From: Basidiobolus meristosporus CBS 931.73 | Taxonomy: Eukaryota > Fungi > Basidiobolomycota | DNA length: 64,000 bases | Assembly: GCA_002104905.1 (NCBI GenBank) | Contig: MCFE01000109.1 | Coordinates: forward strand, 1 to 64,000 | Direction: 5' to 3' | Shown: positions 1 to 64,000 of the stretch, in pieces | Layout: every line of letters starts with the position of its first letter | Numbering within the stretch: position 1 is the stretch's first letter | Made by a program: the position numbers and the translations under genes | The notes under the pieces: generated by a model | Seen by the model: the letters and a program-made list of their open reading frames with translations, nothing else | What the model was told of the DNA's origin: nothing | Databases searched by the model: none

Positions 1-394
1 CAGTAGTAGACATTGCAGAGAGTGACAGCTTGGGGCTAATAACCTATTGAAAGAGCCTTGGAGATATTGGAAGTGATTTGGGAGAACAAGTAGATTATGT
101 GGTTTTCACTTAATGATTTATTGAATGTAAAAGTAGTATTCATACTTTTACATGGTCTTGGCATAACAAGCACATAGAATAGGTTAAGGAAGGTCCTAAG
201 AACATGTGTGCAAAGTTTGGGGCTGTTTGGACAACTTTGAGTACTTTCATGTTCTTGGTACCTGGTATTTTGGTGAAAATATTCCAAGTAAATCTGGACA
301 AGGAATTTGGTCAGTATTCTCTAGGATTTGAAGGTAATGATCTAAGTGACTAAGCTAGGTGAATATTTAAGTGGAATTACAAATTTTTACAACA
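1..394 (-). mobile_element. 5' LTR (45-394), PBS and leader of a Ty1/copia element whose body lies left of the window
   Basis: Bases 1-60 align by eye with 56936-57000, the leader/PBS/5' LTR junction of the copia copy at 51304-57326. The LTR has TGTTG(T)AA...TTACAACA-like termini and is about 350 bp. Minus-strand PBS GGTTATTAGCCCC. Confidence 0.8.
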
Positions 395-687
395 ATTTTC
401 ACTTATTGATTCATTGAATGACAGAGTAGTGTTTGTACTTTTATGTGGTCTTGGCATAACAAACATGTGGAATAGGTTTAGGAAGGTCCCAAGAGCATGT
501 TTGCAAGGTTTGGGGCTGCTTGGACAACTTTGAGAATTCTCATGTTCTGGGTAACTGGTAGTTTGGTGGAAATATTTTAAGTAAATCCTAACAAGGAATT
601 TGATCAATATTCTCTAAGATTTGTAGGTAAGGATCATAGTGACTGAGTTTGGTGAATATTTAGGTGGAATTACAAATTTTTACAACA
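395..687 (-). repeat. Second, truncated tandem copy of the same copia LTR (lacks about the first 55 bp in plus-strand coordinates)
   Basis: Repeats LTR 45-394 from TTTTCACTTA onward and ends in the same TTACAACA. Confidence 0.75.
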
Positions 688-1069
688 TAAAGATCTCACC
701 AACTTGGTGACTTTCACTCCCATATTCCTAGTCCATACAAATTTGATAACAAGGTCCACACTACTTTGACAAAAATTGGAACTAAAAATCTGAAGGAAGA
801 ACACCAGCTGAATGCCAGCACAAAATAACATTTGAATACCAGCAGGTTATCATATGAATTCCAAGTATGTAGTTTGATGTAGAGATTTCTAATAAGCTTA
901 TATATACCACTTTGTAATTGATAGTTCCAAATCAATGAACGAGTCAAAGAATACTGTTTAGTCTAGTACTTTACTACATAATCTACATTGGTAGTGCGTA
1001 GTTCCTTAAGCTACAATTGACCCTACGTATTTTAGGCAATATTCTGGGTAATTCAGATAATAGACTATC

Positions 1070-1131
1070 AAAAAAATGTCCTCCGAAGAGGGGTCCACTC
1101 AAGATTTACGTGTCATCCTTGTGCAGGGGCC

Positions 1132-1162
<31 letters not shown>

Positions 1163-1195
1163 TTCAAGTGTCAGAGGTTCCGAAGAACTTGACAC
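1070..1195 (-). ncRNA. U6: U6 spliceosomal snRNA
   Basis: Reverse complement contains AATTGGAACGATACAGAGAAGATTAGCATGGCCCCTGCACAAGGATGACAC (ACAGAGA box, AGC triad, ISL), a 5' hairpin (GTGTC/GACAC stem, TTCG loop) and a T7 Pol III terminator. A TATAAAA lies about 25 bp upstream. Confidence 0.97.
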
Positions 1196-1304
1196 ACGCA
1201 ATGGCCCCCACAGCGTTTTATATCATGTGTATGCATAAGCAAATGGAATTATGGGAATTTCAATAATTTCCTGGTCAAAATTGATCATCATCGATGTAAA
1301 ATTG

Positions 1305-1376
1305 TGCCTACTGCCAGGATTGAACTGGCGACCTTCAGTTTACGAGACTGACGCGCTACCACTGCGCTAAGCAGGC
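1305..1376 (-). tRNA. tRNA-Thr (anticodon CGT)
   Basis: GCCTGCT...AGTAGGC-A acceptor stem, D-loop AGTGGTA, anticodon arm TCAGT-ctCGTaa-ACTGA, T-loop TTCAATC; 72 nt, no intron. Confidence 0.95.
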
Positions 1377-1388
1377 TATCTGAAATTC

Positions 1389-1709
1389 TGTTACAGAGTA
1401 AGGAGTCACTCGATGTCAAGTGACATCAACGCATACAAAGACGACTTAGTAGCCAGGGAAAAGCAAAGCAAGACGAATCACCAGACTCACAAAAAGGTAT
1501 AAATACCAAACAATCAATCAAATAAAAGGAGTTCTGGTTATAAGTAGAAAAGGCAGTAGAAACGAATTTTAGCTTGAATATACTTCTACGAAGTCACCAC
1601 CCTAACCTTTTAACAGATATTCTTATACTACCCCGTCGAATCTACGAGATAACATACACGTTATCCATTTTCGTACTCTCAAGGGACATTACTCTTTAAG
1701 TACGTAACA
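1389..1709 (+). mobile_element. Solo LTR (gypsy-like) with 4-bp TSD ATTC
   Basis: TGTTAC...GTAACA inverted termini, ATTC at 1385-1388 and 1710-1713, internal TATAAATA and AATAAA. Confidence 0.85.
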
Positions 1710-1713
1710 ATTC

Positions 1714-2031
1714 TCCAGAGTAAGGAGTCAGTCAATGTTATGTGAGATCAACGCATGCAAAGACGACTTAGTAGCCTGGGAAAAGTAAAGAAGGCAATTC
1801 ACCAGACTCGGAATAAGACATGAATAATAATCAAACAATCAAATAAAGAGAAAGTTTGGTCAGAAGTAGAAAGAGTGGTAGAAACGATTATTAGGTTGAA
1901 TATATTTCTACAAGTCACCATCCTAACCTTTTAAGAGACATTCTCACACTACCCCATTAAATCTACGAGATAACATACAAGGTATCTATTTACGTACTAT
2001 TTAAAGGACATTACTCTTTAATTACGTAACA
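1714..2031 (+). mobile_element. Older solo LTR of the same family as 1389-1709
   Basis: Collinear diverged copy (CAGAGTAAGGAGTCA...TACGTAACA) with a degenerate 5' terminus. Confidence 0.8.
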
Positions 2032-2034
2032 TAA

Positions 2035-2300
2035 TATAACGTAAAGAATCGCGGGCGAAGAAAAACCAAATAAGGAAAGCTAGGTAACCAGCCCTCACAA
2101 ATATATATGTATCACTTTATTCCTATAAGAAAAAGGAGAGTTATGATATAGATCCTTGACACAAAGGAAGAACATCATCTCTTAAATAGCCACACCATCC
2201 ATCATTTGCAATAAATATCTCAGTCTTTCAATGCTGGCCTACTTCGCCCTGCAATAGTAGTAGCCTTCTCTCTTACTACAAACTGTTTTACCGCGTAACA
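2035..2300 (+). mobile_element. Probable third solo LTR (different family)
   Basis: Ends in GCGTAACA, starts with a degenerate TATAACG, and is wedged between two other LTRs with 3-5 bp spacers. Confidence 0.4.
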
Positions 2301-2305
2301 GTCCC

Positions 2306-2531
2306 TGTTATAATAGTCCGAAACCTGACCTGAATGAACTGAGAAGCTAGGCATATATAGAGGTGTCAGCACCAAGTGGCACCTAAGTATATGTAAACAG
2401 ACGGTCCAATATGAAACAAGACTGTAGGCAAGCAATTGCAAAATGTGTTAAATACCAGATCTTAAGCCAAAATAAAGACAGACCTTGTTTCACTAACCTA
2501 AGAGACAAGGACAAACCCGGATATCATAACG
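2306..2531 (+). mobile_element. Diverged LTR related to the intact gypsy at 3937, followed by a decayed PBS
   Basis: Same 226-bp length, TGTTAT...CATAAC termini, shared AAATAAAG(G)ACAGACCTTGTT block. It is followed by TTTGCTACAGCG, resembling PBS TTTGGTAGCAGCG. Confidence 0.7.
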
Positions 2532-3853
2532 TTTGCTACAGCGTAAAGTATACCTTTAGGATAAGTAGTAACCACCCAATAGAAGTCAATCATCTATATC
2601 GGTAAAAGATCGACCATGCTGATCTGCACACCTATAGAGTTACCCTGACAAAACCCTATCTATTCCTGGTCATCACTAAAGCCTAGTTTAGCACACAATA
2701 TGTAAGTAATCTATGAATAACTATTACAGCCAGGCTTATACATGTACAAAGTATCTTCTCCTTCATACCCTAGATTGACTCTTACCCTCACCGGATTCCC
2801 AAGAGATCGTTGTTTAGTCAGGACTTCCATTTACAACCGTAACAAAACATAGCCATTCTTAAGACCTTGGAAACTACCAAAATATCAGTTCAATCTGCAC
2901 TATAAGTATAGTAAGGTCCAGGCTTTATGCTCTACAAAAGATAAACCTCTCAAATCTGCATAAATTCCAAGCATTGTAGCTAATTCAAATTACATGAGCT
3001 TGCACATTTTACTTATGCTATACATTGAGTTCATTAAAATCTTAATACAACTACATTAAATGAAGTAGGAGTATTTTGGGAATGCTGTATATGTACAGTG
3101 TGCTGTGCTTGACCGTTCATTTTATAGAGTGCACAACATTCTACCAAAGCAATTACCTCCATCTGGAATTTCCAGAGAACCAACCTCATAAAAAATATGT
3201 GCGGGTGCTCGTCGCCTTCCGGTCTACCAGAAATTATCCCTTTTTTTGAGCTTTTTGAGAAAACAACCCCCTTTTGAAAGGTTCAATAAAGCCACTGAAT
3301 GTTAAAAAACAATGAAAGTGGCTTTAGTACTCATTTCTTCAAGAGATTTCTCTTCCTTACTCTTAGCTGTATACACAGGCAAAGTGATTATGACGGTTAT
3401 TTGGCAGGCCCATTGAATGAGGCACTTTTTTGTACTCATTACCGCACCTGTTTTGTTCATACTGTCATTCATAGCGAAACCATCACAAGAGTTTACTTTA
3501 TATGGTGGCATTACTAGCATGTAAGAACATGGAGCAGAGGAATATCCAATTTACGCTACAACTCCCGAACAATGGTCTAACTGGCACTCGCTGCAGATAA
3601 AGTCCTGTTAATCATTATCATCGAATACAAATCTTTGTTTGGTTTTCCTGGGTGAGTTCATGATTTCATATCTTTTACAAGGACCACACTTTTGATAGAG
3701 AATCGATCAAGTCCATCATTTTGCCATGTATACTGCTATACCTTTCTTTAGGTAAACATCTAGAGTGAACAAAGAGGTTAAAGCAAACTCGCAAAGCTGT
3801 AGCTAAGCATAAGGACAGAAATGGCATATCATGAAGATTCCAAAACATATCCA

Positions 3854-3926
3854 CGAGGCGCATGGGACTCGAACCCACAATCCCCAGATCCGAAGTCTGA
3901 TGCCTTATCCATTAGGCCAACGCCCC
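3854..3926 (-). tRNA. tRNA-Arg (anticodon TCG)
   Basis: GGGGCGT...GCGCCTC-G acceptor stem, anticodon arm TCAGA-ctTCGga-TCTGG, T-loop TTCGAGT; 73 nt. Confidence 0.95.
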
Positions 3927-3936
3927 AATTGCTAAC

Positions 3937-6900
3937 TGTTATGAAAGTCTGAATCCCGACCAGAACAGGCAGCAAGTTGTCGCATATAGAGATGCGTCAA
4001 CACCAAAAATCATCAAAGATGATCAAAGACTGATGGGCTAAAGTAAGACAAGTTGTATGCAAATGATCGAGAAATGTATAAAAAGTAGATCCTACGCTAA
4101 AATAAAGGACAGACCTTGTTACACCAAACAGAAGGACGGGAACTGGCCTGGATTTCATAACATTTGGTAGCAGCGAAACAACAAATAATCCTCCAAACTA
4201 CAAGAAAATGAGTACTAGCAAGAGTACTAAAGGAAGCAGCCCTGGTGAAGACATCAATGCATTGCTGCGAGAGCAATTACAAGAATTGAAAGAAGAGAAC
4301 CAGTGGCTAAAAGCACAGTATAGTGCACAGGAAGAGTTGCCTACTAAAGAAGATATTCTGAAGGCATATGGAAGTTTGGAATCCGGTCATGCAAAGTTAG
4401 CAAAGCCTGATACATTTGACGGGAAGTCAAATGTGGATTCTTGGATTTTTCAGGTTGAAAAATACCTAAAATTCACAAACGTTAGTAAGATGCAAATGGT
4501 TGATTATGCATCGAGTCTGTTCAGGGGACAGGCGCTATTGTGGTGGAGGTCTCACATGAAGAGGGTCCAAGAAGGACTTGAAGTTGAAATTGAAAAGTGG
4601 AACCAGTTTAAGCAAGAATTGAAGGCAGAATTCAAGCTTGTGACAGCAACTAAACATGCTCGAGATAAACTGGCACAGCTAGTCCAGAAGGGAACAGTTA
4701 GCAGCTATACCAATGAATTCAAAAGTATTCTATTAGAAATTGATGGAATATCGGAAGATGAAATACTGGATCGATATGTACGTGGACTCCGAAAGTCCAC
4801 CAGGAAAGAAGTGGAGCTTCGAGATCCAAGCTCATTCAAAGAGGCCCACAGGATTGCAGAAAGATATGACCAGATTATGTTTGATAATGTACACAGCACA
4901 AAAAAAGAAGCACATGAAGCTGACAAGAAGTCTACACCAAAGAAAAAAGATAAGGAGTATTGCATCAAACATAACTTGTGCTTCAAATGCAATAAGAAAG
5001 GTCATAGATTTTTTGAGTGCCCCAACCGGAAGAAAAGTAAAGCTACTGAACAGGATAATGAGGACACTGAAGAAACCTTGAACGAAATACAGGACCAACA
5101 TATTATACATATGGTGGATCAATTTAACAAGCAAAAAGAGGAGCAGACACGACCAATTGTTCAATGGGTAGCCCAAGTAAACAACTGCCCCGTGAAGATT
5201 ATCCTAGACAGTGGTGCAAGTGATAACTTTATATCCAAAAAGTTGGCAGTGCAGCTGAAGCTTATAGTGCAACCAACTAGAAAAAAGTATATAAAGTTGG
5301 CGGCACAAAGCCCCATACAAATTGGGAGTGAAACAAACTTTCAATGGAGCATTCCAACATACAGCGATGAAGTGGTTGCAAAGATAATTACCAATGCAAA
5401 CTTTGATGTAATTTTAGGACAACCATGGCTGTACAAACGAAATCCTGTCATCAATTGGCAAACGCAAGAAGTGGCAGTATATGAGGAAGGGAGGCGGCAG
5501 GTAATCTGTAAACCAAACACAGAACTGCTAAAAGAAGAGGAGGTACTCGTAATTACAAAGTCACAACTTTCTAAAGCAGCAAGGAAAGTAGACAAAAGCA
5601 ATGTTGGAATTATATACAGCATTCTAGATGAAGACACCAAGCAAACCAACAACACGCAGGATATCCAAAATATCTTAGATGAGTACCAAGATGTGTTCAA
5701 AGTACTCAAAGGCTTACCACCAAAAAGAAGCGTGGATCACAAGATTGATCTAGAAAACAGCTCACCGGTGTCAAAACAGCCTTACCGAATGAGTCCATTG
5801 GAGCTACAAGAATTAAAAAAACAATTAGCTGAATTGTTAGAGAAAGGTTATATAAGACCAAGTAAATCACCGTTTGGAGCACCGGTATTGTTTGTTAAGA
5901 AGAAGGATGGGTCACTTCGTTTGTGTGTGGACTATCGAGCCCTAAATTCAGCGACAATCAAAAACAAGTACCCACTCCCCCGAATTGACGAACTGTTTGA
6001 CAACCTGAATGGTGCAAGGATGTTTTCAAAGATAGATCTAAAAAGCGGCTACTACCAAATCCGAATTCAAGAAGGTGATATTGAGAAAACAGCATTCCGC
6101 ACACGCTACGGTCATTACGAGTTTGTGGTAATGAGTTTTGGACTCACCAACGCACCGGCCACCTTTATGACATTGATGAATAGCATTTTTCATCAATATC
6201 TAGATCAATTTATATTAGTATACCTAGATGATATATTAATATATAGCAAAACACTAGCAGAACATCAAGACCATCTGCGAATTGTCTTTGATATTTTGCG
6301 AAGAGAAAAATTAGTAGCAAACAAGGAAAAATGTCAGTTCAATACAAAAGAAATTGAATATTTAGGACATGTGATTACCACAGAAGGCCTGAAAGTTGAC
6401 AATAAGAAAGTAAAGATAATAGAAGAGTGGCCATACCCAAACTCGATAACCAAGCTACGATCGTTTCTAGGGTTAGCGTCATATTACCGAAAGTTTATAG
6501 CAGGCTTTGCACAGATAGCAGCGCCACTGACGGACTTACTAAAGCAAGAAAGGACGTGCACTTGGTCAAAAAAATGTGAAGTTGCATTCCAACAGTTGAA
6601 AGGTTGCATTAGTAAACGCCCCAGTGTTGAAAAGCCCGGATTATTCAAAAACCTTCTATTTAACAACCGATGCTTCACTATGGGCCGTAGGGGGAGTACT
6701 GTCACAATATCAGGACAAACAGGAGCATCCAATTGCGTTCGAAAGTAGAAAACTCTCAGCAGCAGAACATAATTATCCAACACACGAAAAAGAGTTATTG
6801 GCAATAATTGTCTGTTTGAAAGTGTGGCGATGCTACCTAGAAGGAAAAAAGTGTATTATCCGAACAGATCATGCAAGTCTAAGATTTGTTAATACACAAA

Positions 6901-8584
6901 AAACCTTATCAAGAAGAATGCTGCGTTGGATAGAATACTTGCAACAATTCAATTTTGAGATCACCTACATAAAAGGTAGCTCAAATAAAGTAGCCGATGC
7001 ACTCTCCAGGATGGAAGAGGAGACACAAGAACAGACAATAGAAAACACAATCCTCATGATAGATGCGTCGGATTGGCCAACTCTAATACCTCAATACCTA
7101 CAGGAGCAAACCTTCCCAGAAGAGATCCCTGCAGAAGTTAAAGAATTAGTAAGACAGGAAGCAGACAAGTTTTGCATAAATGAAGAAGTTTTGTACAGAA
7201 AAATACAAGACCTAGAAATCCCGTTTTGCCCACATATATTGCGCGCAGATCTAATCTGCAAATATCATCAAGCATATGGCCATTTAGGAGTGCAAGGAGT
7301 CTTAAACTTACTGAAGCCTCGAGCCTGGTGGCCAAATATGACTCAAGATATTGCAAAAGTTATTCGGTTCTGCCCCGACTGTCAGTTAGCCACGCCGGGA
7401 AGAAAACAAGAGGCACAACTTCACCCATTACCACAAGTCCCAGCATTTAGTCGGTGGAGTTTAGACTTCATCGGAAGGTTGCCAGAAACAAAAAAGGGTA
7501 ACAAATGGATACTAACTGCTATAGACCACACCACAAAGTGGCCAATTGCTAAAGCAATAAGAAGAGCTACAGCAAAAGAGGTAGCTACGTTCTTATATGA
7601 AGAAATACTGTTACAGTTTGGTTGCCCAGAAGAAATACTTACCGACAGAGGGCGAAACTTTATTGAAGGCGTAATGGGAAGCTATGTTAGGATGCAAGGA
7701 ATTAAACACTTAAAAACATCGGCATTTCACCCTAGAACTAATGGGGTGAATGAACGTTTTAATGGGTTGTTTTGTAGAATGCTAACAACCTACGTCCAAG
7801 GTGCACGCCACAAATGGGATGAATTCGTGCAACAGGCACTTTTTGCGTGTCGAATACGATGCCATGTAGCTACAGGGTATTCACCCTTCTACTTAGTATA
7901 TGGACGAGAGCCAAAAATCCCAGGTGACACAGTACGGCCAAACCTCTGGAATCTCGACAATGAAGACGATAAAGCAGAATGGAGAATACGAGAATTGGAG
8001 GCGTTAGGCCACAAACGAGAGGAAGTGATAAAAAGACTTGAAAGTCAAGGTCAACAAATGAAATTGCGATACGATAAAAATGTAGGTGACCAAGAGCTGG
8101 AAGTTGGAACAAAGGTTCTAATACGAAAGGAGGACCACAAGAAGTTTCAACCGTACTGGATGGGCCCATTCGTTGTAAGTAGAATAATGCCATTCTCAAC
8201 ATATCAGCTCGTAGATATGAGTGGCCAAGTTCAGAAAACGTTAGTCCACCGAGACAGACTAAAAATAGCATTGCAAGGCGGACCATTCCCCGAAAAGAAG
8301 GTTTGGTACCATAAAGACGAGGATTCTTCAGGAGAAGAATCAATCGAAGAAGGGGAAAATGTTATGAAAGTCTGAATCCCGACCAGAACAGGCAGCAAGT
8401 TGTCGCATATAGAGATGCGTCAACACCAAAAATCATCAAAGATGATCAAAGACTGATGGGCTAAAGTAAGACAAGTTGTATGCAAATGATCGAGAAATGT
8501 ATAAAAAGTAGATCCTACGCTAAAATAAAGGACAGACCTTGTTACACCAAACAGAAGGACGGGAACTGGCCTGGATTTCATAAC
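3937..8584 (+). mobile_element. Near-intact Ty3/gypsy LTR retrotransposon (LTRs 3937-4162 and 8360-8584)
   Basis: LTRs identical by eye with 10-bp inverted termini TGTTATGAAA/TTTCATAACA. PBS TGGTAGCAGCG (4165-4175) fits the 3' end of initiator tRNA-Met (A1-U72). PPT GAAGAAGGGGAAAA at 8346-8359. Domain order gag-PR-RT-RH-IN. Confidence 0.97.
4208..8375 (+). CDS. Gag-Pol polyprotein (about 1388 aa) split by one +1 frameshift at 6614-6616
   Basis: CCHC knuckle [14 protein letters not shown], protease LDSGA, RT YLDD, RNase H TDAS, integrase HHCC + DDE + GPF motif, no chromodomain. Removing one A from AGTAAACGCC joins ORFs 4208-6748 and 6624-8375 as ...[16 protein letters not shown].... Confidence 0.93.
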
Positions 8585-9619
8585 TATACAATATCTGAGC
8601 GACATACAGATGATCGACTATAGTATGTCACCGTGTGATGTTCATATATGCTCGCTGTGGTACTTAAGACACAGTATGCAATCGATGTGTAAAGCAGATC
8701 AGCGCTAAAATAAACAGACTAACAGAAACTAGAACGACTGAGTATCATAAAAAACTGTACAATATGCAAAGCTGTACTAAGACATATTAGGAACAAGCCC
8801 AAACCCAACGACATAGTATCTAATACATAGAACCTAACAGAGCCAAAACATGGATAGGGCACTTGAAACCCTACCTTTCCTGAACCATAGTAATGAAGCA
8901 TCATCCATGTATATGTAACAGACGCATACGTTTATTGTAGTGTAGTAGTGCTATAAAGGATTGCTATATATTTTCCCTCGACTCAAGTAAAAGGCAATAC
9001 CCGTCAGAACCATACTGTATGGAATATACCCCCATAGTTACTAGGAAGCTGATTTTGAATTGATTCCGACTGTACCAGATGTACCTCCTAACAGATCGCA
9101 TAAGATAAAATATTTGTAACCCGCGACTTTCTCCTCTTACTAGGTTGTCCCAGCATATATTATTCGCAGCAGCTGGCAGATTCAACGTACGTTTCTGCTA
9201 ACAATAGGGCTTACGAAAATACTGCAGGTCGTTGGTGAAGTTTACCATTTGCAACAAGAAAATTATATCATGTGTCAATGACCAGGTCCCTTACTCGTGT
9301 TAAATATCACATCCAATTTGCTATCTTAAAGAATTTGTCAGGAGCATTTTCCCATGTAACTCTCATCTTCTATGTATTGTTTTATTGCTTTGACAAAGTC
9401 TAAGCACTGTTGTTGTACTAACACATCTTTTTGGCTCTAGAATGATGTACAGATGTATCCGAAATTGTCATTCCCCCTCCCCCAACCCTATTCTTCATAA
9501 ATAAACTCCTATAGCTATATAGTACTAGATATCCCCATATGGCACTAAGAAGTAATATCGATTAGGCAATGGGTGATAGGGATTATAAGTGCATTATCAT
9601 TCTACCATAGCTCTATGTG

Positions 9620-10720
9620 CTACTGACAATTGTCATTGCCATTACCATCACTATTTCCCGAGTCATAAGCACCAGCACCGTTTCCATTGTCATCTCCATT
9701 ACCACCATTTCCTTTTCCAGAGTCATAAGCACCGGCTCCGTTTCCACCGTTTTCATTGCCTCCATTTCCATTACCAGCGTTGCCGTTTCCAGAGTCGTAA
9801 GCGCCAGCACCGTTACTACCGTTTCCATTACCGTTATTACCATCTCCATTGCCAACTTTACCTTCACCGCTACCACCGTTGCCATTTCCATCCCCGTTTC
9901 CGGCGCCGTAAGCACTAGCACCGCTGCCATTTCCATTACCACCGTTTCCGTTTCCAGAGTCATAAGCGCCAGCACCGTTACCATTACCATCTCCATTACC
10001 GCCATTTTCATTTCCACCATTTTCAGAGCCATAGGTACTGGCTTCGTTGCCATCGTTTCCATTACCATCTCCATTGACTCCGTTGCCGTTACTGCTGCTT
10101 CCGCTTCCTCCGTTTTCAGAGTCATAAACACCAGCTCCGTTTCCTATATTCCCGTTGCCACCGTTGCTACTGCCGCTATTTCCATCTCCATTGCCTCCAT
10201 TTCCAGAGTCATAGGCACCAGCCCTGTTACCAGCATTTCTTTTACCACTATTGCCATTATTGTATCCGGTACCGTTACTGCCGTTTCCACCATTTCCATT
10301 ACCACCACTGCCGTTTCCAGAGTCGTAAGCGCCAGCACCGTTACCACCGTTTCCGTTACCGCTATTACCATCTCGATTACCTCCGTTGCCGTTGCCGTTG
10401 CCGCCTTTTCCATTAATATCTCCACTGCCAGAGTCATAAGCACCTGCTCCGCTAACTCCATTACCACCGTTATCACCGTTTCCATCGCCTTGGTTTCCGT
10501 TGCCGACATTTCCCGAGCCATAGGCACCAGCTCCGTTTCCTCCATGACCATTACCACCATTGCCGTTAGAATCGCCACTACCGCCATTACCTCCACCAAA
10601 TACATCCGTCACATCATAGGCCCCACCGCTTCTAGCTTGCAATCTCTGATCGAAAGCTGCAGCGTTGATTGCTGCCAAACCAGAGAGGAAGCACAAGATT
10701 CTAGGAGCGGAGAATTTCAT
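9620..10720 (-). CDS. Secreted Gly/Asn-rich repeat protein with about 12 GAGAYDSGN-type repeats
   Basis: Signal-peptide-like start MKFSAPRILCFLSGLAAINAAA, basic processing site RLQAR, uninterrupted repeat ORF, TATAAATA about 65 bp upstream. Confidence 0.85.
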   Translation of the reverse strand: MKFSAPRILCFLSGLAAINAAAFDQRLQARSGGAYDVTDVFGGGNGGSGDSNGNGGNGHGGNGAGAYGSGNVGNGNQGDGNGDNGGNGVSGAGAYDSGSGDINGKGGNGNGNGGNRDGNSGNGNGGNGAGAYDSGNGSGGNGNGGNGSNGTGYNNGNSGKRNAGNRAGAYDSGNGGNGDGNSGSSNGGNGNIGNGAGVYDSENGGSGSSSNGNGVNGDGNGNDGNEASTYGSENGGNENGGNGDGNGNGAGAYDSGNGNGGNGNGSGASAYGAGNGDGNGNGGSGEGKVGNGDGNNGNGNGSNGAGAYDSGNGNAGNGNGGNENGGNGAGAYDSGKGNGGNGDDNGNGAGAYDSGNSDGNGNDNCQ

Positions 10721-11226
10721 TCTATTATAAAAAGAGATATAGCACTTAGTGGATGCCCTGATATATCTCATTAGAGCCTCTATTTATACCAACCTACATC
10801 TTTCCCCTTATGGACCAGCCAAACATGGGGTATTCCATATGTAAACAAGTGCCCCTTCCTTTTCCTGCTCAGTCTCATTAAGCCAAGATACAGTTCAGTG
10901 TGTTAACTATCAGAATCAACCCAACCTTAGCCAAAAATGACGATTGGTAGTTCACCCCCTGCCTCGCGAATTGAGTAAACAACGCCTTTTCCCCCCATAT
11001 TTGCCATTGTATGGTTTACTGGATTATATTTGTATGTATAGGCGACTTTATACTTTAGTCCAAAAATAGTACGGGCCTCCGCTTCTGCACAAGCTCTTGA
11101 CTACTTAAACACTGTCAGAATCAGTAGCATCCTGGCCATTACCTCCATTCCGTATCCAGAACCGTTTCATTTCCATTATTAATGCATGCTAGCTTCGGTG
11201 ATTCCAGAACCATCGCTACTGGTATT

Positions 11227-11312
11227 ATCACTAGTCAGGTACATATAGGCAAAGTATCTTGGTGCAATGATCACTAGTCAGGTACATATAGGCAAAGTAT
11301 CTTGGTGCAATG
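11227..11312. repeat. Perfect 43-bp tandem duplication
   Basis: ATCACTAGTCAGGTACATATAGGCAAAGTATCTTGGTGCAATG twice. Confidence 0.95.
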
Positions 11313-11668
11313 AGCTGAGACAAATACTTTCAATCACAATTCAATGCCTGCTCATTTATGCGTATCAAGTCTAGTTGTGTGGCATCGAGAAAGAGAAATA
11401 AATTCGGAAATGTTTTAGATAAACAACATCTTTGACCACCATCGTGGCAAATGATTGTATTATTGAATAGATGTGCTGCTCATAGTAATTATAATGTATT
11501 TCCGTCAATCCCTCAGTTCTTTATTATTCCCGCAACTAGTAATTTGGCTCAGCCGGAGAGGCACCATCTTCCGTATGAGAATTTGTGGCCGGGGGAACAT
11601 CATCAGAATAAGGTTTTGGTTCAGGGATAGGAGTTGTTGGAGGTGAGGGAGGTGAGGAGCTGAGTGAT

Positions 11669-12106
11669 TTACAACATGGATCTCTGTTTTGCCTGGTCTG
11701 CCTGGTCTACCAGGTCTTCCTCGTTTCCTTGTCTCCCCCGCTTCCCCTGTCTTCCACGTGGACCACGTGGGCCACGCGGACCGCGTTTTCCAGCAGTTCC
11801 GTGACCGTGACCGTGACCGTGCCCATGCCCATGCTTCTTTCCTTTGCTACTCTTTCCCAGATTCAGAGGATTACCTTGAATAACGGGTACACTTCCTGCA
11901 ATGCTATGAGAACTGAAGAGAGCGGGGCCACCACCGTAGCGCTTTTCCAAGCGAACGGCTTCAGGGCCCGGTACCGCGGCTCCACCATCAGTAGTCCCCT
12001 GGCTGGCAACAGCAGTGCCACCATCTTCAACTTCCTGACTAGCAACAGGATTGTGTGTAAGAGCAATCGCAACACTGATCAACAGTAGGGATTTTATGAT
12101 GGACAT
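11669..12106 (-). CDS. Small secreted protein with kexin site, (HG)6 tract and short collagen-like Gly-X-Y run
   Basis: Signal peptide MSIIKSLLLISVAIA, LEKR site, HGHGHGHGHGHG, GTA-GKR-GPR-GPR-GPR-GRQ-GKR-GRQ-GNE; upstream TATA. Confidence 0.8.
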   Translation of the reverse strand: MSIIKSLLLISVAIALTHNPVASQEVEDGGTAVASQGTTDGGAAVPGPEAVRLEKRYGGGPALFSSHSIAGSVPVIQGNPLNLGKSSKGKKHGHGHGHGHGHGTAGKRGPRGPRGPRGRQGKRGRQGNEEDLVDQADQAKQRSML

Positions 12107-13109
12107 GGAGGGCAGACTGGTGAGGATATAGATGTTCCAATCACTTCTTTATATACTGATTATGAGTTGCTGCATGAATGTTGCAATTAGTTTGGCTGAT
12201 ACTTTCTATGCAGCCTAGAACCGAGCACCTGCACCAATGATTACTTTGGCATTCAAACACTGTGTATCATTTCCATCTCTGCACAGTTAGCGTAGCCCTG
12301 GAACCAGAATCACCCAATAATCTTCATTGCCCTGATGATTCCATGCTTGGCCAATTCCTTGGTTCGTTGTGGAAATAATGGCGACGATGTTTGATCAAGT
12401 GCTTTTACAATCCATGGTGTTTCATGAAATTACCGTATTTCTACTCAAGAACTTGGCAGGTAATGGCACTTCCTGATACTGCAAAGGCATCATAATCCAA
12501 TCGTTTTCAAGGCCTCATAGAAGTGAAGGCACAGCTAAGGATGGGTGAACCTTCCCAACAATGGCTGTTTTTACAAACAATTTCTACCTTTTCCTAAGCA
12601 TTGCCACAACACCTACACCCTAACCGCCATTATATCCATAAAAGAAGATATCCGCTATGAGAGATGTGTCTGTAGCACTAAAGAGGTATAATACTGCCCT
12701 GAATATTCCAAGCAATAATGAGCCAAAGTACCAGCTAATGTATCCTACCACTGGCATGATGATAAAAATTGTTGAGCCATATGGATATACACTATAAATT
12801 GGCAGGCACTATCCAACAGAACAACCTAGTACCCCATATCCATACGTCCACTTTTAGCAATTTTTTGTTCGCTCCTTTTAGCTAATTACTGACTACTCTA
12901 ATCTAACAGCTTACTTTTAGCTAATCTTTGATTAAATATCCACAAACGGAAAAATGGATGAAGCCAGATTTAGAATATACAGATGAATAACCAGCTAGAT
13001 GTAAGCAGCACGCATCGCAATAACACATTTGAAGTCTAATACGAATGTATAAACACAAATGAATTCTTTATTTTACAAATTATTTCCAGGATAATGTAGT
13101 AGTAAGGTT

Positions 13110-14670
13110 CTAGTTCTTTTGCTTAGCACCGCTCAACTCCTCTCCACCTCTATGTCTGGATGTCAATTCTTCGATACTCTTACCCTTGGTCTCACGCACG
13201 AAGAAGAGAATTCCAATGAATCCAACTACGCAACAGCCAGCGAAAATCAAGAAGATGTAACCATTGATGGCATCGGAGACGGCTGGGAAAATGAGACCGA
13301 TGACGAAGTTGGAAAGCCAGTTAATGGCAAGGGCGGTACTGGAGGTGGCTGAAACTGCATTGGTAGGCATCAGCTCCGTCATGATGAGGAAAGGTACTGG
13401 ACCAAGACCAACGGCAAAGAAGGCAACAAAAATGAAGACTAACAAAAAGGTTAATAACAAGTACCTGGCTGATATCAAAAGGAGCTACTTACTGGACGCT
13501 ACGGTTAATCCATGGTTGTTGACTTCCAGACCGACACACATGAGAATATTGAAAATTGCGGAGCCACCACTTGAGATAAGGAGCAAGAACTTTCTACCCG
13601 AACGATCAACGAGGACGACTGAGACAATGGTCATGAATACGTTGAGTCCCATGAGTCCCACAGTGACGTACTTGGCATTGTCATGGTAGATTTCTCCGAA
13701 GATAGAGGTACAGTAGTACATGATACCGTTGATACCGGACCATTGCTGGAGAGCACCAAGACCAATGCAGATGATGAAGGGGACTGTGCAGTGCTTATCC
13801 TTGATGATTTCCATGACACTCAGGTTTTTGGGAAGGTTCTTGGCCTCCTCACGAGCTTGCAGAATTTCTTGGAATTCAATTTCGATATCAGAGTTGCCTC
13901 TCAATTTCTGTAGTGACGCTTTAGCCTCTTCATTTTTACCCATCGAGACAAGGTAACGGGGGGTTTCAACACACATGGGCATAAGGATGGCTTGGACAAG
14001 ACCAAAGGCACCCACGAGGGCAACCAAAACTCTCCATCCGACTGAGGTAGCCATGCCCAGACTCATGCATTCAACCACCAGGATACCGATGACAGTGTTG
14101 AACTGATTGCAGGTACCGAAAGTACCACGGGTCTTGATGGGAGCCACTTCACCAATGTATGTGGGCAGGATGACAGCACCGTGACCGCAAGCAAACCCGA
14201 TCAAGAAACGACCGCAAATCCACATACCCGGATTAATGGACATACCCATCAAAAGACCACCCAGCACGAAGAAGAAGTTGTTTCCGATCATTGCAAGGCG
14301 ACGACCATACTTTTCCTGAGTGTAACCGGCCAACATACATCCGAAAGTACCACCAAGAGCCGAATTACCTACGGCGAAACCCCACAGCCAACTGCCCATA
14401 TCAAAGCAATGAGGGAATCTACCATCAAGTTTGATGTTATTTTCGGGGCAATTCCGGATGGAATCGGAAGCTAAATTGAAAGCAAGATGAATAAAACGCT
14501 TCCAAGGACACTTTCTTGGCTCACTTACTGATATTAGTGGAGGAAGTAGTGAAACCACTGGAGAACATCACAATGCAAGCCACCAGGGTACAAAAGAGGG
14601 CATATGGAGGATAACTGACGTTCCTCGAGTCATTAGCGTTTCGTCTTTCCTCAGACATATTGGAGTCCAT
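13110..14670 (-). CDS. MFS sugar porter (GLUT-like), 3 exons; introns 14471-14528 and 13439-13492
   Basis: Motifs EKYGRR, PTYIGEVAP, VETPRYL, QQWSGINGIMYY, DRSGRK, GLGPVPF, ETKGKSIEE. GT-AG introns restore the frame. Confidence 0.92.
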
Positions 14671-15876
14671 GCTTCAAGTACTTAGTAGAGGTTTTTCTAA
14701 AGTGGTTAGAAAGACTTTGTTGCTTGTCGGAATCAAGGTGCTCGACTGGCGACTTATATTCTACCTTGGACTCCGGAATCCTGGTATTTGAATACCCGAG
14801 CAACAATCAAGGTAAACATCCAACCCGTCTCGGTGATGAATTGGGCCAGGTTTTGGTCGGAGATCGAAATCGGGCACGCCTCTTTTTATCTTTTACTCTA
14901 TTAAGAACACATCTATCTTAAAATGCATAACTAGGCCCCTCTTCTGGCTTCCGAACCAGTGTGGCTTTAGGTTCAAGAAATAACCGACAAGGGTTTTATT
15001 ATACTTTCCAAGATACCAAAGTGATATGGTTTCATCTATATATAGTATACCCACTTATATGCATTCCATTTCCATTCCAAGCAAAGGATAGCACATGTGT
15101 GGATGCCACAAAAATTATCAATGTGAAAACGTGGGCTCGTGTGGCTTTTTATCTAGATTGAGGCACACTGTTTCACCCTGCTACTTATAGAAAAAGGCTA
15201 CTAAGAGCCTGCAGAGTCTAGAAGGGCGCTTTCCTCATGAGATGGATTCCTCTAGCCACACGATATGATCGCTAGTTATAGTAAACAGAGGACCCCGCTT
15301 GGAAAGTCCTGCCCACATTGATGAAACCGCTCTGACTGCTAAAAAAGTCCCAATTCTGATCGATGATATCCATACCAAAGCAAAAGAATTCCCAGATAGG
15401 ACAAAAGCAAATCAAGTTGAATGTATTGAATATGAACTTTGAAACATATCACCATGAGCCACTATAGGTCCACAAATAAAATGGCATTTCATACTAAACA
15501 ACTATGTACCGATAGCGTTAAATTCTAGACGTTACTACTAGTGATATATATGTATATATAGATAGTCAATTGCGCCGACTCCTCAGTACCAAACTGCGCA
15601 GACAAGATTTAATTATGATTGATTCTCCCAAAATAGGGTGTAACCTCGCTCGGAATGACTATCAAGGATACTAGAGGTCGTATAATTGGTTGGTACATTA
15701 CGTATTATAATATTGATTCCACAATTCTCAATTAAAGGCAATTCGCCTCACCTTCTATCTAGAATGACTCCCGCATTGGTTGAACATCCAAGGCTATGCA
15801 ACATTATTCACGAGGATTGCATAGTTCTAGGTAGTCTTACAAGGCATACAGCTCTGTTTAAAATCATGCGATTCAA

Positions 15877-16930
15877 CCCGAATGATTTAGGAGACACTGA
15901 AGCCAACCGAGAATATACCTGATTGCCTTCGAAATGATTGCAAATTCGTCAATACCGATGATATTCCCTTGAACCGGCCAAGCCAACTACTACTCCTATT
16001 CCGTAGCAAAGCCTTCTTCTTGGCGTCGTATGCATCGGCAGCTGGCACCAACACTTGGATACTCAGCCCATCTCACAGGTGACTATAAAGCTCAGGATTC
16101 CATCGAATGTGGACAGCAACATTCCAGCGCTGTATTACCCAGCTACACCCCATCGCAATGAAACTCACTCTCCTGTCTGCTGTGTTTGCCACCACTCTCA
16201 TGGCTGCCAATGCTGCACCCGTAGATAGCTCGCTCGGTCAGTTGTCGGCTCCGTGCAGGCAGTTTTTGCTCTCAGTTGTGACTGATGGCGAGCCGTGCCT
16301 ACCGCTCAGTCAGGTCTGGTCAGAGGCCACATCCGTAGATTGGACAAACTATGACACAAGCAACATCGATCAGCTTTCCCCACTCCTCAGCACCATGTGC
16401 ACTGCCCCACGATGCGACAAGTCAGTGACCGATGGGCTTGCCAGCAAGATTCAAACCGAATGCTCCCAAGACCTATCTCAAAAGACAATCACCGCCATCG
16501 ATTATGTACTCGAGAACTATGAGCCACTCATCGCCATTGGATGCACGCAAAACTCTCAGCAAGAATACTGCCTCCTGGTTGAAGGCGAGGAACTGCAGGA
16601 TAACAAGGATGCGGACCTGGCTGATGTGCCGGATGACAAGCTATGCACGGAATGTATTCAGAACTGGGTCAAGGTGTACGATGAATACGCAGCAAGCTAC
16701 ACTGACCTATTCTCCAACATGACCGATGTCCAGCTGGTCAAGCAGCGATGTGGCTACTAATCACACTTGGCACAACTGATGTCAAGCCATGACCACATTA
16801 TCATCATCATGCCAATCAGTATCTATACTCAACAACTGCCTCACACTACTGCCAGCACACCATTCTTCCATTAAACCTTACCAATTGAATGACCTACACT
16901 TGTTGCACTTTGGAACACTTGGAATATATT
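15877..16930 (+). repeat. About 1.05-kb direct repeat, copy 1 (copy 2 at about 19848-20900)
   Basis: Near-identical sequence offset by 3971 bp, including promoter, CDS and 3' flank; boundaries approximate. Confidence 0.92.
16158..16760 (+). CDS. Secreted Cys-rich protein (200 aa, 10 Cys), copy 1
   Basis: Signal peptide MKLTLLSAVFATTLMAANA, TATAAAG at about 16085, intronless ORF. Confidence 0.85.
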   Translation: MKLTLLSAVFATTLMAANAAPVDSSLGQLSAPCRQFLLSVVTDGEPCLPLSQVWSEATSVDWTNYDTSNIDQLSPLLSTMCTAPRCDKSVTDGLASKIQTECSQDLSQKTITAIDYVLENYEPLIAIGCTQNSQQEYCLLVEGEELQDNKDADLADVPDDKLCTECIQNWVKVYDEYAASYTDLFSNMTDVQLVKQRCGY

Positions 16931-17699
16931 CCTTTATCATTATCAACATCCATTTTTCACAAAGCTTCCTTTGTAAAATCTACTAACTGATTAGTTGGCC
17001 ATTCTTCATCCCCTAAAACACATGAGATATATAAATCTATCATTCTTAAAGCGTTTGCTTCATGATTGTTGGCATCGACTAAAAAACGCACTCCATTTGC
17101 GTTAGTACACATGACTTGCTCCTATTGCAAATGACTAGTATTGCAAGATTCTAGAATATTAAGAAAAATTTCTTGCAAAACTAGATTTTCAAGTATTCAA
17201 GGGCCACTAGTATTACTCGCACCTTTAAGGTATCGTTCGCAAAGCAGCCAAGGTTTTCTCATGATGTTGGAATGGATAATCGGCGCTTTCGGTCCAAAGG
17301 TGCGTGGTAAACAGCGAAAGGCTGTATATTTCACTGCTGCAATGAATTTGGATTACTGACAATTTAACACATGATCGATTTGTTTCAATTCAGATCGTAT
17401 CATTAATTTGTTACTCCAAAATGTGGAAACATCGAGAGGTTAGAAATCATCTAAATTTACTTGAATCTTCTAACAGCAGGTTGGTTTTACGAAGTTCCAT
17501 ATGGATTTCACTCTACAAACTTTTAAGTGAAAACCATTTTTAATTCTAATCAATAATCTCGTATACGTGCTACAGTGCTATCCTGGCATCAGCACTCTTT
17601 AGGGGCTAATCCTAGCCCTGAGCTGAACGAGTACCCGTTTATTGAGAGTATCAAGATGTAGTCGTTTGAACACCGCTTTGTGGATGGAAAAAGTCACTA

Positions 17700-18593
17700 T
17701 TAAGCAACAGTTATCTGAAGCTTCTCAATATATTCATGAACTGTGGCAGGTTTGAGGCCTGGGAATCCCGCGATGTCGTTGATCTTTTGATGGCTATACC
17801 CGGAGCTAAGAAATCGCTTCAATTCTTCAATAAATGCCGCATACTTGCTTGGGAAGGTAGTCTGGTTGACCGTGGCAATTGCCTCCTCGACTGATTGGTA
17901 AGAAACCCTGAGTTTCGTGTTATGTGTTCTCTCAATGTCAGCCACCACCTCATTCAAGCTCTTGGTGTCCGCGGCAAAGTTCACCTCTTTGTTTCTAGTA
18001 TCCGGGTTGGCAAGAACAGCTGCAACATACTCCCCCACATCGTGACGATTCGACCAGGACACTAATGCATTACCATCCCCCACGAGGGTCACACACTTGT
18101 TGGCAAGATCGAAACCAAGCTCAGGGATGAGTGTGGTGTCGGTAAAGATCCCAGCGTTAACGAATGTCCAAGAAATGGTGTCTTGATGGTTGATCAACTT
18201 CTCTCGAATATCGTTTTTGGGGGCCAACTCAAAGTCGTATAGGATTTGGAACTCGGACTCGATGTCCCCAAGACTGCGAAGATCGACTCCGTACTCTGAG
18301 GGTAGAAATCGCTTAACACCAGCCTCAATTGCAGCATCGATCAGTTGGAGTTGTCCATCAAGGATGGCAGCCCCTGAGATTGCAGAGACAACCGCATCGA
18401 TCCCTCGAAGTACCTCCACCAGACTAGCATGGCTATGGTAATCAACAATCACTGTTTTGGCCCCTGGTATGCTGGTGCCTTCACTTCTGGTTAGAACGGT
18501 CACTCGATAATTGTTACGGATAAGGGCCTCGGTAATGAACCTCCCAATGCCGCCGTTTCCACCAGCGACTGCAACTGTAGTTATTTGACTCAT
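17700..18593 (-). CDS. NmrA-like / isoflavone-reductase-like NADP-dependent oxidoreductase (atypical SDR)
   Basis: Rossmann motif VAGGNGGIGRF, LRGIDAVVS, AGVKRFLPSEYG; intronless 297 aa. Confidence 0.92.
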   Translation of the reverse strand: MSQITTVAVAGGNGGIGRFITEALIRNNYRVTVLTRSEGTSIPGAKTVIVDYHSHASLVEVLRGIDAVVSAISGAAILDGQLQLIDAAIEAGVKRFLPSEYGVDLRSLGDIESEFQILYDFELAPKNDIREKLINHQDTISWTFVNAGIFTDTTLIPELGFDLANKCVTLVGDGNALVSWSNRHDVGEYVAAVLANPDTRNKEVNFAADTKSLNEVVADIERTHNTKLRVSYQSVEEAIATVNQTTFPSKYAAFIEELKRFLSSGYSHQKINDIAGFPGLKPATVHEYIEKLQITVA

Positions 18594-19847
18594 GACACTT
18601 GATTGTCTAGTATGCTTTTCATGAACGGCTTATATAGGTCTGAAGAGTGATTGATTAGTCATCTTAGCCAATCTTCTGGCAATCTTGGCGGGAAAAGTGA
18701 TTCATCCACTGCATGAAGCATGAATTAGCAGTAGAGTTAAATTATTCATTTGTCGGATATATGATAAATAGAATCTATGATCCTCTTATCTGAGATGGTT
18801 TCTATGTTATATATACCTTTTTGCTCTACTAAATCAACAGGATCCCTGGAACAACCTGAGAGGAGGATATCGTATGGTAATGGCGATGGATTGAGAGATG
18901 TGAAATACGTGGATAAGCCAGACCACTGTGGATTTGTAAGTGATTTAACGAACGTGTGGATGTTCGAGTAAATATATGGTATCCTCTTACTGAGCCATTT
19001 ACAGTTGTAACCAATATCTTCAAATCACTGCGATTAGATTGTTGTACCAAATCTGCCTAGTATTTGGTGTGTTGGGCAGTATTAGGCATCACGTGAGGAT
19101 GTTATCGATGATATAGGGGCAGGTTAATCCTGTTAGTTGTGTAGTTAATCAAGAGATTACTTTGCAGACTGTGTGGCAAGTATCGGAGACTATTATCTCC
19201 TAAGGTCATTAATGTTATATTCAAAACCGAAAATATCTCTACTCATCCCACCTTGATGAGATCATATTTGAAACGAGCGGATGGTAGGCTACATATGGTA
19301 TACTTACGTATACACAACAAAACACGAATTTTAGCCGTTAAAGGGGTCTCACAGTTATTACATTACTCTATCTATAACCATATGATCACATTCATAGATT
19401 ATAAACTGCTAGCCAGCTCAACTTTGAGCAATGCGCTCCAAATGCACTATACATATTGATAACTTATTTTGTATTGTCTTTAATATTGGTAGTGTATTGC
19501 TACGTCGAATAATAACAGAAGTGAACGATATATCTATGTATCAGACAAGATGCTTTCATTGGTACAATTGATACTACGGAACACAATCCCAGTCTCGTGG
19601 TGGGAATCTAATAGTTGTCATTTTGTGGTCTAATCCACCCCCCCCCATCAAATCACCAATGTACTAGCAATTTAAGGAATTAGTGGAAACCAGCCACATG
19701 TCAAATACTGAACCTAGCCCTTCCTCAATCAGTCACATTTTCATCAGGAATGGCTCTTACTAATTGCATGCACTTGGAAAACTAAATAGTTAAGGACAGA
19801 CGGTAGCCTTACAAAATATTTGCCTCCATTTAAATCATGTAATTTAA

Positions 19848-20900
19848 CCCGGATGATTTAGGAGATACTGAAGCCAACCGAGAATATACCTGATTGCCTT
19901 CGAAATGATTGCAAATTCGTACGATACCGATGATATTCCCTTGAACCGGCCAAGCCAACTACTACTCCTATTCCGTAGCAAAGCCTTCTTCTTGGCGTCG
20001 TATGCATCGGCAGCTGGCACCAACACTTGGATACTCAGCCCATCTCACGGTGACTATAAAGCTCAGGATTCCATCGAATGTGGACAGCAACATTCCAGCG
20101 CTGTATTACCCAGCTACACCCCATCGCAATGAAACTCACTCTCCTGTCTGCTGTGTTTGCCACCACTCTCATGGCTGCCAATGCTGCACCCGTAGATAGC
20201 TCGCTCGGTCAGTTGTCGGCTCCGTGCAGGCAGTTTTTGCTCTCAGTTGTGACTGATGGCGAGCCGTGCCTACCGCTCAGTCAGGTCTGGTCAGAGGCCA
20301 CATCCGTAGATTGGACAAACTATGACACAAGCAACATCGATCAGCTTTCCCCACTCCTCAGCACCATGTGCACTGCCCCACGATGCGACAAGTCAGTGAC
20401 CGATGGGCTTGCCAGCAAGATTCAAACCGAATGCTCCCAAGACCTATCTCAAAAGACAATCACCGCCATCGATTATGTACTCGAGAACTATGAGCCACTC
20501 ATCGCCATTGGATGCACGCAAAACTCTCAGCAAGAATACTGCCTCCTGGTTGAAGGCGAGGAACTGCAGGATAACAAGGATGCGGACCTGGCTGATGTGC
20601 CGGATGACAAGCTATGCACGGAATGTGTTCAGAACTGGGTCAAGGTGTACGATGAATACTCAGCAAGCTACACTGACCTATTCTCCAACATGACCGATGT
20701 CCAGCTGGTCAAGCAGCGATGTGGCTACTAATCACACTTGGCACAACTGATGTCAAGCCATGACCACATTATCATCATCATGCCAATCAGTATCTATACT
20801 CAACAACTGCCTCACACTACTGCCAGCACACCATTCTTCCATTAAACCTTACCAATTGAATGACCTACATTTGTTGCACTTTGGAGCACTTGAAATATAT
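19848..20900 (+). repeat. About 1.05-kb direct repeat, copy 2
   Basis: Matches 15877-16930; boundaries approximate. Confidence 0.92.
20129..20731 (+). CDS. Secreted Cys-rich protein (200 aa, 10 Cys), copy 2
   Basis: Differs from copy 1 at two residues (CTECI/VQ, EYA/SAS). Confidence 0.85.
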   Translation: MKLTLLSAVFATTLMAANAAPVDSSLGQLSAPCRQFLLSVVTDGEPCLPLSQVWSEATSVDWTNYDTSNIDQLSPLLSTMCTAPRCDKSVTDGLASKIQTECSQDLSQKTITAIDYVLENYEPLIAIGCTQNSQQEYCLLVEGEELQDNKDADLADVPDDKLCTECVQNWVKVYDEYSASYTDLFSNMTDVQLVKQRCGY

Positions 20901-22457
20901 ACCTTTATTGATGTTAAAATTTTGTACTTCTTGTTAGTGGGTATATACCACAAGACTGCAAGGTAGTTTCAATGACGCTTACGTACCTTTTATTTGACAA
21001 ATCTATTTTGAGCACCTTGCTCTATCCTTGCAATGTCAAGTCATTTCCAAGTGCCCAGACTCTTTTCTTCAGCCCATTGACATTTTAGTGCTGAGTTAAG
21101 GGTATAGTGCAACAACCCGAATGAGTTACATGCGTCGTACCCCCCCCCATTGTGGCTTATTCAGAACTTTGCTAAATTCCCCATACATCACCAATTTTAA
21201 CTTGTTAGGGCTTTGTAAGGATTTCCCTGTAAAGTGTCTGTTGCTAATTTTCAACACTGCAAATAACAAAAGATGTAAATTTTCATATTGGTCGAAAGAG
21301 CTTGGATCGTTGTAATCAACCTTTTATATCGGCCTAGTGTTGATATAGTACTTAACATCTCGAGCATCCTTAGGTATAACATCATGATGTTGACGCGAAC
21401 AGCATTTTTATTTATGTGACTGATTCAACAGCTCACCAGATTTTCTCAAGGTCGATTGCTACTCGCCCCATTTAAACAACTTCGTAATACTGCACTTGTA
21501 ATACGCAATCATTAAGTAGCCTGCACCCTGACTAGTATATCGTATGGAACTTATTGGTTGTATGCTCGACTCGTAACAGCACCCGGAATTGGGCCTTGGT
21601 AACTAACACTTGAATTACAATATAAATACTAATAATTAATAGATATTCCGAAGCTGTCAAGTATATGTAAATGTAAAACAATGCATCTGAACACATCAAA
21701 TTGATAAGTGATATCACATCCACACACGAGCTTCTCTTGATCTCTCCACCAGATTAGATTTGAATGATATTTGGTGCATAAAACCTCAACGAATTATAAC
21801 TATATACAAGGCTTATATAATTCTTGTTGCCTTGAAACCAGGTGTAACAGGATGTCTACATGGTTAAGAATATAAAAAGGCTGGAATGCCTGAATTGAAC
21901 AGGAGTGAGCTTGTGTATAAACACATCACGTGGCATTACATGCTCATCACCACTGACATTCCGCAGATGTGACACCCGAATCCACCTGTAGCTTTTGGGA
22001 ATTGTTTGTGTGATTTGAACGAACTGGATTCATTCAGAAATCAAGAAATTGCCTAATTGCCTTCAGAATGAAAAATAACATCAAATCGAAGATCAGATTG
22101 TTGAGCTTGACTTTTGCTTTTTAAGATCATCACAAGGCTAGGTTGAGAAACACTGGTCACTGCTCTGTATTATTTAAGTAGAATATTCAGTTATGGGATT
22201 CTATTTATTTGATGCATTGGTCATACCATTGAGGAAGAACCTGACGGCTGATCTAGCCTATGCCAAATCTGGAATGAGACCTGGGTTAGGGTTGGGAATA
22301 CCCCTCGGAATAATGCCGATCTGTGCGGAATGATTGTCGACATGGAATGAATTAGTAAGAGGCAGACGGATGTTTATTTATATATTTACACGAGATTGCG
22401 ACAGTTACGTTGAATGTGCTAGCTTCCGGAGCTATGCTATAACATGCCGGAGCAATG

Positions 22458-23423
22458 CTAGACTACGAAACAAGAGGAATAGTCAGGCGGGCAGTCGAGT
22501 TTTACTGCGTAATAGCTGGGCAATTGGTCCATACCATTCAGGGCCTCCGGTGTGGAGCTATTGCTGGTGTTAGAGACAATATAGATCGGAAGAATCGACA
22601 GAATACTTCGGAGTTCACCATCAAGCTCAACTTGAATCCTGGCATATAGTATGTGATAGACTTTCATGTAGGGTGTTGTACAATGGAGATGGACTTCCTT
22701 TGGGGATTTTGGAATGGGAATACTGAGAAAGCTACTGTCCGAATTGCTCTCGATGGCTTTCGCACTGGTTTGCAGATGGCTTCTAACCACATCCCCTTCA
22801 GTGACGATATTTTTGTGGATCTTTTTGTACTCAGTTTTCTCGTCTAATCCTGCCCACACGCCCAACAGTCTGCACTTGCTACTAAGTAGGCGATGTTTGA
22901 AATAGATAGGGATACTGTCGCCAGGCGTGTATTCTGGACAGGGGATGATGATTTCGTAATCCACCAAATCGTTCCATGTGGCTTCTAGATGGGTATTGTA
23001 AGACATACATGCGAGGGGGTCGATGTCTCTACAAATATAGACGTCCTTTTGGGCGGTGATCTTGGGCCAGAAAAGCGAAGTCTCCATCGCTGCTTTCAAG
23101 CTGTACTGGATCTTTCCATAGCTTGCAGTGGCAGTCTCGGGGAGGTCGGCAGGAAGGGGAAACTCGAATGCGAATGTATGTTGTCCGGAGGCTTCCTCCA
23201 GGGAAAAGTGCCGCTTCTGTTCGAAAAGCACCTTGCGTGTAGCTTGTAGACCTCTGTTCAGTACGAATTCCCCACGAAAGGTTAATGAGATGTGCCGAGC
23301 ACCCAAGGAGGATGAAGAGACGAGGAGTACTTTCCCCCGGAGGAGGAACAGGGAGTTGGTGTCATCGTAGACACTCTTGTGGAATGTGTCTTGTTCTAGT
23401 TGAATCTCAAATCTTGGGCTCAT
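22458..23423 (-). CDS. Alpha-arrestin (arrestin-N/C) with C-terminal PY motifs
   Basis: FAFEFPLPADLPETATASYGKIQYSLKA arrestin-N signature; LPSY and PPDY Rsp5/Nedd4-binding motifs. Start chosen at MSPRFEIQL. Confidence 0.85.
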   Translation of the reverse strand: MSPRFEIQLEQDTFHKSVYDDTNSLFLLRGKVLLVSSSSLGARHISLTFRGEFVLNRGLQATRKVLFEQKRHFSLEEASGQHTFAFEFPLPADLPETATASYGKIQYSLKAAMETSLFWPKITAQKDVYICRDIDPLACMSYNTHLEATWNDLVDYEIIIPCPEYTPGDSIPIYFKHRLLSSKCRLLGVWAGLDEKTEYKKIHKNIVTEGDVVRSHLQTSAKAIESNSDSSFLSIPIPKSPKEVHLHCTTPYMKVYHILYARIQVELDGELRSILSILPIYIVSNTSNSSTPEALNGMDQLPSYYAVKLDCPPDYSSCFVV

Positions 23424-23975
23424 TGGTGAAAAGTACGACGAGGAAACAGCAACCTGGGGATTTTTATAGGCTTGGTTGATGGGAAAAGCAGTCCCGACGG
23501 GCCAGCATTCAGGCAGGTGTATGATGAAATGCCACGCAGGAACTGCCAAATGGAGATTAGCGGAACGGATAGCTAAATCATTAGGTCGGTCTCACTGTGC
23601 ACGACAAGGACGGAGCGATCTCAATCCTAAACACATTTCCGGATTTGGACACGATAACGACCAAACCCAAATTCGGTTAAGAGTGAAGTTGTTCTATCCA
23701 GTGGCACTCCGCATGTGCCAATCCCATCAACATCCCTCAACATCCCTCGACCAAGGTTCAGCTATCGCCGCTCAGTTATGGTTTGATGAATGTTGTAGGG
23801 GAAGTGCATATCATACTCAGTTTAATTGGAAACAGAGGTGTAATTCAGGCTGAGTTCCAGTAATTTCAGGCTCCAATCTGGATAGAGAAATCAACATTCA
23901 TACACTTCACAACTATAAAAAAGATCCGCCCCTCCTGCTGGGCGCCAAATCTCTTTCCCTCGTTGATTCCTAACT

Positions 23976-25079
23976 ATGGTTCATAAGGCTCTGGTTCAAG
24001 GCCTTCGCCTGGGCTCGAAGTTTGAGCCCGGAATCCTCATATTCTCCCGCGGGGTGTGTAGCTTGCTCATCTTTGCCATTTGGCTTGCATATTCGCTAAT
24101 ACAGTTGAGGAAAGTCCTAAATCCGCCGATTGGTTATGCAAATGAGGTGGTTCCATCCAAAATGTATGTTCCTACCATCACTGTTTCCGGCGCAAACGGC
24201 GAGTTGGCTGGAGTTGACCTATTGGTAGGCGGGTTTTACAACGACAACTCCACCGGTTTGAAGCCCATTGGAACTGTGCAAAGATACGATGATGCTAAAA
24301 CCGGTTCAACTACGTTTACCATCACACCGTATACTGCTCTTCGATTCGGCCTTGTGACTTCAGGCCAGGGCCGAGTTGTAAGTGGGGTCGCATTTGCTCT
24401 CTCAACCAACCAGACGCTTCCATACTTCCCCAGAGTAGGCGTAGTGTCTTCCAACACGGCTACAATAAACGAAACCATTTACTTGACCAGCCTGGATTTC
24501 AACCGGCACGCAAGAATTGGCATAGCTCAAGAGATTACCCAGGATCTACAGGGACGCACATGGACTGCGTACACCTCCCAGACGCAAGCGCTGTCGCTGC
24601 TATACTTCACAAACTTTCAATATGCCGGTCTTCTCCTCCCACTCAACGACCCCAGCAATGGTGACGATGAGTGGATAACGCAGAAGACAACAATGAAGCC
24701 GACATACACCTGGCTTGACCTGCTAAGTAGCATGAGTGGTACATTGCCCCTCGTGACCGGGGTGTATTACGTTTTGTTTGGGGTGGGTCGAGTGCAACCA
24801 TGGGGGATATTTCAAGCATACATTCTACGTCAACAGGTGCTATCCCAGGTTGATGAGCCCGTGTTGACCATCCCGGCGTATAAAAAAATCGGAAGCAAGA
24901 TCTACACAGACGACCAGCGGCCTCACGACGAAAAGAACCAGGTTGCCATCCAAATGCCGATGCCATTCGATTCGGACGTGCAGACCATCGAGGCTAGGAT
25001 CGCGCAGTTGGAGGCGTTCCAACAAAGAATGGAAATCTTCTATCTGAATCACCAGCTGTTCGAAAGCAAGAAGTTGTGA
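23976..25079 (+). CDS. Two-TM membrane protein with about 200-aa loop, unknown family (DEG/ENaC-like motifs)
   Basis: Intronless 367-aa ORF, hydrophobic segments at about aa 19-46 and about 248-270, conserved-looking LFGxGRxQPWGxxQ, C-terminal coiled coil. Confidence 0.8.
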   Translation: MVHKALVQGLRLGSKFEPGILIFSRGVCSLLIFAIWLAYSLIQLRKVLNPPIGYANEVVPSKMYVPTITVSGANGELAGVDLLVGGFYNDNSTGLKPIGTVQRYDDAKTGSTTFTITPYTALRFGLVTSGQGRVVSGVAFALSTNQTLPYFPRVGVVSSNTATINETIYLTSLDFNRHARIGIAQEITQDLQGRTWTAYTSQTQALSLLYFTNFQYAGLLLPLNDPSNGDDEWITQKTTMKPTYTWLDLLSSMSGTLPLVTGVYYVLFGVGRVQPWGIFQAYILRQQVLSQVDEPVLTIPAYKKIGSKIYTDDQRPHDEKNQVAIQMPMPFDSDVQTIEARIAQLEAFQQRMEIFYLNHQLFESKKL

Positions 25080-25305
25080 GTAAATATGCATGTAATAAAA
25101 ATGACCCAGAGCTGAGCCCGCCTGGTCCGCTTGTGGAATACACCAACAAGTATTGATCCCGCTGGACTCACCTGTGCGGTATTATAATTAATCTATCCGG
25201 ACCCATTATCATTTTACCAATCATGGAGTTTATTCAGTACGGAAGCAGACGATGGTACCAAGGCGTACTCAGGACAGACTGTACAATTGAATCAGAGTCG
25301 CTATT

Positions 25306-26163
25306 TTACACTGGGTTGAAGAAGAGGTCCGTGTGGACGGGGGTTTGGGGTGAGAGCAATTTATCAAAGATGCACTGCGTTCGCAGGTCCATGAACTGAT
25401 CACTATCGGTGACTATCCTGAGGCTATTGCTTGCGCAGCCAGCGGGCACATCCGGGATATTCAAGTGGCAGTTTTCATCTAGTAGCGGCTTCTCCTTGGG
25501 ACATATCACGTTCCATTTCTCCAGGTAGCGTAGCTCGTACATCTCCCACACAATGATCTCAAATAACTCGGTGGAGAACTCCACCATGGAAAGCATGCCA
25601 CCCGAGCCCTCCGTGGTCATTGCTCGCAGATGGTGCACCAGGCTCATGGATTCAAACCGACTGCGCACTAGACCCACCGTCATTCGTTGGTGGGTGTGCT
25701 CCTCCTCGCATAGAGTCAGATATTGAATCAGGAAATGCTTCATGTAGCGTTCACTCCATCTCAGCCGTAAACACAGATGCTTAAACACCTCCACGATGGC
25801 CTTAGGCTCCCAATGATTCGTCAGAAACTTCACGAACCGGGCGGTTTTGTTTGCTCTCTCTCCGATCACCAAGGTGGTGGTCAGCTGCACAATATTGAGT
25901 ATGGGCCAGTCCTTCGTCACCTCGGACACCAGAGAGGCGAATTTCGTGTGACCAACTCCCCAGTGGTAAAATAGCTTGATGAGGAGCTCAGCAATCTGCT
26001 GAATTGGCCAACCGTTGACCAGCCATCTGATGGCTGACGGGATGGATTCGGAATAGGAGTCGGACAACTCGTTGATCAATCTCTGCAAGTAATAGGCAAT
26101 GTAGTCTAGATTCTGCTCATTACGGATCCAACTGTAGAACTGGGTATTATATCTACTGTCCAT
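25306..26163 (-). CDS. Hypothetical helical-repeat protein
   Basis: 285-aa ORF with periodic Trp and amphipathic helices; no family recognised. Confidence 0.7.
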   Translation of the reverse strand: MDSRYNTQFYSWIRNEQNLDYIAYYLQRLINELSDSYSESIPSAIRWLVNGWPIQQIAELLIKLFYHWGVGHTKFASLVSEVTKDWPILNIVQLTTTLVIGERANKTARFVKFLTNHWEPKAIVEVFKHLCLRLRWSERYMKHFLIQYLTLCEEEHTHQRMTVGLVRSRFESMSLVHHLRAMTTEGSGGMLSMVEFSTELFEIIVWEMYELRYLEKWNVICPKEKPLLDENCHLNIPDVPAGCASNSLRIVTDSDQFMDLRTQCIFDKLLSPQTPVHTDLFFNPV

Positions 26164-27004
26164 GTCTAAAAAGAGGATTAATCATTCGAGGTGTGCGAGA
26201 ATGTTATGCCAGCCGTTTACCTCTCATGGTCTTTTCCACTTCTGCTATGTCGGTGTGAACATGTGGCGTGGGCTGAGGACCATCAAGGTTCTTGAACATG
26301 TTCGTCTAGAGGGAATAGAAATTGGTTGAATAGTAAAAGTGGTGGATCGTTCCAGACGAAAATAGAGTGTCTTTCGGCTCGGCCCTTGGTATTTATATAG
26401 AGACCGAGTATGAGAAATGTTTGTCCAGAGGCTGTGTCGATCGGAAAGTTTGATGTTATGGAACAATTATCATACAAGTCACCAGGTTTGAGGGGAGGAA
26501 TTTCCAAGCAAATCTTCCCAGAATCCGACCGAAATTACCAACCGTGTAGTGAATGAGATTGGTTTCATCTAGAGCTACGGGCTATGGGCTAGCGAAATGC
26601 GCTTTGATTTTCGACGGATGTGGAGGAGGTGGATCCATAACACGATATGCAAAATCTGCTTAATTCATCTATTTTGTTTCTCGTCAATCATTGTTTGCCC
26701 AGTGTTAGACAAACTGTGTGTGTAGAGTCATCAGACGCACGTTTCCCCTGAGAGTTGGATTGCAGCACTTCATTTAATCATTCAGGGAGATGAAGTGCTT
26801 AGCAATAGCCACACTTGCAAATTGTCCCAGTCCTTGAAGCAAAGGATATGCAATGTCGATATAGTTGGGAGAATGTGCTTTCTTTAGGGAGACACCCGCT
26901 TCTCCTCCTTCTCCAAGCCTTTATAAAGTGCGGGAGGATCGTCAAGGAATGATACTATTTGTCACGGTCACGGCTTCGCTCAACAACGCTCATCAACCTC
27001 AAGA

Positions 27005-28541
27005 ATGAGTAGTGATGCTACATTTGATATCAGCAGAATTGCCTGGACATCTGCTAAGCCCATCATAAAGATCATACTCAATGTAGGTAAGTACAGCAGG
27101 AATGCTATGCCACCCAGGCATCTTAACCGATTCATTCGATGTAGCGGCTGGATATATTCTTGCGAAGATTGGATTTATCACGCCCATGATAGCGAAATCC
27201 TTCTCCAAAGTAGCACTCTCTTCTGACTTCTCCCTGCCCTGCCACGGCTAACTCGATCTTTAGATAATAGTGAACTACATACTTCCATGCCTACTCTTCG
27301 TCAACATGGTGGAAAGCGTTCGGACCGATTATTTTCGTCAATTCGGGTAATTCATACTGTTTAGCGGAGTTGTCTCCAACCATTGAAACTCACACACCGT
27401 CAGGATTATGATGCTGATGGTGGTTTTCTACATATTTCTGGGTGCGATTTTTGGCACCCTATTTCGCGCATTTGCCACTTTGCCGCGCAATTTTCGAAAC
27501 GGGATCGTTGGTAAGCATCCACTTTACATCGATGATCAGAACAATGCTCATACCGCATCATAGCTGCAGCAATCTGGGGGAATTGGGTAAAGAACTTTTG
27601 ATTTGCATTTTGCTGCTGCCAGGGACTTACATGCGGATTAGGGTGATATTCCGCTTGCCGTTATGGTATCCTTAGGCGATACACCGCCATTCCGAGCAGG
27701 AGATCGTAGCCGGGGGATTGCATATCAGTCGGTCTTTCTTGTGCTCTTCAACGTAACCCTATTCATCATGGGCGGATTCAAGTTGATTCAGAGTGACTAC
27801 AGCGAATGCGTCTTGGAGAAAACGATTGAGGTTGAGGAGAAGTCACTCAATGGATCCTCTACGCTGTCACAAACCAAGGACCCTGCGCACCATGACCCAA
27901 CTGCTGCAGGATGCGAGACACTAGGCGACAACACGAAAGAGAGCGGGTACATCGACACCCATGTTGTGCTAGAGCCGTCAAAGTGGCAGGTTTGGCGAGA
28001 ACGGATAGCGGGCCTATTGGGGCTGATATTTGCCCCACCGAACCTGGCGGTTATCCTGGGGATTATTGTAGCGTTAGTCCCGATCTTCAAGACACAGTTT
28101 GTAAGGACCACACGTCCAGCACCAGAGCCAGCGCTGGAATTTGTATTTGCCTACATATATTCTGTTGGGGCAGCCTATGTTCCGCTTGCACTGGTGAATC
28201 TGGGTGCCGCCTTGGCCCGAATGGATTTTGTAGCCGTCCCGTTCGGAGTGTCCTTGCTGTTTGCTTTGACCAAACTTGTCCTCACCCCGGCAATCGGGAT
28301 ATCTTTTGTACTGCTTCTGGTGAGAGTGGCCAAGATCATCGACGCTGACGACAAACCGTTGATATTCCTCGCGATGTTTGCCTCGTGCGTTCCTACCGCC
28401 ACGACCATCATGGTGTTAACCCAGTTCTACAGCCCCGACGGGGAAGCCAAGGAGATTGCCTCCATCCTAATAGTTCAATACGCCCTTGGGGTATTCACGC
28501 TCATTGGCTCTATGATATTAATTTTCTACCTAATATCTTAA
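27005..28541 (+). CDS. Auxin-efflux-carrier (Mem_trans/PILS-like) membrane transporter, multi-exon
   Basis: Spliced reading gives SAKPIIKII-VAAGYILAK-IVNYILPCLLF-WGNWGDIPLAV...PLALVNLGAAL...SCVPTATT; at least five short GT-AG introns between 27085 and 27650. Confidence 0.85.
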
Positions 28542-28947
28542 CATTCTCAACTGAACACTCATTGTATGCATATTGTAGACTTGTGTCACGACTAGTATAT
28601 AATACACACGCCACCGACACTTCAGTTCACCGTTTGACTGGTATTGAACAATAAAAAGCTAGGAGTTCGACGCAACACCAGCATCACCATCACCATCACC
28701 ATCATCAGGCCCCTTTTTTTCCTATTCCAAGAGAAAATCTTTTCCTGATGGATCACGTGGATTGGATCTTGGGTTCATGGCAAAAAGTTTGGAGATCGGA
28801 AACAAAAGTGTTGCTATGGGATAGACGAGTTCTTTCTCTTCTGAACTCAGTTCAACCACATTTGTAGACAAGGTTAGCGAATCCATGAATACATCCATTG
28901 ACCTGCACAGCTTGCTGACCCCCAATCTTCTTCCCCAGTCTTGAAAA

Positions 28948-29430
28948 ATGGAGGCTGTCCAAACTTTCGGTCGTAAGGTGGGTGCACTATCCTCGGACAA
29001 CGCCGTTGTTTCCCTTTGTTAAATCTTTTCTCTCCAGAAAACCGCTACTGCTGTTGCTTTCTGCAAACGTGGAAAGGGTATGATCCGTATCAACGGTTCC
29101 CCCATCGAGCTCGTCGAACCTGAAATCCTCAAGTTCAAGGTCTACGAGCCCATCCTCATCCTTGGTGAAGACAAATTCGCTGATGTTGATATCAGAGTTC
29201 GTGTCCGTGGTGGTGGTCACACTTCTCAAATCTACGCCATCCGTCAAGCCATTGCCAAGGCCATCGTCGCCTTCTACCAGAAGTTCGTTGATGAAGCTTC
29301 CAAGAAGGAGATCAAGGAGAAGCTCGTCGCCTACGACAGAACCCTTCTTGTCGCCGATCCCAGACGCTGCGAACCCAAGAAGTTCGGAGGTCCAGGTGCT
29401 CGTGCCAGATACCAAAAGTCCTACCGTTAA
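28948..29430 (+). CDS. RPS16: 40S ribosomal protein S16 (uS9); intron 28978-29037
   Basis: [10 protein letters not shown]|KTATAVA...[15 protein letters not shown]...[17 protein letters not shown]. Confidence 0.98.
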
Positions 29431-29980
29431 ACCAGATTGGTTTATTGGTGTGTTTGTCTCTCTTTTCTGTAACATCGAGATTCTGTTGGAAATCCAATAA
29501 ATTCACTTGTCCTTTGCGATGAGAAGCCAAAACTCTTTCATTATCGAAGTCGTCTATCGTGATGCGTTACTATAGTTCCTTGGTGGTGCAGCATTGCTGC
29601 TATTCCCTGGCCATATGAGATGATATATTTCTCCCGCCCGAGTGATTTGTTTCGTTGGCAGCATTCCTCGAACCCTTGTGTTCTGTTGTCTGATGACTAT
29701 TCCTTTCCGACGAGGGCCAAACATTCCCGAGCACCACGACAGAAGCAAATTTTGGATTTCGTCCACGAGGGATTTCGAATAAACCAAAATCACAATAAAT
29801 CATGCGCATCAGAAAAATTAAGCAATTTATCGGGGAAATAACCAAGTAAAAATGACTAATGGCCTGCGATCAGAATTAGAAAGAAAATCGAGGAAAATAA
29901 TTGAGGCTTGCGTTATAAATGTTTTTGCTCTTGTGAATTCTCCTTCTCTTTCCCTCAGGTTCTTGTTGCTCTAGCAAACC

Positions 29981-30056
29981 GTATCCTTTGTGTTGGTTAC
30001 ATCCATCAATTCGCCTCATCCATTTGTTCAGTTGTTCCTTAACATTGTTTGTATAG
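29981..30056 (+). other. U12-type (minor) GT-AG intron in the RPL13 5' UTR
   Basis: 5'SS GTATCCTTT, branch TTCCTTAAC at 30035-30043, TAG 3'SS 13 nt later and 3 nt before the ATG. Confidence 0.8.
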
Positions 30057-30059
30057 AAG

Positions 30060-30758
30060 ATGAAGCACAACAATCAGTTGCCCAACAATCACTTCCGCAA
30101 GGATTGGCAATTACGTGTCAAGACTTGGTTTGATCAAGCTGGTCGTAAGAAGCGCAGAAGACTCAATCGCGTCCAAAAGGCTGCTCGTATTGCTCCTCGC
30201 CCCGTTGACGGCCTTCTTAGACCTGCCGTCAGATGCCCCACTGTCAAGTACAACACCAAGTTGAGAGCTGGCAAAGGTTTCACCTTGGAGGAGCTTAAGG
30301 TAGTACCAGATCGCTCAGCATTCGCCGCCAACCGGTATTAACGATTTTGGAAACTCGGCTAATAGGAAGCCGGTATCAGACGCAAGGAGGCTCTTACCAT
30401 CGGTATTTCCGTCGACCACCGTCGTCGTAACAAGTCCGAAGAGTCCTTGAGCTTGAACGTCCAACGCCTCAAGGCCTACAAGGCTAAGCTCATCGTCTTC
30501 CCCAAGAAGGCCGGTAAGCCCAAGAAGGGTGACAGCGAGGCCGCTGAGCTTGCTGAAGCCAAGCAACTCGCCGGTGCTGTTATGCCCGTTACCCAAGTCT
30601 ACTCCAAGGAGAAGGCCCGCAAGGTCACCGAGGAGGAGAAGACTGCCAGCGCTTACGCTACCCTCCGTAACGTTCGTTCCGAACAACGTTACCGTGGTAT
30701 CCGTGAGAAGCGTGCCAGACTCAAGGCCGAAGAGGAGGCTCAAAAGGTCAAGAAATAA
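30060..30758 (+). CDS. RPL13: 60S ribosomal protein L13 (eL13); intron 30300-30365
   Basis: [17 protein letters not shown]...[12 protein letters not shown]|EAG...VDHRRRNKS...NVQRLKAY. Confidence 0.98.
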
Positions 30759-31149
30759 ATGTCAACATTTCTCGATTTTGATTCTTCCAGCAATACACAT
30801 TAATAAATATGCAACCTTATATCTGATCCTGTCTCATTATATATATGTGTGTATGTCAAAACATAACTCGTACAACCTGGTTTAAAGACCAAGAAGGAAA
30901 CTGCAACTGAGGTTAGGTCGTTAGTTGGAGGTTGTGCCATTCGATCATATCCGAGTGTGCGTATTTACAAACTGCATTCCTAACTAACTCTACACTTAGC
31001 TCTTAACCGATTCCTACTGTTTCCACAACATCTCATCATCTACTGTTCCACATCCATCAATTCAAGTCAGCATAAGAATGATTTGTTTTTTGGCAAAAGG
31101 AGATTTATTGGAGGGGATCAGTACATGCTTCATATTAATCCGAAGAGAT

Positions 31150-31548
31150 TTAGTTTTCTTGGGTACGAAGACGAGCGTTAGCGTTGGTAACCTTGACATT
31201 CAATTGTTGAGCGCGCTCGACAATGGAGATGCGGTTCTTGGAGCTGACGTTGTGAGCGATCTCGGCGGCATAGGTACGGTTTTGCATCAACAAAACCTCC
31301 AACTCCTTGACGCTGGAAACGACGAACTTCTTGAAGCCGTTGGGCATCAAGTGACGGGTCTTGCTGTTAGATCCATAACCGATCTTGGGCATAGGGATTT
31401 GTCCCTTGAATCTACGACGGACACGGTTATCGATACCCTTGGGCTTTCTCCAAGACTCCTTGACGGTCTTGTAGCGGTCAGATTGATGACGCTTGAAGGG
31501 CTTGGTGCGCTTCTTGACAATTGCGACCTTGTTAGTAGAGGAGACCAT
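31150..31548 (-). CDS. RPL32: 60S ribosomal protein L32 (eL32), probably preceded by a U2-type 5' UTR intron
   Basis: [15 protein letters not shown]...[17 protein letters not shown]...[12 protein letters not shown]; GTATGA...CTGAC...CAG immediately upstream of the ATG. Confidence 0.98.
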
Positions 31549-31857
31549 TCTGTAGAGTATGTCAGTTCAGCCGGAGTTCAGTTGGAATCAATGGATGGAC
31601 TCATACCTTGCTCACGAAGTCAGATGGATTTCCGGAAGAGAAAGAGGGAACTCTGCTTTTTTCCATAACTTTTATTGAGATTCTCCTGATGGATGATCCT
31701 CCTGGGATCACGTGACGTGAAAGAAATTTCTCCTCGACCATCCAACAACACCGCCAGGGTTTTGCGGGGTGCAGGAAATATATTCGGTCTCGGTGCTCGG
31801 AGTCTGGGATGGTGTCGATTCGATTCAACGAATGTACATGTATGGCACAATAGACGC

Positions 31858-31916
31858 TATCACATTAAGCGCAGAGTGTAGTTCTGGATATCACATTAAG
31901 CGTAGTGTAGTTCTGG
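31858..31916. repeat. Imperfect about 30-bp tandem repeat between RPS3 and RPL32
   Basis: TATCACATTAAGCG(C)AG(A)GTGTAGTTCTGG twice. Confidence 0.85.
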
Positions 31917-32010
31917 TATGAAGCAGAAGGTACTTTATTATCTAAATGACCATCAGGGAAGGATGACTTGGTAATAGTGGTCGTTTCGAGACGTGGCTTG
32001 GTGAGATGGT

Positions 32011-33084
32011 TTAAGCCTCCACTGGCTCAGCGGCGGATTCCTCGGCAACAGGAGCCTCAACCTTCTTTTGGAAATCCTCGGAGATGGGCTCGGTGACGAC
32101 GGGCTCGTCCTTGGGCTCCATGACGGTGATCATATCAGGAAGAGGGTTCTTGGGGCCAATCTTGCCGGAAGGATCCCAATCCAACATGATCTTGACCTTG
32201 ATACCAAGGACACCTTGGCGGAGAAGAACGTGACGGACGGCGGTATCGATGTAGTCACGAACGGGTTGACCGGAGTGAATCATGAAACCGTCGGCGAACT
32301 TCATGGCCTTGGCACGGGCGGCACGAAGCTTACCAGAGATGACGACCTCAGCACCCTTGGCACCAGACTCCATGGCGAAACGGAGAACGGAGTGGGCAGC
32401 ACGACGGACGGCAAGTCCGGCGAGCAACTTATGACGAACAGCCTCGCATTGGGCGACGGCGCAGAGACCACGGTTGGCAACACGCTCGGCATAAAGCTCG
32501 ACGGTGTTTTCGGGGAAGTTGAAACGCTTTTGAACGACGGAGGTCAATTCACGGATACGGCGACCCTTCTCTCCGAGGACATCTTGGGTGCGAGTGGCAC
32601 GGATGATGATTTCGGTGCGAGCGGGGGTGACGCGGACCTCGACACCGGAGTAGCCCTCTTCGGCGAGCTCACGGGTGAAGAACTCGTTGAGTTCAGCATA
32701 GAAAACGCCATCAGCGACGAACTGTTGGTAAGCAAAGATGGGGGTTAGTTCTTCTGTGGATACAAGCCAATGATGAAGAAGACATCAAGATAGAGGGGTG
32801 CGCGGTTCATCAGTGCATCAACAAATGGTTACGTGCATTATGCCACATTCCCGAGGGCAGGCATTCAAACAAGAGGTGTCAGAAAGGTTAGATTCTCATC
32901 AAATGGAACCGCGCTCACCCTTCTATCGTTGACTATGTCCAATCCCATCCATCAGCCTCCAATAAAGCCAATCTTCCTCGCTTCACGGAGAAGACGTGGG
33001 TTTATCCGAGGGCATTGAACGTCGGATCGTACAGAACGTGTGGTGATAGATTACCTTTCTCTTCTTAGAGATCTGGGCAGCCAT
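32011..33084 (-). CDS. RPS3: 40S ribosomal protein S3 (uS3); exon 1 33055-33084, intron 32722-33054
   Basis: [10 protein letters not shown]|[30 protein letters not shown]...[15 protein letters not shown]. Confidence 0.98.
32800..32914 (-). ncRNA. Putative intronic box C/D snoRNA
   Basis: Perfect 9-bp terminal stem GCGCGGTTC/GAACCGCGC closing box C (TGATGA), D' (CTGA) and box D (CTGA), inside an unusually long 333-bp intron. Confidence 0.75.
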
Positions 33085-33365
33085 GTTCGATGTAAAGAAG
33101 GACCACACCCAACGCAATTTTTTCACAATTATACTCGAACCTTCCTACAAGTTGAAGTCCAATTCGGATCGTAAAAACCACGGCTGTAGGGGTGATGATT
33201 GGCGTAATTCGCCTCCATCGTCATGTGATTTGTGGGATGGACAATGGTTGTTAGTATTGGTGCTTGCTGGATTACTGGCACTGTCTCTGATGTTGGATTC
33301 AGATTGGAGACCGTAATATATACGCACCATAGCCCCTTGGCCTAGAAACCTTACTGACTGGAAAC

Positions 33366-34594
33366 ATGGCTGAAATGGATGATGTCGTGCGTGCTATTGC
33401 TGATACTTCGTTGAAGCTGCTTATCGACTGCCGGTATACCGAGCTTTTAGGCATGTCTAGCGATGAATTGTTTCAACGGGTGCAGGTGCTGAGCGAGCCA
33501 GAGAATACGAAGGAGCAAGAATTTCAATTATTCCAATGGAACCATGGTATCTCCTACGAGGAGTTGGCCAGTTATAAAAACGAGTTGGATTATACGGTGC
33601 CCGTGAGATACAGACGGTTCGATCCGAACGATCTAAGGGCCTTCGTCGAGATTCAAAAGAGGGAAAGCGACAACAAGGAAGACCTGGGGATCGTGCTTAG
33701 GTTAGAGGAGGGTTGGGTGTATTTTGATATACGCAGAGGTTTGGACTCTCAAGATAGCTCTGAGTGGAGGGAATCGATCGAAGAGGCCGAGGAGGAGTTC
33801 CGCAGCGCTGACCTGGTTAGAGGGGCTTTGTCTTGGGTTCAACAAACTTCTATCTGCTTACTGTGTCTATATTTGTTTAGAGTGCGAAGAAGGATCCCAC
33901 GATGGAGGAGGCGGAGGATGATTATTGGGCTCAGTACGGAGAGTCGTCGGATGATGCCGACCAGGAGCAAACTAAGGAGACCCGTGGAAATGAAGAAATC
34001 GACTACTGGTCACAGTATGACCAGGTCAACGCAGCGTTGGATCAAACCGAAGTAGACACCGAGCCTTACAGAGGCTTCAGTAGAGATGAGGACAAAGCAT
34101 TCGTAGAGTTGGAGGTATCGGATGATTTCCTGAGAGAGCTGGACAACATCGAGAAAGAGGAACTACTGAGTAACGAAGGCCAACCCGGCGGCACAAAGGA
34201 AAAAGAGGATGACTTCATCAAGGTATCTGCATCGGAGTCCAAAATCACTTCCGATGGTGAAGATGAGGCGACTTCGACTGTGCAGCTCACCAGCAAACCT
34301 GACCAAGAGATTTCCGCTCAGCATTCGTCTTCGCCAGCACCAACTAATCCACCGCATCCCCAGAGCATTGCCCCTTCCAATTCGGAGATGGCCTCTCGGC
34401 TGGATCTTACTACCATGTTGACGTTCGCCATGGGCAATATTAACAACATGCAAGCACAGCAAGCCCAATGGAAGCCTTTGATCTTGCAGTTGTTGCGAAC
34501 AAGTAGAGACATGGCCAAGTTAGCTGGGCTGTCAGATGTAGAGCTATCCGAACTACTGCATGATGCGTACGGCGATGTAGTTCCCAATCTATAG
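33366..34594 (+). CDS. Acidic hypothetical protein with DDYWAQY/DYWSQY motifs; one intron at about 33817-33880
   Basis: ORFs 33366-34055 and 33902-34594 are joined by a GT..TTTAG intron; no family recognised. Confidence 0.7.
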
Positions 34595-34764
34595 CTATGG
34601 GCAGCAGTGAAACATATATATAGTTCCTAATCTATGCATCTAAACAACACCTAGTTGACCATATACAGCAAGCCACACCCACACCCACGCCCGCACCCAC
34701 CCACACACGCCCGCATGATTGAAATGCTATTTTATTCGGATGAGTTGAGTTTGATGCTTGAAGT

Positions 34765-38606
<3,842 letters not shown>

Positions 38607-39198
38607 TTAAGCTAGAGGCAACTGCATTGGATTAATCAAATCGTTCAGTTTATGCACAAATTCTAAGCAAAATAGGATGGATTTTAATGCATGCTTCAAG
38701 GCAACCACCGTCACACAGTATTGTTTATTTATCACCATCACACATGTTGGTTGACAGCGTCGAGCAAAGTTATAGGCAGTGCTCAAATAATCAATGAGAC
38801 AATAATTTGTGATTAATTCTGATACGTGACTTGATGCGTTCATCACTAGGGCGTCATTCATATATTCTGATCCGGATAAGACATGCTTTTGGACTGTACT
38901 CTCGATTCGGCTTATGCAACGCAACCCCATTGAAAGTTTATTTGGTTGTGGAGCATCATATGTGTTTACTGTTAGTGTCCTCCTTTTCCATATTTTCTGC
39001 CCGTTCTCCCTAAACCCGTTTTTTGTTCAAACAGTTGCCAAACTCCAGGCTGTTCAGTTGTATATATATGGCTGAGTCGTGTTCACCACTCTGTATAATT
39101 CTCTCTAAATTTTCCCTAACTGTTTCTAATTCTAATTTATTCGAGTAGTAGCTGTACTACCATCCCTTTAACTCAGTTCCTCTCCCCGCCATCAATAC

Positions 39199-40868
39199 AT
39201 GATTGAACAACCGCCCCTTTCCATTTCAGTTCCGACCCAATCTCTTGATGCCCTTCTAGCCCTTCCAGTGGAAAGCGCAGAAAGCTCTACCACCGAATCA
39301 ACTACCACTTCACCCACCACCAAAAATGCGCGAGCCACTCTAAGCAGATTTACCAGGACAGAGGTGCAACGTCTACTTCGTGAGGCCTACAGCATCATCA
39401 CTGAGAAAGACAAAGGTATACACACGTTTACTGCATATATCATGCAAGTAATGCTTCTGGAACACAGCTAAACCTCTCGCCTCCCGTATGCTTAGAAATC
39501 ACCTTTGCTGCAAAACTTCGCAATAGAGTACTCGAGGAAAACGAATTGCTCAAGACCAAGTATGAAGAGATCATAACCTACCTGAGTGAACACGGATTCT
39601 TTGTAACCGAGTCGTATGACTCTGATCGTCTGGAGATTGTTGACCAGACCCCATTGCCAAACACCCCTGTGACCACTATACATCCCGTACGGCCATTATC
39701 TCGCCGCCCGAGTATGCGATTTGACGAGGAGAACGTAGCCGAGCTGGAAATGGCGAATGCAGAATTGCAAAGCCGTCTCGACGCTGCCGTTCAGGAAAAT
39801 GCACAGCGCCGAAAGCAGAACGAGCGTCAAATCCGAAATCTGGAGGCAGACATACGCGGTCTTCGTACAGAGCTTGATATGGCAAATCAAACGGTCACTC
39901 AATTGAGGGACAGGAATTATCAGCTGCAGCAAAGAAAGAGAGTTGAACACCATATTCACCAACATGATGCCAATGATGAGCAGTTCATTGACCAGCTGAT
40001 TCAAAAAGTCAGTCAGCTCGAAGAACTGAAAGCCTCATTGGAGGCTCAAAAGTTGGATCTAGAGAAACGTTTAAGCGGCGTTCTGAATGGGCTGGAAGAG
40101 GCTCGACTTCGAATCGAAGAGCTTGAAGAAACCCACAATGAATACAATGAACTCCAGGTTGCGTTTGAACGACAATCTATGCACGTCGCCGAACTGTCCC
40201 AGTCGGTGGAAGAGCAGCGGTCCTGGATACAGGGTATATTCAGTCAGCACTCACCACGCTCCGTGCCAGGCACATATAACTTTCAAGCAAGCCTCACCTC
40301 CCCGAAAATGGACCTTACTTCCGCACTCTTTGGCACTTCTTACAGTTCTACCAACTCTCCTTCTGGGACCTCGCAAATCTCAATACGCAAACGCCGCACT
40401 CTATTGAGTGAATTGGAGTCCGAATGGTATCGTAATGTGACTGGACGTACACCCGCTGGCAGTGTCAAGTCACCAAATTCTGTGAGTGGAGTGATCTCCT
40501 CTACACCTAGGGGGATGAATATTTTCTCTGTGACGAACAGCAATTTCAACTCGCCAGTTAGCCTTCACTCTATCACCTCTCCCAACAGCTCTAATATCAG
40601 CACAAGCTACCTTCGTGATATGTTCAAATACGAAGAAAAGAGCAAGGACCAATACAACGCTTCCTCCGACGTAGTCTATGATTCTGAAGTTGACGATGAA
40701 CATATCTATGATGAAGAGACAGAAGAGTCGGTTGGATGGTTTAGGTGGGTGTTCAATTCAGTCAAAGGGTCAGTGATATACATGTGGAGGTGGTGCCGGT
40801 TCCTATTTCTTCTGTTCACTGCTGTAGCGATTGCCTTATGCCGTGGTCCTAACGGCGACATGTTTTAA
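39199..40868 (+). CDS. Long coiled-coil protein with C-terminal membrane anchor; intron 39416-39495
   Basis: Spliced N-terminus EKDK|EITFAAKLRNRVLEEN, about 200-aa heptad region, Ser-rich linker, C-terminal WCRFLFLLFTAVAIALCRGP. Confidence 0.8.
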
Positions 40869-41133
40869 CTGCCGGATCAACGCTAGATACCCTACCCTGC
40901 CCCTCGTTCACTATTCTCATATCCACGTTTGTATAGGCTTAACATAATCAATACATGGGAAATGTTTGTCCTAATCCTCATGCCATACACGGTCATCAGA
41001 CATCCACATTTGGCAAATATCAATAAATCTAGATCCTAATTTAGCCATCATCATTTAACGATTGATGAATGCGTATTCCTTATTAGGATGGTAAGTTGCC
41101 TGGGGTCGATTTATTCTATATTATGCTCTAAGA

Positions 41134-42444
41134 TTACATAGGGTGGCGAAAGTGTTCACCGGCATAGATAGCCTTGTCACCGAGTTCTTCCTCGATACGA
41201 AGGATCTGATTGTATTTGGAGAGACGCTCAGAACGGCATGGGGCACCGGTTTTGATTTGGCCTGTGCGGAGTCCCACAACAAGATCGGCAATGAAGGTAT
41301 CCTCGGTTTCACCTGAGCGATGAGAAACCATGACACCCCAGCCGTCTTGACGAGCAAGATTGGCGGCACGAATGGACTCGGTGACGGTTCCGATTTGGTT
41401 GACCTTGAGAAGGAGCCCGTTGGAGGCCTTCTTTTCAATGGCTGTTTGGATACGTTCAGGGTTCGTTACAGTCAAATCATCAGCGACGATCTGGGTGTTG
41501 TGGCCGATCTTCTCGGTAATAGCAGTCCAGGCGCTCCAGTCGTCCTGATCGAAAGGATCTTCAATAGACACGACCCCGTATTCCTCAGCAAACTCCCGGT
41601 ATAACTCGGCCAACTTATCCCCGGTCAACCATGTGCTCTGGTCGGAGTTGGGATTCTTGAAATCCAGGTCATATTTACCGTCCTTGTAAAATTCAGAGGC
41701 GGCGACATCCATACCGATCTTCACCTTGCCGGTGTACCCGGCCTTCGCGATGGCAGTCTTCAAGAGCTCCAGACCCTCCTTGTTGTCCTGAATATTCGGA
41801 GCAAAACCGCCTTCATCACCTACATTGGTGGCGTCCTGACCATACTTGGACTTGATGACGGATTTGAGTGCGTGATACACCTCAGAGCCCATCTTCATGG
41901 CCTCCGTGAAGGACTTGGCTCCCGTGGGGAGGATCATAAACTCTTGCATGGCAAGCTTATTGCCAGCATGGGATCCTCCATTCAAAACGTTGAATGAGGG
42001 AACAGGAAGGATGTAGGGTTGCTTGGAGCCGGCAAGCTCAGCGATATGTTGGTACAGAGGGACACCCTTCTGGGCAGCACCTGCGTAGGCTGCAGCAAGA
42101 GAGACACCAAGGATGGCGTTGGCCCCGAGCTTGGACTTGTTCTTAGTGCCGTCAAGCTTGAGCATAAACTCGTCGATGGCCTCTTGGTCAGTGACCTGGA
42201 TGTTAGCTTTGATGAGGGCGGGGGCGATCACGTTTTTGACATTGTCAACCGCCTGAAAGACAGATTTTCCAAGGTAGTTGGCCTTTTCGTTGTCGCGAAG
42301 CTCCAAAGCCTCATGGATACCGGTGGAAGCACCCGAAGGAACGGCGGCACGGAAAACTCCCTTCTCGGTGGTTAGCTCGACTTCGACCGTGGGGTTGCCA
42401 CGGGAGTCGAAGATTTGGCGAGCGTGAATCTTAGTGATAGCCAT
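41134..42444 (-). CDS. ENO1: Enolase (intronless)
   Basis: [55 protein letters not shown]. Confidence 0.99.
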
Positions 42445-42745
42445 ATTGAATGTTGATGAGAGTCAAGACAGCAGCAGGCAGGGATTTATACTTTCGAATA
42501 TCGACTGAATTAGTCTGCTTTCCTATTTTGACCACGCTAATAATGACAGCCCGAATCGGCCAGATTCTAGGTACAAGCCTGATTAGATCTGATTACAGGC
42601 CTGGACCACTTCCAACTTTACTCGATCGACGATTCGACATATCTGCTTTGTGATTGAATGCATCCTTTTAAATCCGAGAAGTGATTGAAATGAGCATATG
42701 TTAAATTTGGCAAGTGCCTCTCCTTAATTATTTTTCCAGTTTCTT

Positions 42746-42750
<5 letters not shown>

Positions 42751-42782
<32 letters not shown>
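42751..42782. repeat. (AC)16 microsatellite
   Basis: Direct reading. Confidence 0.98.
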
Positions 42783-42785
<3 letters not shown>

Positions 42786-42868
42786 GCAACGGAAGATTGA
42801 AAGTAAGTGGATTTTAACAAATTTCACATTTATTGGGTTAAAATAGACAGGGCGAGAGAAATGTACAT

Positions 42869-43969
<1,101 letters not shown>

Positions 43970-44973
43970 TCAGAATTGCCTCGTCACCCACATAGGAACT
44001 ACTCAATGTTATTACGTACAAATTTCTAGAAGATCGAATTGATAAATGTGCGGTATTCCGATAGTCGAGAACTTTTTGCCTTAATTGGTTCTCAGCCCAG
44101 CCATTCGTACCGATCGACACGTTGCCCATGAATCCAATTCGGATCATTTCCTCGGTTACAAGATCGAATCAAGTTTGCTGTGTATTCTGGATGAGAGATC
44201 TTCCCAGATAACTGGTATGTTGTGTCCATGATGGTGCTTTCGTTTCAGTGAGTGTTGGGTAACGCGGTCCATGAGGCCTGCTGATTGGTGGAATAACCCC
44301 ATATCGTTTCTCCCTAAGCGAGGTTTAAATTCCTGGTTAAATTAGGCATATTAGGCCCTGAACCCTAACCCTAGACTACTCAAAATCACTAACTTTATGC
44401 TAACTTTTGGGCATAAACATCAGGTTTATGCGGATGATTGAAAATACCGGTTTTATTTGTTGCTCAGCCAGAATCATCTAATTATCACCCGAAGTACAGT
44501 AGGACCTTGAGTCGGACCCCAGTTCATGCCATCATTCTTCCGTCAGAATTAAGTCAATATTGCATGGGCCATGGTCGCGATTCCTAAAAAATACTGTCAA
44601 TGAAATTGAATGGCTCAGTTGCGCGACCCTCGACAGCCCAGGAGAACCAATGGAAGAAGATGAAGTGAAATTAATGCAAGTTGGGTACGTTTCAAGAGCA
44701 GCATCCACAATAAATTAAGCTTGTCCATTTAAATGACAGTCACTTGGAAAAGTCACTCAATTTGCCAACTGCTGAAACTGATTGGAACGTTTACTCGGCG
44801 CAAATGATGGATCCTAGGAGGCTGTCAATGGTTCATTAGATGCTTCCCCTCGCCTACACGTTTTCTCAAGTCAGCCCTACGATTGATCATTTCTATTGTG
44901 GAAACACCTCACATCCTTTCATCCCCTCCACTCTGACGCTTAGCCTTCTTGATACCCACGAAACTTTACCACC

Positions 44974-47127
44974 ATGATGAGGCAGATAAGAAACTTCTTC
45001 AAGTCCACCGTCGCTGGTATTTCCTTGACCGCACTTGCATGCCATACCTCCGGAGAGGAAATTCATGTTTTGTATAGGACACGAGCCAATGAATTCACAC
45101 TTCTCCTCAAAAAGGGATCGTGCTGCCCAGAGAACCACGGAGAGGGAATTCCCGGACACATATAATGGCAAGGTCGCTGTTTCTTCCGAGTCCGGCGATA
45201 CCGAATTCGCTGTTGAACCCAACATTTCAATGTACCCTGAATTGGAGAGATACCAACTACTGGAAAAGCTGGGAGAGTAAGTGGGTTTTGCAAGGTTACC
45301 TATTCCCCCGTCGCCTCGCTATGAAACTAACTCCCCCAAAGTGGGGCTTTCAGCGATGTTTACAAAGCATTTGACAGGGTGTGTCAAAGGTTCGCGGCCG
45401 TAAAGGTGGTGCGAAAATTCCAACTCAACGCGGTCCAGGTAAGCGCAGCCTTTTACCACATGGCGTCCTGGACACTTATCGATCGGTTGGTGGGCTTAGA
45501 GAGGAAATATCCTGAAGGAGGTGACGATCATGCGCAACATCAACCACTGCAATGTAGCCAGGCTTTTGGACTTCAAAGAGACCAAGGATTTCTACTTTCT
45601 CGTCCTCGAGCTCCTGGAGGGGGGAGAGCTCTTCCACAGAATCGTCAAGCTCACGTATTTCTCTGAGGACCTTGCCCGACATGTAATCACTCAAGTGGCC
45701 AGAGGAATCCAGTATCTGCACGATGAGAAGGGGGTCATCCACAGGTAGACCAAGTCCGCGGCAATGGCCTATCTTACAGATGCTCATCATCCAAACCCTG
45801 ATATAGAGACATCAAACCAGAAAATCTACTATTTCAAGCGATACCCTATAGGTATAGAGATACCATGTCCGATGAACCCATCGAGTTGGATGAGGAGAAG
45901 CTGGACGAAGGCGATTTCGTTGACGGAATCGGAGGTGGTGGTATCGGCGTGGTGAAGATTGCCGACTTCGGGCTATCCAAGGTGGTATGGAATAGCGACA
46001 CAATGACTCCCTGCGGAACTGATATCCTTTTACATCTTTCCCGAGATACCTTTACCCCACCACTCGATCATGTCGATCCTTAACCTGGCAACACTAGGCT
46101 ATACAGCTCCTGAGGTAGTCCGAGACGAACGCTACAGCAAATCTGTGGACATGTGGGCATTAGGATGCGTGCTCTACACACTGTAAGTAGATCAAGGACC
46201 GGCCAGGCGTTTCGTTCGACTGACCGAGTTTATTAGATTGTGTGGATTTCCTCCTTTCTACGACGAGGAGATTCACGCGCTCACCGAGAAAGTGGCCATC
46301 GGTCATTTTTCCTTCCTGTCCCCGTGGTGGGATGATATCTCCGAGAGCGGTCAGTATTTCTCTATCGCCCCCAGAGAGCCTTCCCTTTCTAAACGGCCTC
46401 CTTTTTCACGGGTCTAGCCAAGGATTTGGTTTCCCAACTGTTGACCGTGGACCCTTCGGTTCGTTACACGATCGCCGACTTCTTCAGCCATCCATGGATT
46501 AAGGGAGAGGTAGGGTGTCATGTTAACCCCTCCCCCCTGTATGTGAAACATCTCTTGCTCATACTGCTTCTAATTCATCAGAAGACCGAGGATTCTGGCG
46601 TCGGTGGTGCCCATGACACAGTGCCGCCTGATTCGGATGAAGAACGTTCCATCGATGCAAATCACCAAACCAATATCCCGCGGAAAACTCGCCACCTTAT
46701 GCCTCTACCCGTCACCCCCAGTATCTCCATCAAGGAGGCTATCGACGTGTCCTATGCGGTTCATCGAATGGAGGATGAGGAGGCAGCAAAATACCGATTC
46801 CGGAATGCGGTGCAGGGACATCATGCGACTGGGATCATTTCCAACCCAGCCCACCATAGAGGATTCTTGGAGGTGCTGCAGAACAGTCCCAACAGCGAGG
46901 ACATAAATACCATCAATGCTGCCTTCCAAAATGCTGGGTTACCGGGCCGATACAAGCCACAGCGAAGGAGTCAATTGACCCCCGGGGCCTCCACAAGCTT
47001 GGCACCCGAAACAGCCGCTACCAAGCGCGACTTCGCAACTAGTAGGGCAGAGTCAGGTAGTGGATTTGAGTTGAGCTTGGACCAAGCAACATTGCTGAGC
47101 AGGAGGAAAGCGAAGCTGGATTGCTAA
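44974..47127 (+). CDS. srk1: CAMK-group MAPK-activated kinase (Srk1/Rck2 family), multi-exon
   Basis: [13 protein letters not shown]-like [16 protein letters not shown], family insert [38 protein letters not shown] (after U12 splicing), [21 protein letters not shown]. Confidence 0.92.
46022..46094 (+). other. U12-type AT-AC intron in the kinase activation segment
   Basis: 5'SS ATATCCTTT, branch TCCTTAAC at 46077-46084, AC 3'SS; removal gives the exact TPCGTVGYTAPE. Confidence 0.93.
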
Positions 47128-47477
47128 TTGTCGAGAAGCGGAGCGTCGCACACAGAATCGCGATCTCCTCAATCGCCTGCCCCTAATGCTCCCCAATGTT
47201 CTCATGAAATGTATTCTAGCCGTTGACATTCCTCCCCTCCCATTGTAAAATAACTCAGCCCTGTTAAGCCCGCGAGATAGGCGAAATGGATCGTTGGTAT
47301 AGAGTGTCGGTTGGTGTTACTCATGGTTACTTATACCGATTTTGGATTGTGTTGGATAAACAAGTATTTGATGTTTGAAGTATGATTATATTTTGGATAA
47401 AATACATGATTGAATTAGGCGGGGTACACATCCCATTAGAATATCCTATTTGTATAAATCCGGTTGGAAGCGAGCGA

Positions 47478-48704
47478 CTAGGCGAGGCTGGTGCCACTGA
47501 TCCCCTCTTCCTTTCTTTTCTGTTGTGCCAAGTGAATGTGATTTAGTACATGCCGACCAGACATATTCCCTCAGGCGAACTTACTCTGTCCAACTCGGCT
47601 TTCGTCTGCTCCTCGATGTTGCGAATATCTTCGATGGTCAGGCCATACCATTGATCCATCAGGCAGAAGAGCTGCTTATGGAACTTCAGAAGGAGGTTCT
47701 TCATGATCTAAAGCCGTATTCGGTGAATTCGTGAGGGGACGTGGATCGATTCGGTTGACACTTACTCCATGAATAAAGGATTCCACTCGGCCTTGCAGGC
47801 CGAACCATTGGAACTTGACCGTCACCAGCTTGTAAGCCGTCATGACCGGTTCACAGGTTTTCTGGGGGGGGATCGTTAGTCGTGGAACCCGTCGGTTATT
47901 CATTCTGTCCATCCTGCTTACCATCCAGTCGCCAGTGAGTGGGCCTCTCCCCGTCTTCTGCGATTTGAAGAGCGTGGGGTCTTGCTCGGCATTGTAGTCG
48001 TTTTTGTCGAGCTTATCTTTGGCCGCGTCCATGATCACGACCTCTCGCTTTTTCAATACCTCGGGAGGTGCGCGTACAGCCTGGTCGAAGTGAACCACTT
48101 CAGTATCTGCACATGAAAGGGGAGCAGTTATCTGATACTCACGTTCTCCAGGTTACCACGATCGTCTGCCACGTGCATGGTCTCGGTGACGAGCTCGAAG
48201 TTCTCTTTCATGTATCCGTTCTATTGACAAGAAGTGAAAGGTTAGCGGAGCACACGAGATTCGGCCGCGAAGTATACCCACTGTGACGACTACGGTTGAA
48301 GGGGAAGGTTAGTCTTTTTGCTAGGCAACCAAGCTGACCCCGATGGGATAGGTACCTGTTTTGCAGTACGGATAAGCGTTCCATGCCTTCTCCTCGAGGA
48401 TCAAGGCTCCGGCTGGTGCAAGTGCACGGACCCACCCGGGGACCTTACTTGAATGTCGGGTTAGTCTCAGACCCACCAAGAGCTTCTGGGATACGGCACT
48501 TTACCTCGAGAGATGATAAATCTTGTGCGTGTACTGGCCTTTGTTCCCCGCCTCGTCAACGTAGGGTTCATTTTTCAACACCTCCACCCCTTCACCACCG
48601 CCCGTTTCGGCCTTGGAAGCCTCGGCGACTGAGTACAGCTGCGCGATTTTGTACTCCTCTAGGGTGCAGTTGGTGGTGAATCTGTATTCTTTTATTAAAG
48701 TCAT
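47478..48704 (-). CDS. START-like phosphatidylinositol transfer protein (PITPalpha/beta type), multi-exon with 8-nt microexon 48282-48289
   Basis: IKEYR...[98 protein letters not shown]. Confidence 0.93.
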
Positions 48705-49216
48705 CGGTGAAGGCAGGGTGTTGAGGGAAGCTAGTTGGAAGGTCGGAAGCAAGCGTATGTATACCTTGTGTTCGCTACTCACCGAAACCTAAATATTGCC
48801 CGGTGAGCCTACATGCTCATTGGTTGTGCGTGACATAAGATTACCATTGATTACATCGGAATTTTGCTCAGGGATTATGGATGAAATCATTCGTCCATCC
48901 CGGAGAATCCCCTTCCGTGGAGTAGATTGAATGGCTTGCTGAACTCGCCAATGCCATTGATTAAATGACCCCGTCCAGCGGGGGGTCTCCCCTGAACAAA
49001 GGTGGGGCTAGCGTCCGGTAGCCTGTCGGCCTTCATATCAACGCCAAACATTGCCCTTCTGATGGAATGATCACAATCAACGATTTTTCATTAATGCCGA
49101 GTTTGGTAATATCATCCTCGATGCCAAGGCTAACAGTAAGCTGTGCCAAACGTTCCCAGAGGGAAAATGGAGTTTATTAATGTACATTGGAGTGGGTTTA
49201 CATTGGTGTGGCGCCA

Positions 49217-49438
49217 TCAGTCCTTGCCGGATTTCTTGAGCTCCTTCTCGAAGTCCTTCTCCAGCTTGCCCACCACCCCTTTCTGGTCGTTCCGGTCGGT
49301 AAATACCCGCTGGTCGGTGTTCTGCCACGCCTCTCCTCGTTCGCTCCTCTCCAATTCCGCCTGGCTGTCGTCGTGCTTGGGTCTTCCGTGAGAGACGACC
49401 GAGCTGTTGGGTTCCTGTCCGAGTTGTTGGGAGTTCAT
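49217..49438 (-). CDS. Small hydrophilic protein (73 aa), possible hydrophilin
   Basis: TATATA about 35 bp upstream of the ATG; charged, hydrophobe-poor ORF. Confidence 0.45.
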   Translation of the reverse strand: MNSQQLGQEPNSSVVSHGRPKHDDSQAELERSERGEAWQNTDQRVFTDRNDQKGVVGKLEKDFEKELKKSGKD

Positions 49439-49806
49439 GGTTGCTTGGGGTGTCCGGCGGATCTCCGGCCGTATATATACCCATGTGGGCAGGAGAATCG
49501 AACCCACTCATCCGTACTTACATCGACGTCGCCCTTGATTCCCACCTAGTCATCCGGTTTTCTTCCCGTGACGTATATCCCACTCTCATTGTCGGAGGTA
49601 TGAGTGATTCGAAGTCGGCCACCTGCCCAATGGATCCAACTTGCGTCATGTATATAGACGCGACACCGGTGGTGGTTGGGTGATGGTGACGACAACAGCG
49701 ATGATGTGTCCCTTGTGCCCTTGCTCCCTGCAGGATTGATGTCACAACTGCTTTTCCCGGACTTGTGTCAACTGGTGGATCTCCCCCTGATCGACCATAG
49801 TGTACG

Positions 49807-49852
49807 TCATCTACCGTTGCATCTCTGGTTCATCTACCGTTGCATCTCTGGT
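49807..49852. repeat. Perfect 23-bp tandem duplication
   Basis: TCATCTACCGTTGCATCTCTGGT twice. Confidence 0.92.
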
Positions 49853-50070
49853 TCATCCCACGATCCCTAACCTCCTCCAGTGGCAGATTTCCCTTCATCA
49901 GGGACGACCGGTTAATTGAGGACCACAGGTCAGTGAGCGGGCTAGGGTCGCTTCGCCTTGGCCCCCCATCCAATGAAAATCTGCCAGACCGGGATCCCCC
50001 AGCTCTCTTCGCTGGTATCCCTACTCGAGTCGCAAGTGGCTGGTTTGGCTCCACATTCGTTCCTGCTCAC

Positions 50071-50600
50071 TAAGATCATAGTCTACAAATCTTAGAGAGT
50101 TCTGCCCAAATTTCTTGTATTTTGCTGAGATATTCCAAGATCAGACATATCTCAAGTCAAATGTGTATCGTATCCACTAAATATCACTTAGTCACTAGAT
50201 CATACTACAAATCTTAGAGAAAACTGCCCATGTTCCTTGTTGGGATTTACCTGGAATATGCTCACCCAAGCATCAGGTACCCAGAACATGAAATATTGAT
50301 AAGTTGCCCAAACAGCCCCAGACTTTGCACACATGTTCTTGGGATCTTCCCAAACATACTCTACAGTTTTGTTTTGCCAACATCATATAAGAATATAAAT
50401 GCTACTTTCACATTCAACAAGTCATTAAGTGAATACTGTATAATACACTTGCTCTCCCAATCACTTCCAATATCTCTAGAACTCCTACAGCACAAAGTGC
50501 TCAGGCTTTGCACACATGCTCTTGGGACTATCCTAAGCACATTCCATGTGTTTGTTTTGCCAATACCATGTAGAAGTATAAATATCACTTGTACATTCAC
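50071..50600 (+). mobile_element. Copia-family solo LTR (about 50155-50492) plus flanking partial LTR copies, opposite orientation to the adjacent element
   Basis: Reverse complement of the LTR at 45-394 and 51304-51652 (CCCAGAACATGAAA, CAAACAGCCCCAGACTTTGCACACATG). Confidence 0.8.
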
Positions 50601-51303
50601 CCCCAGAAAAAAATGAATAAACGCCAGCAGAATACCAACCTAATATCCAGTGAATTCCAACATTCCCAACAGTGACAACTCCTAATATCTCAGGTACTAG
50701 TCTCATAGCAGTCAGGCAGACATTCTGTCAAGGGGGAGACTAGGTCAACTAGCATCCATACCAAATTTTGTAATCAGCTGCCCTTTATTTCTACCAAAAA
50801 TTGCAACCAAAAGGTTGTAGCAGAAATACCATCAGAATGGCTGCTGAATACCAGCTAAAGATCCAATCAAATCTAACTTCAAGAGTTTTCATTGGGTCAT
50901 TAAATTAATGAGCAGCAGTTGCTTAATCTATCCCTGTAAGAAAAAACTGGGATAATCCTATCAAAAGGCTATCAGAAAGTTTAAATCAGGTGACCAAGTG
51001 ATATTGGTGCCATCAGGACACCATATAAAAACTGTTGGGAAAAATTGCACCTCAGATTCCCCAAAAAACCTACTGAGTACTAAGCAAGACTGAGTAGAGA
51101 ATGGATGCAGTGGCAGCAGCAATCTACAGTTCAGCTTTATGCTTGTAGTATAGCTACCCAAATTCTGTCACAAATTCCTTGCATAAATGCTCTAGATGCA
51201 CCAAACTGGTACTAGTGATCTGCTTCTGGATAAAAACTCCTACAATGTCCACATATGATTTCCAATGCTTTCAGTGTACTCTGTGTAGTAATTGCTTCAG
51301 AAG

Positions 51304-54300
51304 TGTTGTAAGAGTCTTGGAGATATTGGAACTGATTTGGAGGACAAGTAGATTATGTGGTTTTCACTTAATGATTGATTGAATGTAAAAGTAGTATTTA
51401 TACTTTTACCTGGTCTTGGCATTACCAACATGTAGAATAGGTTACGAAAGGTCCCAAGAACATGTGTGTAAGGTTTGGGGCTGTTTGGACAACTTATCAA
51501 ATTTTCATGTTCTGGGTACCTGGTATTTTGGTGAGAATATTTGAAGTAAATCCCAACAAGGAATTTGGTCAGTATTCTCTGGGATTTGAGGGTAATGATC
51601 TAAGTGACTAAGTTAGATGAATATTTAGGTGGAAATACAAATTATTACAACACTCCCACTCAGCTAAATGTTCATACTGACTAGCCCTAATTTTGACCTA
51701 TGATATTCAAACTTGTCTCTAGCTAATGGTTTGGTAAATATGTCTGCAATCATTTCATCTGAAGGACAGTAAACTAAGCTAACTAAGTTATTCTCTATAG
51801 CTTCATGTATGAAATGATGTCTAATATCTATGTGCTTAGTTCTAGCATGAAAAGTTGGATTTCTACCTAATTGTATACATCCTTGATTATCCTTAACCAC
51901 ATTGCTTCTTTTGTAGCTTCACAGGCTGCCATGTACTCTGCCTCTGTGGTAGAAAGTGCTGCAGTTGGTTGCTTTCTTGAGTGTTGTGCATTGACATTTA
52001 AAACTTGGCCAGTTTCACTTTGTAAGAAAATCTAGTACCCTAACTGATTTTCCCTAACCAAAACATAACTAATCCCTGTTATGGTTTATTTTATCACTTC
52101 TCAGAATCTATTTTAGCTGTCACACCTAATCAATTATCATGTGGTCATTACATCCTCAACTGATCTGCTAAGCATTTCCAAGTGATTGGTCTTCTAAGAT
52201 TTATCCAACCACTTAGTAGTTGCCAAGACATCAGCTGATAAATGATGCAATTTTTCATTTATCTTATGCACCTATCAACACCCCAGCAGATTTCAATTAG
52301 TCCAGTCTCTTGGCGCTTACTAATGCAACTCAATCAGAAAAGTATATATAAACTTTACTGAACCTTTTGGTTTAGTGTGTATCTCAACAAAACTAAGAGT
52401 TCAATAAATCCATTCTAGTTTCAACCCAAGCTTAGCATTTCTAGCACTCTCAAGAACACCAAGCCTAGCCTGCATAGCAAACCTACTCTGTTGCCTTTAT
52501 AGCCCAACTCAGCTATACATAAGACCAATATTTGACCAGAACCTCTCTGCTAATATTTCTGTCACTCTTGACAATTCTAAGATTCTGCACTTAGTTGTCA
52601 CTTAGGTTCAGTTAACTTGTTCAGAGTTTTATAACACTTTTCTCTTGGATACAACATTGAGTTCCATGAAATTGCTCCCTTACAGTAAAGAAAGGTGTAT
52701 CCTGTGGTAAATCTTCTCTCTACCAAATTTTGTCCCCAATTAGCATCAGAGTATCCCACAAGATCCTGTTCTGAGTCCTTCTAAGTGTATCTTAAGCAGA
52801 TATCAGCAGTTCCTTTTAGATATCTAAAAATCTGCTTAACTGCTGCAATATGATCAGATCCATAGTTCTGATTATGTTGGCTGACACCTCCCACTGAATA
52901 TGAGATATCTGGACATGTTCCAAGCATAATATACATCAGACTGCCAACTATAGATTGATAAGGAAAGTCATGGCTTCCAGATGGCACCAGGCTCTCTTGA
53001 TTTGGTTAAGTTTTGACCAAGTTAAGGTTTGTCTCCATTGGGGTAGCTGCCAGTTTACAGTCTTCCATTTTGTACTTCTTTAGTATATCTTGAATATACT
53101 TGGATTGGCTTAGGGTAACAGTCTGGGTACTTCTGTCTATGGAGAACTTAATCCCTAAGTAGTAACTAAGGTCTCCTAGATTGGATATCTTGAACTCCTT
53201 AGATAGGCTGGATTTAATCTCTTCCAATGTTTCTAGGTTATTGGTAGCTATAATAAGATCATCCACATATAGAACTAGTAGAACTGGATTTGCTCTATTT
53301 GGCTTATAGTATATACTATAGTCAGGATTACTCCTTTTGAAACTCAAAGATTCCAAATAAGAATCTATCTTGCAATTCCGAGCTCTTGATGATTGTTTGA
53401 GACCATATAGTGACTTTTTAAGCTTGCAGACCAAATAGGGGTTATTTTGGTCAGCAAACCCATCAGACTGGTCCATATACATGTCCTCATTAAGTTCTTC
53501 ACTTAAAAATGCAGTTTTCACATCCATTTGTTGAATAAAAAACTTATACTTGGCTGCAATAGCCAATATTAATCTGATGGAATTAAACTTGGCTACCGGT
53601 GCAAAGGTCTCAGTATAGTCAAGTCCTTTTGTTTGACAGTATCTTTTGGCCACAAGTCTTGCTTTGGATCTCTCAATTGTACCATCAGCCTTGTGTTTTG
53701 TCTTGAAGACTCATCTGCATCCAATTGATTTTTGGTTGATTGGTAATTTGACTAAGTCCCAAGTTCGATTTTCCATCAAGGCCTGATATTCCTCAGTCAT
53801 TGCAGAGCTCAAAAACTTTGTCTGAGAGCTATTTAGGACCTCTTTGACAGTCTGGTGCTCATCAATATGGACTGAATAGGCATAGGCTAAGTTTGTACCC
53901 ACATTGATATAGTAATATGTGCTATTTCTTGTGCAAATTTGGATCTCCAGGCATTTGATACTGGAATGATCACTTCTGGGATATTCCTGGGCACTTCTCC
54001 AGGCTGAACCACGGTTGTAGAGTCCTCTGGAGTGAAAAATCATCATTGTTTTGCTCTGATTCAATACTGACAATTGGTGGACTTGAAATCAGATTTTTGT
54101 CATCATCTGATGTCATTTTTTGGGATAATTTTGAATTTTCATCAAACAGCACATCCCTGGACTTGATTAGCTTCTTTGCTTTGGTATTGTAGAGTCTTTA
54201 TGCTTTACTCTCATTGCAGTAACCCAAAAATATGCAATTTACACTTTCTGGCTCAAATTCTGACTGATTTCTGGACAGTTTCTTGGCATATGCTGTACAC

Positions 54301-57300
54301 TCTAGTATTCTTAGATGTTCTGCATTTGGTCTGTATTCATACCATGTTTCAAATGGAGTAGAATCACAAAGTATTCTGTTATAACTCCACTTTTAAGATA
54401 TACAGCAGTGGCAACTGATTCCACCCAAAAATCAAAAGATAATCTTTATTCATGGATCATAGATTGTGCCATATCAACTATTGATCTGTTAGCACGTTCT
54501 GCTACTCCATTTTGCTGTGCGGTGTATAGTACAGTAGTCTCTTGCTTTATCCCATGAATTTTGCAGAAGTGGATGAAAAGTTTTGAGGTATATTCTCCAC
54601 CATTGTCAGAGAGTATTTTCTTGATTTTTTCACCAGTTTCTCTCTCCACCATGACTTTGAGCTCCCTGAACTTAGACAGAGCTTGTACCTTTCTCTCCAT
54701 GAAGTAGACCCATGTGCATCTTGTATAATCATCAATAAAAGTGATTAAATACTTCATCCTGCCTAAGGATAAATTTTGCATCGGTCCACACAGATCTGAG
54801 TGAATTAGATCTAATTTTCTCTTAGTTTTGATCAACCCAGAGCTCTTGAGCAGTTTCTGGCTTGTTTCCCATATATGCAGGCTTCACAGTGCTCCAAACT
54901 AGCTGGGGGATTAAGTTTTACTCCAGAAATTAGCTGATCTTTGATCACTTTGCGCAGATAAACAAAATTGATGTGCCAAAATTTCCTGTGCCAAAGCATT
55001 GGTGTTTCTACATTTAAGTTACTTATATTGGCTTTTAGATATGTTGGAATACAGTTCAACTTGTATAGATTCTGATCTCTGATACCCAAAGCAGTATTGG
55101 CACCATTTTGATCAGTGATCTTGCATCCAGAATTCTCAAAGCTGAAGCTGAGTCCTTCTGCTGTGGCTTTGCTTACAAATAGTATGTTTTTGGCTATTTC
55201 TGGTACATAAGACTTGTTCCATTGTACCGCGCCAGAGCGCACAGCGCAATCCGCGGTTGCAAAGAACGATTGGGCGTGATATTATAGCTACCAGAAGGCA
55301 GGATTGTTCTTGGACAATTTTGCACTATGCAGGACAATCTTGCACACTATGGCACAATCTGACACAATGAGGTTGGCGCAGATGATTGCGCCAACTTGTA
55401 ATGTATGCATCACGTGCGGGATTGGATACCGCTATAATGGCAGGTAAAATCCGGTATTTGGATATGTTTCTTTAATGTAAATGGAAATAAATGTGTATCA
55501 CACTATAAACTATACTGATACTTACCATTTTGGTTACCCTCACTCCAATTGGACGGTATCTCAGTGATTAATTGGTCCAAAAGTATCCTGAAGCTGGCAG
55601 CCCCCAATAGGCTCATTGACTACAGAAAAAGCTACCTGATTTGCCATCAAATATCCCATTTTGCCCATTGAGCAAGTAAATCCCTGATCCTAGTGATGGG
55701 ACAAGGTGTCATAGCTAGCATGCAAGCAATTGTGCAGGTGCAAAACAGATCCAATAGCTGCACTGGTATTACAGATGATGTATATATATGCAGGGTGTTT
55801 ATTTATAGGGGTTCTGTCTCAAATGTGAGACGACCTTGATATTACTTATATCAAAAATTTGATGATCACTGATTTGTGATGGCTCAATTTGGATTGCAAA
55901 AAAAAAGGGTTGGTGGGATCATTACAAATGTGAGCAATTCAAAGCAATTGCATCATCTTCTCCCGGGTTTTTTTCTCACAGGGATTACTACTGAAGCATT
56001 TGGTAGTGACTCACTTTGCACACCTATACTACTTCCTGGCTGACTATCATCTTGGCTACTTGTGTATTTGTAGTCAGTATTTTGCCTCCTAGTTGATGAG
56101 TGCAATGCTGCAGCTTGGCCGCGCTGAATTGCTCTGACTGAACCAACTGAACCGGCCTGTAGTGCCATGCACTGACGCGTTCTTTTACTTGCCAAGGGCT
56201 CCGGTGGTTGAGGCACTTCACGTTGGTCATCATCAGTCAGTTCACCAGAAGTAACTTGCTGATGGTCAGGCAAAACGGCACATGCAGGCGCGCCTTGACG
56301 CGTTGAGACCTCCTTTGTTGGTTATCATTGCTTATTAAAGCATTTTCTTCTTCCTTCTTATTTGCACTTAATTTTCTTAATTCTTCTTCTAGGAGCCTTC
56401 CATAAATGTAATTTAAGGTCAAATCTTCAGTTCTGGACTCTAGGGCTGATACAAGGCCCTGATACTTGTCTGTCAGGTTATTCAGGATGGTAACTATTGC
56501 ATCCTCATCAGTAGTTGGTATGCCCACAGATTCCATTTCATCCAGCAGCAAGGTAATTCTGCTAATTAGATTTTTCATTTCTTCTCCTGGCAACATCTTT
56601 GCAGTAAAGAATTCCTGTCACAGATACATTTTCTTAGCAGCTGAACATGACTGATAGGGGTCTTCTAATGTCTTCTAGGCATTTTTTGCTGTTTTTGCTC
56701 TTGAGCATTGAATTAGCAATTTGTCTTTAACATTAAGGCAAATGCAGTTAAGAACACTTTGTTCTTTCTTCTGGTACTTTAAGGCTTCCTCTCCCATGTT
56801 TTTAGGAGGGCATTCTTCTCCCATGACAATATCCCAGAGTCCTCTTTCTTGTAGCAGCATCTTCATCTTCACCTTTCACACTTGATAGTTAGATCCATTC
56901 AACTTTTCAGCAGAGAGAGAAGTTCCAGTAATAGCAGTAGTAGACTTTGCAGAGAGTGATAGCTTTGGACTCATAACCCATTGTAAGAGTCTTGAAGATA
57001 TTGGAAGTTATTTGGGAGGATAAGTAGATTATGTGGCTATCACTTAATGAGTTATTAAATGTAAAGCAGTATTTATACCATAATTAAGTCTTAGTATACC
57101 AAACTTGTAGAACAGGTTAAGGAAGTTCCCAAGAGAATGTGTGCAAAGTTTGGGGCTGTTTTGACAACTTTGAGAATTCTCATGTTCTGGGGCCTGGTAT
57201 TTTGGTGAAAATATTTTAGGTAAATCCCAACAAAGAATTTGGTTAGTATTCTTTAGGATTTGAAGGTAATGATCTAGGTGACTAAGTTAGGTGAATACTT

Positions 57301-57326
57301 AGATGGAATTACAAGTTTTTACAGCA
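51304..57326 (-). mobile_element. Decayed full-length Ty1/copia element (3' LTR 51304-51652, 5' LTR 56979-57326)
   Basis: Gag (LLQERGLWDIV...), integrase (DLIHSDLCGPM, QQNGVAERANR), RT (DYTETFAPVAK, LYVDDLII), RNase H (TKHIDIRHHFI) in gag-IN-RT-RH order. PPT GAGTGGGAG and PBS GGTTATGAG; many stops and frameshifts; no matching TSD seen. Confidence 0.93.
55223..56300. other. Non-copia insert replacing the zinc-knuckle/protease part of the copia element
   Basis: Copia homology stops after gag (...NDNQQRRS) and resumes at VLYVPE-like sequence; the intervening 1.1 kb has a hairpin and short GGCAC-type repeats. Confidence 0.55.
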
Positions 57327-57899
57327 GGACAGATGTTTTTGTGTAACCTTATCCTTTATCATTGCCAGGTCTTTCACTATCACTTTATCTGAGTGCTTCT
57401 TTAATTGAACTACATTTTCACCTTGCTAAATGTTGTGCTGATGCATCTGTTTTGGCCTGTTGGTCCCTTGCTGGGACTCTGTGGGCAACCTGATGCTTCT
57501 TTCCGGCTTGTTTTCAGCTCTCAGCCCACACTGTGACAGGCCATTGAGGTAGCAACCGGTTCTTATCATTGCCAGGTGACTGAGTGCACATTGAGTGGAA
57601 CTGCGCCCTTTTCTTGATAAAAGTTGTGCTGGTGCATCTGTGTCTGCCTGTTGTCCCTCATTGGCACTCTTCCAGCTACCTTATGTCACCTCAATGCTTG
57701 TTTAGAGCTTTCAGCCCTGCTTGTAATGGGCTCATGAGGAGGCCACAGTATATTTCTTCTCCCTGCTTGCTTCTAGTCCCCCTTTTATGTGTGCTCTGGC
57801 TCTTCTTTGAGTTAAATCCATATGAAACAGTGTAGAAATTACCTTGTGATTAGGAGCAACCTGGCATACTTTGTTAAAGGTGTCCTGATGAAAATTAGT

Positions 57900-60400
57900 T
57901 GCTTGTTGTGTCCAAACCAACCATGCATCACTTAACTGATTACCAAAGCATTAGGGCTGCTTAGCTACTTAATGCCATAGGCATAGGTGTATTTATGTGT
58001 ACATCTGTCCTCAGTATTTTTGGCTCTTCCTGGCTGTCCTTCATGTGCTAACTCATCACATCCATGACATACTTGAAAGTAGTATTTGTGATGAGATTGG
58101 GACATGACAGTACCTGCAACTTGACTTGTCATCCTATCTCCCTACATGTCTGCTCCATATGAACCTCCAAATAGGTGAAGCAAGGCCCAAAACTCACTGC
58201 ACACCATAAAAGATGGAGTAGTGCATGAATATAGTAACAGCAGAGATTTATGTGCTCAGCTTTATGCTTGCCGTCTAGCCACTCCAGTTCTGCCACAAAC
58301 TACTACACAACAGCTATAGATGCTTCTAGTTGGTATTGGAAATCTACTTCTGGACAAATATTTCTACAATATCCACATATGACTCCCATAGCTTCCAATG
58401 TACTCTTAGTAGAAATGGCTTCAGAAGGCTACTTGAATAAGTACATATCCAATTCATTCAGTGCTTGCAATTGTATAATTGCATATGCACATGAGTATTG
58501 ATTGGAGCCTGTGAGAAGTACATTGGTTAGCTGATATTGTGTGATATCTTGCAAATTCTCTCAAATATCACTGGTATCCTGAAGGACTCACTTAAGCTCA
58601 ACTGCCCTATTCACAACTTGGTCATTGGTGTAGGGACATTGTTGGCCAGCAAGTGTATTGCCCCCCAGTGGAAAGATTTTACTCCAGCAGATACTTTCAA
58701 TTTCAAGCTTCTCTGGTTTCTCACTAATTCCATACTTTGGCTGGTGGCTTAAGGCTTGCAAACTTTGCTGCACTTGCATACTGGCTTCTGTACATTCTCT
58801 CTGAGGGAATATGATGTTGTCAGTGTTAGTGTTTTGATAGTAATAATATCAATGTGTTCAAGTTATGGGGTGAATCATCTAGATCTTACACATCTGAGGG
58901 CAATTCAATTCAGTGTGTGCAGAGAAGCCAGCTATCTTGCTGATGGCTGGGGCAATGTTTCAAATACAAGACCATCTTCAACCTGCATCAATATTGAATA
59001 AAAGTGAAATAATAGCAATATATTCCTGAGTTTCAGGCAACTTGCCCATGGACAAGACTACATTGAGTTCACACTATCAGAGAGAGACATAGCTTAACCT
59101 TATTCAAGTTTGCTGTGTATGTAATAAATTGCCATAAAAAGGAGAGTATGCAAGAATTAGAAAACACTGATGTGCATATGCAAACTTATTTAATCTTGGC
59201 ATTGTGAGGTTAAGCCACCACATTACATGGGTAAATAGTAGATTAGCTCATAGCTGTGTGGATGCAACAAACAACTAGTCTTATTAAGACAACTTCATCA
59301 AAGTGAGCTGTGTAGCTCCTATACTGTAGCTGAGTTTTACATTTTCTGATAGGGAGTTTACAATAACAGGAACCAGAACACACCTATAAGCGGACTACAT
59401 TCCATCAGGAAGAAGGAATACACTAGCAGTGTACTTAATTGTAATTTACAGTTATTCATGAGGTTTTTATGGCCAAATTGCTAGCAACCAAGCATATTTA
59501 TGTAAAATATATGTAATAGCCGTGATATAAGGCATAATTCAAAGATCTTCTTAAAGGTTTGTAACTGGTGGTACTCTCATAAGCTCATCTTCATAAGTAT
59601 CTAATTACTCCATCAAATGGGCCTGGACTCTACAAAGAGCTGGGTGGAGATGGCATCCTATAGCACTACCAAGAATCACAATTGTATAATTTCTTTAAGG
59701 CCACTGCTGAGTTGTAACATTGCAAGCAGTCCTGATTAATGCTCAGTGAGTTTGAGCAAGCCAAAAGCCAGTCTAGCAGGGGTAAATAGAATGTCTGGCT
59801 CTTAATCTGTATCTAAGGGGCATGAGCACTGCTTTAATTATTGGATCATTATCCAAAACTATAATTTCCCAGATACAAGGTTAAGCCTGTGGATCCCAAT
59901 GTTATAGGTTTGTAAGTCCTTACTACCACCATAAGTTGCAGTGGTTATTCTATGAGTAAGAAGGCTAGCCAGGCGTAGTTTCCATCATTTGTTAGAACTA
60001 ATGCTGATTTTTATGTTCCTGAGTTAATTCCTACTCTGAGTACAAATGGGAGCAACATGTATTCATGCCACCCTTGATGAGGTAATCACTTGCATAGCAT
60101 CTATTTCAATATATGCAGCCTCCCAATGTCTTTGTTATAAGATTTTTTGCTCTTTTATATTGTCATGAGATGCTTTCTGGCCCTGCACACTACTGGGTTA
60201 GAGTCAAAGGAAATCTTGAAGTCTTTTTTCTGGTCAAAGATCCTAAACAAGTATTTCTTAAGTACTTTCCAGCAATCTTTCTAAACATATCCAAGCAAAT
60301 CATGGGGTCTAATTTTCCAGTTTGCCTAAGTGGACACTTGTACTTGTATATATACTGTCAATATATTCATGTGTGTCTAGGTAATCCTAACCTTTGTTGT
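57900..60400 (-). pseudogene. Degenerate CACTA/En-Spm-like (tnp2-type) transposase relic; boundaries approximate
   Basis: Minus-strand translation near 58150-58320 gives FVAELEWLDG...IHALLHLYG..VLGLASPIWRF, resembling the HxLxH..GP..W.F..ER motif of these transposases; heavily stop-ridden. Confidence 0.4.
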
Positions 60401-61217
60401 AGTCATGTTTGAGATTTATTTTCTGCCTAGCATTTTTCAATTCTTAACAACTTAAGCAAGGTCTCCCCTTTCTTACAAAAGGGGTTTGTGGTTAATGCTC
60501 CTTCTAGCAGTGCAGGTACTAAAACCGTCAGGAATTAGAGAAATGGGTGCCTGGGAAATTTTGTACCTATTTAACAAGTACTGAGTTTTACTAGGGATCA
60601 AGTAGCTGCAGGTTTATAAATTGCCTGACTAGGTGCAGACTATGGCTGCTCCTAGTTGAACCTACAGCTATTGTTTTAGGTGGTAGTAGCATTGTTCTCT
60701 AATAAAATTTATTAATTGCAACACATTCTGCCTGCTACATATCTGCCAACTAAAGCAACTAATTGGAAGGTCAGCATTGCTATACAGACACACTAAGCTT
60801 GAGTAATATGCAAGTTGACTAAAAGCTGCATCAACTTAATCATTAAGACTGTGATTCAAATACCTATGATATATGCAGACTCAAAATTTTGCTGGTACAA
60901 TACAGTCCGGCATCTAGTCTATAGTATAACAGGATTAATACCATTATGGAAGAGACTAGATTCTTATATAGTGCACGAGATCACTTTAGATACATATGAC
61001 AGCTCAAATGATCAAGGTCATTCTTATCCTATATGTTGTATACTACATGACAGATTCAAGCCAAAAAGTCATACTTGTATATATACTTCCAGAACTCTTC
61101 CACAGTAAGGGAAGCTGAAGACAATATCTTTGTAGGTTTGGCCAAGAAATCAACTGACAAATGTTTGTACAAAGTATAAAAGAACTATTACTTAGGCAAC
61201 CACTTAAGAGTTGTAGA

Positions 61218-63640
61218 TGTTATGATACACTTGAATGTTTAAGTTAGATGAGTTTTTAGTCAAATAAACTGGTTTTATGCTTAGCCTGTCAGTAAATCAG
61301 TGTTATCTATCAAATCAGTAGTATTAGTCAGCAGATGTATCAGCTGATCCTTTTCATACAGAAACAGATATTAAGCAGAGTCTAATTAGGTGATGATGAG
61401 GCAATCAAACTGGTCATCAGCCACAAGCTACATTATGAAGTACAATTAGTGAGCAATTGAGCTGGCATGGTGTATACAAGGAGCTGCTGGAACTTCAATG
61501 AAAATCAGTTCAAGTTTTAGTGAATACAATACTAGCTAAACTCCCTATTGCCCTGCAACTCTCAAATCAAGACTTGTAACAGTAGAAGATGCATGCCATA
61601 ATTTACCACTTGAGGACATGGAGAAGCTGCATCAAAGGAGTCAACTGTACTCTGAAGACTGATCATGCCTCAGTGGAGTATATAAAGATGTAGAATGTAC
61701 TAGACTTGTTCCATTGCACCATTGATCATTGTACTAGAAAGTGCTGTATATTTTGTTATTAATTTGATATTTTAGGGTCATATGCATGTCAATTTTGATC
61801 CCAAATTGGCACTGTATGGCACCATCTGGCACTCTGTGGCATGATCAGGCCCTGTGTTGCATGCTATGGTACTATTGGGCACAATGATCAGCTGCAATGA
61901 TGGAACAAGTCTATTATCCAGCAGATTGACAAGATGGGATGGATACATTCAGCAACCTGACCTGGGGAATGACTACTGCCCTGGGTAAAATAATATGCTT
62001 GCTGACACCTTATCATGACTTCAACAAGTTGCACAGCTCAGCATGATGCATGAAGCAGCTTGCTGCATTTAATCACAGAGGACTTGGAGGATCAAGCCAT
62101 TCCTAAGGAGATGGATGAAGATACCATGAAGATTATCCAGGATGAAGCCAGCAGGTTTGTAGCACAGGATGAAACACTCAACCATATTGATGACAGATGC
62201 CCTATTACCTATTGCTGATGGAAGCCCTATTGCCAATTGCCCCTAAGTTGCATGCCTGGAGTCAATACACAAGCTACACAAAGTAAACATCTTGGAACTT
62301 AAGGAATCTGAAGACTTGAGAAAGCTAGAGCATGGTGGCCCAGAATAAACAATTCATTGACAAGCTAGTGGAAACATGACCAAGTGGTCAAATTAATCAA
62401 CATTTACCACAGATAATTGCTGAACTCTTTCCCTTGGGGCCTGTGAGAGCATTTGAGAGATGGGAAATCAGCTCTGCTAGAAGACTACCCATTACTAGGA
62501 AATGCAATCAGTGGATCCCAGTAGCAATTGACCCTGCCACCACATGGCCAGAGACAAGAGCTGCACTGGTAGCCAGCAAATGAGAAGTTGCAAGTTTAAT
62601 TTCCATAAGATGCTGATAAAGCTTATATACCATATAGAATTCTTATCCAATACAGGAGCAAACTCTATGGCAAAAACATGGCAGAATACCTGGAAATGCA
62701 GCAAATCAAACATTTTAAAACTATGGCATATTACCCTAGCACCAATGGAGCTGCAGAATGATTTACTGGACTATTGGGAAAAAATGATGACCAAGTATGA
62801 AATGAAGCTGTAGGTAGATGGGACTAGTATATTGATAAAGTACTGTTTGCTGGCAGAGTAAGGGAGCACAACATAACCAAGTAGTTGCTATTTACTTAGT
62901 TTATGGATGTGAACCAAGGATTGCAGCAAAGCTCATATAACTAAAACTCACTGACAGAATGGAAGATGAGCTTAGTCAGCTTAGTAAGCTCAAAAGACTG
63001 GAACAACAGTGTCAGTAGGCTCAGGCTAAAATATATATAACAGTGCAGCAAAGCTGAATTAGAGATTTGCAAAGACTGAATCACCAGAAGCATTGACAGT
63101 TGGGAACATTGCTTTGCTGCAAAACTGCCCTCAGAAGAGGTTTGAGCTGCAATGGATAGGACCATTCAAGATCATAAGCAAGTGTCCATTTGCACCTTAC
63201 CAACTAGCAGTCAAAAAACAGAATATCTAACATGATTTAACTCATAACAATGGACTCAAGCTTGCAAGACCTACTAGCATTGCTGAACCATCTGTTTACT
63301 GGTATCACTAGAATGGAGATTCAGGAGAACCCTCTCAGCCTTAGTAGAGAAGAAAGCTATGTTCCATCACTTGAATGTAGAGGTTAAATCATTTCTTGCC
63401 AATAGAACTAGATTTATGTTCAGGCTATCTGTATATCAGTATTATCTATCAAATTTAACAGTGTTGGTCAGCAGATGAATCAGCAGACCTATATCAGAGA
63501 GAAATGGATGTATAAAGTATGATTCAATCAGTTATGATGCTGTAAATATCTTCATCAGTAGGGATTAAAGCATCTAGCAGATGGCCACAGGACCACCATC
63601 TTGGCTCTTGATCAGCTTTAAAGTATTGCCATCATATACT
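61218..63640 (+). mobile_element. Internally deleted, decayed gypsy element (LTR-like blocks from 61218 and 63360); right end approximate
   Basis: Similar blocks (CACTTGAATGT...GTCAGCAGATG) at both ends, purine tract before 63360, RNase H tail (RLTRWDGYIQQ..PG..N..AD.LS) and integrase (TxAYxPxTNGAAExF) remnants; PR-RT missing. Confidence 0.7.
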
Positions 63641-64000
63641 CTGTACCCTTCAGAGTCCACACAATACCCCAGATATAACTCATTTCTACTTGCTGATTTC
63701 AGTTTTGAGTGTGTTTTGTCAGGGATGTAATAGTAATCTCACTGTTAAAGATCCTTCAGTGCTGGAGGTCTAGTTTCTTGCCTGTATATGTTTTTCTGAG
63801 TTTATACACATATGCATTGTTTTCACTCCAAAACCTGTGGTTAACTTTTCTAGCATGGAGCATAGATCTTCCTATTTCTATTGTTGCTCTGTGAGTATAT
63901 TTCTGCCACCCTGCTGTGCTGTAGAATACATGAATCAGTAGTCTGTTGCAGTGGAACAGTAGTGGATCAGTGCATTGCTAGCTTCTGTGAACATTATTTC

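Follow-up and report, generated by a model that had tools for sequence, protein, structure and literature searches.

The DEG/ENaC channels (ASIC, ENaC, FaNaC, BRTNaC1 and PDPNaC1; Pfam family PF00858) are built from subunits with cytoplasmic termini, two transmembrane (TM) segments and a large ectodomain, in which a palm and beta-ball core is accompanied by a helical, cysteine-rich thumb, finger and knuckle. These channels are regarded as having arisen essentially in animals, with isolated exceptions among protists. A study that specifically searched Fungi with DEG/ENaC queries listed no fungal candidate; those it reported came from holozoans and, beyond them, from a single alveolate and a single stramenopile (PMC10507113). 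The centipede channel PDPNaC1, which is gated by protons, is a monovalent-cation-permeable homotrimer according to its authors (PMC12714832), and it is taken here as being of the DEG/ENaC type because it ranks together with ASIC, ENaC and FaNaC in the fold searches described below. The subunits of PAC (also ASOR or TMEM206; PACC1, PF15122) have two TM segments and a compact, mostly beta ectodomain that lacks a large cysteine-rich thumb. TMEM206 has been reported from vertebrates and one hemichordate only, with no homologues elsewhere (PMC6663466).

In this work we analyzed a gene carried by a stretch of 64,000 nucleotides from the fungus Basidiobolus meristosporus CBS 931.73 (MCFE01000109.1:1-64000; hereafter the window, meaning the whole stretch). 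The reading frame, the family to which its product belongs, the predicted fold and the sequence relationship with known channels were characterized. From these analyses we consider it rather probable that its product is a subunit with the trimeric two-TM channel architecture of DEG/ENaC and PAC, belonging to an unnamed family found in early-diverging fungi.

Results

The reading frame and its public gene model

The segment 23976..25079 (+) of the window is an uninterrupted ORF of 367 aa plus stop, and an in-frame stop codon is located 12 nt upstream of its ATG. The nearest database protein is K493DRAFT_406489 from the same strain, identical to the ORF save for a gap of 19 aa; the second nearest is K7432_008203 from B. 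ranarum, with 61-62% identity. The features of the gene and its product are the following:

23976..25079, + strand: complete single-exon gene, 367 aa plus stop; orthologue of B. ranarum K7432_008203
23976..24053, + strand: cytoplasmic N-terminus, residues 1-26, with the pre-TM1 motif E17-P18-x-x-L21-x-x-x-R25 (family conservation)
24054..24110, + strand: TM1, residues 27-45 (hydropathy; AlphaFold2 helix 19-48, pLDDT >90)
24057..24113, + strand: 57 nt covering most of TM1, excised as an in-frame intron (GT..AG) by the public model K493DRAFT_406489 and read here as coding
24111..24710, + strand: ectodomain, residues 46-245, with 12 predicted beta-strands, no Cys and three N-glycosylation sequons (AlphaFold2 and sequence)
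24165..24185, + strand: post-TM1 strand beta1, YVPTITV, with the near-invariant P66 (36/37), placed by HMMER on the Pro of the DEG/ENaC FPAxTxC motif
24639..24647, + strand: conserved P222-x-N224 closing the penultimate strand, aligned by profile matches with an Asn of PDPNaC1 and FaNaC
24711..24788, + strand: TM2, residues 246-271, candidate pore-lining helix (hydropathy; AlphaFold2 helix 246-268)
24789..24830, + strand: post-TM2 cytoplasmic signature R272-L-[RK]-P-W276-G277-x-V-Q280-R-Y-x-x-R285, specific to the fungal family
24981..25061, + strand: C-terminal amphipathic helix, residues 336-362, ELEAFxxRxExFYLxxDLF (family motif; AlphaFold2 helix 336-359)

The orthologue of B. ranarum lies at the syntenic locus and consists of one exon. 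No indel separates the two species in the 19 disputed codons (window 24057-24113), and residues 31-40 (LIFAIWLAYS) are the same in both despite seven synonymous codon changes. In addition, 25 of the 37 family members have an N-terminal 19-mer of high hydrophobicity (KD >= 1.9), the remainder being mostly truncated models. Given the single exon in B. ranarum, the absence of indels, the synonymous changes in residues 31-40 and the common occurrence of TM1 in the family, we conclude that the 57 nt are coding and that the 367-aa product is correct; the public gene model wrongly removes TM1 from the protein. When the whole gene was compared with its B. ranarum orthologue, the per-site frequency of differences at third codon positions was about double that at first and second ones, and the codons of TM2 and the post-TM2 region showed 28 synonymous-only changes versus 8 non-synonymous ones; therefore, the gene is real and under purifying selection.

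Immediately upstream of the channel candidate there is an ORF of 363 aa on the opposite strand (window 22458-23549, -) whose Arrestin_N and Arrestin_C domains mark it as an alpha-arrestin-like trafficking adaptor; its counterpart in B. ranarum lies at L001:1658-2653. The downstream neighbour is an ORF of 285 aa (window 25306-26163, -) without a Pfam match, and a 288-aa gene of B. ranarum (L001:5531-6397) has the matching place and orientation. These syntenic neighbours, the arrestin-domain gene and the 285-aa gene, gave no functional clue.

Layout and topology of the protein

The hydropathy profile reveals two TM segments, at about residues 27-45 and 246-271. Residues 46-245, which separate them, form a loop of about 200 aa that is beta-rich, Cys-free and rich in T, G, L and V; the sole Cys of the protein, C28, is located in TM1. 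All three NxS/T sequons (N91, N145 and N165) fall inside this loop. Together with the two TM segments, this placement agrees with an N-in/C-in topology in which the loop is extracytoplasmic. The topology of the DEG/ENaC subunits, that is, cytoplasmic termini, two TM segments and a large ectodomain, is therefore the one indicated by hydropathy, sequons and AlphaFold2 helices.

Among the family members that have an N-terminus, the pre-TM1 motif is strongly conserved (E in 28/33, P in 32/33 and R in 31/32). The landmarks of TM2 are W246-L-D248 at its outer end, the pair G254-G255 (S-G in the B. meristosporus protein), an aromatic residue at [YF]264, and L267-F268-G269 at its inner end. The amphipathic helix at the C-terminus (336-362) is possibly a cytoplasmic coiled coil.

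Distribution and conservation of the family

The 367-aa protein has no match in Pfam or NCBIfam at E<=10, and a phmmer search against the PDB sequences gave only a chance TM match to a peptide permease. An exhaustive phmmer search of 1.84 billion representatives retrieved 46 proteins at E<=1e-3, all of them labelled 'hypothetical'. Members are found in Basidiobolus; in the Zoopagomycotina Syncephalis and Thamnocephalis, with several paralogues each; in the Glomeromycotina Funneliformis, Entrophospora, Cetraspora, Ambispora and Glomus; in the Mortierellomycotina Mortierella and Podila; and in metagenome contigs. No member from Dikarya or from outside the fungi was present among the approximately 30 family matches checked for source names, and when the family alignment was used in a word-indexed profile search, the gain was limited to a few proteins of Glomeromycotina, with no named relative among them. 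The protein belongs, in consequence, to an unnamed family of early-diverging fungi (Zoopagomycota, Glomeromycotina and Mortierellomycotina), of which a non-exhaustive literature search found no earlier description.

Conservation is unevenly distributed along the protein. The information content is 2.58 bits in the post-TM2 region, 2.45 in TM2, 2.25 in the pre-TM1 region, 1.68 in TM1 and 1.30 in the ectodomain, as expected for a conserved pore and a diversifying sensor. Residues G269, W276 and G277 are invariant in 43/43 family sequences, and the conserved residues of the ectodomain are P118, F124, Y199 and P222-x-N224. A test for a pore face, in the form of one-sided helical conservation in TM1 and TM2, was not significant.

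Two database entries related to the family deserve a comment. A second Basidiobolus paralogue is apparently split in B. ranarum into the adjacent models K7432_015789 and K7432_015790, which lie on one 3.8-kb contig; one, of 118 aa, corresponds to residues 8-120, and the other, of 245 aa, to residues 135-366. The family match of Entrophospora sp. SA101 is 865 aa long and has FMO-like and pseudouridine-synthase domains as well, and it is probably a chimeric gene model and no real fusion.

Predicted fold

The full-length protein was modelled with AlphaFold2 as a monomer, using an alignment of 37 sequences and no templates. The model (mean pLDDT 76.8) shows both TM segments as long helices, together with about 11 strands and a helix at the C-terminus. 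In a Foldseek search of the PDB with this model, PAC/ASOR/TMEM206 occupied ranks 1-20 (E to 1.1e-9, probability 1.0), followed by BRTNaC1, ASIC1a, ASIC2a and ASIC5 (E 3e-5 to 6e-4). VIA-align, run against 48,161 PDB representatives, placed PDPNaC1, BRTNaC1, FaNaC, PAC, ENaC and ASIC1 at ranks 1-6 (Z 9.4-8.5, about 200 residues aligned); the other high rows were mostly helix-only matches of roughly 60-90 residues, a few reaching about 120, and three further ENaC/PAC rows aligned 126-146 ectodomain residues. In a second look with VIA-align, each of the best 50 rows was DEG/ENaC or PAC. The best six rows and most of those of the second look aligned 194-229 residues, from TM1 to TM2, and the PAC rows of the second look 226-229.

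The ectodomain was folded separately because the Z-scores of the full-length model include the TM helices, and because a shape search of the ESM Atlas had raised ERGIC/Erv41-46 proteins. This second model (residues 46-245, 29 sequences, no templates) reached a pLDDT of 86.9 and a pTM of 0.81, and the five models were alike (84.3-86.9). It contains 12 strands and no helix of >=4 residues; in the ectodomain of the full-length model a single 4-residue turn (74-77) is the sole helical element. With the ectodomain as query, ranks 1-11 of the 48,161 chains in VIA-align were DEG/ENaC or PAC and nothing else: PDPNaC1 (Z 12.6), FaNaC (11.5), ASIC1 (10.9), ENaC (10.7), BRTNaC1 (10.6), PAC (10.4 and 10.3) and ASIC5 (8.9). 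These alignments cover 163-174 of the 200 residues at 3.4-4.2 A, save for one ENaC entry with 138, and the identity in the structural alignments is 9-16%. Erv41p comes next, with Z 7.4, and all others have Z <= 5.6. Foldseek with the ectodomain alone ranked PAC/ASOR (E 5e-8, TMq about 0.5) before BRTNaC1 (5e-5) and Erv41p (7.5e-4). The twelve strands are predicted to form what we take to be the palm and beta-ball core of the DEG/ENaC-PAC fold, following the subdomain names of the ASIC structures, without the helical, Cys-rich thumb, finger and knuckle.

P2X was also considered as a relative and rejected: its entries stand low in the Foldseek list, with TM-scores of 0.12-0.19 and probabilities of 0.13-0.89, and are absent from all VIA-align lists.

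Other proteins came up in these searches. Among named neighbours by language-model features a TMEM206 cluster appears with a score of 0.80, which is a lead only. The ciliate 'transmembrane protein' family Y80K_N (PF27811) is a neighbour both by these features (0.83) and by shape (TM 0.55, 271 residues), and may be another unrecognised branch of the two-TM architecture. In the ESM Atlas, shape matches to the complete two-TM module (TM 0.58 by query) include Mucoromycota proteins some 1000 aa long that are named 'Galactose oxidase' and have Kelch beta-propellers; they are possibly fusions of a channel-like module with a Kelch domain. The luminal domain of Erv41p (PDB 3zlc) aligned over 163 residues of the ectodomain model, which hints at a wider structural class of two-TM proteins sharing the beta-core.

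Sequence similarity to DEG/ENaC channels

When 44 relatives were scanned one by one against Pfam, ASC (PF00858) was the only family matched by more than one of them. The three matches (E 9.3e-4, 2.5e-3 and 3.2e-3; about 17 bits versus a gathering cut-off of 23.6) belong to Syncephalis fuscata P0008 (ASC positions 415-442 of 455), Mortierella polycephala P0045 (ASC positions 390-442) and one further relative; all of them fall on the last strand (beta12) and TM2, and the best E-value is 20-fold better than that of the next Pfam family. The family profile, compared with 177,635 distinct PDB sequences at E<=10, matched PDPNaC1 alone (E 0.29). A broader core profile gave four matches at the same threshold, PDPNaC1 (0.22), FaNaC (0.62) and two others that include only the TM1 helix and its flanks, and a profile of the ectodomain alone gave none.

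The matches to PDPNaC1 and FaNaC, whose E-values are not significant, consist of two collinear stretches each, at the post-TM1 Pro and at the GG of TM2. In the first, the family sequence 'PvPailly' is aligned with 'YFPAITIC' and 'EYPSVTIC', and the family strand has no Cys; in the second, 'PsN...W.D...iGGals' is aligned with the penultimate and last strands and with the TM2 'DIGG' of the channels. The link to DEG/ENaC at the sequence level is thus weak and consistent in direction; homology is unestablished by sequence because the ASC matches reach 17 bits versus 23.6 and the PDB matches have E-values of 0.2-0.6.

These results bear on an earlier note on this DNA, made from the sequence alone, which had described a two-TM protein with a Cys-free, beta-rich loop of about 200 aa and two DEG/ENaC-like motifs. 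The ORF, the hydropathy profile and the Cys count confirm the description, and the quoted motif strings are present at residues 48-71 and 241-262. The second motif had been aligned without gaps with a 22-residue segment of ASIC1; the alignment exists, with 7/22 identities, which taken alone does not exceed chance, given that at least 7 identities are reached in 10.6% of whole-protein shuffles. Only in the light of the fold and of the family profile does the match become meaningful, and both motifs do sit where the family profile aligns with the DEG/ENaC sequences.

Discussion

The predicted structures describe a new, unannotated fungal family with the DEG/ENaC-PAC architecture. By analogy with these channels, a channel function of the 367-aa protein is plausible; a shared fold alone is no proof of such function. 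Homology with DEG/ENaC and PAC is probable, if unproven, and we infer that the protein forms trimers and conducts ions. The more demanding reading, that the family is a fungal branch of a DEG/ENaC-PAC superfamily, truly homologous, made of trimeric ion channels and provided with a minimal, ancestral-like ectodomain reduced to palm and beta-ball, may well be correct, and we hold it as a leading possibility that falls somewhat short of being probable.

The same fold could also support a different activity, with the beta-domain acting in the lumen or outside the cell as a receptor, sensor or cargo adaptor, in a manner comparable to Erv41/Erv46 (ERGIC2/3) of the early secretory pathway. Erv41p is indeed the next-best PDB match after the channels, in both VIA-align and Foldseek, and ERGIC clusters appear in the ESM Atlas shape search (TM 0.45 and 0.50). 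The channels, however, score 3-5 Z units higher than Erv41p and four orders of magnitude better in Foldseek; the protein has no Pfam match to ERGIC_N or COPIIcoated_ERV (PF13850, PF07970) at E<=10; and the weak sequence matches point to DEG/ENaC and none to Erv. In addition, the strongest conservation is found in TM2 and its cytoplasmic flank, which would be unusual if the business end were luminal, and the tail of about 100 aa with its conserved helix is unlike the sorting tails of Erv41/46, which are short. On balance we judge a non-channel role unlikely, while granting it more weight than the explanations that follow.

One of these is that the similarity is convergent or very ancient, the family being an independent fungal one with the same beta-core topology and no specific kinship with DEG/ENaC or PAC. 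That all the sequence-level links to either family are below significance, that the ectodomain profile on its own finds nothing in the PDB sequences, and that identity in the structural alignments is so low are what would be expected in such a case. Against this, the agreement spans the whole TM1-ectodomain-TM2 architecture, and the weak sequence signal falls at equivalent positions of DEG/ENaC in two separate regions; moreover, two of the four PDB sequences matched by the core profile are DEG/ENaC channels, which presumably make up only a small part of the 177,635 sequences searched. We regard convergence as improbable. The remaining explanation, that the AlphaFold2 fold is wrong and the structural matches meaningless, draws on the shallow alignments (29-37 sequences) and on the fold being known from prediction alone. 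It is hard to reconcile with the high pLDDT and pTM obtained without templates, the likeness of the five models, the agreement between the full-length and the ectodomain-only runs and the independent sequence hints that concur with them, and we give it very little credit.

If the protein is a channel subunit, as we favour, a cytoplasmic N-terminus would lead into TM1, a glycosylated palm and beta-ball ectodomain, TM2 and a cytoplasmic tail, and by analogy three such subunits would come together with their conserved TM2 helices facing a central pore. The variable ectodomain would act as a sensor, and its movements could reach the gate through the first and last strands, which are joined directly to TM1 and TM2. 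The pre-TM1 EPxxLxxxR and post-TM2 LFG..RLRPWG.VQRY..R motifs would form the cytoplasmic mouth, and a bundle of the C-terminal amphipathic helices may lie underneath. No clear prediction of selectivity follows from D248, located at the outer mouth, or from R272 and R/K274, located at the inner end.

The earlier note had proposed a minimal, thumb-less channel of the DEG/ENaC/P2X fold, and had suggested an AlphaFold monomer and a Foldseek comparison. These yielded an ASIC/ENaC/PAC-type fold with a predicted palm core, and so the idea of a minimal thumb-less DEG/ENaC-type protein is borne out at the level of the modelled fold by the ectodomain model, VIA-align and Foldseek. The P2X part has to be abandoned in view of its low scores and its absence from the VIA-align lists. 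The assignment to DEG/ENaC itself holds for the fold and fails for the Pfam threshold, the His-Gly motif, the GAS belt and the Cys-rich domains, and by size and architecture the closest analogue is PAC/TMEM206, first in Foldseek, which had not been named.

A multi-copy, conserved fungal family with the same subunit architecture would change the prevailing picture of both DEG/ENaC and PAC. If it is a true homologue, this channel architecture would have originated at or before the common ancestor of animals and fungi, and PAC/TMEM206, an orphan in sequence, would be linked to DEG/ENaC through an intermediate family. Early-diverging fungi, including the arbuscular mycorrhizal ones, would then own a channel class that nobody has sought. 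Sequence annotation misses the family, whose members all carry the label 'hypothetical', and in B. meristosporus the reference model of the gene deletes TM1. The family would also offer a stripped-down model, with about 200 ectodomain residues and no disulfides, of how a palm and beta-ball core is coupled to a two-helix pore, and a candidate channel for the physiology of Zoopagomycota, Mortierellomycotina and arbuscular mycorrhizal fungi.

Of the described families, P2X and Erv41/Erv46 match the fungal protein less well than DEG/ENaC and PAC do. Like the P2X receptors, which are trimeric two-TM channels, it has two TM segments; P2X ectodomains have conserved cysteines, whereas the fungal one is entirely Cys-free. 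It shares with Erv41/Erv46 two TM segments around a luminal beta-domain, and differs from them in lacking their Pfam match, in the lower structural score (Z 7.4), in its long conserved tail and in its conserved TM2.

The DEG/ENaC channels are its best VIA-align matches, and the predicted palm and beta-ball core aligns with theirs at Z 12.6-10.0 over 163-174/200 residues. No other known family gives any sequence signal, and in the non-significant profile matches the Pro of the post-TM1 strand and the TM2 GG fall on equivalent positions. In contrast, the fungal ectodomain is about half the size and has no cysteines and no thumb, finger or knuckle helices. The protein does not reach the gathering score of PF00858 (no match at E<=10). 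The His-Gly (HG) motif that precedes TM1 in DEG/ENaC is absent, EPxxLxxxR being found in its place, and so is the G/S-x-S (GAS) belt of TM2, where the in-register triplet is G262-V-Y and is variable in the family.

PAC gives the best Foldseek match (E 1e-9 for the full-length model and 5e-8 for the ectodomain), and the whole-subunit fold is that of PAC in the 367-aa model (Foldseek ranks 1-20; ectodomain Z 10.4). The two are alike in size class (the solved PAC chains have 251-293 residues), in having two TM segments and in the compact, mostly beta ectodomain without a large Cys-rich thumb. TM2 ends on the inner side in a basic residue, R272 in the 367-aa protein and basic in 43/43 members; it might correspond to the pore-facing Lys related to anion selectivity in PAC, and the positive-inside rule explains it equally well. 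Unlike PAC, the fungal family has several copies in some species and is marked by motifs peculiar to it, LFG..RLRPWG and ELEAF..FYL..DLF, and TMEM206 (PF15122) is matched neither by the 367-aa protein (E<=10) nor by 37 relatives (E<=1).

Because it stays below the thresholds, has no HG motif, no belt and no ectodomain cysteines, and carries its own post-TM2 motif and C-terminal helix, the protein is a member of neither Pfam family; it is built like DEG/ENaC and PAC, resembling PAC in its size and simplicity and DEG/ENaC in its residual sequence signal.

Follow-up and report, generated by a model that had tools for sequence, protein, structure and literature searches.

We analysed a window of 64,000 nucleotides from Basidiobolus meristosporus CBS 931.73, which contains the gene for ribosomal protein eL13 (RPL13) on the forward strand. 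The coding exons were searched and translated one by one, and were concatenated for the calculations of dS and of the tree. Translation of positions 30060–30299 gives the eL13 N-terminus, and the segment 30366–30755 (130 aa) is 100% identical to a 210-aa 'ribosomal protein L13e' of B. meristosporus CBS 931.73 (PF01294). The product belongs to the Ribosomal_L13e family (PF01294), with 1093 homologues at E <= 1e-20. Exon 2 (30057–30299) consists of AAG, the ATG at 30060 and eL13 codons 1–80. It is followed by a U2-type intron in the coding sequence (30300–30365, GTAGTA...CTAATAG, phase 0 after codon 80), the donors of which differ in the paralogues, and by exon 3 (30366–30758), identified by homologue search, which carries codons 81–210 and the stop. 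Upstream of exon 2 lie a 76-nt leader intron (29981–30056) and a non-coding exon 1 of about 35 nt (29946–29980, with an inferred 5' end), which contains no ATG. An exact-protein look-up placed the gene on contig MCFE01000109.1 of GCA_002104905.1, and the recorded gene range begins at the ATG; a CDS-based catalogue therefore lacks the leader intron, as the preliminary description of this DNA had anticipated.

The eL13 gene is part of a cluster of four ribosomal-protein genes within 4.2 kb (28873–33084), which contains RPS16 (uS9) and eL13 and, on the opposite strand, eL32 and uS3. The gene order S16-L13-L32 was also observed in Basidiobolus ranarum (locus L007, 451–3108), and a related locus is present at L005 846–2389. 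RPS16 has a U2-type leader intron at 28873–28938, and the U2-type leader intron of RPL32 (31606–31550, minus strand) ends 1 nt before the ATG at 31548. CACGTG boxes are located 5' of TCT-like tracts in the promoters of RPS16 (28754–28759) and RPL32 (31709–31714).

The leader intron of eL13 carries the signals of the minor spliceosome. U12-type introns are defined by the donor RTATCCTT and the branch site TCCTTRAY (intronIC / IAOD, PMC7367187), and the intron at 29981–30056 matches both exactly, with the 5' splice site GTATCCTTT at 29981–29989 (matching RTATCCTT at +1 to +8) and the branch-point sequence TTCCTTAAC at 30035–30043. Its termini are GT...AG, as required for the U12 type (GT-AG or AT-AC), and the AG of the 3' splice site (30055–30056) lies 3 nt 5' of the ATG. 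The bases preceding the donor are ...GCAAACC, and the exon thus ends in ACC and has no AG; a missing AG at exon positions -2/-1 is the criterion that divides 'minor' from 'minor-like' introns (PMC11347168). The branch A, which is the second A of TTCCTTAAC (30042), is 14 nt from the last intron base. In U12 introns the distance from the branch to the 3' splice site is short, about 10–26 nt, and the window intron falls within this expected range. The preliminary description had proposed a U12 intron in the RPL13 5' UTR, 3 nt before the start codon, and this is supported by the match of donor, branch and AG spacing and by the retention of the signals in all eight eL13 copies compared below. It had also contrasted this intron with the U2-type introns elsewhere in the window: the signals do differ, but the intron is not the only non-U2 intron there, and the U2 donors seen in the window (GTAGTA, GTTAGC, GTGGGT, GTATGA and GTAATC) are looser than GTRNGT. 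Judged by its motifs and by comparison with other copies, 29981–30056 is almost certainly a real intron.

To relate these matches to chance expectation, we counted a joint pattern, consisting of a donor, a branch motif downstream on the same strand, and then AG or AC at the right distance. It occurred twice in the window, whereas 1000 shuffles that preserved dinucleotides gave 0.099 on average and reached 2 in 6 cases. The two sites are the eL13 leader intron and an AT-AC intron at 46022–46094, and both lie at gene-structure boundaries. We set aside the enrichment of single motifs as an argument, since the window holds RTATCCTT by itself about as often as chance predicts (5 found and 4.6 expected); for TCCTTAAC there is a mild excess (6 found and 2.1 expected). 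The intron at 46022–46094 is a second U12 intron, of the AT-AC subtype and located in a kinase gene (ATATCCTTTT...TCCTTAAC...AC). Its branch motif is at +55, the same offset as in the eL13 intron, and the two introns are otherwise dissimilar.

The position of the intron in the 5' UTR depends on where transcription starts. A TATA box (TATAAA, 29914–29919) and a TCT/TOP-like pyrimidine tract, CTCCTTCTCTTTCCC (29940–29954), a putative transcription start region, are located 5' of the donor. Across Basidiobolus, TATA[AT]A was found 67–72 nt 5' of the donor in 7 of 8 eL13 copies, and CTYTTTC was found in all eight, 35–41 nt 5' of the donor and 28–35 nt 3' of the TATA box; a CTYTTTC tract is also present 5' of RPS16, RPL32 and RPS3 in the window. 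We infer from this arrangement that transcription starts upstream of 29981, most likely in the tract about 35 nt 5' of the donor, which would place the intron in the 5' UTR. Exon 1 is 80–87% identical among the window gene, L005 and L007, whereas intron positions +10 to +39 are only 17–33% identical. Exact-protein look-ups for the window eL13 and three paralogues returned genome contigs only and no transcript contig.

These promoter features also bear on the reading that there is no intron at all, and that the conserved blocks are promoter or leader elements of an unspliced RNA, with ATCCTTT, for example, acting as a second TCT-type initiator. The TCCTTT within the donor does resemble the initiator motif YYCTTTYY. 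However, the TATA box is 67–72 nt from the donor but 28–35 nt from CTYTTTC, which fits a transcription start at the tract, and an initiator would not need the invariant G and TA that precede TCCTT. The two U12 motifs occur in the right order with a variable spacing (55–190 nt), while the distances from branch to AG and from AG to ATG are fixed. The leader introns of three paralogues contain ATGs (six in L001, three in L006 and two in L008), so that an unspliced leader would hold as many as 6 upstream ATGs; retained in the leader of a ribosomal-protein gene, these would do harm. In addition, the sister ribosomal-protein genes and the eL13 genes of outgroups share the same exon-intron layout with U2 signals. 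We consider the absence of an intron the most improbable of the readings weighed here.

To examine whether the signals are conserved, we searched for homologues with the exon 30366–30755, which recovered three more B. meristosporus paralogues and at least seven B. ranarum copies. Eight copies were compared, namely the window gene, L001–L003 of B. meristosporus and L005–L008 of B. ranarum; the B. ranarum copies P0006, P0009 and P0011 were left out. The preliminary description had suggested checking the leaders of orthologous RPL13 genes, and U12 signals are present in all eight copies examined. The donor GTATCCTT was found in every copy, with +1 to +8 invariant and T at +9 in 7 of 8; beyond +9, only 3–5 of the eight copies agree on the commonest base, and the sequence of the intron bodies is randomised. 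In seven copies the branch motif is TCCTTAAC or TCCTTGAC (TCCTTRAC), and in the remaining one it is TCCCTAAC, with one T>C change. The branch A is 14–21 nt from the 3' splice site in all eight copies, and the AG lies exactly 3 nt 5' of the ATG in all eight, each of which has A at position -3 of the start codon. The exon before the donor ends in ACC, ATC, ACT or CTC and never in AG, and the intron length ranges from 76 to 218 nt.

The conservation of these signals contrasts with the divergence of the genes that carry them. Pairwise dS between the coding sequences is 0.42–2.0, and the maximum-likelihood tree of the coding sequences has a length of about 3.2 substitutions per site, so that neutral positions could not have stayed invariant. 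As controls, we inspected U2-type donors. Those of the codon-80 intron in the same paralogues are GTAGTA, GTAAAC, GTAATG, GTATGT and GTATAG, and those of the leader introns of RPL32, RPS16 and their paralogues are GTATGA, GTAATT, GTACAT, GTTAGC, GTAGCG and GTATAT, all following AAG. Donors of the U2 type thus drift freely, both within the eL13 genes themselves and in the ribosomal-protein genes next to them, and the simplest reading of the comparison is that purifying selection has acted on exactly the U12 recognition sequences.

The same comparison makes it very unlikely that the intron is an ordinary U2-type intron with a donor and a branch site that merely look U12-like. Such a resemblance is conceivable, as TTAAC is one base from the fungal branch CTAAC/CTRAY, as the U2 donors of the window are degenerate (GTAGTA, GTTAGC and GTAATC), and as TCCCTAAC in one paralogue contains CTAAC. 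Yet donor positions +3 to +8 (ATCCTT) are invariant in all eight copies at dS 0.4–2.0, and true U2 donors of these genes and their neighbours vary there. The intron has neither a G at +5 nor an exonic AG, unlike all neighbouring U2-type 5' UTR introns, and the whole octamer TCCTTRAC, beyond the CTRAY core, is conserved 14–21 nt from the AG. The paralogue with the changed branch site (L002 2418–2497, B. meristosporus), in which TCCCTAAC replaces TCCTTAAC, has a weaker U12 match and a new CTAAC core, and this copy could be drifting towards the U2 class.

The paralogues also differ in their coding-sequence introns. The codon-80 intron was lost in L001 (2501–3133), L002 (2501–3133) and L006 (1501–2133), and the U12 leader intron was kept in all three; the L003/L008 lineage has a second coding-sequence intron. 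Intron loss that is 3'-biased and mediated by reverse transcripts classically spares the 5'-most introns, and the loss of the coding-sequence intron with retention of the leader intron in three paralogues fits this bias.

A further element, CATCCATY, recurs in the leader introns. The eL13 leader intron has two copies (30000–30007 and 30017–30023), and the element is present in the leader introns of all eight Basidiobolus eL13 copies, at +20 to +24 in 6 of them. As (A/G)CATCCATY it occurs on the sense strand of ribosomal-protein genes, within their first intron, which in most cases lies in the 5' UTR; this includes the leader introns, all of the U2 type, of RPS16 and RPL32, of their paralogues and of Conidiobolus eL13. 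Intron 1 of RPS3 has it in antisense. Of 23 CATCCAT matches in the window, 8 fall in the 4.5 kb of the ribosomal-protein cluster. Further sites in the window are at 28892–28898, 31591–31597 (minus strand), 31689–31695 (minus strand) and 32946–32952, and sites in other loci are at L001 1465, L005 2470 (minus strand), L006 935 (minus strand), L007 396 and 3201 (minus strand), L009 1155 and L014 1221. We considered CATCCATC as a U12-specific enhancer and ruled this out, because RPS16, RPL32 and Conidiobolus eL13 also carry it, in leader introns of the U2 type. A literature search for CATCCATC returned PCR-primer matches only. CATCCATY probably serves the ribosomal-protein regulon as a cis element, be it at the level of DNA or of RNA.

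We also compared eL13 genes of five outgroup taxa. Conidiobolus coronatus eL13 has the same layout, with a TATA box, TCCTTCTCTTTGC, an exon of about 45 nt, an intron with CATCCATT at +16, an AG and then AAC-ATG, and its leader intron is of the U2 type (GTAAGT...GACTAAT...TTTAG, L009 1140–1296). In Funneliformis the eL13 leader intron is likewise of the U2 type (GTAAGT...CTGAC...AG) and ends 5 nt 5' of the ATG. Lobosporangium, a Mortierella-like metagenome contig and Phycomyces have an AG 3 nt 5' of the ATG and no U12 motifs, with less certain intron boundaries, and their donors are probably of the U2 type. The Mortierella-like contig was the only sequence recovered, and a genomic one without U12 signals, when metagenomes were scanned with a 23-nt pattern of the eL13 start. 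For Conidiobolus coronatus, the public eL13 model of 145 aa seems to be truncated at the N-terminus (L009 1300–1988), and the frame is open from the ATG at L009 1300, 67 codons upstream, encoding the conserved start.

The leader intron slot of eL13 looks ancient, and the U2 type of the apparently homologous slot in Conidiobolus and Funneliformis implies a switch of intron class. Parsimony on the five taxa mildly favours the direction from U2 to U12. The accepted direction of intron class conversion is from U12 to U2, and in lineages in which minor splicing was reduced, such introns would in any case have been lost or converted. We regard as tentative, and rather doubtful, the proposal that, in the Basidiobolus lineage, an ancient slot, of the U2 type in other early-diverging fungi, changed from the major class to the minor one.

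The host is known for its minor introns. B. meristosporus is described as the fungus in which minor introns are densest (0.554%, n=249; PMC10639083), with 237 minor introns in another survey (PMC11347168), and minor snRNA genes of basal fungi have been reported in published surveys (PMC10639083, PMC11347168). Rfam scans of the window and eight loci at gathering thresholds found one major U6 and two tRNAs, and no minor snRNA gene. The U6 snRNA gene of the major spliceosome (1072–1193, minus strand; 79 bits) has a match of 122 nt to a 105-position model and adjoins a tRNA gene; the tRNA genes of the window are at 1305–1376 and 3854–3926, both on the minus strand.

As B. meristosporus has already been published as rich in minor introns, the eL13 leader intron adds to a known kind. 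It shares with the U12 GT-AG class (PMC7367187) the exact consensus motifs, the short distance from branch to 3' splice site, the GT-AG termini, the lack of an exon-end AG and a host lineage that retains minor splicing, and it differs in its probable place in the 5' UTR, 3 nt before the ATG. It resides in the same genome and has the same textbook signals as the catalogued minor introns of B. meristosporus (PMC10639083, PMC11347168). Published minor introns of ribosomal-protein genes are similar in being kept in several paralogues of a highly expressed gene in an early-diverging fungus, and in inviting the same regulatory speculation, but they lie in coding sequence, whereas the Basidiobolus intron is in eL13 and in the leader. 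The U2-type leader introns of RPS16, RPL32 and Conidiobolus and Funneliformis eL13 share with it the TATA box, a TCT-like tract, a short non-coding exon and a short intron with CATCCATY, with the AG 1–9 nt before the ATG. They differ in having AAG followed by GTATGA, GTTAGC or GTAAGT and CTGAC or ACTAAT branches, which vary between paralogues, whereas the Basidiobolus eL13 intron has invariant U12 signals. The eL13 case stands out for lying in the leader, for its gene and for how deeply it is conserved.

All these observations point to a genuine U12-type (GT-AG) intron in the eL13 5' UTR, which very probably is older than the gene duplications, has signals under selection and undergoes ordinary constitutive removal. 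Transcription would start in the TCT/TOP-like pyrimidine tract about 35 nt 5' of the donor. According to established knowledge of U12 splicing, the U11/U12 di-snRNP would span the short intron in recognising GTATCCTTT and TTCCTTAAC, and the non-coding exon of about 35 nt would be spliced to AAG-ATG. The intron would predate the duplications that gave rise to the eight eL13 copies in two Basidiobolus species, and purifying selection would have maintained its U12 signals. The minor spliceosome would remove it constitutively, and it most likely serves as an ordinary ribosomal-protein leader intron whose minor class is incidental.

A regulatory role has been suggested for minor introns since 2010 (PMC2846911). 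For eL13 it would take the form of a putative rate-limiting gate, as the preliminary description had supposed, in which slow minor splicing, along with the retention of unspliced RNA in the nucleus and its decay, ties eL13 output to how active the minor spliceosome is. The U12 intron is found in every eL13 copy examined, including the three without a coding-sequence intron, and no copy has a U2-type bypass; rate-limiting U12 splicing and exosome decay of unspliced transcripts have been documented in animal cells, from which the rate-limiting model derives (PMC4615840). However, descent from a single ancestral gene would by itself put the intron in every copy, and 5'-most introns classically escape 3'-biased loss. 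The window intron contains no ATG, so that its retention alone would not block translation and a retained-intron mRNA would still encode eL13. Moreover, the three other ribosomal-protein genes of the cluster use U2 introns, and the ribosome as a whole would therefore not be coupled to minor splicing. In Rhizophagus, the other minor-intron-rich fungus studied, no connection of minor splicing with proliferation was found (PMC10639083). A gating role is thus unlikely, and constitutive removal remains the preferred reading.

The eL13 leader intron leaves the knowledge of the minor spliceosome itself unchanged. Minor introns in UTRs have been catalogued, yet 'almost nothing is known' of them (PMC10639083); they are hardly studied, and CDS-based catalogues miss them. 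The eL13 intron offers a clean example, conserved to great depth, in a gene of very high expression. The U2-type slot in the closest outgroup examined would make it a well-defined case of intron class switch, and the neighbouring, near-identical U2-type leader introns would form with it a natural matched pair, with which one may ask whether minor splicing in fungi is slower or regulatory.

Follow-up and report, generated by a model that had tools for sequence, protein, structure and literature searches.

A probable U12-type AT-AC intron in the activation loop of a Srk1/Rck2-type kinase gene of Basidiobolus meristosporus, missed by the public gene model

A genuine U12-dependent AT-AC intron very probably (at a probability of about 0.9) interrupts the activation loop of a Srk1/Rck2-type MAPK-activated CAMK gene in the fungus Basidiobolus meristosporus CBS 931.73, at positions 46022-46094 of the 64,000-nt stretch of contig MCFE01000109.1 analysed here (hereafter the window). 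The U12 signals, the exact restoration of the reading frame, the conservation of site and signals in related genes and the error in the public annotation are direct observations, and from them we infer that the intron is excised in vivo and that the minor spliceosome is responsible. That B. meristosporus is rich in minor introns is already known, and the kinase intron is otherwise ordinary, of textbook U12 type and expected in this species; what is new concerns the public gene model, which lacks this intron and predicts a broken kinase.

A nine-exon Srk1/Rck2-like kinase gene

Our model of the gene comprises the following features.

44974..47127, + strand: Srk1/Rck2-like CAMK gene, 9 exons, 545 codons (model of this analysis)
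44974-45016, 45078-45276, 45342-45438, 45500-45744 and 45807-46021, + strand: exons 1 to 5
46095-46182, 46237-46349, 46418-46509 and 46582-47127, + strand: exons 6 to 9
45807..46021, + strand: exon 5, encoding DIKPEN (catalytic loop), the GGGGIG insert, DFG and the activation loop through TPCGT, and ending on the first base of a Val codon
46095..46182, + strand: exon 6, completing the Val codon with two bases and encoding 28 further residues

All nine exons are open under a conserved eight-intron structure, in which the introns correspond one-for-one, at the same residues and in the same phases, to those in the public models of a B. meristosporus paralog (P0151, locus L002) and of its B. ranarum counterpart (P0268, locus L011). 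With the exons scanned one by one, the gene gives matches to the Pfam Pkinase profile, and the closest solved structures, with exon 4 as the query, are those of CDPK, CaMK1, CaMKII, CHK2 and DAPK, which places it in the CAMK group; the solved-structure search with exon 5 alone gave no match. When exon 5 was searched against 1.8 billion representatives, it matched B. ranarum Srk1 with 92% identity over 71 aa, a protein that NCBI names [quoted passage not shown]; the B. ranarum locus was taken from P0268, the longer isoform of this protein (P0001, variant 2).

Srk1 of S. pombe and Rck2 of S. cerevisiae are MAPK-activated protein kinases of the CAMK group. The window gene has in common with them the kinase domain, the Srk1/Rck2-specific acidic and GGGGIG insert before DFG, the TPCGTVGYTAPE loop and a C-terminal ELSLDxATLLxRRK motif. 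Its best-matching named proteins are Srk1 or RCK2, the B. ranarum orthologs carry the NCBI name Srk1, and in our tree the Basidiobolus clade nests within the fungal family. Membership of the predicted protein in the Srk1/Rck2 family of MAPK-activated CAMK kinases is supported. Basidiobolus differs from these reference species in having seven family members that fall into two subclades, with the intron in one subclade only, while the Srk1/Rck2 genes of Dikarya have no minor introns at all, this intron class being absent from Dikarya (PMC10639083), in agreement with what a first-pass annotation of this DNA had stated for AT-AC introns.

The AT-AC intron and its splice signals

46022..46094, + strand: probable U12-type AT-AC intron, 73 nt, phase 1, in the activation loop
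46022..46031, + strand: U12 5′ splice site ATATCCTTTT, a perfect match to the consensus /RTATCCTTT
46077..46084, + strand: U12 branch-site box TCCTTAAC, a perfect match to TCCTTRAY
46081..46083, + strand: in-frame TAA reached on intron retention, by read-through translation

The branch adenosine is 46082 or 46083, which lies 11-12 nt from the 3′ end of the intron (10-15 nt is typical of U12 introns), the intron ends in AC at 46093-46094, and the sequence between branch site and 3′ end, CTGGCAAC, contains no polypyrimidine tract. Exon 5 ends in ...ACT CCC TGC GGA ACT G and exon 6 starts with TA GGC TAT ACA GCT CCT GAG, and the 46021/46095 splice yields exactly TPCGT-V-GYTAPE, within the activation segment TMTPCGT-V-GYTAPE. 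The Pkinase profile is unbroken at this junction: the match in exon 5 runs to position 160, the piece in exon 6 begins at 163, and the split Val codon and the Gly account for positions 161-162. Because the profile is contiguous across 46021/46095, the junction is exact to the residue. Reading through the intron gives 20 foreign codons and then the TAA. The first-pass annotation had proposed an AT-AC U12-type intron in the activation loop of a Srk1/Rck2-family kinase, removal of which gives TPCGT-V-GYTAPE and retention of which meets an in-frame stop; the latter two statements are confirmed at 46022-46094 and 46081-46083, and signals, exact junction and conservation all agree with the proposal itself.

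Such a combination of signals is rarely expected by chance. A full motif set, defined as RTATCCTT, then TCCTTRAY, then AC or AG 6-13 nt on, has an expectation of 0.047 per 64 kb in a first-order Markov simulation and was observed twice; none of the 300 simulations gave two or more. Both instances coincide exactly with exon junctions, and RTATCCTT by itself is not enriched in the window (5 seen against 4.6 expected).

Another U12-type intron in the window belongs to the GT-AG subtype.

29981-30056, + strand: U12-type GT-AG intron, GTATCCTTTG...TCCTTAAC...TATAG

Its 3′ end stands 3 nt ahead of the ATG start codon in an RPL13-like gene, which puts the intron in the 5′ UTR. The branch box stands at offset +55 in both this intron and that of the kinase gene.

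Conservation in a paralog and in B. ranarum

Comparison of the intron position in CAMK orthologs found the fifth intron of both eight-intron relatives to be AT-AC as well, at the same site and in the same phase.

L002 2550-2628: AT-AC intron (fifth) of the B. meristosporus paralog, ATATCTTTTT...TCCTTAAC...AC, same site and phase
L011 2560-2630: AT-AC intron (fifth) of B. ranarum, ATATCTTTTT...TCCTTAAT...AC, same site and phase

In a three-way alignment the conserved elements are ATATC[C/T]TTTT, TCCTTAA[C/T], the terminal AC and the flanking exons only, with an unalignable intron body between them, and the public models of P0151 and P0268 already splice the AT-AC intron, reading TMTPCGTVGYTAPE. 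Synonymous divergence among the three genes is saturated (pS 0.83-0.93) and nonsynonymous divergence is low (pN 0.06-0.10; for the window gene, 0.08-0.10), and by their divergence the three are old duplicates. Under maximum likelihood, P0151 and B. ranarum P0268 form a pair to which the window gene is sister, which means that the duplication is older than the split of the two species. Since the U12 boxes have been kept between old duplicates with saturated pS, their conservation over such a distance argues for selection on the signals, and hence on recognition by the minor spliceosome.

The public gene model

The public model of the locus, P0156, is a 464-aa [quoted passage not shown] that maps at 100% identity to the window exons (MCFE01000109.1 43730-48627, equal to window 43730-48627) and is without the AT-AC intron 46022-46094. 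It departs from our model at several points, two of them within exon 5.

45985..46045, + strand: GT-AG intron of the public model, in frame; drops 37 coding bases and retains 49 intron bases as coding
45807..45857, + strand: catalytic-loop stretch skipped by the public model, 51 coding bases, 17 residues including DIKPEN

At the first of these, P0156 reads DFGLSKV, then crosses the splice junction into sequence translated from the 49 true-intron bases, with the result that the conserved 13-residue activation segment is lost and 17 intron-derived residues stand there instead. At the second, the use of an acceptor at 45857 rather than 45806 causes the DIKPEN catalytic loop to be skipped. P0156 also starts at an internal Met (45230), omitting the first exon (44974-45016) and the intron 45017-45077, both of which are backed by the paralogs, and at the last intron it uses the acceptor at 46590 instead of the first AG at 46581, an in-frame difference of 9 nt. 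Of the fetched family members, 235 have a DFG...APE loop; 222 of these carry [TS]PCGTxGYxAPE and 12 carry near variants, P0156 being the sole real outlier. The 12 codons that it discards differ from the paralog only synonymously (8 of 8 codon differences), and the same holds against B. ranarum (4 of 4).

As the 45985-46045 splice swaps out the conserved activation segment, the kinase is not restored, and judged on its sequence this splice is spurious. The first-pass annotation had gone somewhat further in finding no GT-AG solution at this site: GT-AG splices from 45982 or 45985 to 46045 do keep the frame open, but none restores the kinase, the activation segment being replaced. Its expectation that standard annotation would mis-model the intron is borne out by the use of GT-AG 45985-46045 in P0156. 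All other in-frame GT-AG, GC-AG and AT-AC options near the site were enumerated and rejected, as conserved residues were deleted or replaced. Only the 46021/46095 splice gives a kinase with an intact activation loop.

U12-dependent splicing relies on base pairing of the 5′ splice-site box with U11 and subsequently U6atac, and of the branch box with U12. In the kinase intron, the ATATCCTTT box would be bound first by U11 and next by U6atac, and TCCTTAAC by U12, leaving the branch adenosine bulged out at 11-12 nt from the 3′ AC; the spacing between branch and intron end, short and fixed, would select the terminal AC. Excision would join ACT G to TA GGC and so produce the family-invariant TMTPCGT-V-GYTAPE, whereas unspliced RNA would terminate at the TAA after the 20 foreign codons and the GT-AG splice of the public annotation would give a protein that lacks the conserved activation loop.

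Minor introns in B. meristosporus

Two surveys place B. meristosporus among the fungi richest in minor introns, with counts of 249 (Larue & Roy 2023, PMC10639083) and 237 (Olthof et al. 2024, PMC11347168), as anticipated by the first-pass annotation, which had suggested a U12-rich genome. Genes for U11, U12 and U6atac have been reported for the B. meristosporus lineage, and U4atac as a putative divergent match only (PMC11347168). An Rfam scan of the 64-kb window found no minor snRNA gene, just a major U6 and two tRNAs, and the evidence from this locus for a functional minor spliceosome is indirect and not, as the first-pass annotation had claimed, direct.

1072-1193, 1305-1376 and 3854-3926, all - strand: major-spliceosome U6 and two tRNA genes

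The U6 match scores 79 bits, with 122 nt matched to a model of 105 positions, which implies that it has inserted bases.

The kinase intron resembles the catalogued U12 AT-AC introns of B. meristosporus (PMC10639083, PMC11347168) in its 5′ splice site, branch box, branch-to-3′ distance, AT-AC ends and phase 1, as well as in species, and differs from them in being missing from the public gene model. What the two surveys classified were introns already annotated (PMC10639083, PMC11347168), and the intronIC software shifts a boundary by no more than about 10 bp, and does so only where the annotated ends are non-canonical. For these reasons the intron was probably left uncounted among the 237-249 published minor introns, a judgement drawn from how the surveys worked.

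Alternative explanations

It is very unlikely that the public model is right, such that a U2-type GT-AG intron at 45985-46045 is removed and ATATCCTT...TCCTTAAC...AC is a coincidence or a relic. The deposited splice keeps the reading frame open, and it has a donor GTATGG, an acceptor TTTCCCGAG and, about 23 nt upstream of the latter, a CTGAT sequence that would make a plausible branch site, so that its use in some transcripts is possible. Nevertheless, it deletes a segment kept in 234 of the 235 family members, made up of codons that evolve purely synonymously, and inserts unconserved sequence in its place; the equivalent GT-AG splice in the paralog is out of frame (56 nt, by our own count on the L002 sequence); and the loss of the catalytic loop from the same model marks it as unreliable in this region. 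Introns with AT-AC ends that are of U2 type exist, and a metagenomic homolog of the kinase (L009, discussed below) has ATAAGT...AC at exactly this site, which is compatible with such an intron. The full U12 5′ splice site, the branch box at a U12-typical distance, the lack of a polypyrimidine tract and the conservation of the same U12 boxes in three genes nonetheless make removal of the kinase intron by the major spliceosome extremely unlikely. We attach just as little probability to the window gene being a decaying paralog whose intron is no longer processed. Its branch is the longest in the clade (0.66) and its public model looks broken, but part of that length stems from the tree having been built with the public sequence, which is mis-modelled, while the nine open exons under the conserved eight-intron structure and the low pN against saturated pS speak against decay.

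A functional role for the intron has also been considered, in which its retention would act as a regulated switch that limits Srk1 until stress signalling raises the activity of the minor spliceosome. Srk1/Rck2 kinases act downstream of p38-type MAPK, and retention would bring in the premature TAA. Work on human cells has shown p38 MAPK to stabilise U6atac and to increase the splicing of minor introns (Younis et al. 2013, PMC3728624), an effect that would suit such a switch. The minor introns described in that work as “embedded molecular switches” are like that of the kinase gene in being single minor introns among major ones, in a stress-pathway gene, whose retention truncates the product; the difference is that the mechanism was shown in human cells and not in a fungus (PMC3728624). 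Four of the seven Basidiobolus Srk1-like genes do without the intron, however, most minor-intron evolution has been argued to be neutral, and no link between minor splicing and proliferation was found in Rhizophagus (PMC10639083). By analogy with the human system a switch might be envisaged, but we consider it improbable.

Age of the intron site

Compared gene structures revealed no intron at this position in the other four Basidiobolus members, in Rhizophagus irregularis or in Mortierella alpina. The intron-poor Basidiobolus subclade has lost all introns beyond the third, including introns 4, 7 and 8, which are common to Rhizophagus; because these paralogs have lost Rhizophagus-shared introns too, the absence of intron 5 from them is uninformative. 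The four Srk1-like paralogs concerned (L003, L004, L005) retain only the three 5′-most introns, and loss of all 3′ introns is a pattern typical of reverse-transcript-mediated loss. In the ortholog of Blastocladiella britannica a GT-AG intron (L012 610-678) splits the Gly codon in phase 2 and lies 4 nt downstream of where the Basidiobolus intron sits, an offset that could be due to sliding or to independent insertion.

Two metagenomic genes carry an AT-AC intron at this codon.

L009 939-1095: AT-AC intron of a divergent metagenomic Srk1-like kinase, 157 nt, exactly the same site and phase as the Basidiobolus intron
L014 7635-7725: predicted U12-type AT-AC intron of a metagenomic CAMK gene, ATATCCTTAA...TTCTTAAC...AC, same codon position

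The first gene (L009/L010) is about 55% identical to all lineages alike, and it also has the next intron, otherwise seen only in Basidiobolus. Its AT-AC intron has a U2-like ATAAGT donor and an internal ATATCCAT, with no well-placed U12 branch box within 939-1095, and may be an intermediate of U12-to-U2 conversion. The second (L014/L016), found by a DNA-pattern scan for TPCGT followed by G/ATATCYTT, is an AT-rich CAMK-group gene that reads TPCGT-V-NYVAPE. Since these two metagenomic CAMK genes, which are unrelated, have their AT-AC introns at the codon position used in Basidiobolus, the position may be old. We did not adopt a gain specific to Basidiobolus, given that the intron-poor paralogs are uninformative and that genes from outside the genus, too, have AT-AC introns at this site. 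It is conceivable, though doubtful on a sample as tiny as two metagenomic genes, that the phase 1 site after the activation-loop CGT is an ancient CAMK U12 site kept in Basidiobolus and lost or converted in other lineages, with L009 as a natural U12-to-U2 intermediate; the alternative is a hotspot of independent minor-intron gain. Literature searches on minor introns in CAMK genes and on the method used to annotate B. ranarum returned nothing relevant.

Implications

With AT-AC introns recurring at one codon of CAMK genes that are unrelated, there is a small test case here for how old minor introns are and how they convert. More generally, the published minor-intron counts for B. meristosporus rest on gene models that are able to hide such introns, and in the present case a hidden intron has led to a conserved stress kinase being predicted without its catalytic loop and without its activation loop. 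Scanning Basidiobolus for U12 introns independently of annotation would fix models of this kind and would probably raise the count.
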